Shown here piece after piece: positions 1 to 64,000 of a DNA stretch of 64,000 nt. The notes below the pieces were generated by a model. That model worked only from the letters and a program-made list of their open reading frames with translations. It was not told where the DNA came from and did no database searches. The position numbers and the translations under genes are program-made. Position 1 is the first letter of the stretch. Each line of letters opens with the position of its first letter. The DNA is taken from NCBI GenBank assembly GCA_965246715.1, contig CBDFFH010000005.1, positions 311,148-375,147 on the forward strand, given 5' to 3'. Source of the DNA: Chamaesiphon sp. Lineage in GTDB: Bacteria; Cyanobacteriota; Cyanobacteriia; Cyanobacteriales; Chamaesiphonaceae.

Positions 1-91
1 TCGTAGAAGAATTTTGGATTGTGGATTAAATAAGGGTGGTAGCTTTGCGTTTAGACTGAATAAAATCTAGATGCAATAGAAATTGAGATCG

Positions 92-1513
92 CTACTTTTT
101 GGGTGCCATCCGATCGAGTAAAGTCGGCATCCCTGTCGAATTCATCTGTTGTTGAAACTGTGTCGGTTGGGCGGCACGCCAGATCAGTGGCGTGGCGATG
201 AGGACTCCTGCGGCAATGGTTGCCATCCCTGAGAGCCAAGGCGTGCGACCCAATCTGTGGGAGTGAAAAGGTTGATGCTGTTGAAAGATTTCGTCAGTCA
301 GCCAATCGGCAGTAACTTTGACGTTACGCCAGATGGTGGGTAGTAATTCGAGATAGGTAGCCGTGCGAACTAGATGTCCTGGTTGACCTTTGATAGGGAA
401 TTTATCGAACAGGTTGGCAACCCCTTCATTTAGCCCCAATTTCATTAAGGTGCCCCGTAGATGCACTGTAGCTGTTACCAGGGGTTTGTCCTCCACGATT
501 GCTTGTAAATTGTAGGCGATCGCTTTACCTTGTTGATACGCAACTTGGGCGGTAGGCGGCTGCGGATCGTCACTATTAGTAGCGCAATCTCCAGCGGCAA
601 ATACTTCTGGAAAATCGGGCAATTGCAACGTCGGGATGACGAATAATCGCCCCTTGAGATCGCGATATTCTGGTTTACTAATTGGTAACTCCATCAATAA
701 CGGATGGGGTGAGGTTCCCGCTGTCCAGGCAATCGTGCCAGCTTTGATGGAGTAGGTGCGCTCGCCCCGTTTGAACTCTACTGCATCAGGATGAATGGCG
801 GCAACTGCGGCATCGAATAGCAATTGAACACCCCGCTGTTTGAGCGCACGGTAGGCATTAGGGCGCAATTTACTATTGATATCGCCTTTGAGCAGTTCGC
901 CGCTGCGGTTGATGAGCACTACTCTTATTTCATCGACATCGCCGCCGAGATCTTCGTACCACAGGGGCAACAAATCGCCCAAGGTGCAGGCTAATTCGAT
1001 CCCCGCAGGCCCCGCGCCAATAATTGCGACTGTCAGTAACGCACACCGTTCCTGGGGGTCTGGAGTCATGACTGCTTGTCGTAATTGGGCTTGTAACCTT
1101 TCGCGTAAAGCGATCGCCTCTGCACCAGATGTCAGCGGCAGTGCGTACTCCGCCGCACCAGGGGTATCCAGATAAGTTACCTTACTACCCAATGCCAGCA
1201 CCAAGCGATCGTAAGCATAATCTCGTCCAGAAGCGAGTGCCACCCGCTGGCGGTGCAAATCGATCGATTTTACAGTGTCTTGCACGAAACTAACGCCCGA
1301 TTCGGCGAGCAAGTCGGCATAGCGCGGATGAACTTGGCGAGCGTGAAGTTCGCCGCTGAGTAGTTCGTAGAGGAGTGGCTTGAAACTAAATCGATCTTGT
1401 CGATCGATTAGGACGATCGGTTGTTGGTAGTTTTGGCGGCTCAGATGCAAGGCTGTAAATAGCCCGACAAAACCGCCGCCTAAGATCAGAGTTGGATTGG
1501 ATTTCTGATTCAT
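92..1513 (-). CDS. Type II NADH:quinone oxidoreductase (NDH-2 family FAD-dependent oxidoreductase)
   Basis: Two Rossmann motifs (LILGGGFVG, IIGAGPAGIE), FAAGD, PPTAQVAYQQG; C-terminal hydrophobic segment. Confidence 0.88.
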   Translation of the reverse strand: MNQKSNPTLILGGGFVGLFTALHLSRQNYQQPIVLIDRQDRFSFKPLLYELLSGELHARQVHPRYADLLAESGVSFVQDTVKSIDLHRQRVALASGRDYAYDRLVLALGSKVTYLDTPGAAEYALPLTSGAEAIALRERLQAQLRQAVMTPDPQERCALLTVAIIGAGPAGIELACTLGDLLPLWYEDLGGDVDEIRVVLINRSGELLKGDINSKLRPNAYRALKQRGVQLLFDAAVAAIHPDAVEFKRGERTYSIKAGTIAWTAGTSPHPLLMELPISKPEYRDLKGRLFVIPTLQLPDFPEVFAAGDCATNSDDPQPPTAQVAYQQGKAIAYNLQAIVEDKPLVTATVHLRGTLMKLGLNEGVANLFDKFPIKGQPGHLVRTATYLELLPTIWRNVKVTADWLTDEIFQQHQPFHSHRLGRTPWLSGMATIAAGVLIATPLIWRAAQPTQFQQQMNSTGMPTLLDRMAPKK

Positions 1514-1622
1514 AATTTGAGCAGAGGTACAATACCATTTGAATCTGCTGTTAGTATGACTTGAAAATCCAGGCGATGAATGATTTTGAGCTAAACATTG
1601 GCTGAGAAATTCGACCGATTAC

Positions 1623-1661
1623 ACTCATAAACTATTCAGCAATTTCTCATGAGAAACTCAG
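1623..1661 (+). promoter_or_regulatory. Four 11-bp-period hexamer direct repeats (candidate OmpR-family boxes)
   Basis: ACTCAT 1623, ATTCAG 1634, TCTCAT 1645, ACTCAG 1656, in a divergent intergenic region. Confidence 0.6.
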
Positions 1662-1830
1662 GCTAGGAGTTTACCATTAATAATCGTAAAAATATTTTGA
1701 TAAATTAAACAACCCTAGAAATATGGCTTGCAGCTATGAAATTTTACTTGTCCAAGCATAATACCTCATTCGATCGATATATTTTTCCGACATCAATTAT
1801 TTACCAACTATTTATTGACTAAAATAAATT

Positions 1831-2295
1831 GTGAGCAAGAATATAATTTTCAATCTATTCCGATGGCTGACGATCGGGATTATCATTATTAATTTAATAG
1901 CTTATATGGATCTAGCTGAAAGTAGAAATATTTCGTCGCCACAAGAGATTCGCGCGATCGTCGAGCGAGCTAAAAATGCCTGGGTAGCACGCGATGCCGA
2001 TGCTCTGGCGCAGTTATTTACACCGGATGCCCAGCTCATCGTCCCCGGTCAACGATGGCAGGGACAGGCTAAAATTCGGGAAGAAGTTGCTAAGTTTTCG
2101 CGACTGTATACCGATGTCCAAATTACCATCCACCGCACGATCGTCGATGGCAATCACGCGGCAGTAGAATGGCATTATGAGGATACCGAAAAAGCTACGG
2201 GGAAACGTAGCCAAGCCGATGATGCGATCGTCATTGAGGTCAAAAACGGTCGGATTAGTTATTGGCGAGAGTATTTCGATACCAGTGGTAAATAA
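1831..2295 (+). CDS. SnoaL/NTF2-like family protein with N-terminal signal or TM segment
   Basis: AWVARDADALAQLFTPDA ... GRISYWREYFD pattern typical of the NTF2-like fold. Confidence 0.8.
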   Translation: MSKNIIFNLFRWLTIGIIIINLIAYMDLAESRNISSPQEIRAIVERAKNAWVARDADALAQLFTPDAQLIVPGQRWQGQAKIREEVAKFSRLYTDVQITIHRTIVDGNHAAVEWHYEDTEKATGKRSQADDAIVIEVKNGRISYWREYFDTSGK

Positions 2296-2354
2296 GCGAG
2301 CGTTTAGAAAGTTATGCTAGTAGTGTAAGTATTCCTAAATGCACGTTTTAGAGA

Positions 2355-2873
2355 TTAGGCAGCGATAAATTTCATCGCTACTCCGTTCATACAATATCGC
2401 AGTCCAGTGGGTTTCGGGCCATCCTCAAATACATGTCCTAAGTGCCCCCCACAGCGACGACAATGGACTTCAGTTCGAGTCGCACCGAAGGATGTGTCTA
2501 CGGAAGTTTTAACTGCATTAGCGATCGGTGCATAGAAACTCGGCCAGCCAGTACCGCTCTCAAACTTGGTTTCGGAAACAAACAGCGGCAAGTTACAGCC
2601 AGCACAGGCAAATTTACCCGTGCGATGTTCTTGAGTCAGTGAGCTAGTGCCAGCCCGTTCTGTACCCTCTTTTCGGAGTACCTCGAATTGAGCTGGAGTC
2701 AGGATCTTACGCCACTGAGCTTCAGTTTTAGTAACCTCGAATTTACCTAATGTTTTTGCGTTGGCATAGCCTCTCTGAAATAAAATCGATTCAGATCTTC
2801 TGGATGAAAAAAATAGCGTGCTAGCAGCACTAAGTGGTACGAGAGAAGCAAATAATAAAGTTCGTCTGTTCAT
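2355..2873 (-). CDS. msrB: Peptide-methionine (R)-S-oxide reductase, Tat-type leader
   Basis: GTGWPSF, RTEVHCRRCGGHLGHVFEDGP, RYCMN; N-terminal RRTLL. Confidence 0.96.
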   Translation of the reverse strand: MNRRTLLFASLVPLSAASTLFFSSRRSESILFQRGYANAKTLGKFEVTKTEAQWRKILTPAQFEVLRKEGTERAGTSSLTQEHRTGKFACAGCNLPLFVSETKFESGTGWPSFYAPIANAVKTSVDTSFGATRTEVHCRRCGGHLGHVFEDGPKPTGLRYCMNGVAMKFIAA

Positions 2874-2928
2874 TTTTTAATTAGTTAGTTTAGATATCTC
2901 TACAATCGGCAGAAGCTAAATTAAAGCT

Positions 2929-3687
2929 CTAACCTTTTTTAATCAGCGTGGGGAATTGTTGACGGAGTTGGGCTAGTTTTGGCAGATCGAACCTGACGAT
3001 ATAGAATTGAGTAGGATTACGCTCGATAAAATTTTGATGATAATCTTCAGCCGCATAAAACTCAGCTAAGGGTACTATTTGGGTCGCAATTGGTTCTCTG
3101 AAAATGCGAGCTTTGTTCAGCCGATCGATATAATCTTTGGCTACTTGCTGCTGTTCGGAGCTGGTAAAAAATATTGCCGATCGATACTGGGTACCGCTAT
3201 CTGGCTCCTGGCGATTTACCTGCGTGGGATCGTGAGCGATGAGAAAGTAAATCTTCAATAACTGTCCGTAGGAAATTTGAGTAGGATCGTAAGTAATTTT
3301 AACCGCCTCTGCATGACCTGTCGTACCAGTGCTGACGAGATCGTAGTTAGCAGTTACCGCAGTGCCACCAGAGTAACCAGAGACAACATTAGAAACACCT
3401 TTAAGATGTTCAAATACTGCTTCTACACCCCAAAAACAGCCGCCAGCGAGGACGATCGTTTGTTCTCCTTTGACTTTAGCGGCGGGAATATCAACTGGCG
3501 GATCGATTTTCATGCCTGCTAAAGATACTGGAGCCGATTCAGCAGTAGGACTAGAGAAAATCGTGTGCGACATAATGCCAAAGGCAACTGCGATTAGTGA
3601 CACGATCGAGAGGCTAAATACGAATCTATAGTTATGTGACATCATAGGCGAAGTGGTAAGTTTAGACGGGGTAAATTTAGCTTTCAT
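2929..3687 (-). CDS. msrA: Peptide-methionine (S)-S-oxide reductase with N-terminal membrane or signal segment
   Basis: AGGCFWG, GHAEAV, QYRSAIF, FYAAEDYHQ. Confidence 0.96.
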   Translation of the reverse strand: MKAKFTPSKLTTSPMMSHNYRFVFSLSIVSLIAVAFGIMSHTIFSSPTAESAPVSLAGMKIDPPVDIPAAKVKGEQTIVLAGGCFWGVEAVFEHLKGVSNVVSGYSGGTAVTANYDLVSTGTTGHAEAVKITYDPTQISYGQLLKIYFLIAHDPTQVNRQEPDSGTQYRSAIFFTSSEQQQVAKDYIDRLNKARIFREPIATQIVPLAEFYAAEDYHQNFIERNPTQFYIVRFDLPKLAQLRQQFPTLIKKG

Positions 3688-3895
3688 TTGCGATTTTCCT
3701 AATATTTGGATGGCTCTATTATTTTCTAGAGGACAGTAGAAATCTGCTCTAAACCCATAACAACCGATCGATTAGATCTACGAGCAGAACGTTCGATCGG
3801 ATTCATTTATGTAGCGATTTATGGTCAGATAAATACTGTGAAGCTGACAACATTAGCTTAGGAATTTAATTATCTCCGCTCGCACTAGAATTTAT

Positions 3896-3968
3896 CTGAG
3901 AAAAGACCGAGAACATTCTAAGTTTTTTCTGAGAGTTTTCTTATGGCATTCTCAGCAATTTCTCAGAT
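3896..3968. promoter_or_regulatory. Two oppositely oriented TCTCAG-N5-TCTCAG boxes between msrA and the araC gene
   Basis: CTGAGA 3896 / CCGAGA 3907 (minus orientation) and TCTCAG 3950 / TCTCAG 3961; 3950-3968 is identical to 23781-23799. Confidence 0.65.
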
Positions 3969-4136
3969 TGTGTCGGTCTAACCTCTGGGCACAAGATTGT
4001 CAACAAGCGAGCGAGTTGTGGTTGCTGAGACCATCGCCAGAGTCAAATCGACACGACTATAAGTAATCCATTGCACAGCACTAACTTTAAATAAACGATA
4101 TAGTTCGAGCGGTCTATTATTGCCAATTACTGTGAT

Positions 4137-4873
4137 GTGATGTCTAATAATTTGTCCGCACCCACTCCTCAACAGGCTGCATTAGCGGCAATTTTGCCCA
4201 CTATTCCTCTGCTTTCTAGCAAACTAGCTGGGTGGGAAGGGGTTTCACTGGAATATTTTCGTTATCCGCCGTTTCAGACACCAGAATATTCTTATCCAGA
4301 ACATAAAATTGCGATCCATACCCAGATTCCGCCAGAGTTACTAGTCGAGCGGCGATTAGATGGCAAGTTTCAAACCGATCGAGTATTGGAAAATCAGGCG
4401 ATCGTCGTGCCAGCTCATGTTACTCATCAAATCGAGTGGAATCGAGAGTCAGAATTTTTGATTATTAGCCTCGATCCTCAACTATTGAGTCAGATTGCCG
4501 ATGAAACTATCGATCCAGATCGGGTGGATTTAGTGCCCAGTTTACCCAAACCCGATCCGCTGATTCATCAGATCGGGCTGACGCTTAAGCAGGAACTAAC
4601 TGAAAATGGGGGCAGCGATCGCCTGTACGTTCAATCCCTCGTCAACTGTCTGTCCTTACATCTGCTCAAAAAGTACTCGACATTGACACGATCCCTCTTC
4701 CCCACCACCGATCGATCCTCACCGGATCGCCTCAAGCTGGTGCTGGAGTATATCCATGACAACTTGGCGCAAAATCTCTCTCTGACGGATTTGGCGGCGA
4801 TCGCTAATCTGAGTATCTCTCGCTTTTATCGGGTCTTTCGTCAGGGAACGGGTGTATCGCCCCATCAATATTT
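4137..4873 (+). pseudogene. AraC-family transcriptional regulator, truncated by IS1 (second HTH lost)
   Basis: LSLTDLAAIANLSISRFYRVFRQGTGVSPHQY runs directly into the IS left end at 4874. Confidence 0.85.
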
Positions 4874-5700
4874 GGCGTTGCTGGATTAGGATATGATCTA
4901 AGGCGATCGAGAGAAGTAACAAGAGCAAATATCTAAATGGAATGTCCTGAATGTAGATCGTCCAATATCAATAAAAATGGGCGAATAAAGGGAAAGCAGA
5001 ACCATATTTGTAAAGACTGCGGACGGCAATTTATAGATTGTTATGAAGCACACAGAGGATATTCACCACAAATCAAGCAGAAATGTTTGTCAATGTATGT
5101 TAATGGGATGGGATTTCGAGCAATAGAAAGAGTAATGGGTGTGCATAATACAACTGTCATGGATTGGGTGAAGCAAGTAGGGGCAAATCTCCCAGATTAC
5201 TATAATTCAGACCAAATACCAGAAGTTGGTGAGTTGGATGAGTTAGAGACGTTTGTTGGCTCAAAAAAAACAAGATCTGGCTCTGGACGGCAGTAAATCA
5301 CTTTCAGATGGGTATTTTAGGATGGGTATTAGGCGACCACAGTGCTAAGACATTTAGACCGCTATGGGAGAATTTGGTAAGTACATGGAAATGTTATTTT
5401 TATGTGACGGATGGGTGGAGGGTCTATCCAATATTTATTCCAGATGGTGACCAAATCGTGAGTAAAACTTATATGACAAGAGTTGAGGGTGAAAACACTA
5501 GGCTCAGACATTACTTAGCTCGATTAAAAAGAAAAACATTATGTTATTCTAAGTGCGAACAAATGCTAAAGCATTCTATTAGATTGTTAATTCATTATCT
5601 TAAATTTGGTGAAGTACCAACTCCTAATTCAGTTAGTTCTGGCGATCGACGGCACAGATTACCTCTCGATCGCCAAATCATATCTTAATCCAGCAACGCC
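4874..5700 (+). mobile_element. IS1-family insertion sequence (827 bp)
   Basis: Terminal IRs GGCGTTGCTGGATTA(G/A)GATATGAT...GGCGATCGAGAG; insA and insB ORFs; no target duplication. Confidence 0.92.
4937..5688 (+). CDS. IS1 transposase InsA/InsB expressed through a -1 frameshift
   Basis: Zn ribbon CPEC...CKDC, ELDELETFVGSKK, A8 run at 5263-5270, then YVTDGW ... VEGENTRLRHYLARL. Confidence 0.9.
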
Positions 5701-6991
5701 CATTTTTCTTCCTGGCGGTCATGGCCCGATGTTCGATCTGCCAGATAATCTCGATTTGCAACGTCTGCTCCGGGAATTTTACGAAGCTGGCAAGATCGTT
5801 AGTGCCGTCTGTCATGGCCCAGCCGGACTCGTAGGTGCCACTTTAACTGACGGCACCCCTTTGGTGAAAGGTAAAATTCTCACCGCCTATACCTACGCCG
5901 AAGAAGTTGCTGCTAAACTCGATCGCGATGTCCCCTTTATCCTGGAGCATCGGTTGCGGGAACTAGGCGCACAATTTATCGCTGGTGCCAATAAAGCGAA
6001 CCACGTCGAACGCGATGGACAACTAATTACCGGACAAAACCCCAACTCTAGTACCAGCATTGCCCGTGCGATCGTCGCTACTTTAACTAATCGCCTACCA
6101 CCGATCTTTGAAACTACCCCAATCGCGATCGTCCCGTCCCAAATAATTGCCAAATTTCCGGTGAATACCTTCCTGGAAAATATTGCCACCGATCCTTACG
6201 GAAATCTGTTTGTTACTGACTACGAAGCCGGAAAAATTTACTGCGTCACCACAACTGGAGACATCACTGAGATTGCCGATGTCGATGGTAATGCTGCTGG
6301 AATTGTCGTTGACGATCGCGGCGATCTCCTCGTCGCTGGGGCAACAAAAGCGAAAATCGCCACTGTTTTTCGGATTCATACCGATGGCACCGTCGAGCCA
6401 ATTATTACTATCCCAGAGGCGATCTTCCTCAATGGGATGACTCCCTTAGCTCCCAACCGTTATCTGATTGCCGATTCGTATCTAGGCGCGATTTGGGAGA
6501 TCGATCCCGTCGCGAAAACTGCCCAGATTTGGCTCCAACACGAACGCCTAGCCCGCTCCAATCCCCAGCATCCCTTTCCCGCAGTCAATGGCTTAAAAAT
6601 CTATGACAACACGGTGTATGCCTCAAATACGCAGCGACAGCATTTGGTTCGGATTCCAATTAATCCCGATCTTACCGCCGGATCGCCGGAATTATGGCTG
6701 ACAAATGTTAATCTCGATGACTTTGCCTTTGATGTAACGGGCAATCTCTATGCCACAACTCATGTTTATGACAGTGTGGTGCGAATTGCTCCCGACGGAT
6801 CGATCGCGACGATTGCGACCGCCGCCGAGGGGATGGTAGGGACTACCGCACTAGCCTTCGGGCGCACCGAGGGCGATCGCACGGAGATATTTGTAGTTAC
6901 TAATGGGGGCATGTCTCTACCGCCAGCCACCGGAGTAGAACCAGCCAAAGTCGTGCGTCTAACCGTCGGCAGCGAAGGAGTTCTTAAATAA
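5701..6991 (+). pseudogene. DJ-1/PfpI domain fused to an SMP-30/gluconolactonase-like beta-propeller, 5' end deleted next to IS1
   Basis: Begins mid-domain at IFLPGGHGPMFDL; AVCHGP nucleophile motif, ITGQNP; propeller motifs FLNGM, VNGLK, LDDFAFD. Confidence 0.8.
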
Positions 6992-6992
6992 G

Positions 6993-7310
6993 ATGCGGTA
7001 TGCAATTCAATGTATTTTGGCAGATAATACCGATGAAAAACGGGTCGCTTTGAGATCGGCACATCTTCGCTATATCGATGCTCACAAAGAGGAGATCTTC
7101 TGTGGTGGCCCAACTGTCACCGCAGACGGTCAGCCTGAGATGATGTTGATTATTCTCACTGCCCCAGATCTGCGATCGGCACAAGCTTTTATTGATGCCG
7201 AACCCTACCATCAAGCGGGAATATTTGCACGAGTCACGATTCGCTTGTGGCAACAAGTATTACCAGAGTCTCAACCAGGAGAGCTATTGAAAAAGATCGG
7301 TAGTCGGTGA
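6993..7310 (+). CDS. YciI family protein
   Basis: RSAHLRYI, GGP, FIDAEPY. Confidence 0.85.
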   Translation: MRYAIQCILADNTDEKRVALRSAHLRYIDAHKEEIFCGGPTVTADGQPEMMLIILTAPDLRSAQAFIDAEPYHQAGIFARVTIRLWQQVLPESQPGELLKKIGSR

Positions 7311-7495
7311 GCAATTGGGGAGATCTGCGATCGCTTGGAGCGAGCTGAAACTAATCTTTAGTTGCCAAATCCGATCGACATGATTTAGCTAAAGTTCGAG
7401 TCAACTCTGAAGCGAGCGGGAACTATCGGAGGAAGAAATCGAGCGATCGCTCGATTTCTCGCCATAATTACCAATGAAGATCGTCCGGCTTCAGG

Positions 7496-8846
7496 TTAGG
7501 CAGGAAAACACTTCCCAAATGCCTGAAGTAGCTGGATCGATCCTTTGACCCGAATTTTGCGTCGTACTAAAGCCCAAATAATATTCTCGTCCTTACACAG
7601 AAACCCGATCCAGGTTTTACTATCGGCAATCACAGTCAGATCTGCCTTCCCGATGTGCCCCGTCTGCACCTGCAATGTCTTGTTTTGAATCGTCACAGTG
7701 GCTCGATCGCGTTCGGCACCAGTAAAAGTAAAGTGATAAACTGCATTCAATCCCTGCGACTGGTTTCGTTGAAATAACAGCGGTAGCCCAAACAGAAAAC
7801 CCGCGATCGATTGGGGACGAATCCCACTACTGACGGGTTTGACGATTTTATGAGGAAAGCGTTTGGCAGTATAGGTTTGGGCATCCGAACCTGGGATGAC
7901 ATAAATCGTTTCTGTTTTGTCCTGTAAGGGTTTGACCACCTCGCGCACGAACCCCTGGCGATCGCTCAAAAATGGTGCGATGACATCTTCCCCCGCCGGA
8001 CAAGCTGCCATACAGTAAGCAGCCTTATAATTGGCTTTGTAGGACAGACTTTGCCACATTGAGGCAGATTCGGCAGCACTGACTTTTTGGCGATAGTCAT
8101 GGGCACTATTACTGTCAGCGATCGTTTCTACCCAATCAGTAAATCCGCTCATGAACTCGCGGTAATTGTGGGTATAGCAAGCTGAGAAATTGAAATGGCC
8201 ATCTGTCGCAGATCGCCCCCACCGGACAAGCCGCAACACAGAGCTTGCAATCGATACAGGGGTTGTAATCGATCGGCTGACTGTATGCCGTCACATCCGC
8301 ATCCATCAACACCACGCCCAGCAGGATAAAATTGCCAAATTTTGGATGGATGACATTCCGGTGCAAACCCATCTGCCCCAAGCCAGCAGCTACAGACACT
8401 GGCTTGTACGACACGATCCATACTTTCCCTGGAAACCGATCCATTTCCTGGGGAAACGCCACCGATGGATTCAAAGCGCGAATGCCAATCTGTGTCAATC
8501 TTTCAACGATCGATCGCCCCACCCGATCGATCTCCTCACCACTAGCATGAAATTCGGTATTGGCGATCGATCTGCGCCGGACTGAGGATATTATCGCGGT
8601 TCATCCGACAGACGAAGCTAATTATGGTTTTCGCCCGTGGGAATGCTGTCTAGAATATCAGCACGTTGGTCGGCGATTTCCGGTCGATCGATCTCGACAA
8701 ACCCCACATCATCGGCTCCGGCTTGCAAACACATCTCTCTCAGCGAATCAGCATTTAGAGGCGTAAATTGGCGACAACTGAAGTTTGATGCAGTCAGATC
8801 GCTCTTTCCACCAGCGGACTGTCGGATGTTCGTCAAATTTGGTCAT
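7496..8846 (-). pseudogene. QueG/reductive-dehalogenase-like 4Fe-4S protein with C-terminal SCP2 domain, multiple frameshifts
   Basis: Start MTKFDEHPTV at 8846 with AGGAG RBS; fragments in different frames: AGADDVGFV, AAGLGQMGLHRNVIHPKFG, CIDCKLCVAACPVGAI, CMAACP, SCP2-like C-terminus. Confidence 0.8.
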
Positions 8847-8864
8847 GGTTAGCTCCTAGTTAAA

Positions 8865-8874
8865 TGTATATACA
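8865..8874. promoter_or_regulatory. Palindrome TGTATATACA, copy 1 (candidate MarR operator)
   Basis: Just upstream of the Fe-S/SCP2 start; identical copies at 9737 and 10229. Confidence 0.6.
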
Positions 8875-8879
8875 GGTAT

Positions 8880-9714
8880 CGCCGACTCAATACTTGATGT
8901 TTGGTCATCCCTTTCATCACTCGCCCCATCGTCTGCACCCTCGCCCAGCGCGGCAATGGTAACAGCGAATAGACGAGCAACTTTGACAAGAATCCAGGTA
9001 AGACGGTAGCGCTGACGACCCAAAGTAGCCAGGATCGGCACAGCAATTTCTTCAGGTGTCAAGGCTGCGCCCATCTTCATATCCGCACGGGCGGCAAACC
9101 CCGAAGCCATAGGTCCAGGCGCAGCCGCCAGCACATCGACTCCCAGCGGGGCAAGTTCGACATGCAGAGCCTCTGCTAGTGTTTGCACATAAGCCTTGGT
9201 AGCCGCGTAGTGAGCTGCATAGGGCGTGCCCTGAAACCCGACGATCGAACTCATCAGCACCATCCCACCCCGTCCCCGTTTGGCAAACCGCCGCCCAAAC
9301 TTTAGGCTCATTGCCATCAGGGCGCGACAATTGACATCGAGCATTTCTACTTCAGCTTCTAAGAGAGGCATCTAAAAATGCCCCCGATGTGCCAAAGCCA
9401 GCCGCAGCAATTAACAACCCCACATCGAGATCGCTCGTTTCAGCGTGACGATCCGTTCGATTGCGGTTGTCAGTCCCAAGTCAACACAGATAACTCGCTT
9501 ACCTCGATCCCATACCGGATGCTTAAATCTGCTGCCATTTGTTGCAAGATGTCTTGAGTACGGGCAACCAAGACGAGGTTGAACCGCGCCTCCGCCAGCT
9601 TTATTGCCAGTTCTCGCGCCCGACACCAGATGAGGCACCAGTGACTATCGCCCACGCGCCATAACGGGCGAGCAACCTTTGTTGGAGTCGATTGGGGATA
9701 TTAGTTACTGTCAC
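8880..9714 (-). pseudogene. Short-chain dehydrogenase/reductase, frameshifted
   Basis: YGAWAIVTGASSGVGR, AAAGFG and YAATKAY occur in different frames; 3' boundary approximate. Confidence 0.8.
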
Positions 9715-9736
9715 TATTTATTTCCTGTTATATATA

Positions 9737-9746
9737 TGTATATACA
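9737..9746. promoter_or_regulatory. Palindrome TGTATATACA, copy 2
   Basis: ATGTATATACAT just upstream of the SDR start. Confidence 0.65.
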
Positions 9747-9763
9747 TGTATCGAATAAAATAA

Positions 9764-10222
9764 CTACCGATCGAGTGTTTTAAGATCGGACAACAACGAG
9801 AGCAACGTTTGCCACTTTTGCGGCTCTAATCGATCGGCTAAATCAATTTGAACCTGCTCCCAGATCGGTAAGGCTTGAGCCAATGTTTCAGAGCCGAGAT
9901 CGGTCAGCGAGACAATCCTGACGCGGCGGTCTTCACCCGCTTCAATATTTATCAAGCCTTTTTTCTCCAAAAGTTTCAGATTGCGAGTCAAGGTAGTTTG
10001 GTCGGTGTATAGCTCTTGTGCTAGAGTACCGATCGCGGTGGTTCCCATCAGATCGATCGCCACTATCAGCGTAAATTGGTTGGCTACCAACCCCACCGGG
10101 CGCAAAGCATCATTGTAAATCTGAGTCAGAATGCGGGAGGCGCGACGGACGTGCAAACCCATACAGGTTAACGGCACCTGGAAGACTCGATCGTGACTAG
10201 CTTTCAAATTTGGATCGTGCAT
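9764..10222 (-). CDS. MarR-family transcriptional regulator
   Basis: CMGLHVRRASR...YNDAL, DQTTLTRNLKLLEKKGLI, EDRRVR. Confidence 0.92.
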   Translation of the reverse strand: MHDPNLKASHDRVFQVPLTCMGLHVRRASRILTQIYNDALRPVGLVANQFTLIVAIDLMGTTAIGTLAQELYTDQTTLTRNLKLLEKKGLINIEAGEDRRVRIVSLTDLGSETLAQALPIWEQVQIDLADRLEPQKWQTLLSLLSDLKTLDR

Positions 10223-10228
10223 AATATA

Positions 10229-10238
10229 TGTATATACA
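10229..10238. promoter_or_regulatory. Palindrome TGTATATACA, copy 3
   Basis: 6 bp upstream of the marR ATG. Confidence 0.65.
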
Positions 10239-10465
10239 CATAAGCTCGAATTGTCAATCGGTAAGCTCGATCGCCATCACTCACTCGGCGATTTACTGCC
10301 CATCGTCTGTAAGTGAAAGCTCCCTGAGACAAATTAAGAGTTCGATCGCGTACTGAGTGAATTTATCGGCACCTAAAAAACGGATACTAGGAATTATCCA
10401 GCAACCATTTTTTAGATATTTATAATAGTAAAAATAATTATTCCAGCCCTAACTATTCCTCATGC

Positions 10466-11167
10466 CTAAATTCCGCCAAACCATTCATAACCTTGTTCTT
10501 CCCAGTAACCTTTGCCACCTTTAGGAATTTGACTGACAAAACTAACCTTTGTCACCCATTTTGATAGTTTGTAGCCCAATTTAATCGGTGAAGCTAGGCG
10601 TAATGGTGCGCCATTGTCGGCAGGAAGTGGTTGTCCATTCATTTGATAAGCTAGCAGGGTTTGCGGGTGAATGGCAGAAGCTAGATCCCAACTTTCGGTA
10701 TATTTATCAGCCGATTGAAATAAGACATATTTAGCATTATCTTTCGGTTGAACCATTTGAGCCAAATCGCGCAATCGGAAGCCACCCCACTGGACGATCG
10801 CCGCCCAACCTTCGACGCAAACATGTTGCATAATTATCGACGTTGGCGGAATTTGTTTTAAGGCTGTTAAGTTCAGTTCCATCGGAAATTTCACTTCGCC
10901 ATCGACAGTCAATCGATACTTATCGGGGTCGATTTCAGGAGTACCCTCATAACTATTGAGCAGGAGAGCTTTGGGATCGATCGCACTTTTGGAAAATTCA
11001 GGGATGAGCAGTTGGGGTTTGACGAGTAATTCCCCAAATGATTGATTCAATGGTTCGGACAAGTCGCCGACTTTAGCGGTGAATTCGTTGCTACAACTAT
11101 TAAGTAAATAACCGATACTTGACATTCCCATTAGTTGAATGGCTTGGCGACGAGTGAGCTGATTCAT
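10466..11167 (-). CDS. Molybdopterin-dependent oxidoreductase (sulfite oxidase/MsrP-like), Tat-type leader
   Basis: HVCVEGW, LLAYQMNGQPLP, GAPLRL, KLGYKLSKW, GYWEEQGY; TRRQAI. Confidence 0.88.
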   Translation of the reverse strand: MNQLTRRQAIQLMGMSSIGYLLNSCSNEFTAKVGDLSEPLNQSFGELLVKPQLLIPEFSKSAIDPKALLLNSYEGTPEIDPDKYRLTVDGEVKFPMELNLTALKQIPPTSIIMQHVCVEGWAAIVQWGGFRLRDLAQMVQPKDNAKYVLFQSADKYTESWDLASAIHPQTLLAYQMNGQPLPADNGAPLRLASPIKLGYKLSKWVTKVSFVSQIPKGGKGYWEEQGYEWFGGI

Positions 11168-11201
11168 GGGTTAGTGAATAGTGAATAGTGGATAGAATAT
11201 T

Positions 11202-11257
11202 GTAGGGTGTGTTATCGCGTTCGCGTAGCGTCTGCCTTTGCAGAAGCGTAACGCACC
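11202..11257 (+). repeat. GTAG-type palindromic repeat carrying a nested short dispersed repeat
   Basis: GTAGGGTGTGTTATCGCG[TTCGCGTAGCGTCTGCCTTTGCAGA]AGCGTAACGCACC. Confidence 0.6.
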
Positions 11258-11293
11258 GAAGAGAATAGATCGCTATCTGTTAAATATAATTTT

Positions 11294-11893
11294 CTAGGGT
11301 TGAAACATCGAGCGAGTCAACCTCAATCCGCCAGCCCTAATCCCCATGGTGATATGCACTAAGATAAATAATAGAGAAATTGGCACAGTCAAAAAATGTA
11401 CCGTGCGTAAAACTTGCCAATTGATAAATAACCCAGATAGCCAATGAAATTGAGCGGGCTTATACATTGCCAATCCTGAGAAGATGGCTAGGATCAGCAC
11501 AGGGATAATTCCGGTATAAATCAAGCGATGCCAAGCATAGGTACGTCGCTTAGGATTTTGGGCGACCTTCAATGCTTTGAGATCTTGTTCGGAGACAAAT
11601 TTTCTTTTCCATCGCTGGGTGAGAAAGATATAAATCCCATAAATTAGTAAGGTAAAGGCAAACACCCACATGGTGGTAAAATGCCAATTTCTACCGCCAG
11701 CTAACCAACCGCCTAAAGTCGCCCACTTCGGAAAAGGCCAACCATCTTTACCGCCAAATACTGGCGTAGCATTGTAGATTTGTAAGCCACTACCAATCAT
11801 GATAAATAGACTGACAATAATTAAACCGTGGAGGATTTTAACAAAGTTTGTTTGTGGTGGAACGGGTGGAGATTTTTTAGCTTGTTTAGTCAT
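11294..11893 (-). CDS. Cytochrome b/b6-domain membrane protein, likely partner of the Mo enzyme
   Basis: Four TM segments with His ligands; SGLQIYNA, GGWLAGGRNWHF, GLAMYKP. Confidence 0.85.
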   Translation of the reverse strand: MTKQAKKSPPVPPQTNFVKILHGLIIVSLFIMIGSGLQIYNATPVFGGKDGWPFPKWATLGGWLAGGRNWHFTTMWVFAFTLLIYGIYIFLTQRWKRKFVSEQDLKALKVAQNPKRRTYAWHRLIYTGIIPVLILAIFSGLAMYKPAQFHWLSGLFINWQVLRTVHFLTVPISLLFILVHITMGIRAGGLRLTRSMFQP

Positions 11894-11924
11894 GGTAAAT
11901 ATCGATGATTGATGTTGCTCTAAT

Positions 11925-12617
11925 TTACAAAGGAAGTTTGGGAAACAAAGGAGCTAGCCATAATTGAAGTTCCACATCCCAACCGAGTAAGATGGCGATC
12001 GCGGTTCCTGCCATCAGTATCCCCCCGATCCGTTGAAATGCTCCGGCGTAGGGCAACAATCGCCGCGAAGAATTACTGAGGTGACGACTACTATAAGCGA
12101 TCGCCAACAGCGGAATTCCGGCTCCTAAGCCGTAGACAGTTAATAATGCCAGCGCACCCAAAACCTCATGTTTGACGGCTGCTAGGACTAAAATACTGCC
12201 CAATGCTGGCCCCGCACAGGGTGTCCAGAGTAGTCCCAATTGAGTACCGATCCAGAATTCACTCCATAAGCCTGGTGTCTTTGGTTCCCAAGATTTACCG
12301 AATTGTAAAGAGCTGCTCAATCGGTAGCTCAAGGTAGGGAAAATTGCTAATACCCCCAAGCCAAATAGTAAGCCTACCGCCACATTCCGCAACAAGTTGG
12401 CAAAACCGACAAACCAGGAACTCGCCACTCCTAACAGGCTACCGATTAGCGCGAAACCGCTCACTAATCCCAATACCAACATGACAGGGCCGAGTCGATG
12501 CGATTTGAACGATCGACCCAATACTAATGGTATAACTGGCAAGACGCAGGGGGACAGAATAGTTAACAATCCGCCACCGAGAGCGAAACCGAAGGTGAGG
12601 GGTGAAATTTCATTCAT
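11925..12617 (-). CDS. CcdA/DsbD-type transmembrane electron transporter
   Basis: ILSPCVLPVIP and WTPCAGPALG motifs. Confidence 0.9.
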   Translation of the reverse strand: MNEISPLTFGFALGGGLLTILSPCVLPVIPLVLGRSFKSHRLGPVMLVLGLVSGFALIGSLLGVASSWFVGFANLLRNVAVGLLFGLGVLAIFPTLSYRLSSSLQFGKSWEPKTPGLWSEFWIGTQLGLLWTPCAGPALGSILVLAAVKHEVLGALALLTVYGLGAGIPLLAIAYSSRHLSNSSRRLLPYAGAFQRIGGILMAGTAIAILLGWDVELQLWLAPLFPKLPL

Positions 12618-13186
12618 GCTGCCCGCCCTAATAATTGCCGAATCTTCGCTTCAGTTTCGTCATAAGCTCCCTCGCCAATATGGTCGTAACGAATGATGCC
12701 CTGCCGATCTGCTAAAAATAAATGCGGCCAATATTCGTTCTTAAATGCTTTCCAAGTTTGGAAGTCATTATCTACGCCGACAGGGTAAGTAATCCCGTGT
12801 TTGGCGATCGCGCGGCGAATATTTTTACTATCCCGCTCGAACGGAAATTCTGGCGTATGAATCCCGATCGTCTGTAAGCCTTTAGCAGCATACTTTTTAT
12901 GCCAACTGGTAACGTAGGGTAATGTGCGTTGACAATTAATGCAGCCGAGCGTCCAAATTTGGACTAAAACAACTTTACCGAGTAAATCTTTGGTCGTTAG
13001 TGGTGATGAATTCATCCATTCACTAATGCCTTGAAATTCTGGTAATTGGTTCGCAGAGGTGGCTATGTCTCCAGGTGTGACTATCGGTGATGTGGATGGA
13101 CGGCTGGCGAAGCTAGCGGCTTGCCAACCGAGTGTTCCCAATCCCAGATAAGTTAAAAATTTCCGACGGGGTAATGATAAAGGCAT
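12614..13186 (-). CDS. Exported thioredoxin-like redoxin (DipZ C-terminal type)
   Basis: WTLGCINC, GIHTPEF, HIGEGAY; Tat RRKFL; 4-bp overlap with ccdA. Confidence 0.88.
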   Translation of the reverse strand: MPLSLPRRKFLTYLGLGTLGWQAASFASRPSTSPIVTPGDIATSANQLPEFQGISEWMNSSPLTTKDLLGKVVLVQIWTLGCINCQRTLPYVTSWHKKYAAKGLQTIGIHTPEFPFERDSKNIRRAIAKHGITYPVGVDNDFQTWKAFKNEYWPHLFLADRQGIIRYDHIGEGAYDETEAKIRQLLGRAA

Positions 13187-13345
13187 AATTTCAATTAGTT
13201 AGGTTGATATCTTTAATACAGGCTCGATCGACAATTGGATTTAGTTCAAGCTATAAAATCTACAAACTTTGATAGTTTTTTAATTAAATCTACTTATCAA
13301 TTGCTGTTTGTATAATCTAAAAATAATGTGTGAAAAGATCGCTGC

Positions 13346-14407
13346 TTAGATTCCTTTAAATCCCATTCTTGCTTCGACATCATGTTTGCGCTCGATCGAG
13401 TTAACTCGCTTATTTTCTAGCCGAGCGGTACGGATCTTAATCCCTACTTGACCTAAAACTAGACCGATTAAAATGATAATCCCCCCGATATATTGAGCGC
13501 GAGTCGGTACTTCATCCAGAATGAAATAGGCAGCAAGAATGCCCACGACTGGCGTAAAGGCACCAACTATCGAGACAGTGGCGATCGAGGAATGCCGCAG
13601 CCCAGCATTCCACAATGATTGCCCCACAACGACAATAATCGTGCCGTACAAGAGCATCCATTGCCACAGAAATGGCGATAACACGCCCATAAAATGGTTG
13701 GGGCCATACATCCACAAAGCCAAGCAGAAAAAGACGATCGTGCCCAGTCCCGTGCGCCCAGTATTGTAAACGCCTAGCGGTACTCGCGCTAACCACTTTT
13801 TGGTCGCAATTGTCGCGATCGATAAAAAGACCGCAGCAAGAGTTGCTACTAGTTCACCCGATCCAGGATGAGAACCAGATGCTGGCATCATTTGAGCTTT
13901 AGCAGGCTGAAGGATGACGGTGAGGACGACACCGACAAAGGCCACGCTCGATCCGATGACTTCCCAACGGTTGACTTTTTCCCGTAACAGCCAGATCGAC
14001 AAGAACAGGGTCAATGGCGGTTCCAAGCGACCGATTAGTAATACAGTCGTCACCGAAGTTAGCGATAGTGCTTCAAAGATGAAACTCGGCCCTAATGCTG
14101 TTGCTAAGGTGGCGACAAGTAGCAATCCCAACCATTCCTGCGGCGATATTTGGCTCAGGGTCTGACGGTTCAACTGATCTCGATTGAGCGGGACTAGCAC
14201 CAATAGCGCGCAGAGATTGCCGACAAACAGGACATTACAGTAAGAAATCGGATTGTGCCCGCCGACGAAATGCTGGGCACCAATTTCGGTAATCTTTCGC
14301 GTAACGGCACTAGCAGAGCCGAAGATCGGGATCGCCAACCACAGATAGATGTGTCCGGGGATGCGCGAGGTTAAGTTCGTCAGTTGTTGGGGGAATGAGG
14401 GCATCAT
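13346..14407 (-). CDS. DMT/EamA family transporter
   Basis: About 10 TM segments in two EamA repeats (LLREK, FILDEVP). Confidence 0.88.
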   Translation of the reverse strand: MMPSFPQQLTNLTSRIPGHIYLWLAIPIFGSASAVTRKITEIGAQHFVGGHNPISYCNVLFVGNLCALLVLVPLNRDQLNRQTLSQISPQEWLGLLLVATLATALGPSFIFEALSLTSVTTVLLIGRLEPPLTLFLSIWLLREKVNRWEVIGSSVAFVGVVLTVILQPAKAQMMPASGSHPGSGELVATLAAVFLSIATIATKKWLARVPLGVYNTGRTGLGTIVFFCLALWMYGPNHFMGVLSPFLWQWMLLYGTIIVVVGQSLWNAGLRHSSIATVSIVGAFTPVVGILAAYFILDEVPTRAQYIGGIIILIGLVLGQVGIKIRTARLENKRVNSIERKHDVEARMGFKGI

Positions 14408-14507
14408 GAATATGAGGGATAAGGCTCGAATCGTTGGCGCAGCCTCTGGGAACGAGAATCGCTAACCGATCTGAATTGCCAGCATACCCAGATTCTAAAC
14501 TTACAAT

Positions 14508-14526
14508 CTGAGTTTCTCCTGAGAAA
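14508..14526 (-). promoter_or_regulatory. TCTCAG-N5-ACTCAG box upstream of the DMT gene
   Basis: Minus strand TTTCTCAGGAGAAACTCAG versus TTTCTCATGAGAAACTCAG at 1643-1661. Confidence 0.65.
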
Positions 14527-14578
14527 GCGATTAATAATTAGGTTTCAAAATTTATCCTAATTTCTCAGTCGATATTTA

Positions 14579-15595
14579 CAGCACTTCCGTTAGTCATGAG
14601 GTACGCCAAAAGATAGTAAAGATACATTCAATAATGAAAGCATTTTCAGTCGATCTTCGAGAAAAAATAGTTGCGGCACATCTCGATCGCCATCACTCAA
14701 TTAGAGCGGTTGCTAGCATATTTACTGTTAGCAAAAGCTTTGTCCAAAAGCTAGTCAGACAACATAAGCTTGAAGGAAACTTACAGCCTAAAAAGCCAGG
14801 TAAACCACGATTAAGTTACCTGACAAATGCTGAAGTAGAGTTAAGAGAATTAGTTGCCGAACATCCCGATGCAACTTTGGCTGAACTGTGTGAATTTTTC
14901 GCTGATAAAACTGGCAATTGGGTTGGTCGAAGTGCCATGAGTGACGCATTACGAAAATTAGGCTTAAGTCGTAAAAAAAAACGGAAAGGAGCACCCAAGC
15001 TACAACAGAAAGAGTCCTAAATTTGAGAGTAGATTATTGGGAATCGGTTAAAAATATCGACGTGAAAAACTTAGTGTTTTTAGATGAAACTGGTATTCTG
15101 CTTGGTTTAGCCAGAACTCATGCTCGGTCACAGCGGGGAACAAGAGCATATACTTTTACCCCATTCTATCGAGGTGCAAAAGTTACCGCTATCGGCGCAA
15201 TTAGCATTGAAAAAGTTGTAGCATTGATGACAATGGATAATTCAATGGATAGTAGAGCTTTTGAATTATTTGTTAAGGATTTTCTAGTGCCGGAGCTATG
15301 GCCAGGTGCCGTTGTCGTAATGGATAATTTATCCTCACACAAATTCGATTCCATTATCCCAATGATTGAAGCTGTCGGTGCTTCTGTTATTTTCCTCTCC
15401 CCATACTCACCTGATTTTAACCCAATTGAGTTATGGTGGTCACAGCTCAAGTCTTTTTTACGAATGTTTTCACCTGCTACGACAATTATGGTGGATAGAA
15501 TAATTTCACTTGCAATTGGGTTAATCGATCCTCAACATCTCAGAAATTGGTTTACTAATTGCTGCTATTGTACCTCGTAACAACCGGAAGTGCCG
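14579..15595 (+). mobile_element. IS630-family insertion sequence (1017 bp)
   Basis: IRs CAGCACTTCCGTTAGTCATGAGGTAC and (reverse complement) CGGCACTTCCGGTTGTTACGAGGTAC, each flanked by TA. Confidence 0.93.
14634..15580 (+). CDS. IS630 transposase in two frames, joined at A9 run 14973-14981
   Basis: MKAFSVDLREK HTH; VFLDET, VMDNLSSH, PYSPDFNPIE DDE motifs. Confidence 0.9.
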
Positions 15596-15796
15596 TATCG
15601 CTCGATCGTTCATGAGCAAAAGAGAACAGACATACCGATCGCCGTTCAGTGAGATTAGTTACGATCGAGATTTAGTATTTCTCAGCAAAAATTAATCTTG
15701 CTATTAGCGTCGTCTCATAACGCGATCGAGTCTTTCGATTACAGTGAAAGAATAACTATAAAACTGCATGAAGTAACGGTTCCCCCAAATTTTCCA

Positions 15797-17218
15797 ATGA
15801 AACCCTTCGCTAAACTCCAGGAGAGATTCCATCAAATCAAGCAGCGGCATCTCGACCCAGCTTCACTCCAGTTTCGACTCACTCTCGAAGTATCGCTGTT
15901 GTCAATCCTCGGGTTGAGTAGCGTTGCCGCTTGGACGAGTTGGAAAATGCAGCAACTTTTAATTACCACGCATACTCAGCAAGTCGAGTACATTGCCAAT
16001 CGGTTTCCGCGCGATGTCGAACTTTATAGCGGTATGCTGCCAGTTAACGAGGGACTACAAAAAACAATCGATAATGTCTCGGTACCAGGATTAGCAATCT
16101 GGGTCAAAAATCCCGATGGCCAACAGATTCTGGCACAGTCGAGTAAAGTGAGTGCCGAATTGATGTCGATCGCCCAGATGCCACTCCAGCCGCAGGTTTA
16201 TCGAGTTGGAGATCGCTATCTAATTTTGTATCGAGGGGATCTAACGGCCAAAAATCAGCCGCTGGGTAAGGTGTACATGTCACAGGATGTCACTACCGAG
16301 CAATACCAACTAATTACCGCCATTCAAGGTCTCACTGCCGTTTGTATTTTAGCAACCCTCTTTACTATCCTGGCGATCGCCATCCGGATTCGCCGTTCGC
16401 TCCAACCTTTGCAGGAGATGAGTCAGATGGCGGGGGCGATTTCTGCCGCAGATCTAAATAACGCGCAATTGCAATTGAATAACGCTCCAACTGAAGTTAA
16501 GGAGTTAGCCCAAGCTTTTAATCTCATGCTGTCGCGGTTGGGGGATACTTGGGAGCAACAACGGCAGTTTATCGGTAATATTTCCCATGAGTTACGCACG
16601 CCATTAACAGTGGTATCGGGCTATCTTCAGAGCTTATTACGTCGGGGTAATAACCTCAATGATTACCAACGCGAAGCCCTCGAAACAGCCGGAGCCGAAG
16701 CAGATCGTACCATCAATCTACTGCAAGATTTACTAGATTTGGCACGAGCGGATAGTGGTTATACTCGTTATCATTTAGAACCGTTATTGTTGAACGAATT
16801 AGTGACAGAAGTAGTCGATATGACCGCAAGATTTGGCGAGCGATCGATTCAAGTTGTCGCAACAGAAAATGTTGAAGCGATCGTCGATCGCGAGCGATTG
16901 AAACAGGTATTAATCAATCTCTTAGATAATGCGATTAAATATTCAACAGCAACACAACCGATCGATTTGATTATCGAACAACACGATAAACAGGCAATTA
17001 TTCGCATTCGCGATCGCGGAATTGGGATTCCGCTGCAAGATCGGGGGCGGATTTTTGAACGCTTTTATCGAGTCGATAAAGATCGCGCCCGCACGACTGG
17101 CGGCTATGGATTGGGATTGGCGATCGTCAAAACACTCGTAGAAGGGATGGGTGGTAAAATTATGGTGCGTTCGACAGTAGGTGAAGGGAGCGAGTTTACG
17201 ATCGCCTTCCCTAAATGA
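15797..17218 (+). CDS. Membrane HAMP sensor histidine kinase (OmpR-partner type)
   Basis: Two TMs, HAMP, SHELRTPLT, NLLDNAIKYS, GYGLGLAIV; ATG 15797 preferred over TTG 15698. Confidence 0.92.
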   Translation: MKPFAKLQERFHQIKQRHLDPASLQFRLTLEVSLLSILGLSSVAAWTSWKMQQLLITTHTQQVEYIANRFPRDVELYSGMLPVNEGLQKTIDNVSVPGLAIWVKNPDGQQILAQSSKVSAELMSIAQMPLQPQVYRVGDRYLILYRGDLTAKNQPLGKVYMSQDVTTEQYQLITAIQGLTAVCILATLFTILAIAIRIRRSLQPLQEMSQMAGAISAADLNNAQLQLNNAPTEVKELAQAFNLMLSRLGDTWEQQRQFIGNISHELRTPLTVVSGYLQSLLRRGNNLNDYQREALETAGAEADRTINLLQDLLDLARADSGYTRYHLEPLLLNELVTEVVDMTARFGERSIQVVATENVEAIVDRERLKQVLINLLDNAIKYSTATQPIDLIIEQHDKQAIIRIRDRGIGIPLQDRGRIFERFYRVDKDRARTTGGYGLGLAIVKTLVEGMGGKIMVRSTVGEGSEFTIAFPK

Positions 17219-17278
17219 AACCTCAATGGTGGGAAAATACTAATTCTTTATAATCGATCGTTTTGGAGTAGAGAAACA

Positions 17279-19381
17279 GTGCTGGATCGATTGTTAGTAA
17301 AATTGATGACGAGCGCGATTGAAGATGCTGGCGTACAAAGAGGTTGTCTATTATTAGATGTCGATCGTCGATTAGAAATAGTCGCCACGATCGAGTCGCA
17401 GACCATCTCAATTTTACCTGCGATTACCTTTGATAGTGAAGTTGGTAGAGGTTTAGTTTCATTAGCAATCGTCAATTATGTAGCGAATACTCAGGAAAAC
17501 ATTATCATCGATTGCACACACCAAGACAGTTTATTTAACCAGGATACTTATATTCTCGATCGGCAACCGCAGTCAATTCTATGTGTACCATTAATTACTA
17601 AAGGTCAACGCGTTGGCATTCTCTATTTAGAAAACTTTTCGACTGCTACCTTTACGACCCAACGGTTAGAAATTCTCCAATTTCTCTTCACCCAAGCAGC
17701 GATTTCCCTCGACGGTACTCAAATCCACCACCAGCTAGAGTTGGATGCGGGCGAAAGCAACAGCAACAGCCAACTAACCCAGGCAAACGACAGGCTTCAG
17801 GCCGAAATCTTAGAACGTCAAAAATCCGAGCAAATCCTCAGATCGATCGTTGCAGGAACAGTCTCAGTTACAGGTGTGGACTTCTTTCGTTCGCTCGTCC
17901 GTTCGCTAGCACAAGCTTTAGGCGTTCGCTACGCCTTCATCAGCGAATGTATGGATGCGCCGCCTACCCGTGGTCGTAGCTTTGCCTTTTGGCAGGGCAA
18001 TGAATTTGGGGAGGAGTTTGAATATACTTTCCACGGTACGCCCTGCGAGCGGATTATTGAGAGTAAAAGCTATCAATGTTTTCCCGCCCAGATCCAAGCT
18101 CTATTCCCTGAAGAAAAAGATGAACTTGAGGCGATGGCAGCCCAAAGTTATGCCGGAATCCCGTTGCTAACTTCGACGGGCGAGCTGTTGGGACACTTAG
18201 CAGTACTCGATGACCAGCCGATGGCATCTGATGATGCACCGCACCAGACGCTCCGCGAACGCGATCGGGCGATTCTGGAAATCTTTGCGGCGCGGGCGGC
18301 GGCGGAGATGGAACGCTTACAGGTAGAAGACGAGCTGCGAGTTTCGGAAACCAAGTTTGCGACTGCTTTTCGGGCTTCACCAGATGCGATCGCCATTAGC
18401 AATCTCCATGATGGTACTTACATCGAAATCAACGATCGCTGCTTGCAGATGTTGGGCTATTCTCGTGCTGAGACGATCGGGCATAGCGATCTGGATTTGG
18501 CGATTTGGGCACATCCAGCCGAGCGGATGGCGATCGCCAAACAGTTACAAGAGCGGGGAACAGTCAGCAATCTAGAGGTGTGGTTGCGCCGCAAGTCGGG
18601 TGAAATTTTCCCCGCACTGTTGTCGGCTGAAGCCATCGACTTAGAGGGTGAGTCCTGCTTGTTGGCAGTGGCTTCGGACATTACACTGCTCAAGCAAGCC
18701 GAAAAAGCGGTGCTCAGACTGGCCGAAATTGGCGAACTAGCAGCCACGATCGTTCATGAGGTACGAAATCCCTTAACTACAATTTTGATGGGCTTAAATG
18801 CCTTTAAAAAGCTGGAACTTTCCGAACGGTTTCAAGAATATCTCACCTTGTCTCTAGACGAAGCCAATCGATTACAACGGCTGCTGAATCAGATTTTACT
18901 TTACGCCAAACCGCAAACACTCGATCGATCTGAGCTAGAGCTAAATAGCTTCATTACCGAGATGTTAAATACCTTGCAAACCGCCCCTGTTGCGATTGGC
19001 AAACCGCTCAATTTTATCGCGATGCGATCGCCTGTAACTGTATCAGTCGATCGCGATAAATTGAAGCAGGTTTTAATCAATTTAGTCACTAATGCTTGCG
19101 AAGCAGTAAGTATCGGCGATCCGATTAGCATTCATATTAGGGAAAGTGGAGCTAGTCGAATTTGCATTCAAATTCATAATGGTGGTGTGCCGATTCCTAC
19201 CGATCTTTTGCCACACCTTACTAAGCCATTTTTTACTACTAAAGCCAGTGGCACGGGATTGGGTTTGGCGATCGTCAAACGGATTGTCGAAGCTCACGAG
19301 GGGGAGTTGGGGATTGAGTCGGGAGAGGGGATTGGCTCGATCGTCAAAGTGCATCTGCCGTTGGTGGCATATAATTATTAG
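17279..19381 (+). CDS. GAF-GAF-PAS histidine kinase
   Basis: QSILCVPL...ILYLEN GAF, second GAF, PAS, HEVRNPL, GTGLGLAIV; start uncertain and possibly an N-truncated relic of a larger kinase. Confidence 0.85.
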   Translation: MLDRLLVKLMTSAIEDAGVQRGCLLLDVDRRLEIVATIESQTISILPAITFDSEVGRGLVSLAIVNYVANTQENIIIDCTHQDSLFNQDTYILDRQPQSILCVPLITKGQRVGILYLENFSTATFTTQRLEILQFLFTQAAISLDGTQIHHQLELDAGESNSNSQLTQANDRLQAEILERQKSEQILRSIVAGTVSVTGVDFFRSLVRSLAQALGVRYAFISECMDAPPTRGRSFAFWQGNEFGEEFEYTFHGTPCERIIESKSYQCFPAQIQALFPEEKDELEAMAAQSYAGIPLLTSTGELLGHLAVLDDQPMASDDAPHQTLRERDRAILEIFAARAAAEMERLQVEDELRVSETKFATAFRASPDAIAISNLHDGTYIEINDRCLQMLGYSRAETIGHSDLDLAIWAHPAERMAIAKQLQERGTVSNLEVWLRRKSGEIFPALLSAEAIDLEGESCLLAVASDITLLKQAEKAVLRLAEIGELAATIVHEVRNPLTTILMGLNAFKKLELSERFQEYLTLSLDEANRLQRLLNQILLYAKPQTLDRSELELNSFITEMLNTLQTAPVAIGKPLNFIAMRSPVTVSVDRDKLKQVLINLVTNACEAVSIGDPISIHIRESGASRICIQIHNGGVPIPTDLLPHLTKPFFTTKASGTGLGLAIVKRIVEAHEGELGIESGEGIGSIVKVHLPLVAYNY

Positions 19382-19493
19382 CTAACGATTGGCATAGGAC
19401 CACCTTGTCGTTGGCGTAGCCTACCGTAGGTAATCGATTCCAAATACATAGCCCGATCGCTCTTATACTCCATCGGCTCGTTGAGTTTAACCT

Positions 19494-20135
19494 ATGAAAT
19501 TGATTTCCGTCTGTGTCGGATTGCCACGCGAAGTAACCTGGAAAGGAAAGCCTGTCACTACTGGTATTTTTAAGCAGCCAACGAACGGACGGGTGATGAT
19601 GCGATCGCTCAATCTCGATGGCGATCGACAGGCAGATTTAACCGTTCACGGCGGTGTCGAGAAAGCCGTTTACGCTTATCCAATGGAGCATTATGCTTAC
19701 TGGCGGCAAGAGCTACCGGATGAAGAGTTTCCCTGGGGCGCGTTTGGCGAAAACCTGACGATCGAGGGCTTGTCAGAAACGAGCGTAAATATTGGCGATC
19801 GCTTTCGGATCGGCACTGCCGAACTAATGGTGACACAGCCCCGGTTCCCTTGCTTCAAACTCAATCTCAAGTTCGGGCGCGATGATATGGTCAAACGGTT
19901 TCTGAACAGTCGTTTGAGCGGTATTTACTTTTCAGTGGTACGAGAAGGTGAGGTTGGGGTGGGCGATGCGATCGAACTGGTGAGCCGCGATGAAAACAAT
20001 ATTACTGTTGCTGACATCGTTAAAATTTATGTGCGGGAGGCTAATGATGATTTGGTGCGCCGTGCGATTCAGGTGACAGCTTTGGCGGAAAGTTTGAAGA
20101 CGTACTTCCAGCAGCAAATCGAACAACGCCATTAA
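19494..20135 (+). CDS. MOSC domain protein (YiiM-like)
   Basis: DRQADLTVHGG, FGENLT, QPRFPCFKL. Confidence 0.92.
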   Translation: MKLISVCVGLPREVTWKGKPVTTGIFKQPTNGRVMMRSLNLDGDRQADLTVHGGVEKAVYAYPMEHYAYWRQELPDEEFPWGAFGENLTIEGLSETSVNIGDRFRIGTAELMVTQPRFPCFKLNLKFGRDDMVKRFLNSRLSGIYFSVVREGEVGVGDAIELVSRDENNITVADIVKIYVREANDDLVRRAIQVTALAESLKTYFQQQIEQRH

Positions 20136-20163
20136 GCTATTGGTGACTAAAGCAAGCAAAATA

Positions 20164-20290
20164 GGTTTGGGTTTAGCGTTGGCGGAGCCTACCGGAGGTA
20201 ATCGTCAAACGGATTGTCGAAGCTCACGATGGGGAGTTGCGGATTGAGTCGGGTGAGGCGATTGGCTCGATCGTCACAGTTCAACTGCCG
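20164..20290 (+). repeat. Diverged direct duplicate of the 3' end of the GAF-PAS kinase (about 19256-19360)
   Basis: ATCGTCAAACGGATTGTCGAAGCTCACGA...GATTGGCTCGATCGTCA shared by both copies. Confidence 0.9.
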
Positions 20291-20872
20291 CTATGATACT
20301 AATAAAGCTTTGATATGCCGCCGCACGAGGTATTGTTGCTGCTTTGGATCGAATTGCTCAGGGTAAATGACAACTCCAGTGCCGATACCATCGACAAGGG
20401 CGATGAGTCCATTGGCTTCGAGAGTTAAATTGAGATCGGCTCTAATCAGCTTGGCTGCTTGTAAACTAGCTAATTCTTGACAAATAATCTGCCGTAATAC
20501 GTCATAGCGTTTTCGGTGTTCCCGAACTAGTCGTTCGCGCCCGATCGAATAGCCCAAAAATGCCAACCAAACTTTCCACTCGTCTCGATCGATGTTCTCT
20601 AGTGGTAGAGCGACAAAAAGCATCTGCTCTAATCTTTCAATTCCCTGCTGTCCATTGGTGCAGGCTTTCATTTGCGCTGCAACGTTTTCAAACACTTGTT
20701 CTAGCGCAAACAGAGTGAGTTCTTCTTTATCTCGAAAGTAGTGAGTGACAACTCCAGTCGAGGAGCCAAGTTCTTGCGCGATCGCCCGCATACTAGTGCG
20801 ATCCAATCCTTCCCTGACAATCACCCGCCATGCCGCTTGAGCGACCTCAATCCGGCGATCGTCATAACTCAT
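20291..20872 (-). CDS. TetR/BetI-family regulator
   Basis: GLDRTSMRAIAQELGSSTGVVTHYFRDKEEL. Confidence 0.93.
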   Translation of the reverse strand: MSYDDRRIEVAQAAWRVIVREGLDRTSMRAIAQELGSSTGVVTHYFRDKEELTLFALEQVFENVAAQMKACTNGQQGIERLEQMLFVALPLENIDRDEWKVWLAFLGYSIGRERLVREHRKRYDVLRQIICQELASLQAAKLIRADLNLTLEANGLIALVDGIGTGVVIYPEQFDPKQQQYLVRRHIKALLVS

Positions 20873-20909
20873 GGCTTTCCTTGGTTTGCTTTAGCATGAA
20901 ACAATTACC

Positions 20910-20965
20910 TTGACATTTTATCATAACAGTTGTTATGATGTCTGAAAAACATAACAACTGTTGTG
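20910..20965 (+). promoter_or_regulatory. Sigma70-like promoter overlapped by tandem TetR-type operators
   Basis: TTGACA 20910, TATGAT 20934; palindrome ATCATAACA-GT-TGTTATGAT 20920-20939; second copy CATAACAACTGTTGTG 20950-20965. Confidence 0.75.
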
Positions 20966-21460
20966 ATAAGAACGGGATTTAATATGATTAGATTAACCAC
21001 GCTAGATGACACAACTGCGTCGATAGCTTTAGCCGCAGCGAGTGGTTTGTTCGAGCCAAGCCAAACAGACGATCTCGCTCAAATGCTCGCTCGACACTTC
21101 AGCGATAAAAATGAAACCCAAGACATCTGGTTGACCGATTACGACAATGAGCCAGTAGGGATAGCATACATCGCGCCAGAACGAATGACAGAGGGGACAT
21201 GGAACTTGTATCTAATCGCTGTCCATCCTAATTATCAGAAAAAAGGGCGCGGAAAGGCTTTGCTTCGGCACGTCGAGCAGATGCTGGCGGAACGCGGGGA
21301 ACGTATATTACTAGTAGAAACATCTGGAACAGAGGACTTTGAGTACGTTCGGGACTTCTACCGCAAGAGTGGTTATGAGGAAGAAGCACGAATCCGTGAA
21401 TTCTACGCTGCTGGAGTTGACAAGATCGTTTTTCGCAAAGCCCTAATCTCGGCAGTCTAG
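20963..21460 (+). CDS. GNAT family N-acetyltransferase
   Basis: IAVHPNYQKKGRGKALL, FYRKSGY; real start may be the later ATG (MIRLTT). Confidence 0.9.
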   Translation: MIRTGFNMIRLTTLDDTTASIALAAASGLFEPSQTDDLAQMLARHFSDKNETQDIWLTDYDNEPVGIAYIAPERMTEGTWNLYLIAVHPNYQKKGRGKALLRHVEQMLAERGERILLVETSGTEDFEYVRDFYRKSGYEEEARIREFYAAGVDKIVFRKALISAV

Positions 21461-21545
21461 TACGGTGGGTATTATTTTAGTCTCCATCCAATCGCTCCTA
21501 CTGCCAATTCCTGCCACGATCGCAATTATCACATTTACCAACATA

Positions 21546-22253
21546 CTACTCCCGCAATGAATAACCGACCCCCCGTGCAGTATGAATCAATCGCTTTTCA
21601 TTATCCTGTTCTAACTTTAATCGCAGATAGCGAACGTAGACCTCAATAATATTTGAGTCTCCCAGAAAGTCATACCCCCAAATATTTTCGAGAATTTGGT
21701 CTCTGGTAAATACCTGACGCGGATGAGTCATTAAGTATTGCAGAAGATCGAATTCTTTAGCGGTTAAGTCGATCGATCTTTGCCCCCGATGGACTTCACG
21801 AGTGCGGCGATTTAAGATTAAATCTTCAAACTGCAATAGATCGACATCCGTTTCCTGCGTGCGCCGCAAATGAGCGCGAATTCTAGCTAATAGCTCCTCA
21901 ATACTAAACGGTTTAACCAAATAATCATCGGCTCCCGCATCTAAACCTGTCACGCGATCGCCGACTTCATCTCTAGCAGTTAGCAAAATCACCGGAATCT
22001 TAATTCCAGTAGATCGCATCCTCCGACAGAGTTCGACACCAGTTAAACCGGGCAACATCCAATCCAAAATCGCTAAATCTGGCTCCGATTCACGTACCAA
22101 AGATAGTCCAGTCATGCCGTCGTGTGCCACGCTGACGCGATAGCCTTCACTCCCCAATTCCAGTTCGATAAAGCGGGCGAGTTTGACTTCATCTTCAACT
22201 AATAGGATATGTGCCATCATCTGTGTTTCCTTCATCTCGCGTGTGCCCATCAC
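21546..22253 (-). CDS. OmpR-family response regulator
   Basis: ILLVEDE, LDWMLP, GADDYLVKPF, VYVRYLRLKL, TARGVGY; start probably at MAHILL. Confidence 0.95.
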   Translation of the reverse strand: MMGTREMKETQMMAHILLVEDEVKLARFIELELGSEGYRVSVAHDGMTGLSLVRESEPDLAILDWMLPGLTGVELCRRMRSTGIKIPVILLTARDEVGDRVTGLDAGADDYLVKPFSIEELLARIRAHLRRTQETDVDLLQFEDLILNRRTREVHRGQRSIDLTAKEFDLLQYLMTHPRQVFTRDQILENIWGYDFLGDSNIIEVYVRYLRLKLEQDNEKRLIHTARGVGYSLRE

Positions 22254-22274
22254 TCATTATCTGTGGTCGGACGG

Positions 22275-23009
22275 TTATTTAGGCATGTTTAGAGCTGGAG
22301 CTGACTGCACGGTACAAAGCTTTTTGTCGCACTGCTGCTCGTAGAGCTTTTCCACGTAGGGTTTTTGCCAAGCCAGAGGAACTTCGAGTAACGCCTGGGT
22401 GCCAGTAAAAGCTTGCCCGATAAACAGTAGCAACGCCAACGAATTTAAACTAATGTGAATATTCCGCCAGCGATTGGTGCGATCCTGATAAATTTCTCTG
22501 ACGATCGCCAGGGAAAAAATCATTAAGATCGCCGCAGTAATCCCATAATAGTAATGGGAAATATACCACTGTTCTGTTTTGCGATAAACACCATCCTGAC
22601 TGCCGATAACGATGAGCGCAACGCTGGTAAGGATGGCAAATACTACCCGCCACAGTCTAGTTTTAGCACGATAAAGTAATACTAGCGACCCGATCGCTGC
22701 TGCAAATACAAAACTAATTAAGATGACCTGAAATGGATTGTGTGCCCATAATTTCTTATCGACAATATTACCAAATACATCATTGGCAAATGCTAATAAA
22801 ACGATACCCACTACCGCACCTGTCAACCACCGACCTAATTGAGCATGTTCTGGCCCCGCGCTGGGTGGAATGGCACTTTTCTTGCCTGTGGACACTTGTA
22901 ACCGCCGCTGACGAGTTTGGAGCGCACGATTCATCACCATGCCAAGTAACGGAAATACTACAGTGATAGCAATGAGTGGATGTAACAATAAGATCGTATC
23001 TCTATTCAT
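22275..23009 (-). CDS. Membrane protein, DUF4079-like
   Basis: LLHP, HAQLGRW, SHYYYG, WRNIH pattern with several TMs; start at MNRDT after GGAGG. Confidence 0.7.
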   Translation of the reverse strand: MNRDTILLLHPLIAITVVFPLLGMVMNRALQTRQRRLQVSTGKKSAIPPSAGPEHAQLGRWLTGAVVGIVLLAFANDVFGNIVDKKLWAHNPFQVILISFVFAAAIGSLVLLYRAKTRLWRVVFAILTSVALIVIGSQDGVYRKTEQWYISHYYYGITAAILMIFSLAIVREIYQDRTNRWRNIHISLNSLALLLFIGQAFTGTQALLEVPLAWQKPYVEKLYEQQCDKKLCTVQSAPALNMPK

Positions 23010-23271
23010 GAAAACCTCCCGATCTTGCTTAATATTTAGGGGTAAATAATTCTTGTAAGTCGATCTAAAATAAGCACAACCCAACCCAAAAAATTTATGT
23101 TGTTTAATAATTCCTATGTTTAATACCGATCGACGACAGTAGGCTCTACCAACACCAATGCATCAAATTTAAGCAAAGTTAAAGGGGTCAAGAATCGAGA
23201 TCTGTTCTTTCGCCTCGATCCCCTCAAACTAAAGCATTCATCCTCAGAACGGCACCTAGCAAGTTAGAATA

Positions 23272-23637
23272 TTACTTAACTTCACTTGCTAAAAATGCAG
23301 TTATTCTACCTTTTTTGACCGCAACTACCACATCGTAAGTAGCACAATAGGAGAAGGTGACATTATTGGCTTTGTTGTATAGATTGACGACCATACCTGC
23401 GCCACCAGGTTGAACTCCCAGCGGTTCGAGATCGCCATAGAAGAACCGACGTAGCTGGTCGCCACCACCGATCTGACCCTTGTTTTTAGTAATTAAACTG
23501 ATTTTTTCTTGGACGGAGGGGCCTTCAGCCGCACTGGCAACTATCCCGATCGAGGGCGCGAATGTCCCAGGTGTAATATGACCGACAGTAACTAAGCCCA
23601 ACATTGCAACACTTGTAACCAAAGAAGTTAATTTCAT
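23272..23637 (-). CDS. Secreted hypothetical protein
   Basis: Signal-peptide-like N-terminus; compact C-terminal domain with one Cys. Confidence 0.65.
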   Translation of the reverse strand: MKLTSLVTSVAMLGLVTVGHITPGTFAPSIGIVASAAEGPSVQEKISLITKNKGQIGGGDQLRRFFYGDLEPLGVQPGGAGMVVNLYNKANNVTFSYCATYDVVVAVKKGRITAFLASEVK

Positions 23638-23748
23638 AGAATTTCTGGTGAATATCGATAGAATGTTTTTCAGCAGAACCCAATTGGCTCACTGAATCAA
23701 CTATCGCAGCTACCACTGAAAGCACTCTGAACTTAGCCGATCGATTTC

Positions 23749-23799
23749 CTGAATTTATGCTGAAATTCTCCTTAGTTAAATCTCAGCAATTTCTCAGAT
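23749..23799. promoter_or_regulatory. Divergent 11-bp-period boxes (CTGAAT/CTGAAA and TCTCAG/TCTCAG)
   Basis: TCTCAGCAATTTCTCAGAT at 23781 is identical to the copy at 3950. Confidence 0.65.
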
Positions 23800-24146
23800 G
23801 ATGTCGCAATCGATCGATTTCGAGCCGGGCGATCGAAATTATTTTCAGCTCGATCGAACTAGCCGAAGGTGGGATAGGTGGCTTCGATCGTTGGATTACG
23901 CCTATTCCAAGCGAACTAGACCGCATTTGAGGGCGACAATTACGGCTTGAGTGCGATCGACTATTAGACGACAGTGAGAATGCACCGTGTCGGCGTTGCC
24001 GAATCGCCATCATCGATTCGGCTCGAATACTCTTGCCTAGCAGAGCTTTTTAGTAATTTTTCATTCGATTCATTTACTGGGCAAGGGTTTTAAGACACCC
24101 TTTAAGATGCGAAAACCGAGTTCCAAACAGATCGAGGATTGGTCAC

Positions 24147-25139
24147 TCATTTCCCACCATTACCTGCCAACAAATTCTCCAGCATCCCAGAAGCACCCTT
24201 CTGTTCCTGCCGTCGATTATCATCATACAAATTCAAAGTATTCTGATTTCGATGCCGACTCAACGCCTGCGCTGCCCGCAGATTACCTCCACTAGCATCT
24301 AAAAACGCCGTAATCGAACTATGCCGCAAACGATGAGGCGACACCCGCCGCTCGATCCCCGCAGCCTCAGCATAGCCCTGAACGATCCGATAAATACTAT
24401 CCCCAGCAATCCTCGCCCCATAACAATTGTGGCTCAAAGAAACAATTAGTGGCTGTCCTGGCACATTACAGGGATGAAAATTCAGCCACTCCGCCACAGC
24501 ATAACTCACACTATCGCTAAGATCGATCGCCACCTTCGCTCGTTTCCCCTTCCCCAAAATCGTCAACTTCTGCTGCTGAGGTAGAAAATCCTCAATATTC
24601 GCACTGGCAATTTCGCCCCGCCGGAGCGCATTGCCCCAGAATAATAGCATGATTGCATAATCCCTCACCCCAATCGGCGTACTCGGATCGATTGCCGCCA
24701 ACATCGATTTAAACTGTTCGACCGAAATTCCCCTAGTATCGCGATAAGTTTCAGCGGGAATGCTCTCGATATCGCCCAGATCGGTCGTGGTTTTACCCAG
24801 CTTCCGCGCCATATCGGTTAAGCTCTTAATCGCCGCCAGCCGGACATTAATCGTGCTGGGTGCCAGATTTTTATCGATCGAGTGACGACGATACCTTAAT
24901 ACCATCTCAATTGCCGCATATCGATCGAGATCTAGAAATTCCGAGATCGTTGCTGGGGTCGCAGAGCCACTATAAGCAAACTGACAGAAATTCTCGATCG
25001 CCTTAACGTACTGTTTCCTAGTACTATCGGTAATCTTCAACTGCCCAAACTCCGCCCAGAGATTATCTCGATCGACTGTGGTTAATTCGGCTGGGGACGG
25101 CTGGAGTTTGATAAGTTGGGGAGTAAGGTTATTTAGCAC
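24147..25139 (-). CDS. Tyrosine recombinase/integrase (XerC/D-like)
   Basis: NALRRGEI (R), GKG (K), PHRLRHS (HxxR), SRH, LNLYDD (Y). Confidence 0.93.
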   Translation of the reverse strand: MLNNLTPQLIKLQPSPAELTTVDRDNLWAEFGQLKITDSTRKQYVKAIENFCQFAYSGSATPATISEFLDLDRYAAIEMVLRYRRHSIDKNLAPSTINVRLAAIKSLTDMARKLGKTTTDLGDIESIPAETYRDTRGISVEQFKSMLAAIDPSTPIGVRDYAIMLLFWGNALRRGEIASANIEDFLPQQQKLTILGKGKRAKVAIDLSDSVSYAVAEWLNFHPCNVPGQPLIVSLSHNCYGARIAGDSIYRIVQGYAEAAGIERRVSPHRLRHSSITAFLDASGGNLRAAQALSRHRNQNTLNLYDDNRRQEQKGASGMLENLLAGNGGK

Positions 25140-25180
25140 GATCGATCTTCTTATTTGACTAGGCTAAAATTTCCGAGCAT

Positions 25181-25579
25181 TTATTTGAGCAAGTAATTCT
25201 CAAGTTCTGAATATTGGGAAAATAAACCATCCACACTAGCTAACTTCGCCCCAGATTCTAAAGCTGTGGCAATAATCAATCGATCGAACGGATCTTTATG
25301 AACTGGAGATAACTCGACTGCACGAGCAGCAATATTTGCAGTCAGTGGAAACAATTCAATTCCAACTGGATCGAGAGCTTGTTGAAACCATTCTTGTGGG
25401 GTAGTAGAAATCTTGATTCGGCCCTTTTGATGTGCCATCGCAATCTCATAACAGGATACCGGAGAGATGCCAACACGAGCGGCAGATTCGATCCGCTCTC
25501 GCCAGTGAGCCGGAAATTCTGCAAAATTAGCATTGATAAGCCAAAGCCAGATGTGCGTGTCGAGAATGATTATTTCAGA
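25181..25579 (-). CDS. PIN-domain (VapC-like) toxin
   Basis: ILDTHIWLW, SCYEIA, HKDPFDRLIIATA. Confidence 0.92.
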   Translation of the reverse strand, partial: SEIIILDTHIWLWLINANFAEFPAHWRERIESAARVGISPVSCYEIAMAHQKGRIKISTTPQEWFQQALDPVGIELFPLTANIAARAVELSPVHKDPFDRLIIATALESGAKLASVDGLFSQYSELENYLLK

Positions 25580-25797
25580 CATTCCCAATCTTCCTCAGCC
25601 ACAATTGGACTGACGATATCCCCTAAAATTTGAACCGTTCCTGCCAATTCAGTTGGAAATGTTCGGCGTTTGGTAGTAGGGAGTAACGTCTCTTCAAGCA
25701 CTGTCACGACTACACGGGCAGAATGTACCAAAGATGGTCGATCTACTAGCCACTTCATCTCACCATTTTCATAAATTGCTTCATAGCTTTTCAACAT
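25570..25797 (-). CDS. Putative antitoxin (AF2212/DUF104-like)
   Basis: SYEAIYENG motif; small; overlaps the toxin start. Confidence 0.78.
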   Translation of the reverse strand: MLKSYEAIYENGEMKWLVDRPSLVHSARVVVTVLEETLLPTTKRRTFPTELAGTVQILGDIVSPIVAEEDWECLK

Positions 25798-25849
25798 AGC
25801 TTTATTTCCAGTGATACTCGATCTGATTTAAGAACAATTATACTAAGGA

Positions 25850-25906
25850 TTAGATTAACATTTTCGCGATGTAATCTCGAAATTCTAGATGTTGATAAAG
25901 TCTCAT
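25850..25906 (-). pseudogene. 5' stub of a probable AbiEii-type nucleotidyltransferase toxin (MRLYQHLEFRDYIAKMLI*)
   Basis: ATGA overlap with the stop of the AbiEi-like gene; only 18 codons remain. Confidence 0.5.
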
Positions 25907-26613
25907 TTGGCTTGCCACTCCTGGGCATACCAGAGAGTACTCAATTTTCCAAATTCAAACCGCGAGTAAGGATTCAAGCCCATTCTCAACTGCTGTAATA
26001 ACTCCTTTGCATATTTCAATTCCTGTCCGATTGCCCCTAACATCGCTCGAACTCTCGGCGGTTCGGCGTGAGCGATAACGACTAATCGCTCGAATCGTCC
26101 TGGGACTCGAAAGTGATTCAGTAATTGCTCGTTCGTTTCTGCGGGTGATAAGTCGCTCCATTCTCCCCGCGATCGTAAAAAGTCTAGCAGGGCTGCTTCG
26201 GTAGCCGATAAATTCTCCCATGTACTCGGGCGACGGGTATAAAGTTTGGCTCTTTGTCCCAACCACGCTGTCGGTAAACTATTGGCAGTAGTAGCGAAAG
26301 TCCCATCGATTGCATTTTGAGTCGTAAATCCGAGTAAATTAGCAGCATTTACTCCGGCTGGATAGACGCGGGTTTGAGTGAGTTGATAGGGTAATTCAGA
26401 TCGGACTGGTTGGCTGTAACCGAATCGAGTTGGGCGAGGATGGTAGTAATGTCCTTTGCTGATACGTTGGAGAATGCCTTCTTTAACCAATTGGGTGAAG
26501 GTTTTAGCAATGGTGGCTGAGGGATAGTCGGATAAATCTTGATGGTTCCAAAATCTTTCCCCGCCAGCAAGAATCCGTTGGCGGATGGATTCAGTCTTGG
26601 TTAGGGTTTTCAT
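25903..26613 (-). CDS. AbiEi-like / DUF6088-type antitoxin with N-terminal wHTH
   Basis: LVKEGILQRISKGHYY wHTH; AANLLGFTTQN motif. Confidence 0.75.
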   Translation of the reverse strand: MKTLTKTESIRQRILAGGERFWNHQDLSDYPSATIAKTFTQLVKEGILQRISKGHYYHPRPTRFGYSQPVRSELPYQLTQTRVYPAGVNAANLLGFTTQNAIDGTFATTANSLPTAWLGQRAKLYTRRPSTWENLSATEAALLDFLRSRGEWSDLSPAETNEQLLNHFRVPGRFERLVVIAHAEPPRVRAMLGAIGQELKYAKELLQQLRMGLNPYSRFEFGKLSTLWYAQEWQAK

Positions 26614-26732
26614 CGCGTGAAGAATGGAATGCTAGTCGCTGTCTCAATTTTAAACTATTTTCCAGGTTTTTAACAGAAAAACTTCTAGTCAAGCGTAGCA
26701 GAGCAAAATAATACGAACACATTGCAGACGAC

Positions 26733-26761
26733 ATGTATAGAAAAGACTATTTTCTATACAT
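26733..26761. promoter_or_regulatory. Perfect 12-bp inverted repeat in the divergent promoter region
   Basis: ATGTATAGAAAA-GACTA-TTTTCTATACAT. Confidence 0.6.
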
Positions 26762-26907
26762 ATTTTTCCAACGTGCATAGATTTGACCTATTTTTGATAA
26801 ACGTTGCCACGATCGTATCCAATCGTGGAAATCTGGATCGTGACGCAAATAGATAGTGAAATTAATATATGTTATTTTTGATATGTGTTAATTTTACTAG
26901 CTATTTT

Positions 26908-28071
26908 ATGCGAACTAATCCTGGCGGTGGGCTGGCACCAGAAGAAGTGGTAGGGCGCGATGCACTCATCGCCGATCTGTGGGACAAATTGGAGCGTCAC
27001 AGCGTGATGATGACAGCCGAGCGACGGATGGGCAAAACCAGCGTGTTGAGGAAAATGCTAGCACAGCAGCCACCAGGGATAACAGCATTTTATTGGGACT
27101 TAGAGAATATCCGATCGCCCGAAGCTCTGGTGCAGGAGATATTTAATAAAGTCAGTGAGGATCTTGGCAACAGCCAAAAATGGCAGGGCAAAGTTCAGCA
27201 ACTGCTTAAAAACTGGGGATTGGGCGGGGAGAAGATTGCCGGAGTCAGCTTACCTAAGCCAGATTTGACTTGGCAACAACATCTTCAAGGCATAGTGCGG
27301 GATCTTTCTGCCCAAGTCGCAGATCGAGAACGTTGGTTATTCTTATTCGATGAGTTGCCGCTAGCGATCGATAACATCCGGCAGGATAAAGGAGCTAGCA
27401 TCGCAATGGAAGTACTCGATACTTTAAGATCGATCCGCCAAGACTATCCCCAAATTCGGATGGTGTACACCGGATCGATCGGTTTGCATCATGTGGTGGC
27501 AGAGCTAAGGCAGCAAGGATATCGGAATGCACCCACTAACGATTTACCATTTGTAGAAGTAGAGCCGCTGGCTGAGTATGATGCTTGGAAACTGGCACAG
27601 GATCTGTTGATTGGCGAGAAAGTGGCAACTGAGGATCTGGCAGCAGTAAGTCAAGCAATCGCCTTAGCAGTCGATGGCAATGCTTTCTATATTCATCACA
27701 GTGTTGCCAGACTCAAAGGGATAGCTCAACCGATCGATGTCGCACGAGTAGAAGCGATGCTCCAAGCAGCGGTGCGTCAGTATGATGTTTGGGATCTGAG
27801 CTACTTTGAAAAGCGCATTGGTAGCTACTATGGAGAAAATGCCAAGTTGGCACTCCTAGCATTAGACGAACTAGCTCCAGAATTAGCATTAACGATCGGT
27901 GACTGGTGGAATCGGGTGAGTATCCAGACACCAAATCTGAATAAAGAAGTTTTTCGCTCGACGCTCAATCTGTTAGAACAAGACCATTATATTTGCCGAA
28001 ATGACGCGGGAGCCTACCAGTTTCGCTTTTCGCTAGTGCGACGCTATTGGCATCAGCAACGGGGGAATTAG
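26908..28071 (+). CDS. STAND/AAA-type P-loop ATPase with C-terminal wHTH and no effector domain
   Basis: VVGRD, Walker A AERRMGKTS, Walker B LFLFDEL, YTGS, GNAFYI; ATG 26908 preferred. Confidence 0.8.
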   Translation: MRTNPGGGLAPEEVVGRDALIADLWDKLERHSVMMTAERRMGKTSVLRKMLAQQPPGITAFYWDLENIRSPEALVQEIFNKVSEDLGNSQKWQGKVQQLLKNWGLGGEKIAGVSLPKPDLTWQQHLQGIVRDLSAQVADRERWLFLFDELPLAIDNIRQDKGASIAMEVLDTLRSIRQDYPQIRMVYTGSIGLHHVVAELRQQGYRNAPTNDLPFVEVEPLAEYDAWKLAQDLLIGEKVATEDLAAVSQAIALAVDGNAFYIHHSVARLKGIAQPIDVARVEAMLQAAVRQYDVWDLSYFEKRIGSYYGENAKLALLALDELAPELALTIGDWWNRVSIQTPNLNKEVFRSTLNLLEQDHYICRNDAGAYQFRFSLVRRYWHQQRGN

Positions 28072-28075
28072 CAAA

Positions 28076-31000
28076 ATGGCGAACCAGATGATTTCGGCGT
28101 TTACGCCCAGCCTGATGTCCCCTCAAGAGCTAGAGACGATCCTCGTGCAGCGGCAGGATTTGGCGCAGGAACTATTCGAGAAAATCGTGTTGAGTGCGAC
28201 GACTCCAGCCAAACATTATGCCTTGCTGATTGGAATGCGGGGGATGGGGAAGACGCATTTGGTGGCACTGATTTATTATCGATTGCTAGCAGAGTTCGAT
28301 CGCAACCCAACGTTCAAAGATAAGTTGGTTATTGCTTGGCTGCGGGAGGAGGAATGGGGGGTAGATTCCTGGTTGGATTTGGTGAGTCGGATTCTGCGCG
28401 CTCTAGCCGTTGCAGAACCTCAGTCGAAATCGCTCCTAGAGGAGTTACGACGGATTTCGATCGAGGATTCGATCGATCGAGCGGCGGCTAATGCGACTCG
28501 ATTGTTGAAGGAAGCAATTGGGAATCGCACCCTATTGCTGATGATGGAGAACCTCGACGATCTGTTTAAAGGCTTGGGAGAAGCGGGTCAGCAGCAGTTT
28601 CGGTCTTTCTTGCAAGCGGAGCAGTGCTGCACGATTTTAGCGACTACTCCGGCGTTATTTACTGCGGTGCAAAGTCGTACCAAACCATTTTTTGGGTTCT
28701 TCAATCCGATTTATCTCGACAGGTTGACTGTACCAGAAGCGATCGAAATGTTGGGAAAGATTGCCACTTTAGGGGGACAGGAAGAGTTAGCAAGTTTCTT
28801 ACAAACACCCTTGGGACGGGCGCGGGTGCGAGCGGTACATCATTTGGCTGGGGGAAATCCACGGGTGTATATGCTGTTTTCGCAGTTTATTACGCGGGAT
28901 GCTTTGGATAGTTTGGTAGAGGCATTTATGAAGATGCTCGACGACTTGACACCTTACTATCAAGCGCGGATGAAGGAGTTATCCAATCAACAGCGGAAGA
29001 TTGTCGAGTTATTGGTGGACAAGCGACATCCGGTGATGGTTAAGGAGATTGCAGCGGACTGTTTTATCGATCCGGGGACGGCAGCGAGTCAGTTGCGGGA
29101 GTTGCGGAAGCTGGGCTACGTGGAAGCGGAGCAGAATGGGCGCGAGTCCTTTTATGAGCTGCACGAAGTGTTGATGCGCCTGTGTTTGGAGGTAAAAAAG
29201 CAGCGGGGGCAGTGGATCGAGATTTTTGTGGAGTTTCTCAAAATTTGGTATCCGCTCTCGGAACGCAAGAACCAGTTAGAGTTGATGCGGGGTAAGAGTC
29301 AATATATCAAAGACGAACATTTAGAGCGTGCGTTGTTGAGTGATGAAGATCCCTGCTTTATCGGTTCGCAGCGGGATTTGCAGCGAGCGTTGAAGGAACA
29401 GCAACAGTTATTAGCTACTGAGACATTAGAAGAATTATTTCATAGCAAAAGGCTGACTGAAGAAAATTACCAAGAGATTTTGGAATTGGTGCAGACGGAT
29501 CGATATAGTGAAGCTCAGAAGCTATTATCAGAGATCGTCAGTCAAAAAGATCGATCGGTTGAGAAATCTGAGCTAACCTTTTCGCTACAACTTTTGGCAG
29601 GATTGGAGCTACTGGCAGCAAAGAAAAATTTAGAAGCTCTAGAACTGTTTGATACGCTGTTAGCTGAGAATGAAAGCGATGTAGATGCTTGGAGTATGCG
29701 AGGTATTTCTCTGCGTAGACTAGGAAGATATGAAGAAGCAATCGTTAGTTACGATCGGGCGATCTCGATTAAATTCGATGACCATGAAACTTGGAATAAC
29801 CGAGGTATTTCTCTGCATGATTCAGGAAGATATGAAGAGGCGATCGCTAGTTACGATCGTACGATTGAACTCAAACCAGATAACTATGAAGCTTGGTATA
29901 ACCGTGGAGTTTGTTTGGATAATTTAGAAATGTATAAAGAAGCGATCTCCAGCTATGAAGGTGCGCTCGAATATAAACCAGCTTTAAAAGAAGCTTGGCA
30001 CAACCGTGGCATCTCTCTGGGTAAATTAGCAAGATATGAGGAGGCGATCGCCAGCTTCGATCGAGCAATAGAGATTCAGCCCGATAAAGATGATGCTTGG
30101 TACAATCGAGGGATTACTCAAGGAAAGTTAGGCAATCATCAAGATGCACTTGACAGTTTCGATCGAGTCATAGAGATTCAACCCAGTAAATATAATGCTT
30201 GGTACGATCGAGGTGTATCTCTAGGGCTTTTAGGAAGATATGAGGAAGCAATTGATAGTTACACTCATTTTATATCTATTAAACCTGATGAGCCTGAAGC
30301 TTGGTACGGCAAAGGGACTGCTCAAGGAAATTTAGGAAAATATGAAGAGGCAATTCATAGTTTCGATCGGACGATTGAGCTTAAATCTGACGACTGTAGT
30401 GCTTGGCACGATCGAGGTCTATGTTTTCACTATTTAGGGGATTATGAACGGGCAATCTTCAGTTTCGATCGGGCTTTGTCGATTGAAGTCAATGACTATA
30501 AATCTTGGAGCGATCGAGGTACTTCTCTGACCGATTCAGGAAGATATGAAGAGGCGATTGATAGCTTCAATCGCGCTATCTCGATCGAACCTGATGAATA
30601 TATACCCATTCATAATCAGGGTTGGGTTTATTTCAAATTTGGTAAGTTTACGGAATCACTCAATTGTTTCGAGCGAGCGATTGCGCTCGCACCGAATAGT
30701 CATGTTTCTTGGTATCGCAAAGGACTCGTTCAATTTGTCATGGGCAATTACGAAAATGCCCTTAATTCTTGGCAACAAACTTTTCAAATCATCCACCAAC
30801 TCACTCCACGTCTCAATGATATTGCCGGACTCATCCAAGAATTCCTCGGACAACTAATTCCCCGACTCTCATTACTCATCAACCCACTCCTACCAAGCGA
30901 AGCTAAAGTATCAATCCTGCCGCCGATTAGCATCTCACCTCCACCATCCCTCAACCCGTCAACACCTCCATCCACAAACTCCTCGCCGCCTCCACCATTC

Positions 31001-31432
31001 AACCCATCAACTCCGCCACCTGCTAACCCATCAATACCACCATCGACTAACCCATCCATACCTCCATCGTTGCCTTGGCTACCGGAGGTAATCGACTTCT
31101 CACCGCCTCCATTTATCTACTCATCCACCTTCCTTAACCAAATCGTCACCATCTATCAACAAGCCCGAGTCCTCCCCGAACTCAGCACCGCCCTGATTGC
31201 CACCCTCCCCCAAATCCTTGCTCCTAATATTAGCGATCGCACCGCCAATGAATGGTTAGCCCTGTGGCAAAACCTCCTTGGCACCGAATCCGCCCTAGAA
31301 ATGCCCCTGCGCCTGATGAATGTGGCGATCGCTTACAAAAAACAACCCGCCCAACAAAAACGCCTCTGGCTGGGGCTAGCCAAGGAAGAGCGAGCGATCC
31401 TCAATGGAGCTTTGGGATTAGAAGAGTCCTGA
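28076..31432 (+). CDS. STAND-type ATPase with wHTH, about 11 TPRs and a Pro-rich tract
   Basis: Walker A GMRGMGKT, degenerate Walker B LLMMENLD, GGNPR, HTH KEIAA...SQLRELRKLGYV, 34-aa WxxRG...YEEAI repeats. Confidence 0.85.
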   Translation: MANQMISAFTPSLMSPQELETILVQRQDLAQELFEKIVLSATTPAKHYALLIGMRGMGKTHLVALIYYRLLAEFDRNPTFKDKLVIAWLREEEWGVDSWLDLVSRILRALAVAEPQSKSLLEELRRISIEDSIDRAAANATRLLKEAIGNRTLLLMMENLDDLFKGLGEAGQQQFRSFLQAEQCCTILATTPALFTAVQSRTKPFFGFFNPIYLDRLTVPEAIEMLGKIATLGGQEELASFLQTPLGRARVRAVHHLAGGNPRVYMLFSQFITRDALDSLVEAFMKMLDDLTPYYQARMKELSNQQRKIVELLVDKRHPVMVKEIAADCFIDPGTAASQLRELRKLGYVEAEQNGRESFYELHEVLMRLCLEVKKQRGQWIEIFVEFLKIWYPLSERKNQLELMRGKSQYIKDEHLERALLSDEDPCFIGSQRDLQRALKEQQQLLATETLEELFHSKRLTEENYQEILELVQTDRYSEAQKLLSEIVSQKDRSVEKSELTFSLQLLAGLELLAAKKNLEALELFDTLLAENESDVDAWSMRGISLRRLGRYEEAIVSYDRAISIKFDDHETWNNRGISLHDSGRYEEAIASYDRTIELKPDNYEAWYNRGVCLDNLEMYKEAISSYEGALEYKPALKEAWHNRGISLGKLARYEEAIASFDRAIEIQPDKDDAWYNRGITQGKLGNHQDALDSFDRVIEIQPSKYNAWYDRGVSLGLLGRYEEAIDSYTHFISIKPDEPEAWYGKGTAQGNLGKYEEAIHSFDRTIELKSDDCSAWHDRGLCFHYLGDYERAIFSFDRALSIEVNDYKSWSDRGTSLTDSGRYEEAIDSFNRAISIEPDEYIPIHNQGWVYFKFGKFTESLNCFERAIALAPNSHVSWYRKGLVQFVMGNYENALNSWQQTFQIIHQLTPRLNDIAGLIQEFLGQLIPRLSLLINPLLPSEAKVSILPPISISPPPSLNPSTPPSTNSSPPPPFNPSTPPPANPSIPPSTNPSIPPSLPWLPEVIDFSPPPFIYSSTFLNQIVTIYQQARVLPELSTALIATLPQILAPNISDRTANEWLALWQNLLGTESALEMPLRLMNVAIAYKKQPAQQKRLWLGLAKEERAILNGALGLEES
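30941..31069 (+). repeat. Degenerate 24-bp tandem repeat (5 units and a partial) encoding PPxxNPS-like octapeptides
   Basis: PPSLNPST PPSTNSSP PPPFNPST PPPANPSI PPSTNPSI PPS. Confidence 0.8.
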
Positions 31433-31675
31433 ATGTTAGATCGGTTTATGATTCTTTTAAGTATCGATCGATTAGCTTTGTGCTATATATTAGCTCCTGC
31501 CGCATACTGGCTAAACTTAAAAATTTGGCGCGTTGGGCACTTTTAGCCAACTTGGTGGCTGTCCATTCAAGGGGTTTCCCCTATGAAGAGGAAGCGTAGC
31601 GTGACTTTTCTGGTTCGCGTCCGATGGCCAACGAGCAGGCGGGATGCGAACGTGCATTGGTCGCGCTGCACCCTT

Positions 31676-32404
31676 CTACTCAGCTTCCTCGCCGGACGCG
31701 TCGGCGTGGGTAGGCGCGGTGTAGGTGTCGGCATCCTGGAAATCTTCCAGCCAGTAAGCTGAGCTTACTACATCGAAGGTGATGGATTCCGCCGTTTTCT
31801 CTACTGCCCGCAGCTCCCACAGGATCGAGGCAGCCTCCGCGAATTTATCGTCCGCTAGACGATCCGAATACAGTCGGTTGAGCAGCGCATTATCGGGCAG
31901 GCCCACGGCCAGCAGGCGCAGCAGGGGCGCGGCAGCCGTGGCGCGTTCGCCCGCATCGGGGCCAAAAACAGCCAAATCAGCCGCGCTCACCGCCGTGCAT
32001 TTCACCTGAAACTCCACCGCCTCCACGCTTGGAAACGTGCCATTGAAGGCTTCGTGCAGTAGCTGCGTAGCTTGGTAAAAGCCACGGTGCAGCGGCAGAT
32101 CGGGGTTTTCTTCCCACAGGCGCTCGGTGAGCATCTGGTGGGCCAGGTTCTCCACCTGGCCGACTGTCAGCTCCTCCGGGAACAGGTAGGTGAGCACGGC
32201 CACGGCCGCCGAGCGCGGCTCCAGGTCGGTGAGGCCCATCTGGCACATCTCCTTCAGTTCGGCTTCGGGCAGGGCATTGGGGTTGTCAAAATTGAGCTGC
32301 GCGAGCAGGGCGCGGTAGTCGGCCGCCTGCCAGGAGTGCGGCAGCTCGGTAAGGGTAGCAAAGCTGAGGCGTTCGACGGTGAAAGTGGGAGTGGAGGCAG
32401 TCAT
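31676..32404 (-). CDS. Hypothetical acidic protein, high GC, probably horizontally acquired
   Basis: 242-aa ORF; GC-rich codons; no CGATCG seen inside. Confidence 0.8.
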   Translation of the reverse strand: MTASTPTFTVERLSFATLTELPHSWQAADYRALLAQLNFDNPNALPEAELKEMCQMGLTDLEPRSAAVAVLTYLFPEELTVGQVENLAHQMLTERLWEENPDLPLHRGFYQATQLLHEAFNGTFPSVEAVEFQVKCTAVSAADLAVFGPDAGERATAAAPLLRLLAVGLPDNALLNRLYSDRLADDKFAEAASILWELRAVEKTAESITFDVVSSAYWLEDFQDADTYTAPTHADASGEEAE

Positions 32405-32552
32405 AATTGGTTAGTTGAAGTATGTCAATATGTTTTCTCTCATGTGGCAAAGACTTGGGGCTGGTGAAGGAATCGATCGAGCTAAGTACTACTTAGACTG
32501 ACCTATTTTCAGTATGCCCAAACTCTTCCTATTAAAAGTTGGACTAGATTTA

Positions 32553-32726
32553 GCCCTCTTCTGTCACTCTCCAGAGAGCATAATCCCAAACCCTTGCTGC
32601 ATAAGCTTTTATCACAAATCTCCACGATTGAGCTATCGATCGCTAAATAAAGCTTCAAAACTTTTTGAGATAAGGCTTGTAGCGATCGCCTTCGCTTTTT
32701 AGTTAAGGAGAGTGACAGAAGAGGGC
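32553..32726. mobile_element. MITE (174 bp), TA-flanked, perfect 20-bp terminal inverted repeats
   Basis: TA-GCCCTCTTCTGTCACTCTCC ... GGAGAGTGACAGAAGAGGGC-TA. Confidence 0.88.
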
Positions 32727-33041
32727 TATATTGCGAGATGGATAGATGGCTACAGATCTCCAGTCGGAGAATGAATTTCGATTTCGATAAGTGTAAATGG
32801 AAATCTCACTAACCATTCGTTCGTACAGCAACTTATCAGACTGAAACTGCACCTCACAAAAATAGATTATTCCTGATGGTAATGGTGGGATAAATACCCC
32901 ATCGATTCTAAAAGCTGTTTCCTTAACCTCAATTGAATCAAAAATATATCGCTCGGCATCGCTCGGTGGTTGAGAAATGAGATCGAATAACAGAGTTGGT
33001 GACTGTTGAAATAACTGATAGAAAATTGTATCGCGGCGCAT
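32727..33041 (-). pseudogene. Rpn/DUF2887 PD-(D/E)XK protein truncated at the MITE
   Basis: MRRDTIFYQLF, SIEVKETAFRIDGVF, FCEVQFQ, then reads into the MITE end. Confidence 0.85.
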
Positions 33042-33057
33042 AGTTATAGACCCAATA

Positions 33058-33261
33058 TTAAATTTCAGTTACTTCGACATAATCGCATTCCTCACAACTA
33101 ATCTGTCCTACTTCATCTTGACCAAAATTGATAGATCTACAAACAGGACAACAAATCTCAATCGATTCAGGAAGAAATTGTTCTTTAGTAGTTGAATCTG
33201 AGACTACTTTAGATTCTGGAGCTAGTTGTGAGGTGAACCGACGGAAATTGCGTACAGGCAT
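33058..33261 (-). CDS. Small Zn-ribbon hypothetical protein
   Basis: CPVC-x13-CEEC. Confidence 0.35.
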   Translation of the reverse strand: MPVRNFRRFTSQLAPESKVVSDSTTKEQFLPESIEICCPVCRSINFGQDEVGQISCEECDYVEVTEI

Positions 33262-33309
33262 TCTATTGGGAGGTTTTGCGATCGGGGCATCAGAAGATTT
33301 ACATTGTCT

Positions 33310-33635
33310 ATGATACCAACACAGAATCTAGAGCTTATGGCTACTACCGGAAAACTCGAACTCACCATCAAGATTAGCGAACTACCCCAAGTCAAGACCG
33401 TTGAGAATGGCTTGTAGTATTTCGAGCTGGACTGTAATGGCAGGATCTTCGCTGTGACCGTTAAGCCCAAAGTTTGGAAGAAGCTCACAGATGCCCAAGA
33501 AAACTATCCGATGTGGGTAGCAGCAATTGCTGGACAGATGGGTGCAATGACCCTAGATGGCTTCGTTTTAGATGGAGCGAATATATTCAGGTGTTTGAAA
33601 AGAAACCGAAGGTTGTAGAGGCTGCTGAGGGATAG
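33310..33635 (+). pseudogene. Remnant of a conserved cyanobacterial plasmid-type protein (often labelled FinO-like)
   Basis: GKLELTIKISELP ... TVKPKVWKKL ... YPMWVAAIAG ... QVFEKKPK; in-frame TAG at 33415 and a late frameshift. Confidence 0.65.
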
Positions 33636-34059
33636 TAGAGCGGAGGAATTAACCCCTAAAATGAGAGTATCCCCGCTAGCGACCAAACTAACGGGGATAT
33701 CCAGCGGCTATACACCGCAAATACCTATAAATATCTCTTACCAATATGACACAAGTGACAGAGGCAGACATTAGGGAATTGAAAACAGCGCTCGATGGGA
33801 AAACCAGATCGATTGAAGTGATCGGGCGTGGGACTGAAGCTAACACCAAGGCAATCGAAGGTTTAAGTCAGACAAGTTCAGCCATCGATCGGGAGCCGTG
33901 ACTCCATATTTAATAGTTGAGTCTCTTAATTGACACGCGATCGGGCAGATTTCACTACACCACTGCAACGGTTTATACTACTGCCAGAACGCCCCGAACG
34001 ATCGCGGACTTCGTTAGGGTAGAAATAATGTTATTCCGATCGAGAATCGGTTATGAAGC

Positions 34060-34779
34060 ATGGATAATCAAGATCGCGACGCATCTTGGGCTGCTGTGAT
34101 AGATGACGCATTTGCCACCGTGGCCACGGCATCTCGGACGGTCGCGGCAGACTTGAGTGAATCAGTAGGGACGGCACTTTATCAGTTTGTCGCTCGAGGT
34201 ACGGAAACCGTTGGCAACACGATCGCGCCGCTCGCTGACAATCCAATGATAAAATGGGCGACCAAGGTGCCGGGAATTAATTGGTTCATGGCTGCGCTGG
34301 GTCAGGTGAATGTGGAAAGAGTACAGCGCGAAGTTGACGTTTTGCGGCAACAGTATCCTTTGGATACCCCCGCTCGATTAGCGCAGCGCGTTATTGCCGA
34401 TACCGCCTGGAAAGCCGCCGGAATTGGTTTGGCCACCAACATTATTCCGCCTGTGGCACTAATGTTATTTGCAGTCGATTTAGGTGCGCTCTCGGCTCTG
34501 CAAGCCGAAATGATTTATCGGATTGCGATTATTTATGGATTTTCACCCACCGATGCCGCCCGACGCGGTGAAGTACTAGCGATTTGGAGTTTATCGACCG
34601 GAAGTTCGGGCGCGCTCAAGATGGGGTTAAGCTTTGTCGAACTGCTCCCAGGCATTGGTGCGGTAGTGGGTAGTGCTGGCGATGCTACCCTGTTATACAG
34701 TTTGGGACATCTAGCCTGCCGCTTCTATGAAGCCAAGCAAAAAGCGACATCATCAACATCAGATCGTTCGCAATTCTAA
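34060..34779 (+). CDS. EcsC/DUF697-like protein
   Basis: AVDLGALSALQAEMIYRIAIIYGF, ELLPGIGAVVG. Confidence 0.72.
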   Translation: MDNQDRDASWAAVIDDAFATVATASRTVAADLSESVGTALYQFVARGTETVGNTIAPLADNPMIKWATKVPGINWFMAALGQVNVERVQREVDVLRQQYPLDTPARLAQRVIADTAWKAAGIGLATNIIPPVALMLFAVDLGALSALQAEMIYRIAIIYGFSPTDAARRGEVLAIWSLSTGSSGALKMGLSFVELLPGIGAVVGSAGDATLLYSLGHLACRFYEAKQKATSSTSDRSQF

Positions 34780-35251
34780 CGTGAGGGTGTAGCACCGCCC
34801 ATTTTGGCTACAGGCGTAATTGGGCGCTCGAACACCCAGGTCGATAAGGTATCAGATAGAAGCTTGGTATTACTCCGGAAATACCCGGTATTACTCCAAA
34901 CAGCCTCCGTCGTGCTGGACAAGCTGCGTTAGTCGAGCATCCAGCGCTACGGGCACAGTGCGTGAAAGGCGATTAACCCTCTCCTTTTTCACCTGTTGGT
35001 TAGACAGATTCCTCAAGTTGCACCACCCATGCAGTTGACAAGAATACGCACCAATCGCGTTTGCGAGTGCTACGAATGCCGTATCTAGGGATATGGAATG
35101 CTTGTAAGCGGTCGATGCGCGTAATTTCTTCCAAGCTAATCTGAAAACTTCTTACTGCATACTCCGGTAGTTTATCGGTATATGCAATGACTTATGGCTC
35201 AGCCAACGCTGGATTTAATAAGCCTAATCGAACTCCATTGCTGTGCTTTTG

Positions 35252-36409
35252 CTACCGAGCACCCTGTTGGGGACCGATGGCGCGCCGCAACGACTCAGCA
35301 CTCGGTGGTGTTGGTTGATTACAAAGATCGCCGTTACCGTTGCCACAGTTCGACTCGAAGTCATCAGCCATTTGCTGCAACTCGGGTCGGGTTGGGATCG
35401 GCGGCGGCGGGTCAGTGGGCAGCATAGAAGGTTCAACACCTGTGGAGTTCAGCTGAGCAATGACCGAGCGAGCCACAGTTCGACCCAATGCTATGCCGTT
35501 AATGTGATCCGTTCGCCAGTGAATACCCGCCCACAAGCGTGCCATGCCAATGTTATCGGCTAGCTTGTCAAGTTCATCTTTTGCTTCTGGGAAAAAACAT
35601 GAGAGAAGTTCACTCGCAGCACCGGAATAAGTGCTGTGCCCTGATGGGTAAGCCGGATGTCGTGGTGTGCCCGGTGATGGCATTGGTTTTGTCCTTGGAT
35701 TGCCATCCTGCACCTCACCGCTACTCAAATCGACTTCCGTGTCGTAGAGCACGTTCAGTGGGGGCAAGCCCTGGCTGACAGCATACTCAAATGGACGCTG
35801 GCGGCGGGCAACAAGATCCGTGCGGTCGGTAGCCAGCCATTTGTAATGCCACGCTGCTAAAAGTGCGCTGGAGATTGCGACGTCAAGAGCAGCCCACACC
35901 CAAGCTTGGCGAGGCGGTGACCAGTCCTTCACACGAATCAACCCGTTGAGTGCATGTCGATGAGCTAATCCTGGCGTTTCCCCTTCAAAATAGCGGGCAA
36001 GTTCCCGTCCAGTTTCTACGAGAGGCTGGTTGAGACGAAGTGTTCTGACTACGGCACCTAACGGCGGCGGCGCGAACTTAATCGTTTTAGAAGAGATCAT
36101 CAAGTCTCCGCCAGTGAGGAATACGCTCATCTGCTTGCGCTCGCGCCCGGGGGGTCCACCGACTAACGCATTCGCATTGCCCCGTAATGATTCTAACTCG
36201 CGTAGTTCTGCGATTTCGGCATTTATAATCGCTTGACCCTCTGGCGTACCAGAATCAGGGTAGGAGGGAAAGAAGTTAGGACTGTTAGGATCATCAGTTC
36301 CCGCCTCCCTGAGGTCGTCTAGTGAAACAATGCGCGGTTGAGAACACCGATTCCAAAAACTTGCTTTAGGTTCAACTTGTGGTCCATATAAGTTATACTC
36401 GGTTACCAT
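35252..36409 (-). CDS. Vanadium-dependent haloperoxidase / PAP2 superfamily enzyme
   Basis: AAWHYKW...RQRP, HPAYPSGHS, ARLWAGIHWRTD; ATG 36409 with AAGGAG RBS. Confidence 0.82.
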   Translation of the reverse strand: MVTEYNLYGPQVEPKASFWNRCSQPRIVSLDDLREAGTDDPNSPNFFPSYPDSGTPEGQAIINAEIAELRELESLRGNANALVGGPPGRERKQMSVFLTGGDLMISSKTIKFAPPPLGAVVRTLRLNQPLVETGRELARYFEGETPGLAHRHALNGLIRVKDWSPPRQAWVWAALDVAISSALLAAWHYKWLATDRTDLVARRQRPFEYAVSQGLPPLNVLYDTEVDLSSGEVQDGNPRTKPMPSPGTPRHPAYPSGHSTYSGAASELLSCFFPEAKDELDKLADNIGMARLWAGIHWRTDHINGIALGRTVARSVIAQLNSTGVEPSMLPTDPPPPIPTRPELQQMADDFESNCGNGNGDLCNQPTPPSAESLRRAIGPQQGAR

Positions 36410-36826
36410 TGCTTTCTCCTTGTATTGGGTAATTTCAGAATTGCTTCTTCCATTAGAAGCATTCACACTCACGCGGTATTTGCCACGCAACTGCAAGGCT
36501 TACGGTACTGGACTGCTAATGGATGAGGCAACCAGTAAAACCGTTTGTGGGCAGCCATTTTAGAGATTCAAGCTTCGATTACCTAAAAACTTCGTCTGAC
36601 AAGGGTTTCAGGTAGCTAGCCTCTTTGTAGAGACCAGTGCCAGCGCCGATGGTAGTCATGACCTCTACTCTAATTAGATCTGACTGTTGCTTATTTCACT
36701 TCTGAATTGAGTTTATTTCTTATTGGTGTAAATTAGTAGTGCCCCAGCGAGAAACTTAATTATAGTTAATTCAAATAAAAATGCGGTTTTGCGGTCTCAA
36801 CTAGATTGATCGAGCATGGGTAATTA

Positions 36827-37096
36827 GGGGGAAACGCAGAATTCGGAGAATATTGCACGTTAACGATTTCTTCTGTCAGGAAAGGCTCTATGACCTGTTA
36901 TGGAATATGTCAATAAATGATAAAAAGGACTCTAGATTGACACTTTAAGAAGCTTTTAGTTGACATTAGGTTGGAGTGTACCCCAATCTGACAAAATATG
37001 GCTTTTTCCCTGTTCTCAGGTTACTTCCTTGAAAGCCTTTTCCTGAGAGGCTTTCAGCCTTAGCGTGCTATTTTGTCCGAATTCTGCGTTTCCCCC
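36827..37096. mobile_element. Tn3-family miniature element (270 bp) with 38-bp IRs and a res-like interior
   Basis: GGGGGAAACGCAGAATTCGGAGAATATTGCACGTTAAC and (reverse complement) GGGGGAAACGCAGAATTCGGACAAAATAGCACGCTAAG. Confidence 0.9.
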
Positions 37097-37544
37097 AATG
37101 TCATCTCTATGAACAGAATGAATTTTATCAGACCTTTCGTGAGTTTGACGCTAATAATAATTAGGCTTTAGCTAAACTAAAATAACCAATCAGGTGGGCA
37201 TTTTCCCGCATTATTAAGTATCTAGGCGCAATTAAATATAAAACGATCGAGCGCATGTTCACCTGCAACACTTAGAGATCCCATTCCCGCTAGACAGCCT
37301 TGGCTAAGAGGCTGTTTGAAAAGTTAGACAGACAGATAAGATCGATGCTCACCTGTTTACTATAGGTGAAACTCGGTCGGAACTACTAATTCGATTACTA
37401 CGTGCAGAGATTAGCGATCGCGTAAGCGCGCCGCAAGGCGGTCGCAAAAATACTAACAATACCGATCGCGAACCTGACAGCAAGAATGATAACATTTTAT
37501 TAGATTTCTGTGTTCGAGAAATCGGGTTAGCTAGAGTCAACAAA

Positions 37545-40076
37545 TCATCCTTTATTTGAGTAAGCTTTTACGGAGGATGTTTGCCGATAGAATGGGCTAA
37601 TTTTGATGCCCAGAAAGCGATCGAGTAATGCATGTCTCCAGATAAACCGAACCACCAGCAACCAAATAACTGCGATCGATCCAATTGTCCAATAGTGAAT
37701 GGGTTCTAGTGGATAGAGTTCAAAAATGTTGCCGATCGGCGGAATCGCTATCATCAAAACATAAATTAAGAAAACAGTTCCAGCCAGGATCGTAAACCGC
37801 CAGTCTCGGCTGAGGGGTGCTCCACCCACCCAAAACCGCGTGGGGGGTTTGAGCAAGGGGAGGAGGAGTAACTCCCCAAAAATCTGCATCGTGACTATGC
37901 CTTTTTCGGCAATTTGCCGTGCTTGGGAAATATCTGACATGGAGATCGATGTGCCGATCGCTTCAAAGGGAATATCGCCTCGCAGCCATTCTGAAATGGG
38001 TACCAGGCTATCGGCTAGAAAATATAGATAGACGAGAATACTCGCCAGGGATAGGGTGAGGGTGGTAGGCAAGACAAAATGCAGCAATGCGTTTCCCTGC
38101 TGCTCTCTAGGTTTGTGAGGCTGTGCCCAGAGGGTAACAAAGAATGGGGGAATCCCGACCGTGAGTAACGTGACAATAGTACTGGCCTTGATGCTAAAGG
38201 GAAAGGTGAGAGTAATCATCCCAATGGCTACGATCTCTAGCATAAAGGAAAAGATTCGTACCATAAACAGTTTGCTGATATCAATCACACCATTGCGAAT
38301 CCGCTGTCCTTCCATGAAGATTTTGGGCAGTGCGTTAAATGAGTCTTTCAGTAACACGATGTCGGCCACGCCACGGGTCGCTTGACTCCCGCTTTCCATA
38401 GCTACACTGACATTGGCCTGCTTCAGAGACAGCACGTCATTCACTCCATCACCCATCATAGCCACGTAATGAGCACGCGATTGTAGACTCTTAACCAGAC
38501 GGGCTTTCTGCTCAGGCGTAATGCGTCCAAAAACCGTACTCTCTTCGGCGGTTTGGGTGAAAACCGCATCATCCATTTGCGCCAGTTCTTGCCCTGAAAC
38601 CGCGATCGGGTCATCACTCAGCCCGGCCTGTTTGGCCAATGCTGCCACGGTTGCGGGATTGTCGCCCGAAATTACCTTGACCTGGATACCTGCCTGCCGA
38701 AATTCTGCCAGGGTTTGGGCGGCATCGGGACGCAACTCATCGCCAAAGTATAAAACTCCCAGTGGAATCACATGGGGTGGCAGCAATGGATTGCCCGATC
38801 CATCTCGCAATGCGCTCACCTCTGAACTGGAGGCAAACAACAGCACACGCAACCCTCGATCGGCTCCCTCCCGAATCAGAGTGTGCAGGTCATCGGACAG
38901 CGACACGCCTAGCAGCTCTGGCGCACCGAGGAGATACCCTCCAGGCGCATCCGCAAAGGCGATCGCACTCCATTTGTGTGCCGAGCCGAAGGGAACCTCG
39001 GTTTTGAGCGATCGTCGGGCTTTGGGAAAAGCGGTGGCGATCGCCTCGTTGGTTTTGTTGCTGGTGGAGACACTGGCTGCATAGTCGCCCAACAGGGATT
39101 CGAGTTGAGGGCGATCCAGGTTAATGGGAAACACTGTTTGTAAGTGAATTCGATTAGTGGTGAGCGTTCCGGTTTTATCGAGGCAGATCGTATCCACATG
39201 GCTGAGCGATTCTACCGCATTAGATCGGTGTACCAACGCATTCTGATTAGCAATTCGCAAGGCCCCAAAGGTATAGGCCAGAGTAATCATCAGATATAGA
39301 CCACTGGGTACTAGCCCCACAATCACCGCAATATTTTGCACCCCCACAGAGAAGGGGATGATGCCCAACAGCATCCGTAGGATGGTGACTAAGCCCAGCA
39401 GTATAGCAACGCCCAACAGCAGGCGGATCGTCAAATTAACCTGGGATTGCAAAGGGGTCAGCACCTTGCGAAACTTACGCGCTTGAGCGGTCATTTTGCT
39501 GACTAAACTCTCGGCACCTACCTTCTCAGCTTCGTAGCAAACGGTGCCGCCAACACAAAAGCTGCCAGAGTACACCAAGTCGCCCGCCTGTTTGGCAATC
39601 AAATCCGACTCGCCTGTCAACAACGATTCGTCCACTTCGATCTCGCCTGCCCCTACCACGGAACCATCCACCACAATCTGGTCGCCAGGACGCACCACCA
39701 GCAGATCTCCCAAGACAATTTCGCTGGGGTCGATCTCCCGTTCTCGCCCCTCTCGAATCACACTGGCTTGCGGGCGCGTCACGAGGGCAATGGTGTCGAG
39801 TTTTTGCTTAGCGCGAATCTCTTGAATGACATTCACTACCACATTCAGCAGAATGACAAAGGCTAACACAGCGACATCGCTGACCTGTTCCAACGCAATC
39901 AGCACCAGACTTAGGAAAAAGTACACCCCGTTAACGAACGTCAATAGGTTGTCCCGCAAGATCTCCCAGTAGGTGCGGCTTGTTTGAATCGAGATATTAT
40001 TTCCCTGTCCCGTTGCACGACGGCGGGCTGCTTCGCGATCGCTCAACCCTTGAAAGTGGCTAGAATGCGTTTGCAT
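37545..40076 (-). CDS. Cation-transporting P-type ATPase (CtpE-like)
   Basis: TGES, VPSGL, DKTGTLT, SGDN, GDGVND. Confidence 0.92.
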   Translation of the reverse strand: MQTHSSHFQGLSDREAARRRATGQGNNISIQTSRTYWEILRDNLLTFVNGVYFFLSLVLIALEQVSDVAVLAFVILLNVVVNVIQEIRAKQKLDTIALVTRPQASVIREGREREIDPSEIVLGDLLVVRPGDQIVVDGSVVGAGEIEVDESLLTGESDLIAKQAGDLVYSGSFCVGGTVCYEAEKVGAESLVSKMTAQARKFRKVLTPLQSQVNLTIRLLLGVAILLGLVTILRMLLGIIPFSVGVQNIAVIVGLVPSGLYLMITLAYTFGALRIANQNALVHRSNAVESLSHVDTICLDKTGTLTTNRIHLQTVFPINLDRPQLESLLGDYAASVSTSNKTNEAIATAFPKARRSLKTEVPFGSAHKWSAIAFADAPGGYLLGAPELLGVSLSDDLHTLIREGADRGLRVLLFASSSEVSALRDGSGNPLLPPHVIPLGVLYFGDELRPDAAQTLAEFRQAGIQVKVISGDNPATVAALAKQAGLSDDPIAVSGQELAQMDDAVFTQTAEESTVFGRITPEQKARLVKSLQSRAHYVAMMGDGVNDVLSLKQANVSVAMESGSQATRGVADIVLLKDSFNALPKIFMEGQRIRNGVIDISKLFMVRIFSFMLEIVAIGMITLTFPFSIKASTIVTLLTVGIPPFFVTLWAQPHKPREQQGNALLHFVLPTTLTLSLASILVYLYFLADSLVPISEWLRGDIPFEAIGTSISMSDISQARQIAEKGIVTMQIFGELLLLPLLKPPTRFWVGGAPLSRDWRFTILAGTVFLIYVLMIAIPPIGNIFELYPLEPIHYWTIGSIAVIWLLVVRFIWRHALLDRFLGIKISPFYRQTSSVKAYSNKG

Positions 40077-40341
40077 AATTCCCCATCAAACCACTCATAA
40101 GAAAAATTCTGACGTATATTCCAACCTTGAGCATTTAATCTCAAGATATATGCCCTGTCACGGGTTCGCTGCCGTCACTGTTTGAGCCAGACGTAGCTGG
40201 CGTTAGTGTCAGGTCTTCTTCTGGAGTAAGAATAATTCGTAGAGGGGAACAGGATCAGGAACTTTTTTGCAACTTGTCTATCTTACTTTTAATTCCGCCC
40301 ACCTACTTAGTTATTCACGATCGAATCGATCGAAGTCGAGC

Positions 40342-43014
40342 TTAGGTATACCCATATTTCTTAATGAACCAAGTTTTGACAAATTGAGTTAGCACACAAT
40401 AGCAAGTCAGAATTCCAGCTAACCAGAGAAAGTAAACGGCTGGTAGAGGTACAAATCCTAAACTAGATGCGATCGGTGAAAATGGTAGATACATGCCAAT
40501 GCACATCACAGTCGCGGTAATCAGCAGCATCGGTAAAGAAGCCCGACTCTGGAAAAAAGGCACCTTCGCTGTCCGAATAACGTGGACGATCAGAGTTTGA
40601 GTCATCAGGCTTTCGACAAACCAGCCTGTTTGGAATAAGGCTTGATGCTCTACAGAATTCGCTCCAAATATAAACCACATGAGGGCATAAGTGGCATAGT
40701 CAAAGATCGAGCTAATCGGGCCGATGAAAATCATAAATCGCTGAATATTTTCAATTTTCCACTGAGGTGGCTTGACTAGATCTTCTTTATCCACATTATC
40801 GAAGGGAATACCTGTCTGTGAAAAGTCATAGAGGAGATTATTGATGAGGATCTGGACAGGTTGCATCGGTAAAAATGGCAGAAGCGCACTCGCACCCAAG
40901 ACACTAAACATATTCCCAAAATTAGAACTAGTACCCATTCTGATATATTTAACTATATTAGAAAAAGTCTGGCGACCGATAATGACTCCAGATTCTAGCA
41001 CTGATAAATCTTTTTCAAGTAAGATGATATCTGCCGATTCTTTGGCAACATCGGCGGCTGTATCGACTGAGATACCGACATCGGCTTCCCGCAATGCTGC
41101 GGCATCATTGATGCCATCGCCCATATATCCGACAATATTGCCTGACTTTCTTAATACCTGAATAATCTTGGCTTTTTGGGTAGGCGAGAATTTGGCAAAA
41201 ATAGTGGTGGTTGCCGCAATTTCGGCTAACTTATCATCGGCTAAAGATTCAAGATCGCTACCTAACAAAACATCTCGAACGGGTAATCCCACATCTTTAC
41301 AGATTTTACGAGTAATAATCTCATTGTCTCCAGTTAAAATTTTGACATCGACTCCATTACGCTTGAGTGCTTTGAGAGCTTGAGCGGCGGAATCTTTAGG
41401 TGGATCGAGAAAGGCAATGTTACCGAGTAGAATTAGATCGCTTTCATCGGCGATCGCACAGTGAGATTGCTCCAGTGGGATCGTTTTATAGGCTACTGCA
41501 ATCACCCGTAGCCCGTCGGAATTGAGTTTTTGTTGTAAATCGGCAACTTTGGTATGAACCGACTCATCCATCGGCAAAATCTTGTCATCGACTTTGAGTT
41601 GAGTGCAGACTTTGAGGATTTCTTCCACTGCACCTTTACAAATTAGCACATGGTCTTTGCCAGTTTCGGCAATGATTACTGACATCCGCCGCCGCACAAA
41701 GTCGAAGGGAATTTCATCAAATTTGTGGTAGTCTTTGTCAATGTCTAGAGCGGTAAGTTCTTGTTGGCGATCGAGTACTGCAACATCCAGCAAATTCTTT
41801 AGTCCAGTTTGATAGAAGCTATTGAGGTAGGCATATTTGAGCACATCCAAACTTTCTTTTCCATAGGGATCTAAATGTCTTTGCAAAACGATTTTGTCTT
41901 GGGTGAGAGTACCTGTTTTATCAGTACAAAGAATATTCATCGAGCCAAAATCTTGAATCGCATCGATGTTTTTGACAATCACCTTTTTCTCAGACATGGC
42001 AATTGCCCCTTTCGCCAAATTTGCGGTGACAATTACAGGCAACATTTCAGGAGCCAATCCTACTGCCACAGATAGAGCAAAGGTGAACGCTTCCACCCAA
42101 TTATGTTTGACTATGCCATTAATCAAAAATACGAGTGGAGCCATCACTAGCATGAACCGTAAGAGCAGCGTCGTCACGCTGTTTACCGCTTTATCGAAAC
42201 TGGTGCGAACTCGATTGCCACCGAGGGTTTTCGCTATTGATGCCAGATAAGTATGACTGCCTGTTTCGGCGACCACAGCAGTGCCCGAACCACTAACTAC
42301 AGTTGTACCCATAAAGCAGAGATTGACTAGCTCTAAGGGGTTTTTCTCCTGCTTGTCGGTCAGATCTACGTGTTTTTCGACAGGGAGAGATTCACCTGTG
42401 AGTGTGGATTGCCCCAGAAATAAATCTTTTGCCATAATTAGCCGAATATCGGCAGGAATCATATCTCCGGCTGAGAGAAAGACAATATCCCCAGGTACTA
42501 ATAACTTCACGGCAATTTCGGTGCCAGCGATCCCTTGTTGCTCTTTTGATGTGGTAGCTTTAGTAGTGCCCTGGCGACTCACTGCGGCGGTGATACTGAC
42601 CATTTCCCGCAGCTTTTCAGCAGCTTGATTGGACTTAAATTCTTGAGAAAACCGTAATAGTCCTCCAAAAATTACCATCATAAAAATGATGAAGCCTGCG
42701 GTGAAACTTCCTGTTAGTAATGAAATCACCCCCAAGGCAATTAGCAAGAGTGAGAGGGGATTGGTCATCGTTCTGAGTAGTTGGATATACCACTTGCTCG
42801 GCTTTTCGCGGGCGATTTCATTTAGCCCAGATTTTGCCAACCGTCGCTGGGCTTCAGCCTCAGTTAGTCCCTCTAGAGTAGTATCAAATAATTTTAGAAC
42901 TCCATCGACATCTTTTTGCGCGATATCGATAAGTGCGTTGGATGAATCTCCAGATGAGCTAGATCCCGTTTGCGGCGGTTTGGATAAATGTAAAATTCGG
43001 TTTAACATCTGCAT
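40342..43014 (-). CDS. mgtA: Magnesium-translocating P-type ATPase
   Basis: VAVGLAPEMLP, DKTGTLT, EIPFDFVRRRMSV, SSNFGNMFS, FQTGWFVES. Confidence 0.95.
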   Translation of the reverse strand: MQMLNRILHLSKPPQTGSSSSGDSSNALIDIAQKDVDGVLKLFDTTLEGLTEAEAQRRLAKSGLNEIAREKPSKWYIQLLRTMTNPLSLLLIALGVISLLTGSFTAGFIIFMMVIFGGLLRFSQEFKSNQAAEKLREMVSITAAVSRQGTTKATTSKEQQGIAGTEIAVKLLVPGDIVFLSAGDMIPADIRLIMAKDLFLGQSTLTGESLPVEKHVDLTDKQEKNPLELVNLCFMGTTVVSGSGTAVVAETGSHTYLASIAKTLGGNRVRTSFDKAVNSVTTLLLRFMLVMAPLVFLINGIVKHNWVEAFTFALSVAVGLAPEMLPVIVTANLAKGAIAMSEKKVIVKNIDAIQDFGSMNILCTDKTGTLTQDKIVLQRHLDPYGKESLDVLKYAYLNSFYQTGLKNLLDVAVLDRQQELTALDIDKDYHKFDEIPFDFVRRRMSVIIAETGKDHVLICKGAVEEILKVCTQLKVDDKILPMDESVHTKVADLQQKLNSDGLRVIAVAYKTIPLEQSHCAIADESDLILLGNIAFLDPPKDSAAQALKALKRNGVDVKILTGDNEIITRKICKDVGLPVRDVLLGSDLESLADDKLAEIAATTTIFAKFSPTQKAKIIQVLRKSGNIVGYMGDGINDAAALREADVGISVDTAADVAKESADIILLEKDLSVLESGVIIGRQTFSNIVKYIRMGTSSNFGNMFSVLGASALLPFLPMQPVQILINNLLYDFSQTGIPFDNVDKEDLVKPPQWKIENIQRFMIFIGPISSIFDYATYALMWFIFGANSVEHQALFQTGWFVESLMTQTLIVHVIRTAKVPFFQSRASLPMLLITATVMCIGMYLPFSPIASSLGFVPLPAVYFLWLAGILTCYCVLTQFVKTWFIKKYGYT

Positions 43015-43041
43015 AAAATAATTTCGGATAGATTGTTAAAT

Positions 43042-43217
43042 TGACGTGAATCCGAGAATTAGTTTAGGTGTAAACAGTAATGTTAATATGCTAAAAGATT
43101 ACTCCCGAATCCACGTCAGGGATCGGGAGCAATCTCGTCGATCGCTATTATTGGGTTCACTCATAGCTTTACATCTGCTTTTAGATGAAGTGGATATGCA
43201 GGATCTTTTATTTCCAT
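43042..43217 (-). promoter_or_regulatory. Candidate mgtA 5' leader: Pro/acidic uORFs and two mutually exclusive RNA stems
   Basis: uORFs 43217-43161 and 43160-43116; stem A 43096-43135; alternative 16-bp helix 43103-43118 with 43042-43057. Confidence 0.65.
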
Positions 43218-43293
43218 AAATTGGATACAGACAATATAAAGCTCGATGCTTGACTGCTTATATTATTTATCTTTATAAACAATCACTAACAAA

Positions 43294-43338
43294 TCTACCT
43301 ATTGATAGATGTATTAAAAACATCTACCAATAGGTAGA
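43294..43338. promoter_or_regulatory. Inverted repeat made of two palindromic boxes between mgtA and gpmA
   Basis: TCTACCTATTGATAGATGT-N7-ACATCTACCAATAGGTAGA. Confidence 0.55.
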
Positions 43339-43621
43339 CATATAAATCTGATACTTGTAATCATAAAAATATTTTAAATTTGGTCTGCGAAAATTGCTCG
43401 ACAGAGTTGATAATTTTATTGTTGCAAATAATATTTACTGTCTCCCATCATATCTAAAAAGGATGAGGAAAAGCTAATTATCTGAGATCCGATCGCTGAC
43501 TGTATCGAATGTGAATTTAATTAGTCGATCGTGAAAATTGTTACAGGATCGATCCTCTGAAAATCTTGTGATGTAGTTATATATTGAAGTAGTAAATTGC
43601 GAACAACAAAGAGCGAGAATA

Positions 43622-44320
43622 ATGACTCAACTGATTTTGGTTCGGCATGGTCAGAGCCTCTGGAACGCCCTCAATAAGTTCACGGGATGGGTCGATGTAC
43701 CCCTGAGCGAACGCGGTCGTGCTGAAGCGACGATTGCCTCCTGTCGGCTTACTGGTTATCGGGTAAATGTCTGCTTCACAAGTAAATTAATCAGGGCAAT
43801 TGAGACAGCAACCATCTGTCTGACCGAACGTGATGATATCTGCGGTGGCAAAATTCCGATTATTAAACACGAACAACCCGACGCAGATTGGCGCGGCTGG
43901 GATAACTACAACGGGAATCCGGCGGAAGAACTACCTATTTTTACGAATGCTGCCCTCGATGAGCGGTTTTATGGTGATTTGCAGGGTTTAAATAAGGCGG
44001 ATACTGCTGCTAAGTACGGCAGCGAACAGGTGCAAAAGTGGCGCAGATCTTACAGTGTTCGACCGCCTGGTGGAGAGAGTTTGGAGGATACCCAACAGCG
44101 GGTGGTTGCTTATTTCAACAGCCGGATTTTGCCCCATCTGCTTCAAGGTGATAACGTCTTAATTGCGGCACATGGTAACTCGTTGCGATCGATCGTCATG
44201 ATGCTCGACAAGTTAAGTCCAGATGAAGTGACAGCACTAGAACTGGCAACGGGTGTACCGATCGTGTATGAGCTTGATGCTGCTGGAGGATCGATCGCCA
44301 AAAAGATTCTAAATGATTGA
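43622..44320 (+). CDS. gpmA: 2,3-bisphosphoglycerate-dependent phosphoglycerate mutase
   Basis: LVRHGQSLWN, FTGWVDVPL, ERFYGDLQG, AHGNSLR. Confidence 0.95.
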   Translation: MTQLILVRHGQSLWNALNKFTGWVDVPLSERGRAEATIASCRLTGYRVNVCFTSKLIRAIETATICLTERDDICGGKIPIIKHEQPDADWRGWDNYNGNPAEELPIFTNAALDERFYGDLQGLNKADTAAKYGSEQVQKWRRSYSVRPPGGESLEDTQQRVVAYFNSRILPHLLQGDNVLIAAHGNSLRSIVMMLDKLSPDEVTALELATGVPIVYELDAAGGSIAKKILND

Positions 44321-44332
44321 TATCGAATCGAT

Positions 44333-45355
44333 TCAAATCAGTCCGTCTTTTCTTGCCATAAATAGCATCAGATCGATAACCCGACAGGCATAAGCCCACT
44401 CATTATCGTACCAAGCTACCACTTTGAAAAAGTTGGCATTTAAACCAATCCCTGCGGTGGCATCAAAGATACTCGAACGAGGATCGGTGCGGAAATCCAT
44501 CGACACAACTTTATCCTCGGTATAGCCCAAGATGCCATTCAATTCCCCCGCCGCTGCTGCTTTCATCGCTGTACAAATATCTGCATAAGTAGTGGGTTTT
44601 ACCGTCTTAAAAGTTAGGTCGATGATTGAAACATCGGCAGTACCCACCCGAAACGCCATCCCGCTCAACTTTCCCTTCAGTTCGGGTAATACGAGCGCGA
44701 CTGCTTTTGCCGCACCAGTTGAGGCGGGAATGATATTCTGAACGGCTCCCCGTCCGCTCCGCCAGTCTTTTTTATCGGGGCCATCGACAGTAGACTGGGT
44801 GGCAGTCATGGCGTGAACGGTAGTCATTAAGCCTTCGGCGATCCCAAAGGTGTCGTGCAAGACTTTGGCAACTGGAGCTAGACAGTTAGTGGTGCAGCTT
44901 GCATTGGAGATAATTTCATCCGTTGTCGGATCGAATTCCTGATGATTGACTCCCATTACTACAGTCCGAATCTTGTCGGGGTCTTTGGTTGGGGCGGAGA
45001 TGACGACTCGTTTTGCCCCAGCTTGAATGTGTTTTTGGGCACCCTCGTAGGTAGTGAAAAGTCCAGTGGATTCAACTACATAATCGGCTCCTAATTTACC
45101 CCAAGGGAGTTGGGCGGGATCTTTAATCGCCAGACAGGATACAAAGCGATCGTCGATCGAGATGCCATCAGGCTGGGCGGTAACAGTTCCTGGATATGTG
45201 CCGTGGGTGGAGTCGTATTTGAATAGGTAGGCAAGGTTATCGGCAGGAACGAGGTCATTCACACCGACTAGTTCTAATTCGGGATGCTTGATGGCAATCC
45301 GCGCCACTAATCGTCCGATCCGTCCGAAGCCGTTAATACCGATTTTGAGTGTCAT
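44333..45355 (-). CDS. gap: Type I glyceraldehyde-3-phosphate dehydrogenase
   Basis: [27 protein letters not shown]. Confidence 0.97.
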
Positions 45356-45374
45356 TTTAATTTAATTCCTTAAT

Positions 45375-46361
45375 CTAAATTTCGTTTTCACAGGGCTGTG
45401 CTTGGTCTATTTGCGTGATATTTGCTAATGTCACTTCAGCGATCGCCTGCATCGCATCTTCAGTAAAAAATGCCTGATGTCCGGTAATCATCACGTTCGG
45501 GAAAGTCATCAGGCGGGCAAATGTGTCATCTTGGAGAATTCGATTCGATCGATCTTCAAAGAATAGTGCTGATTCTTGCTCGTAGACATCTAATCCTAAT
45601 CCGCCAATTTGGGATGATTTGAGTGCAGTAATAATCGCATCTGTATCGATTAATGCTCCCCTACTGGTGTTGATTAGCATCGCATGAGGCTTCATTTGGG
45701 CGATCGCCTCTTTGTTAATTAAGTGATGATTTTCTGGAGTTAATGGACAGTGGAGCGTAATAATATCTGACTGGAAAAATAGTTGAGATAGCTCCATGTA
45801 TTCGACTCCGATAGCCTCACATTGGGGATTGCGGTAGGGATCGTAGGCAATAACTTTGCAACCAAACCCCATCATAATTTGGGCGGTGACTGCGCCAATT
45901 TTGCCCGTACCAATAATCCCGATCGTCCGTCCGTGTAAATCGAAACCCAGCAGTCCTTCTAATGAAAAATTGCCCTCGCGGACGCGGTTATATGCTCGAT
46001 GTAATTTGCGATTGAGTGTCAGGATTAGTCCCACGGTGTGTTCGGCGACGGCATAGGGGGAATAGGCGGGAACTCGCACTAATTTGATGCCCAGATTTTT
46101 GGCTGTTTCCACATCGACATTGTTATAACCAGCACAGCGCAGAGCAATTAGGCTGACACGATCGCTAGCGAGAGCCTTTAGTGTATCTTTATCGACTTCA
46201 TCATTGACAAAGATACAAACAGCGGTGGCATCTTTAGCCAGAATGGCGGTGTGTCGATCGAGCTTAGGTTCTAGAAATATTAATTGATGTTGATGCTGTG
46301 AATTAGCGGCTGTAAAAAATTGGCGATCGTATGACTTGGTACTAAAAATAGCAACTTTCAC
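45375..46361 (-). CDS. ldhA: D-lactate dehydrogenase (D-2-hydroxyacid dehydrogenase)
   Basis: LRCAGYNNVD, VPAYSPYAVAEH, GTGKIG, INTSRG, TGHQAF. Confidence 0.92.
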   Translation of the reverse strand: MKVAIFSTKSYDRQFFTAANSQHQHQLIFLEPKLDRHTAILAKDATAVCIFVNDEVDKDTLKALASDRVSLIALRCAGYNNVDVETAKNLGIKLVRVPAYSPYAVAEHTVGLILTLNRKLHRAYNRVREGNFSLEGLLGFDLHGRTIGIIGTGKIGAVTAQIMMGFGCKVIAYDPYRNPQCEAIGVEYMELSQLFFQSDIITLHCPLTPENHHLINKEAIAQMKPHAMLINTSRGALIDTDAIITALKSSQIGGLGLDVYEQESALFFEDRSNRILQDDTFARLMTFPNVMITGHQAFFTEDAMQAIAEVTLANITQIDQAQPCENEI

Positions 46362-46553
46362 GGTTCATTTTCCTTAATACTTATCATCTTAGGTTTAAAG
46401 TGTGAGCATCTCGTGAGGTAATTATATCTATTCAGTCATTGAGCAGATTCTGGTGCAGGCTTTACATCCAGACAAATTGCTAAATTGCATCATGGAAAAT
46501 CACCCCAAGACAATAACGATCGCCGGAATGAATCACACTTAACCCATGCTTCA

Positions 46554-46660
46554 TAAGTAGGTAGGTACAATTATTTATAAAATAGATTATGCCTGAAACC
46601 TAGGTGGTGGGCAGTGCCCACCCTACGCGATATCTTGCTATCTTAACGTGAGCCTCTCCC
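46554..46660 (+). repeat. Dispersed repeat (TAAGTAGG-type end plus REP-like GTGGGCAGTGCCCACCCTAC)
   Basis: GGTACAATTATTTAT...ATGCCTGAAACCTA...GGGCAGTGCCCACC also occurs at about 55775-55843; ends approximate. Confidence 0.65.
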
Positions 46661-46808
46661 TATATGAGAAACTCACGTTAAATATACAGATCATTTCCCG
46701 ATCGCGATCGCGACAATCCAAGATTTGTTGCGATCGCTGACGGTGGCTATCATAGACCTACGATGAATTGGTATACTTGTGCTCAATCGAACCAACCAGG
46801 GGGTGCCA

Positions 46809-49800
46809 ATGACTCTCGATCCAGTTTCTCGGCAGTCCAATGAATCCCCCCCAGCGAGCGCACCTCTATTTCCAATTGTGGGGATTGCGGCATCTGCGGG
46901 CGGATTAGAAGCATTTATAGAACTACTGAGTCATATACCGATCGATACTGGGATGGCATTTGTGGTGATCCAGCATTTGGCTCCTGACTCCAAAAGCCTC
47001 CTGACGGAGATCCTCGCGAAGGTGTCACTGTTGCCCGTGCAGGAAGTCGCAGCAGGGATGCGGATCGAGCCGAACCAGATCTATGTAATTCCGCCCAATA
47101 CCAAAACGATCGTCGCGGAGGGCTTGCTGCAACTCTCACCTCGCGAGAAGGTATTGGGCAAATATATGCCAGGGGATGCTTTTTTTACCTCGCTGGCGAT
47201 CGATCGCGGACATCAAGCGATCGCGATCGTCTTATCTGGCGGCGATGGTGATGGCTCGGTGGGGTTAAAGGCGATTAAGGCGGCGGGGGGCGTGACATTT
47301 GCCCAGTCTCAAGCAACGGCAAAAGTGAATGGGATGCCCAACAGCGCGATCTCGACTGGGAACGTGGATTTTGTGCTACCGCCTGCCGATATTGCTGCCG
47401 AACTAGTCAGACTCAGCCATGAGCCGCTTCTATCTGCGCCACTGCCACCTTTGACGGACGATCTGCCGACAACTGGGCACATGAAGATTTTTGCGCTGCT
47501 GCGATCGGCGACAGGCGTTGACTTTAGCCAGTATAAGTCCAACACGATCGAGCGGCGGATGCAACGCCGGATGCTACTGTGTGGGCTGGAACATCTGGAT
47601 GATTATGCCACATATTTAGGCGAGAATCCGGCTGAAGTCATGGCACTGGCTGAAGAAATTACGATCCATGTGACCAGCTTTTTTCGCGATCCTGAAGTCT
47701 TTGAACTGCTCAAAGCGCGAGTCTTGCCGCAGATCGTCCGTCACAAGTCGCCAGAGTCGCCGATTCGGATTTGGATACCAGGTTGTTCGACTGGAGAGGA
47801 AGTTTATTCGATCGCGATCTGCCTGCTAGAGGTATTGACACTCTCCGATTCGCCGCTACAGCTCCGAGTGCCGATCCAGATTTTTGCGACCGATATCAGC
47901 GATCTAACGATCGACAAAGCCAGAGCGGGGATCTATACCGAGAATCAGATGGTCGATATTTCACCCGATCGTCGCCGTCGGTTTTTTAATGAGATCGATG
48001 GTAATCGCTATCAGATCGGTAAGTCGATCCGCGAACTGTGCGTATTTGCCCGTCAAAATTTGGGCAGCGATCCGTCGTTTTCTAATCTCGATTTGATTAG
48101 TTGTCGGAATGTGTTGATTTATTTGGGCGAATCGCTGCAAAAGCGAATTATCCCGATCTTTCATTACAGTCTCAACTCGACGGGATTTTTGCTGCTAGGT
48201 ACCGCCGAAAGTACGGGTAGTTCAGACCTATTTCACGATCTCGATAAAAAGTGCCGAATTTATACCAAAAACCTCGCGATCGATCGACCTAGATTTTCAG
48301 TTATGCCCAGCAGCTACCCAGTAGTGAGGTTTCAAGATCGACAGCCACTACCAGCTAGTGCCGATCGGCTAGACTTACAGCAACAGGTCGATCGACTGAT
48401 TGCCACTCACTATGCACCCGTCGGCGTTGTCATCAACAGCCAGATGCAGGTGCTGCAACTGCGGGGCGATGTCGATCGCTACTTGAGATTGACTTCAGGA
48501 GATGCCGATCTCAATATTTTCAAGCTGGTGCGATTTGACAATGCTGAGACGACCGCCACAGACTGGCGGATCGAACTGCGGGCGGCGATTTATCAAGCGC
48601 AACGGCAGACGACGACCGTCACCAAGCAGGGAATTCCGATCGATGGAGATCGCCGGATCGATTTGCAGGTAATTCCATTTAAAGTATTAGCTGCTGAAGA
48701 ATATTACTTTTTTGTATTATTTAAAGAAGCTACATCCACGCCACCGAGCCAGCCTGTCGCGATTATCGTTCCGACAGGCTCCGCCACCGCGCCAGTCAGC
48801 AGTCCAGGCGATTTGGAGCTGGAAATTATCCGGCTGCGACAAGAACTCGACGCGGCGATCCAAGAACGTAACGCTACTCAAGAGTATCTCGCAGCCGTCA
48901 TCCAAGAACACGAACGCAACGATAGCGACCTCAAAATCGCCCATGAAGAAATTCTGTCGAGTAATGAAGAACTGCAAAGTACCAACGAGGAGCTAGAAAC
49001 TGCCAAAGAAGAAATTCAAGCCACCAATGAAGAACTGACCATCATCAACGACGAACTCCTCAGCCGCAATGCCCAGCTCTACCGACTCAATAACGATCTC
49101 ACCAACCTGCTAGCCAGTATCAACATCGCGATCGTCATGTTGACCGATGACCTCCGCATTCGCCGCTTCACACCGATGGCGCAGCAGTTGTTTAACGCGA
49201 TCCCGACCGACATCCACCGCCACCTCAGCGATATCCGTACCAATCTCGACTATCCCGAATTGGAGCAATCGATCGTCGAAGTCCAAGCAACACTCAGCAC
49301 CAAGACGATCGAAGTCCAAACGCAATCGGGACATTGGTATCTGCTCACCATCCGTCCCTACCGCACTACCGAAAATCAGATCGATGGTGTGGTATTGGTT
49401 TTGCACGATATCAATGCCTTCAAGCTCAGTCTAGCCACCTTAGAAGCAGCACGGAACTATGCTGAAGAGGTGGTCGAAACCGTCCCAGTGCCCCTGCTGG
49501 TAATCGAGTCAGATTTCCGCATCAACAAAGCCAATCGCGCTTTTTATCAAACATTTCAAGTGGAATCGATCGAAACCATCCGCTCGTCGCTGTTCGAGAT
49601 CGGGAATGGTCAGTGGAATATCCCCAGATTCCGATCGCTACTCGAAGGGGTGTTGACCGCTGGTACCATCGTCCACAATTTGGAGGTCGAACATCAGTTC
49701 GAGCGGATCGGCTCCAAAACCATGCTCCTCAATGCCGTGAAGATTGTCGAATCAGACATATCACAGCGAATTTTGCTATCGATCGAAGACATTACCGAAC

Positions 49801-51035
49801 GCAAACAGTTTGAGCGCGAGCGGTTGCAGCTCCTGACAGCAAAACTCGCCCGTCAACAGGCAGAGACTGCCAATCGTGCCAAAGATGAATTTCTCGCCAA
49901 CCTATCCCACGAACTTCGCAACCCGCTCGGTGCGATCGTCGGCTGGTCGCAACTCCTCGCCACTCAACAGCTAGATGCGGCAACCGTCAATCGGGCGGTG
50001 GACAGTATTTATCGGAATGCGCGAGCGCAGTCGCAACTGATTGGAGACATCCTCGATATCTCTCGGATCGATAGCGGCAAAATGATCCTCAACAAACTGC
50101 GGCTCGATCTGGTTTCCATCATCAATGCCGCGATCGATTCCGTCCAACTTACAGCCGATGCCAAATCAATTCAGATCGTCGCCCAGCTCACCCCGACCAT
50201 CTTTGTCGGCGATGTGGAGCGATTGCATCAAGTGGTGTGCAATGTCCTCGCCAATGCGATTAAGTTTACCCCCACAGGCGGACGCGTCGAAATCTCCGTA
50301 ACACCGACCCCAGATCGGGCCGAGATTCGCGTCAGCGATACGGGGATTGGCATCAGCCCAGAATAATTATTGCCATATATCTTCGATCGGTTCCGACAGG
50401 GGGATACTGGTACGAGTAAAACCAGTCAGGGTCTAGGCTTGGGCCTGTCGATCGTCCGGCAGATTGTCGAACTCCACGGTGGCACCGTCCGCGCCGAAAG
50501 TCCCGGCGTAGGGCATGGCACCACGATCGTCATCCAGCTCCCACGCCAATTGCCAGCAGATCTGCCAGCGACATCGATCGATCTAACTGCTGCGCTCCCA
50601 CCGCCGCCTGGGGTGACTCAGGAACTACCTTCGCTAGCGGGCTTACAAATCCTCTCCGTCGATGACGATCCCGACCTCCTCGAACTGATGAAATATATCC
50701 TCGAAAGCGTCGGCGCACAAGTGACGACCGTCTCCTGTGCAGCGGCAGCCATCGCCGCCCTCACAACAGATCCTGACAAATACGCCGTACTACTGCTCGA
50801 TCTGGGGATGCCAGAGCAAGATGGTTTCGCTCTGATCGAGCGGGTGAGAGCGTTGGAGCGAGGATCTGCCCCACAGATTCCCGCCATCGCCATCACCGCC
50901 TATGTCGGCGATCTCCAACGCCGACTCGCGCTCGATGCTGGCTGTCAACTACACTTAGCGAAACCGATCGATCCCACTCGACTGATTCGGGCAATTGCTA
51001 GTTTGACCGGACGACTGGGCAATCCTGGGGGCTAG
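46809..51035 (+). pseudogene. CheB-CheR-PAS hybrid histidine kinase with receiver, split by an in-frame TAA at 50364-50366
   Basis: ASAGGLEA and QHL (CheB), GCSTGEE and CRNVLIY (CheR), SHELRNPL; HATPase continues in the same frame after the stop; receiver at the end. Confidence 0.88.
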
Positions 51036-53653
51036 AGCCGGAGCCAGGTGAAGTAAAATGTCGTACCCTGACCGAGTTCGGACTCCAGCCAAATCGTCCC
51101 ACCTTCGGCTTCGATAATTTTTTTAACAATTGCCAACCCAATCCCCGTACTGTCCGATCGATTTTGCGGATTCACGGCTTGGAAGATCTTAAACATCCGA
51201 TCGTGATGCTCTGGCGCAATCCCTGGGCCATCATCAGCGATCGCAAATTCATAGCAATCACCACGATCTTGGCAGGAAATCTGGATCGAGCCATCGGGAC
51301 GATCGTGATGTTTGATGCCGTTGCCGACCAAGTTGGCGAATACTTGGAACAAGGGTAGTCGTCTAGTCGATAGCGTCGGCAGTTCGGGCGGTAGCTCGAT
51401 CGTAAATGTCGGCGGTGGGGCGATCTGATCGATGACATCAGCCAGTAGTTCAGCAACTGCAACTGACTCGATTGTTTCGTCCAATTGACCGAGGCGGGCG
51501 TAGTCGAGCAAACCATCGATCGTGGCTTCCATCTTGTATACTCGGCTGCGTAACAGATTCATTTGCTGCTGATTGGCAACACTGAGCGATCCTTCCAAGT
51601 CTTCCTCGATCCATTCGGAGAGATTGGCAATACCTCGGAGGGGTGCTTTGAGATCGTGAGAGACGACATATACAAAGCTGTCTAGCTCTTGATTGCGCTG
51701 TTCCAAATCAGCTTGAGCCTGTTTGCGATCGGTAATGTCGTGGGCTTCTGCGACGATCGATTCAACTTGTCCGACCCCATCAAACATCGGTTTGAGCGAA
51801 AAGTCGGTAATCGTTACTCCGCCATTGGGATTGGGAAATTCTACTTCGTAGCGCACAAATCGACCGCTGGCGGCAGTGGCGATCGCGTCTCTGAGTTGCT
51901 GCTGAAGTTGCTCTGTATGCCACCAGGGAGCGTCCCAAAAGCTTTTACCAACGATTTCGGACTCTGGAACAGCGATCGAATTTAAGGCAGCTTGATTGAC
52001 CTCTAGCAACACCCCATCGAGGCTGACTAATCCCATTAAGTGGAAAGTCTGGTTGAAAATGGCACTAAATTTGCGTTCGCTCTGAAGTAGTGCGACCGAT
52101 CGGAGTTTGAGATCGGTGATAATTTCCGAGAACATAATGATGCCGCCAACTTCATCGGTATCGGTATACCAAGGACGAGCTTCCCAGCGCACCCAATCGA
52201 TCGATCCATCGGGACGCGGAAATAGATCTTCTTCGCAGCGTTCGATCGCTCCAGCGAGACAACGCTGGTGCATTTCTTTCCATTCTTGGGGCAGATTGGG
52301 ATAAAGATCGTAGTGAGATCGTCCCACAATCTCGCAGTCGCGTAGCTCGTGGCAATCGAGCCAGACATCGCTAGCACTCAGATAGCACATGTCTCGATCC
52401 AACATCGCGACTCCCGCTGGCACGTATTTAACGAAGAGCTGCAATTGTGATTCCCGTTGGCGCAATTGGGCTTCTAGCTGTTTGCGTTCGGTGATGTCAT
52501 GGGCGATCGCATACACCAAATTCTGCTCGTCAGACGGTCTCGAACTCCACGACAGCCAGCGATAGGAGCCATCTTTGCAGCGATAGCGATTTTCAAACCT
52601 AAGCGAGATCTGACCTGCACTCAATCCTTGGGCAGCCGCTAGCGTGGTGGCGAGATCGTCGGGATGTACCAAGTCCAGATAGGGTTGTGCCATTAATTCT
52701 GCGGCAGTGAAGCCCAAGGTCTGCTCCCAGGCTGGATTTAACCTAATGAAGTATCCCTCAAAATTGGCGATCGCCAGCAGATCGAGCGATAAATCGAAGA
52801 ATCGTTCTTTGGTCTGCCATAGGCAATCGCGCTCTCGCTCGGCTTGGAGGCGTTCGATTTCATTCTGCTTGCGTTCGTTAATATCCCTAAAATAAATCCC
52901 TAAACCGATCTCCGAGGGATAAGCATGAATCTCGAACCAAGTACCAGTTGGCTCGTATAATACTTCAAAATGCACTGCCACTCGATTGGTCACAGCTCGG
53001 CGATATTCCTGCTCGACGATGTTACCGACCGACCACGGAAAAACTTCCCAATGGGTTTTACCCAAAAATTCTTCAGGTACAAGACCGACTAATTGACGCA
53101 CTATTTCAGTTGCCGTCGGATTCGTATAGATCATCCGCCACTCGAGATCGAGCATGACATAGGCATCGGTCATGCTTTCCCAAATCGTCGTCATCTGCTG
53201 ATTCTTGGCTTGCAGCGTGAGTTCAGCTTGCTCTTTAGAATGCTGCAATTGCAGGCGGAGGCGGGTATTCTCGATCGCCATTCGCATCGTCGATCGCAAG
53301 AGTTCTGGTGTCAGGTCGCCCTTGACTAAATAGTCTTGAACACCTAATTTCATGGCTCTGACCGCAATTCTTTCGTTGCCATTGCCCGTCAGCATCACCA
53401 CAGGTGGACTACTGCCATTATTTTGAGTATTTAGTGCGGCTAAAAATTCCAGCCCATCCCCATCCGGCAGCGCATAATCGAGCAGGATCGCATCAATTAT
53501 GTTCGATCGGCACAATTCCAGCCCTGCTGCGACAGATTCCGCTTCCAACAGTTGATAAACACAGCTTGAATCTTGGCTTAGAGTATGTTGATATAGCTCT
53601 CTATATGTCGCTAAGTCTTCAACAATGAGCAATGTGAAGGTGGGAATAGGCAT
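51032..53653 (-). CDS. Receiver-PAS(x4) histidine kinase
   Basis: LLDYALPD receiver, four PAS/PAC units, SHDLKAPLR, TGIGLAIV. Confidence 0.93.
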   Translation of the reverse strand: MPIPTFTLLIVEDLATYRELYQHTLSQDSSCVYQLLEAESVAAGLELCRSNIIDAILLDYALPDGDGLEFLAALNTQNNGSSPPVVMLTGNGNERIAVRAMKLGVQDYLVKGDLTPELLRSTMRMAIENTRLRLQLQHSKEQAELTLQAKNQQMTTIWESMTDAYVMLDLEWRMIYTNPTATEIVRQLVGLVPEEFLGKTHWEVFPWSVGNIVEQEYRRAVTNRVAVHFEVLYEPTGTWFEIHAYPSEIGLGIYFRDINERKQNEIERLQAERERDCLWQTKERFFDLSLDLLAIANFEGYFIRLNPAWEQTLGFTAAELMAQPYLDLVHPDDLATTLAAAQGLSAGQISLRFENRYRCKDGSYRWLSWSSRPSDEQNLVYAIAHDITERKQLEAQLRQRESQLQLFVKYVPAGVAMLDRDMCYLSASDVWLDCHELRDCEIVGRSHYDLYPNLPQEWKEMHQRCLAGAIERCEEDLFPRPDGSIDWVRWEARPWYTDTDEVGGIIMFSEIITDLKLRSVALLQSERKFSAIFNQTFHLMGLVSLDGVLLEVNQAALNSIAVPESEIVGKSFWDAPWWHTEQLQQQLRDAIATAASGRFVRYEVEFPNPNGGVTITDFSLKPMFDGVGQVESIVAEAHDITDRKQAQADLEQRNQELDSFVYVVSHDLKAPLRGIANLSEWIEEDLEGSLSVANQQQMNLLRSRVYKMEATIDGLLDYARLGQLDETIESVAVAELLADVIDQIAPPPTFTIELPPELPTLSTRRLPLFQVFANLVGNGIKHHDRPDGSIQISCQDRGDCYEFAIADDGPGIAPEHHDRMFKIFQAVNPQNRSDSTGIGLAIVKKIIEAEGGTIWLESELGQGTTFYFTWLRL

Positions 53654-53679
53654 TTTTCACTCCCAACAGATGCAACTGT

Positions 53680-53724
53680 TGCTACGATCGATTAGTCCAT
53701 ATTATGGACTAATCGATCGTAGCA
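53680..53724. repeat. Perfect 22-bp-arm palindrome with a 1-nt centre
   Basis: TGCTACGATCGATTAGTCCATA-T-TATGGACTAATCGATCGTAGCA. Confidence 0.95.
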
Positions 53725-53894
53725 GATCTAGATTCTGTTCTCAACCTCAAAAATGTTGCAAATAATTGCCACAGAGAAAATTTATCGCTCGAATTCCGAG
53801 CTTAACCGTTCCCGCGAGCCTGCGCTTTGCGCTTACAGTATCAAGCACTCTCGGTGTGCCTAGTCATACCTCGGATCGATCTTTCCCGATCTCG

Positions 53895-53967
53895 GTTGAT
53901 GTTTGGCATTAGCGGCTGTAAAAAATTGGCGATCGGATGACTTTGTGCTAAAAATAGCAACTTTTAT
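53895..53967 (-). pseudogene. Duplicated 5' fragment of ldhA
   Basis: 53908-53964 closely matches 46302-46358 (KVAIFSTKS.DRQFFTAAN); start codon is ATA. Confidence 0.85.
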
Positions 53968-54000
53968 AGCTTGTGTTTATTTAACTCAGATTTCGCACTA

Positions 54001-54093
54001 TTAAAATCGTCGCTAATGATACAAAGTCCGCCTACGCGGACTAGGAGTCTTAACCCGCGTAGGCGGGTTTTGCAACATGAGCCACGATTTCAA
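54001..54093. repeat. Long imperfect hairpin repeat downstream of pyk
   Basis: CAAAGTCCGCCTACGCGG ... CCGCGTAGGCGGGTTTTG with outer AAATCGT/ACGATTT arms. Confidence 0.7.
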
Positions 54094-54117
54094 TCGTTGG
54101 CGGTACTAGACCTGAAA

Positions 54118-55692
54118 TCACCATGAATGGAGTGCCCGCAATTGAGGTGTTTTTTTCAATTGATGGGCTTCCATCCGCGTGAGTACATCATCCAAAATAC
54201 CGATCGCTTCGGCAATAAATGGCCCTTTATTTAACATCACACATTCAGCCCGTTCGGACATGGCAACATCGCTCATTTCTCCCCGCGAAGGAATACCATC
54301 TTTGACCAAATTCTCTAATACTTGAGTTGCCCAAATTACCGGAATATGTGCTGCTTCACAAATCCACAGCATTTCTTCCTGGATCTCGGTGAGACGTTGA
54401 TAGCCAATTTGAACGGCTAAATCGCCCCTGGCAATCATCACCCCAAAAGATCCTTTTCCGGCGGCATAAACGATTAATTCGGGCAGATTGGTAACGGCAA
54501 TTGCAGTCTCAATCTTGGCAACGATCGCTGGTGGGGACAGGCGGTTTTCACAACGTTTATTCAGCTCTTGTTGTAGTAATTCAATATCGGCAGGTCGTTG
54601 TACAAATGAGTAACCGATAATATCCGCATGAACTGCGACAAAATCTAGATCGGCTAAATCTTGTTCGGTTAGTGGACTCAGATCTAAAACTGTATCTGGG
54701 AAATTCATCCCCTTTTCAGGTTTGAGTTTGACTCCTTTGGGACTAGTATTAGTCACTTCTAATAATAGTCCTGGCCGTTCGTGGCGATTACCTACGGTAG
54801 GCTGCGCCAACGGGTATTGGGTATCGATTACACGAGCCTGAATCTTACCGTCATCGATGTAGACAGGGGTATCAACAGCTAATAAATCGAGAATACTCGG
54901 AATCGTACAGCTAGTCTGGAACTGCTTTACATGGGTCGATTTAGCCCGATCTGCTGCACTTTCAGATCCGCGCCGCGATAGTACAATTCGATCGCCTGTA
55001 AATACCCGTTTTTTATCATGTGGCGCAAGTACAGCCCCAGTGCGAATTTTGGGACCGCCTAAATCCATCATAATTTTACATGACGTTCCTGTTTCTCGTT
55101 CGGCGCGGCGAATATTATCGATCGCGCCTTGCCAGATTGCTGGCGTATCGTGGGCGCAATTAATCCGCATACAGTTCGCGCCGCGTTGGATAAAACCTCG
55201 CACTAGCTCATAGTTGGTGGCGGCTTCAGTATCCAGCGTGACCATAATTCTGACTCGACGATGGGGTGATGATACACCGAATAGTTCTTCCGTGTGCTGC
55301 TGTAGTAATCGATCGCCTTCAAAGAAGAATTCGATCGGTGGACGCTGGAAATGTCGATCCGATTTAGAGCCACAGATGACTTCTAGAGTGGCAATCACCG
55401 CATCGAGGTTGGGCATTACCCGCCCTTCAATCCGACCTAATGAGGACAAACCCCAAGGCATCAGTGCAGCTTGGAGAGAGCGCAGATCGTGCCGACGTAA
55501 AGCTAGATATTCAGCCAAATTCACGGCACTATCGATAAACGCCGTCCGCTGAATGTGCGGGTTCCACCCATCAAAGGTGGCTTTCCCTTCTCTTTCGACG
55601 GTCTGGCGCAGTTGTTGCAGCATCGATAGTAAATCCTGGGGACTGGATAGATGGAGTGGTTCGGTACTAGGTTTGGAAATTTGACTAACCAT
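54118..55692 (-). CDS. pyk: Pyruvate kinase (atypical long-N-terminus type)
   Basis: RINCAHD, MDLGGPKIRTG, AKIET, MIARGDLAV, WATQVLE, AECVMLNKG. Confidence 0.9.
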   Translation of the reverse strand: MVSQISKPSTEPLHLSSPQDLLSMLQQLRQTVEREGKATFDGWNPHIQRTAFIDSAVNLAEYLALRRHDLRSLQAALMPWGLSSLGRIEGRVMPNLDAVIATLEVICGSKSDRHFQRPPIEFFFEGDRLLQQHTEELFGVSSPHRRVRIMVTLDTEAATNYELVRGFIQRGANCMRINCAHDTPAIWQGAIDNIRRAERETGTSCKIMMDLGGPKIRTGAVLAPHDKKRVFTGDRIVLSRRGSESAADRAKSTHVKQFQTSCTIPSILDLLAVDTPVYIDDGKIQARVIDTQYPLAQPTVGNRHERPGLLLEVTNTSPKGVKLKPEKGMNFPDTVLDLSPLTEQDLADLDFVAVHADIIGYSFVQRPADIELLQQELNKRCENRLSPPAIVAKIETAIAVTNLPELIVYAAGKGSFGVMIARGDLAVQIGYQRLTEIQEEMLWICEAAHIPVIWATQVLENLVKDGIPSRGEMSDVAMSERAECVMLNKGPFIAEAIGILDDVLTRMEAHQLKKTPQLRALHSW

Positions 55693-55988
55693 CTAAAAAT
55701 TAGGCGATTGGTTATCTTTGACCATACTTTAAGAAGATGAGGAATCCGTGAGGGATGCTCGATCGATAGATAAATAAGCTGGTACAATTATTTATCGAGT
55801 AGACAATGCCTGAAACCTATTCGGCGGGCAGTGCCCACCTTACTAGCTAATAACGATCTCATTTTTCTTTTCAGCAGTTCAAAAATCTTCAGACTATCGA
55901 TCTTCATTTTAAAAAAGTGAACATAAAGTAATGGTTTTTAGATTCGGGTATAAAGTTTTTTTATAGTTTCCAAGTAAGAGTAGATTAA

Positions 55989-58262
55989 ATGATAGTTGTA
56001 GGGCAAGTCAATTGGTTCGGTGGCTTAAATAAAGAAAGAAATACTATTAATAACTTTGGATTTATTACTCCTTGTGGAGTAGCTAATTCTGAGAAAATTT
56101 TTGTCCACCGCAACAATGTACCAAAGTATTTACAAGATTTATTAGAGGCAAATAAAGGAGAAGGGGTTTATGTTGAATTTGAGATTGAGATAGATAAGGC
56201 GAATAGGCAGAGTGCTGTCAATGTTGAATTAAAAACTTTTATTAGCACTGTATCTAAGCATGAAAGTGGAAGACTATACATTAACTATGAAGATCGTTAT
56301 GATATCTACTTAAAATCTTCTAGTTCTTTGAAAGTTGGAGATATCTTGTATTTCGGTCTTCGCCATAGGTCGAATTACACAGAAGCAATTTCGATACAAA
56401 AAATTGAAGCTTCCTGCCAAAACATTGAGATTATTGAAAAGTGTATTCATAGTGATAATCCTGAGATTTTCAAAGTATTTCTAGCTCAATATGCCAAAAG
56501 TATTTCAAAAGAAGAAGCAAAGTCATTAATTCTCAAGAAAATTGAGCCTTTAAATCCTAGTGGAAAATGCTCTTTGATGAATAAGCTAGAGTCTATATGT
56601 CCATATGTGATTTTAGAATCACCTCAATTAAGAAATATTTTTAATGAATACAACTCTAATGGGTATGCTTGCTTTATCGATAAATATCTTGGCTTAGTTG
56701 ATGAAAATCTAATTCGTGAATTAGTAGATGAACTCATCGAAATTTTGAGAGGATACACTGATTCACAACGTTCTTTCTACTGGGATCGAATCAAATATCT
56801 TATAGATAACTTAGAATACAAAGGATATCTCTGGAATATTGCCCCGACTACTTATCAAAAACAGGTTATACAAAGCAAATATCAAAAATTCTTTGAAGTA
56901 GTCTCTCAGTTCGATGATTCTGATTATCCATATAGTCAAGCCACATCTCTTAGTTGTACTGAATTATACAATTTTACTGAAAATGACAATAAATTAATAC
57001 AAAAGTGGGTATCTGATGTTCCTGAGTATGATTCGTTTGCCAAAATGATGTCTGCTCGTGGAGCTGAGAAGCTAGTTATCAAATTTTACGAGACACTACT
57101 AGGTAACAAAGTAGAAGATATTTCAATTCATCAAGTTACTAAAGAAAGCGAAGATTGGAAAGTGGGTGACATTTGTCTTAACTCAAAAGATTTGATTGAT
57201 GTCAAAAATGCTCGTAAATCAAACAACTCAAATGTTTATTCTGAATTTTGTGTGCAAAGACATAAGAAAAATCAGGGAAGTGATGTAAAAATCATTGCTG
57301 TTTTATCTCCTATGTGTGGTAGGCAAGATATGGAAGATGCTATTATAAGCTCTCGCTTTGACAATCCCAAAGTATTAGGAAGTTTTGATAAGACAACTTT
57401 GAAAAAATTGGAGGAGTTTTTTATAAGTGAACGATTATCTACTATTCAAATATCAAGAGAAGGTAACTCAAATAATTATCTACCACCTTGGCTATTTGAT
57501 TATGACGATCTTTTTTATATCAAACAGATTGAGATTACCGCAAAATTCAAGCAATTAACAGATGTCGATATTCCAAAGTGGGAAGATGTTTTAATAATTA
57601 ACGAACCTGAAAAATTCTTTTCCATTTTCATAACTAGCAAACGTAAATTGCCACCTGACTGGCAAAATAATCTTCGCCATTGGGAAAAAGAATTTATCAA
57701 TGATTTGACGAATCTTCCTGTCGAGCGAATTTCATTACCTTATATATTTTTATCCTTATTAAGACATTTTTTAACTATGCTCTCCAGTAACGACCTGGAA
57801 TATAGTCCTCATCAATATCTAAATATACTAAGAACAGGCTGGATAGGTACTTATCCATTAAAAGTATACGATCCATTAGATATAATTAAGGATTTTTGTG
57901 AGTCGCTACAAAGTATTTGGCAATATCGGGAAAGTAAAGATTTAACTAAATTTAAAATTTTTAGATTTGATGGACAGGGGTTACTGCAAGGAAAGCATTC
58001 GGAGGGAGATCCTTTCAAGAAAATATTAGCTTACTGTGGAGGAAAAACCGATAAGGGTAAGTGCGGATGTACGCCCCTTGTCATCGGCAAGCATGAAACC
58101 TGCGAATTTTGTAAGTTCCTTATCTGCCCTATTGAAAAATGTGAATGTTGTTCCGAAGGCTGCAAGTCTTACCAGAAAAAGCTTAAAAAAAGAGAAGATT
58201 TAAAGCTAACGAAAAGAAGATTACCGGATATCAAGGCGGGAGAGCGAAAAAAGCACAGTTAA
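55989..58262 (+). CDS. AT-rich multidomain protein: cold-shock/OB domain, putative PD-(D/E)XK nuclease, Cys-rich Zn finger
   Basis: GQVNWF...FGFI...IFVH (RNP1/RNP2-like); RGAEKLV...GD...IDVKN; CGC..CEFC..CP..CECCSEGC. Confidence 0.65.
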   Translation: MIVVGQVNWFGGLNKERNTINNFGFITPCGVANSEKIFVHRNNVPKYLQDLLEANKGEGVYVEFEIEIDKANRQSAVNVELKTFISTVSKHESGRLYINYEDRYDIYLKSSSSLKVGDILYFGLRHRSNYTEAISIQKIEASCQNIEIIEKCIHSDNPEIFKVFLAQYAKSISKEEAKSLILKKIEPLNPSGKCSLMNKLESICPYVILESPQLRNIFNEYNSNGYACFIDKYLGLVDENLIRELVDELIEILRGYTDSQRSFYWDRIKYLIDNLEYKGYLWNIAPTTYQKQVIQSKYQKFFEVVSQFDDSDYPYSQATSLSCTELYNFTENDNKLIQKWVSDVPEYDSFAKMMSARGAEKLVIKFYETLLGNKVEDISIHQVTKESEDWKVGDICLNSKDLIDVKNARKSNNSNVYSEFCVQRHKKNQGSDVKIIAVLSPMCGRQDMEDAIISSRFDNPKVLGSFDKTTLKKLEEFFISERLSTIQISREGNSNNYLPPWLFDYDDLFYIKQIEITAKFKQLTDVDIPKWEDVLIINEPEKFFSIFITSKRKLPPDWQNNLRHWEKEFINDLTNLPVERISLPYIFLSLLRHFLTMLSSNDLEYSPHQYLNILRTGWIGTYPLKVYDPLDIIKDFCESLQSIWQYRESKDLTKFKIFRFDGQGLLQGKHSEGDPFKKILAYCGGKTDKGKCGCTPLVIGKHETCEFCKFLICPIEKCECCSEGCKSYQKKLKKREDLKLTKRRLPDIKAGERKKHS

Positions 58263-58444
58263 GTTTTGTAGGGTTTGCACTGCCCACAACCTCAAATCTC
58301 TACCCTGAGAAGGTTTTACGCTCAAATATTTTAACTACTCGATCGATATCGACGTACCCAGCGATCGATTTCCAGCAAAAAGCGACCCTTTGATTGCCAA
58401 CATGGGAATTTTTCAAGAAGATCCGACATAGGATACTTAGTGCC

Positions 58445-60708
58445 TTAATCAGTTAATTTAACGCGGCGTAACAACATGGCATTAATCGAAACAACGACTG
58501 TCGAAACGCTCATCAAGATTGCGCCGATCGCGGGCGTTAATAGAATGCCCAATGGAGCCGCTATACCTGCTGCTAGGGGAATGCCGATGACGTTGTAGCC
58601 AGTCGCCCAAAACAGGTTTTGAGTCATTTTGTTGTAGGTTGCTTTGGCGAGTTTCAGTGCGTAGGTGGCATCGAGTGGATCGCTTTTAATTAGCACCAAA
58701 TCGGCAGATTCGATCGCCACATTAGTTCCCGCACCGATCGCCAGTCCCAAATCTGCCTCTGTTAAAGCAGGGGCATCATTGATCCCATCGCCGACAAAAG
58801 CGATCGGTTGTTCGGCTTTGAGCCGATGAATCAGCGCAGCTTTGTCTTGCGGTAAGACACGAGCGTAATAGCGATCGATCTTCAAATCCTCAGCAACAGT
58901 TTTTGCCACTGCTTCGGCATCTCCGGTAATCATCACTACCTGCACGCCCATTTGCTGCAATTTAGCTACCGCTGCTCGTGCAGATGGTCGGATCCGATCT
59001 GCTAACCCAAAGATCGCCAGTACTTGCCGATCGTCCATTAAGACGATCGCGCTTTCACCCCGCGATTCACTCGCTTGTAATCCAGATCGCAATGCTGGGG
59101 GAAACTGTAATTTCAACTCCTGTACCCATTCTGGTCTGCCGACTCGATAACGCTGACTATTAACCCACATTCCGCACTTCGATTTCCGATCGAAGAGTAA
59201 TATACGAAGACTCGACATTTTAGCCATGTTACTGATTGTAAATGCTAGTAGCTTGTCGATCGCCGCAACGTAAAATCAGGCTTTTTTCATACTACTTTTC
59301 CGAAGTGCGGAATATGGGTATTAACTACACCTTCAACGCCTTGCCCTGGCACAGCTTTAAAGTCAGTCGCCTTGGCAAGCTGACTGTGGCGATGATTAGC
59401 CTCGATAACGATCGATTGTCCGAGCGGATGTTCTGATAAGGATTCTAGCGAGGCGGCAATGGTTAAAGCTTGCGGTTCACCAATGCCGTCAGTATAAATT
59501 TGCTTGACTCCGAACTTGCCTTCGGTCAATGTCCCTGTCTTATCAAAGGCGATCGTTTTAACCCCTCGCGCTCGTTCAAACGCTTCGCGGTTTCGTACCA
59601 AAATCCCGTTTTTAGCAGCCATCGCCGTGGCATTAATCGTGACCAAGGGAATAGCTAAACCCAGTGCGTGAGGACAGGTAATCACTAGCACCGTCACCGC
59701 CCGATTGATGGCAAATGTTAAACCACCCGTACCAATCGACAGCCACACAATAAACGTCAGCGTAGATACTCCGATCGCAATCAGAGTCAGCCAGTAAGCC
59801 AGTCGATCGGCTAAAGTTTGATATTGACTTTTAGATGCCTGAGCCTCCGCCACCAGCCGCATAATCTGGCTCAGAGTTGTTTTATCTCCAGTCCGAATCA
59901 CTTTAATTGTCAAAGCTCCTTCGCCGTTGACTGCTCCTGCGACTACTTCATCGCTGGTTTTTTTGACGACTGGAAGCGATTCGCCAGTGAGGAAGGCTTC
60001 ATTGACGCTAGAGGTACCCTCGATGACTTCACCATCGATCGGGACTTGTTCGCCAGGACGGATGAGAATGCGATTGCCCTCAGCTAACGCACTCACCTGA
60101 ACATCTTCAATCCGCCCATTGACTTGCTGATGAGCGATCTCAGGTACCAACTTAGCAAGATGCTCTAAAGCGCGGCTGGCTCCTTGTACAGAAGTCATTT
60201 CAATCCAGTGACCGAGCAGCATAATATCGACTAAAGTTACCAATTCCATGTAGAAGGAATCGCCTGGTAATCCAAAAGACACTGCCACACTGTAAACATA
60301 GGATACGGTGATTGCCAGCGCAACCAGCGTCATCATCCTAATTTTCCCGTGGAGTTCAGCCCAAGCTCCGTGCAGAAACACCCAGCCCCCATACCAATAA
60401 ATAACCGTCGCGAGAATGGGCGTAACCCAATCCACCCCAGCAAACTGAATCGCTTGGTAACTAAACCACATCTGAAACATCGGCGAAAGATACAGTACTG
60501 GCACCGATAGCAAGAGACAAATCAAGAAGCGACGCTGGAACATTGCGGGGCTATGTCCAGCGTGTTTGTCATGCCCTGCATGTTCGTGACTGGAATGTTG
60601 AGCTGGATCGTGTTGCTGTTGGTGCTGGTGCCCAATATGGCTCGGCTGGGGTCGGTTTTGCTCGCCCCGATCGCATTCGTGAAGCATTGGTGGCAAATCG
60701 TGTTTCAT
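58445..60708 (-). pseudogene. Copper-type P1B ATPase (CPH motif, His-rich N-terminus) interrupted by a MITE
   Basis: TGES, ITCPHALGL, DKTGTLT, SEHPL, GDGINDAPAL; frame restored (EGVVNSQRYRVG) on removing the insert and one ATTA; ATG 60708. Confidence 0.92.
59163..59319. mobile_element. 157-bp MITE with ACCC termini (IS982-like) and ATTA target duplication
   Basis: ACCCACATTCCGCACTTCG ... CGAAGTGCGGAATATGGGT; ATTA at 59159-59162 and 59320-59323. Confidence 0.92.
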
Positions 60709-60745
60709 AACTGCACCCTCCTGGGGATTATTTTTAACTTTTCGA

Positions 60746-61069
60746 TTAGCGATTCCCAGTCCTGCGACGTTCGGCTGCTGCGCGCGATCTGATTTGGGTG
60801 CTAAAACCACTCCGCTGCAATCTACTGGCAGCACGTTCGGCATCGGGACGCTCGGCATGGAAGCCTTCTAAAGTCCATTTGCGGTCGCGGGGACTGCGGT
60901 AATGAACGGTATAGCCACGTTGGTAAGTGGGACGACCTTGGGCTACTCTCAAATTTGTTTTTTCCAGCAATTTCTGGCTAACTGGTTGTAAATTCAGTGC
61001 ATTTGCCTCAAAGGGCAGCGTTACTAAAAAACCCGCATATACTAATGAGATAATAATTAGCTTGTTCAT
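60746..61069 (-). CDS. Small secreted basic hypothetical protein
   Basis: Signal peptide ending in ANA; Arg-rich mature part. Confidence 0.6.
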   Translation of the reverse strand: MNKLIIISLVYAGFLVTLPFEANALNLQPVSQKLLEKTNLRVAQGRPTYQRGYTVHYRSPRDRKWTLEGFHAERPDAERAASRLQRSGFSTQIRSRAAAERRRTGNR

Positions 61070-61135
61070 AAAAAATGTCTGGGCGATCGCCGATCGATCG
61101 ACATTGAGATCTAGTCAAGCAACCACGATCGTCAG

Positions 61136-61558
61136 CTAATTTGTTGGTGAATGTTTCTTGGCAAAATACTCTCGAACCTTCCCAGCAATCTGAGGATTCG
61201 TCATTTTGTCAACTGTTTCGATATCGACAATATGTCCGCCCAGATGATTTTTTTCAAGTTGCTCTTTTAGTTCACCCTTTGCTTCACCTGGCCCAAAGAT
61301 GAGAATAGATTCAGCATCCCGAATAGCGGCAATCACCGCAGCATAGTAAATATTCAGATGTTTTGTAAAATCTCGTTGACGGCGGTCGTCCGCAGGTACT
61401 TGAACTACCTCATAATCTCCCTCAAGTGGTCGATCTCCAGCCCGCTGTAGCTGTTTTTCGACCCCCGATTCTATCTCCTCAATCTGTTCCCCTTGCTCGG
61501 TAATAGCTACCACGATCGCCTTCCGATGGTCGATCCATATTCCTACTTTAGTACTCAT
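61136..61558 (-). CDS. eRF1-domain-2-like / host-attachment-like protein
   Basis: GIWIDHRKA, ILIFGPGEAK, DKMTNPQI; AAGGAG RBS. Confidence 0.7.
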   Translation of the reverse strand: MSTKVGIWIDHRKAIVVAITEQGEQIEEIESGVEKQLQRAGDRPLEGDYEVVQVPADDRRQRDFTKHLNIYYAAVIAAIRDAESILIFGPGEAKGELKEQLEKNHLGGHIVDIETVDKMTNPQIAGKVREYFAKKHSPTN

Positions 61559-61808
61559 TGACTATCTCCTTAGTATTATGCTAAAAGGGAATATATTCTT
61601 ATCTATAATTCTAAAAATCTTTTAATTATTGGCAGTAATTTTTGCTACAGCTTGTACTCGTGATCATATTAAAAATGCAAGATCGATGAAACTATCAAAA
61701 TGTAGATTTTAGCTTCTAATTTATAGCTAGAATCTCCTTCTGTTGAGAGAGATAAAATAAGCAGACTCAACTTTACAAAATTTCAAAAATATGATTCAGT
61801 CATCGATC

Positions 61809-62630
61809 TCATAGCGTCTGCTTTGTAGAATCGAGATCGCGGCTAACTAATGCTTGAATATCGGTTCGCAATCCGTTAATTTCTGTCTGTAATGCTTGAA
61901 TCGATTTTGCACTCGCTAATTCTGCGTCATCGCTTTCGGCATCTCTGTTGATAAAAAATGTGGCTAATGTTGCCGTCAAATAACCGAATACCACCACCGC
62001 ATACAACGCCAGAAAAAAGCAGAGTATCCGCCCTTCTGCCGTTTTCGGATAGTAGTCAGATCCAATTGTCGTCATCACCATTGCCGTCCACCACAACGCA
62101 ATGCCATAGTCAGTAATAATCCCATTGGGAACTCCGCGCTCGAACGCATACATTCCAGCCGATCCAATCAGGGTCACAATTACGGTTAATCCCATTACAT
62201 AACCAAAGCCGCGCCGCTGAACGCTGGCACCAAATAATCGCATTCCTCGGTTGGTGCGGATTGTCAATCGCAACAATTGAAATCCTCGCGCCGCATGAAT
62301 CGATCCAAAGGGCTGAATAATTCGCATAATCCGAAAGATTCGTAATGCTGGAATCATCAGTGAGAGAGCAATTAGCCAGTGATGTTTGAAGTAGGAAAGT
62401 TTGCGCGGAGCGAGGATAAGTTTGATGCTAAAGTCGAGGATAAAAGCGATCCAAATGGTGGTTCCAATTGATTCTAAGATTGGAGTTAGCCCCCAAACTA
62501 GCTCGACAATAAACAATCCCAACCACGCAAAACTCAGCACCAACATCGGCGTTTCCGACCAATTTTCCCACTGTTGCAGTACTTCACTACACTCCCGCTC
62601 TAATGCTGGCTGTTGGTGTGGTTGCTTCAT
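61809..62630 (-). CDS. Voltage-gated-type ion channel (potassium channel family)
   Basis: S4-like LRIFRIMR, ALWWTAMVMTTIGSD pore, PKTAEGR. Confidence 0.85.
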   Translation of the reverse strand: MKQPHQQPALERECSEVLQQWENWSETPMLVLSFAWLGLFIVELVWGLTPILESIGTTIWIAFILDFSIKLILAPRKLSYFKHHWLIALSLMIPALRIFRIMRIIQPFGSIHAARGFQLLRLTIRTNRGMRLFGASVQRRGFGYVMGLTVIVTLIGSAGMYAFERGVPNGIITDYGIALWWTAMVMTTIGSDYYPKTAEGRILCFFLALYAVVVFGYLTATLATFFINRDAESDDAELASAKSIQALQTEINGLRTDIQALVSRDLDSTKQTL

Positions 62631-62938
62631 AGTGGATTCGGTGGCTGCGATCGATATACGTCAAGCTGTGCGCGTAACTGAGCCACTTCCTGTGCCAGAT
62701 CCAGTACGATCGCCGCTCCAACTAAATTCACTCCCAAATCTTGCCGCAACCGCTGAATCTGAGCGATGCGTGCAATCTCACGCGAATGTAGCATCGAGCC
62801 TGTGGGTTCGATAACGCCCAACTGCACATAAACATGTATGACGGCGATCGAGGTTTGGGCAGCATTGGCAGCATATTCAAAGGTGTATAAGCAATCTCCC
62901 TCCTCTGAAACTACGGTGGTGGATAAGCTGAAAGTCAT
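62627..62938 (-). CDS. cbpM: Chaperone modulator CbpM (MerR-like)
   Basis: QRLRQDLGVNLVG; overlaps the cbpA stop. Confidence 0.85.
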   Translation of the reverse strand: MTFSLSTTVVSEEGDCLYTFEYAANAAQTSIAVIHVYVQLGVIEPTGSMLHSREIARIAQIQRLRQDLGVNLVGAAIVLDLAQEVAQLRAQLDVYRSQPPNPL

Positions 62939-63885
62939 AATGTTATTTCCTCTAAGTGAGCGCGGGGGTCAAAGGTGGTATTTGCTTGAATCTTCTCGTA
63001 GCATTCTTGCTCGATTTCATTGAGCTTCTGCGGCGTAACGATCTGAAGCTTGGCGAATAAGTCACCGCGTCCCCCTTTTGGTAACGTCCAACCTTTGCCG
63101 CGCAGTTTGAGCGATTGCCCCGATTTCACCCCTTTGGGTACTTTCATCGTCACGCTACCATCGGGAGTCGGTACTTTGATTTCCGCCCCCAGCACTGCCT
63201 CATCGGGGCGAATCGGCACGTCACAAACCAGGTTATCGCCTTCAAATCGAAAGAAAGAGTGAGGTAATACTTCAATGGTCAGATACAAGTCACCGCGCTG
63301 TTGCGAGAATGGACTCGGACGACCTCTACCCTTGAGCCGAATCCGACTACCTGGCTTGGCACCTGCGGGAATGCGGACGTTAATCGTGTCATCATCGAGT
63401 TGGAGCCGTTGCTGGACACCGTAAAATGCTTGGGAGTAAGTGAGGGCAATTGCCGCTTCCGTATCTGGTGCGGGAGCTTGTCGATATCCACCACTAAAAT
63501 CTTCAAATCCGCCTGTAGTGCGATTAGTGGAAGTTCTCCGTCCACGACCCAGTAGATCGTTGATGAACGAGTCAAAATCACCATATTGACCAAAATCTTC
63601 AGTCGAGACATTAGTTCCGGTAGGTGGCGGTGCTTCACCATAACCAGGTCGATCCCAGTGTTGCCCAAATTGGTCGTACTTATCCCGCTTTTCTGGGTCG
63701 GAAAGTACCTGATTTGCTTCGTTGAGGTCTTTGAACTTCGCCTCTGCGTCTTTATCGCCAGGATTGAGGTCGGGATGGCACTTGCGGGCAAGTTTTCGAT
63801 AAGCCCGTTTGATTTCTTCAGGAGTTGCCGTTTTAGTCACTCCCAAGGTCGCATAGTAGTCCTTAAAATCTGTTGCTGTTGGCAT
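62935..63885 (-). CDS. cbpA: DnaJ-class chaperone (CbpA type, no Zn finger)
   Basis: KDYY, HPD J-domain, DnaJ C-terminal LRGKG/GDL motifs. Confidence 0.9.
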   Translation of the reverse strand: MPTATDFKDYYATLGVTKTATPEEIKRAYRKLARKCHPDLNPGDKDAEAKFKDLNEANQVLSDPEKRDKYDQFGQHWDRPGYGEAPPPTGTNVSTEDFGQYGDFDSFINDLLGRGRRTSTNRTTGGFEDFSGGYRQAPAPDTEAAIALTYSQAFYGVQQRLQLDDDTINVRIPAGAKPGSRIRLKGRGRPSPFSQQRGDLYLTIEVLPHSFFRFEGDNLVCDVPIRPDEAVLGAEIKVPTPDGSVTMKVPKGVKSGQSLKLRGKGWTLPKGGRGDLFAKLQIVTPQKLNEIEQECYEKIQANTTFDPRAHLEEITL

Positions 63886-64000
63886 TATTAAATTCTCTTG
63901 CGGATTATTCTATTCGTCTCGATCTGGATGTCGTTCATCATGTCCGTATAAACCGATCGATCGGTCGGCGGAGTGAAACTGGCTGTGGATAGTTCTTTAA

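Follow-up and report, generated by a model that had tools for sequence, protein, structure and literature searches.

The window, a stretch of 64,000 nucleotides from Chamaesiphon sp., contains a genuine two-gene cassette, an uncharacterised variant of a type already known, the operon of two STAND ATPases. Gene A (26908-28071, forward strand, 387 amino acids) is an open reading frame for an MNS-type STAND ATPase, and gene B (28076-31432, forward strand, 1118 amino acids) for an MNS/ORC-like one; these coordinates bear out the original prediction of two co-oriented P-loop genes lying 4 nt apart. Both products are confirmed as MNS/ORC-like STAND ATPases, each with a winged helix. Judging from sequence comparisons, the pair constitutes a mobile unit equipped with its own conserved operator. 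The function favoured here, with a probability of about 0.55, is that of an NLR-like immune switch in which B would repress the operon, sense through its TPRs and control A through Arg176.

The two ATPases and their predicted contact

In predicted models and fold searches, both proteins present an NBD, a helical domain and a winged helix in series. Protein A had been described as devoid of sensor and effector domains, which holds, but its C-terminal winged helix had been overlooked. The acidic Walker B (FDE) announced for this protein is found as FLFDE at residues 145-149, with the catalytic DE. Its Walker A, AERRMGKT at residues 37-44, is intact and not a variant: it fits the pattern [AG]x4GK[ST], and an initial Ala is usual in the family (93/101 relatives). 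The Pro position of the GxP motif is kept in 97/101 A and is Ala in the window copy, and Arg174, the counterpart of Arg176 in B, is kept in 99/101. Over its full length, A best matches the archaeal MNS ATPases PAB2304 (2QEN; Z 26.8, rmsd 4.1, 338 residues aligned) and SSO1545 (2FNA; Z 25.2, rmsd 4.4, 336 aligned) of Pfam ATPase_2, at 12-15% identity, although these entries have no B-like partner; ORC/Cdc6 proteins are the next-best folds. A itself falls below the ATPase_2 cut-off, and 31/101 A members match this family weakly. Weak matches to Pfam AAA_35 occur in 16/101 A (best 7e-5) and in 0/42 B cores; Npun2340/2341, which Leipe reportedly described in 2004 as paired MNS STANDs, belong to a family that we take to be AAA_35. 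The A family is large, with 1,527 clusters at 50% identity (E up to 1e-30), and has no described function.

The core of B (28076..29245, forward strand, residues 1-390) comprises the NBD, Arg176, the sensor-2 Arg263 and the wHTH, the NBD beginning at residue 1 with no N-terminal effector. The canonical Walker A attributed to this gene is GMRGMGKT (residues 53-60), intact, with G56, G58 and K59 in 101/101, and the GxP motif is GGNPR (residues 259-263), with G260 and R263 likewise in 101/101. The Walker B, MENLD at residues 157-161, was rightly seen as degenerate, the usual catalytic Glu being replaced by Asn, but it is not randomly eroded: it represents a conserved [ED]N with N in 97/101. The expected wHTH was found at about residues 297-372 and is ArsR/MarR-like.

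Further downstream, the TPR array (29681..30802, forward strand, residues 536-909) contains 11 repeats, in line with the earlier estimate of about 11. Among 53 relatives with 93-100% identical cores, the number of TPRs spans 4-11 and 172 of 182 internal repeats are distinct; the variation falls at positions 1, 2, 5, 6, 9, 12, 13, 22 and 34, and residues of the concave face differ among close relatives. The repeats in the window are 51-73% alike, and the genome contains no reservoir of near-identical TPR DNA from which gene conversion could draw. Between the array and the C-terminus lies a Pro-rich insert (30893..31096, forward strand, residues about 940-1007), a low-confidence region with a degenerate 24-nt repeat that is missing from most relatives; the contig of one relative carries 37 different letters at its place. 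The protein ends in a helical cap (31115..31432, forward strand, residues about 1014-1118) kept throughout the family, including B with few or no TPRs, with Glu1104 in 93/101. No enzyme motif was recognised in the cap, which gave no Pfam hit and no usable Atlas hit, and a hidden enzyme was discarded on these grounds; the fold search of full-length B was filled by TPR proteins and barely probed this region. The best 25 of 41 families in a Pfam scan of B show TPRs and no effector, and the tails of B relatives consist of TPRs and the helical cap only, with no HEPN or GT4.

Effector fusions are rare, and nearly all members of A have no extension: one locus in 197 has such a fusion, and the 150 top-ranking representatives include a single long one. 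In the relative L041, a TIR domain is fused to A and a 217-aa hydrophobic gene sits between A and B. In P0322, A is fused behind a 547-aa N-terminal region that presumably corresponds to the vWA part of a MoxR ternary system, although the ATPase alone was recognised by Pfam. Sixteen other candidates for a longer fused A were set aside as weak matches resembling other STAND families, and constitute weak evidence.

The original prediction had also proposed that the two proteins act as a hetero-oligomer. An A:B complex is indeed predicted, with a score of 0.79 against 0.00 for the best of three controls; the mark used is reached by 116/157 solved pairs and 2/215 mismatched pairs, and the score could pass through resemblance to ORC/Cdc6 pairs. 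The prediction runs agree in at least 72% of contacts, with a partner pLDDT of at least 82. The predicted interface joins residues 170-183 of B, including Arg176, to residues 39-40, 44 and 148-149 of A; this output is a list of interface residues and gives no contact of Arg176 with ATP. Arg176 is present in 160/160 paired B, and in solo B it is kept in 7/11 and lost in 4/11, whereas Lys59, Asn159 and Arg263 are kept in 11/11. Since Arg176 lies in the interface, is kept in paired B and is lost in some solo B, it is likely an arginine finger acting on A. The modelled interface would be a head-to-tail AAA+ one in which B donates the finger. In ORC/Cdc6 hetero-oligomers, one subunit likewise lends an arginine finger to another.

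Pairing, mobility and operator

In 178 of 180 informative loci from many phyla, B comes after A; the long loci as a whole comprise 178 paired, 17 at a contig end and 2 without B, a few loci being counted twice. Among 79 loci seeded with A, B comes next in 72, a contig edge in 6, and B is missing in 1. B was found without A in 8/25 matches. Solo B retain long intact TPR arrays and occupy four separate placements in a quick tree of B cores with long branches. The obligate pairing that had been considered is therefore obligate only for A, because B persists alone. The distribution is patchy in four phyla (23/401, 8/351, 11/201 and 6/201 genomes). Insertion sites differ among copies 92-96% identical, and copies also occur on plasmids; Microcoleus genomes, in contrast, inherit it at a constant position. 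Carriage by phages was rejected, as neither 50,697 phage records nor IMG/VR yielded a match. The window cassette is a single copy in its genome, where paralogues were excluded, all remaining matches having E above 1e-7. The probable source run agrees with the letters of the window, and the matches in RNA runs were contigs only, with small shares.

The AbiEi-like gene, the PIN toxin-antitoxin pair and the integrase named as neighbours are present as stated. The first matches a PADLOC model (E 3e-29), with no AbiEii gene at the locus, the PIN toxin has a weak AF2212-like partner, and the third is a tyrosine integrase. As context for the cassette, these genes proved to be a separate module. Matches to the integrase and AbiEi-like genes in many family members form one unit ending near window position 26808, those to the cassette are separate and run from about 26823, and among the matches listed none spans both; the AbiEi/PIN/integrase genes are therefore not part of the A/B unit, and a local defence island belonging to the cassette was rejected.

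Just upstream of A, at 26861..26904 (forward strand), lies an operator-like element made of repeated imperfect palindromes with a period of ~16 bp. An in-frame ATG at 26869 falls within it; the start in relatives is 26908. The original prediction had overlooked this element. Its motif was discovered de novo in the regions upstream of relatives and is conserved in 8 close copies, in which the more distant flanks differ. One of two operator types occurs in 80/107 cassette upstream regions, and the types occur in 8/703 and 2/703 control regions, the matrices having been trained on the same regions that were later counted. At 23.9 bits, the window site outscores all others in the 6.1-Mb genome; beyond it, only three independent sites exceed 12 bits, so no regulon of B is apparent in a genome scan with the operator matrix. 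Upstream of solo B, scores range from -13 to 16 bits. The recognition helix of B is constant within each operator type and different between types, a covariation that follows kinship; that of A is not conserved, and L056 and L060 have lost both the helix and the operator. These sequence patterns suggest that the wHTH of B likely binds the operator at 26861-26904. The proposed action on DNA holds as far as the wHTH is of a DNA-binding type, and the most plausible role of this domain is autoregulation through the operator of the cassette itself.

Known systems and defence context

As originally supposed, the cassette does not correspond to a named system: no PADLOC or NCBIfam system model matches, the ATPase parts giving only generic HTH, TPR and weak P-loop matches (PADLOC-DB 2023), and no description of this family was found in the open-access literature. 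The closest description is the nSTAND2 operon, which has the same layout, belongs to a different family and carries a fused effector. According to the available text of Kaur et al. (2021, PMC8195603), who described it computationally, this mobile two-STAND operon encodes a STAND with a wHTH followed by an MNS-like STAND with a wHTH and TPRs, the order also found in A/B; a conserved arginine finger in both proteins led to the proposal of a hetero-multimer with an impaired second ATPase. In that second protein the NTP-binding motifs are eroded, and a HEPN or GT4 effector is usually fused to it (PMC8195603), whereas in B only the catalytic Glu is replaced, Walker A and sensor-2 are kept, and the protein ends in a helical cap with no effector. 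The nSTAND2 profile PF20702 matched 0/42 B cores and 0/101 A at E 0.001; it also matched 0/5 cassette-carrying genomes, in which the positive control was silent too.

Other systems share single features. Avs/AVAST proteins resemble B in joining a STAND NTPase to a C-terminal TPR sensor, but in the accessible portions of Lee et al. (2026, PMC13581612) each is one protein that kills by means of an indispensable effector domain, whereas the cassette has two genes, lacks an effector and includes a wHTH that is probably autoregulatory. The ATPase parts of A and B matched no Avs model, and six accessions and six motifs were absent from 7 supplementary files of that paper. CARD-NLR/LypABC also has two interacting ATPase proteins, one bearing TPR-like repeats and one with a divergent ATPase, but as far as the text available describes it (Banks et al. 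2026, PMC13236601) it depends on a CARD, on a trypsin-like peptidase domain and on an effector encoded by a third gene; Pfam finds neither domain in A or B, and no conserved third gene was found beside them. ORC/Cdc6 proteins likewise combine AAA+ with a winged helix, but they are replication initiators without TPRs, whereas the A/B unit is patchy and mobile.

The evidence for a role of the cassette in defence is mixed. On plasmids, 5 of the 7 regions inspected have defence neighbours. On chromosomes, where the neighbours are mostly housekeeping genes, no clear defence-island enrichment is seen: 9/148 adjacent genes are defence- or toxin-antitoxin-like, against 4-9/148 genes more than 5 kb away, these calls being a reading of Pfam names.

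Proposed mechanism and its rivals

In the immune switch preferred here, B would repress the A/B operon at its operator, and its variable TPRs would sense a foreign, probably phage, protein. The ligand may lift autoinhibition and alter the A:B assembly, with B bound to A and Arg176 controlling the ATP site of A, the output arm. B itself would bind ATP and hydrolyse it poorly (Glu to Asn), leaving A as the probable catalytic partner. Control could run in two directions. B may nucleate an active A/B ring, Arg174 of A being kept in 99/101; or it may hold a toxic A off by stimulating hydrolysis, in the manner of an antitoxin, which would explain the near-absence of solo A. With no fused effector, the output could be the assembled ATPase itself, as an ATP drain or a DNA clamp, or an unlinked host effector; in L041 it would be the TIR domain on A. 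Plant NLR pairs show such a split between sensor and executor, and if the cassette is immune, a bacterial NLR-like receptor can also act as a pair without a fused effector. A stronger version, offered tentatively, casts the TPR sensor STAND as a regulator that supplies its arginine finger in trans, whether as a GAP-like guard or as a ring nucleator, and the minimal STAND ATPase under its control as the immune effector. The pair would then possibly be a widespread, self-repressed sensor and executor that works without any nuclease, NADase or pore domain. Hypervariable TPRs on a constant chassis, the Arg176 switch and a defined operator might also provide a programmable protein sensor.

A non-immune switch of the MalT/PH0952 type, in which a host protein or metabolite would be the signal for B and the wHTH of B would regulate genes, with A as ATPase co-regulator, is rather unlikely. 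It would suit the ArsR/MarR-like wHTH, the ordinary chromosomal neighbours and the survival of B without A. In the consulted part of its report, PH0952 is itself a STAND that combines a TPR sensor with an ArsR-like domain, and it shares with B the STAND core and arm-like helices (PMC6468293); 6MFV matched the model of B at rank 37 in the fold search. That protein is, however, single, with a separate N-terminal DNA-binding domain, whereas in B the STAND-core wHTH is itself ArsR-like and a partner ATPase is present. The lack of an apparent regulon, with three other sites above 12 bits, the fast change of TPR number and surface in near-identical strains, the varying insertion sites of 92-96% identical copies and the TIR fusion argue against such a switch.

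Less probable still is a selfish addiction module, with A as a toxic ATPase, B as antitoxin and repressor, and TPRs incidental or drifting. Type II toxin-antitoxin pairs are typically autoregulated by a partner, as would be the case here; A is almost never alone while B sometimes is, copies are plasmid-borne, and B without TPRs stays with an intact A in L024 and L080. Most members nevertheless keep large TPR arrays with position-specific variation, the toxicity of A is hypothetical, and the usual gene order and small labile antitoxin are absent. An effector-less remnant or scaffold that depends on unlinked effectors from other conflict systems in the genome, such as vWA-MoxR, TIR or caspase proteins, is improbable: the fusions in P0322, to the presumed vWA component, and in L041, to TIR, speak for it, but no recruitment adaptor domain was seen, and the bare pair predominates in 178 loci from different phyla, its residues strongly conserved.

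Two distantly related STAND ATPases in one operon

The cassette is arranged as the original prediction described, gene A (26908-28071, 387 aa) being followed after 4 nt by gene B (28076-31432, 1118 aa). Their closest relatives lie in assemblies of Chamaesiphon and related cyanobacteria. Against Pfam, A yields only sub-threshold AAA matches and B yields 11 TPRs; neither ATPase has a system-level match in PADLOC or NCBIfam. The best matches to the predicted structure of A (pLDDT 87), along the entire chain, are the archaeal MNS ATPases 2QEN and 2FNA, ahead of plant NLRs and ORC/Cdc6, which makes A, as modelled, a bare STAND core plus its own winged helix. The claim that A lacks a sensor or effector holds for this bare core, but the winged helix had been overlooked. 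The predicted order in B is STAND core, helical linker, TPRs, low-confidence Pro-rich insert and helical cap. Judging from their hhalign comparison (95%, E 2e-8), A and B are distant homologues.

The operon layout is that of the nSTAND2 operon described by Kaur et al. (2021, PMC8195603); there, however, the second ATPase is eroded and HEPN or GT4 is usual, and the nSTAND2 profile had no match in the cassette. Avs proteins, in the accessible portion of a survey of 589 STAND clades (PMC13581612), are single chains with effectors, a description that sets the cassette apart. As far as their available text goes, the CARD-NLR/LypABC system requires a CARD and peptidases (PMC13236601) and PH0952 is a one-chain regulator (PMC6468293), unlike this two-gene cassette. 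The available portions of PMC7159879, PMC12839542 and bioRxiv 10.64898/2026.10.19.760177 contain no A/B-like pair, and no published description of the family was found in the open-access literature. The cassette is a real, conserved and uncharacterised two-STAND operon variant.

Of 79 loci seeded with A, 72 have B as the next gene, 6 reach a contig edge and one carries a truncated A with no B. Counting every long locus, down to relatives of 20-25% identity, 178 are paired, 17 stop at a contig end and 2 lack B, a few loci having been fetched twice in this tally. A search of 401 genomes of the cyanobacterial phylum with B gave 25 matches in 23 genomes, with A upstream in 17 and not in 8; A is absent throughout the eight genomes (~99% complete) with such a solo B. 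The anticipated pairing is thus conserved from the side of A but not from that of B. In a quick tree, solo B falls among paired B at four distinct places, and in Microcoleus a single slot is occupied by either A+B or solo B. The cassette is patchy in three other phyla (8/351, 11/201 and 6/201 genomes, with the centre genome included in each count), is carried by plasmids of several phyla and had no match among the phage sequences searched. Close copies have ~60 bp upstream in common and share no DNA downstream of B.

One solo B of 1836 aa, in the usual Microcoleus slot (L109, 3004-8514), has a very long TPR array; L107 contains three identical tandem repeats, the product of a recent duplication. 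Contig 25 of the RNA library X24, compared with window 26750-31419, skips four large parts of A/B, which could reflect either an artefact of the library or a copy in decay.

Predicted complex, probable sensor surface and operator-like sites

Across 101 paired members, Walker A and Arg174 are retained in A, whose DE Walker B is invariant. B likewise retains its Walker A, together with Arg176 and the arginine of GGNPR, but its catalytic Glu position is Asn in 97. From these residues, we infer that ATP is hydrolysed by A and mainly bound by B. The proposed hetero-complex is predicted to form: the pair of A and B(1-500) reached a score of 0.79 and the best control 0.00, on a scale whose mark was reached by 116/157 solved pairs and 2/215 mismatched pairs. 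The runs have at least 72% of contacts in common and partner pLDDT of at least 82. The predicted interface includes residues 170-183 and 198-211 of B and the Walker A/Walker B residues of A, a layout resembling a head-to-tail AAA+ pair, together with the N-terminal arm of A placed on B 43-48; solved ORC/Cdc6 pairs may partly account for this prediction. Independent support for the interface comes from Arg176, present in 160/160 non-solo B and replaced in 4/11 solo B (three of the solo B are plasmid-borne, with host chromosomes outside the search); the nucleotide residues of B itself are kept in all 11.

Among 53 proteins whose cores are 93-100% identical to that of the window B, TPR number ranges from 4 to 11, 172/182 internal TPRs are distinct and variation falls at positions 1, 2, 5, 6, 9, 12, 13, 22 and 34, presumably in large part the ligand-binding face. 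This variation behind near-identical cores indicates that the array would form a diversifying protein-binding surface. The minus strand of the same contig also carries a TPR-rich open frame of 1675 aa with 26 repeats of similar type.

Cassette upstream regions are enriched in palindromic words, namely TACG/CGTA palindromes with a 16-bp period in one subfamily and TTGACAA-N8-TTGTCAA with a ~27-bp period in another. Either type occurs in 80/107 cassettes, an optimistic count from matrices trained on the same regions, against 8/703 and 2/703 control regions. The operator-like site at 26861-26904 has the top matrix score in the whole window genome. The recognition helix and wing of B are conserved within each operator type and differ between types, a covariation confounded by kinship, whereas those of A are not conserved within types. 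Neither the helix nor the site survives at the two loci L056 and L060. The scores of solo B loci, only -13 to 16 bits, count against a simple B-operator picture.

B would most likely act as sensor and repressor and control the ATP site of A, with A as the output component. B might turn A on in an alternating ring or, as a guard, keep A off; that A hardly ever occurs alone speaks for a guard or an unstable A, and the conserved Arg174 of A for a larger ring. This arginine-finger and autoregulation model is specific and testable.

A possible immune role and its rivals

Evidence for defence is mixed. In L041 (4318-7936), A has a C-terminal TIR domain (E 2e-23) and is followed by a gene for a 217-aa hydrophobic protein (no PADLOC match), then B; in the relative P0322 a long N-terminal region is joined to A. 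Qat, Pycsar, AbiE, DUF262/WYL or DUF3800/GIY-YIG genes are neighbours in five of the seven plasmid regions inspected, with B solo in two of these five, and one metagenome copy adjoins an Avs1a-like gene, the single strong match among 25 hand-picked Pfam-blank neighbours. An immune role, at a probability of roughly 0.55, is plausible and unproven.

Defence-island enrichment did not emerge among chromosomal neighbours: in a sample of 148 of the 197 adjacent genes, 9 have Pfam names of a defence or TA-like kind, while among 148 distant genes, drawn from 293, 4 clearly qualify and at most 9 do. Two further points weigh against defence: no third gene is conserved at cassette loci, and the AbiEi, PIN and integrase genes of the window move independently of the cassette. 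A regulator with no immune function is the strongest rival, although an unlikely one. Carriage on plasmids and the scarcity of solo A would suit a selfish addiction unit, which is rated lower still. A scaffold for an unlinked effector is improbable.

On two alphaproteobacterial plasmids, distant solo B without Arg176 (L117, 8956-12192; L118, 1043-4144) directly adjoin Pycsar cyclase genes, and are possibly recruited sensors.

Surroundings of the cassette

The AbiEi, PIN and integrase genes originally seen as context are present, but they travel apart from A+B and were rejected as cassette parts. At 24147-26808, the integrase and the AbiEi-like gene, which recur jointly in many family members, flank an AF2212-like/PIN pair; no AbiEii toxin was found in this interval. 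At 26733-26761 lies a perfect 12-bp inverted repeat, a candidate AbiEi operator.

Downstream, 31560-32420 is a stretch of 61% GC in a 46% GC genome, lacks HIP1-type CGATCG sites and codes for a 242-aa protein with no Pfam match. Almost the same DNA is present in further family genomes, which makes it look like a recent foreign gene and not like a misassembly. A truncated DUF2887 (Rpn-like) gene at 32703-33041 matches only half of its profile, and 35252-36496 encodes a PAP2-family protein whose motifs we take to resemble those of vanadium haloperoxidases. Finally, a 757-aa gene at 55989-58262, Pfam-blank except for a cold-shock domain, sits in a low-GC stretch (32-39%).
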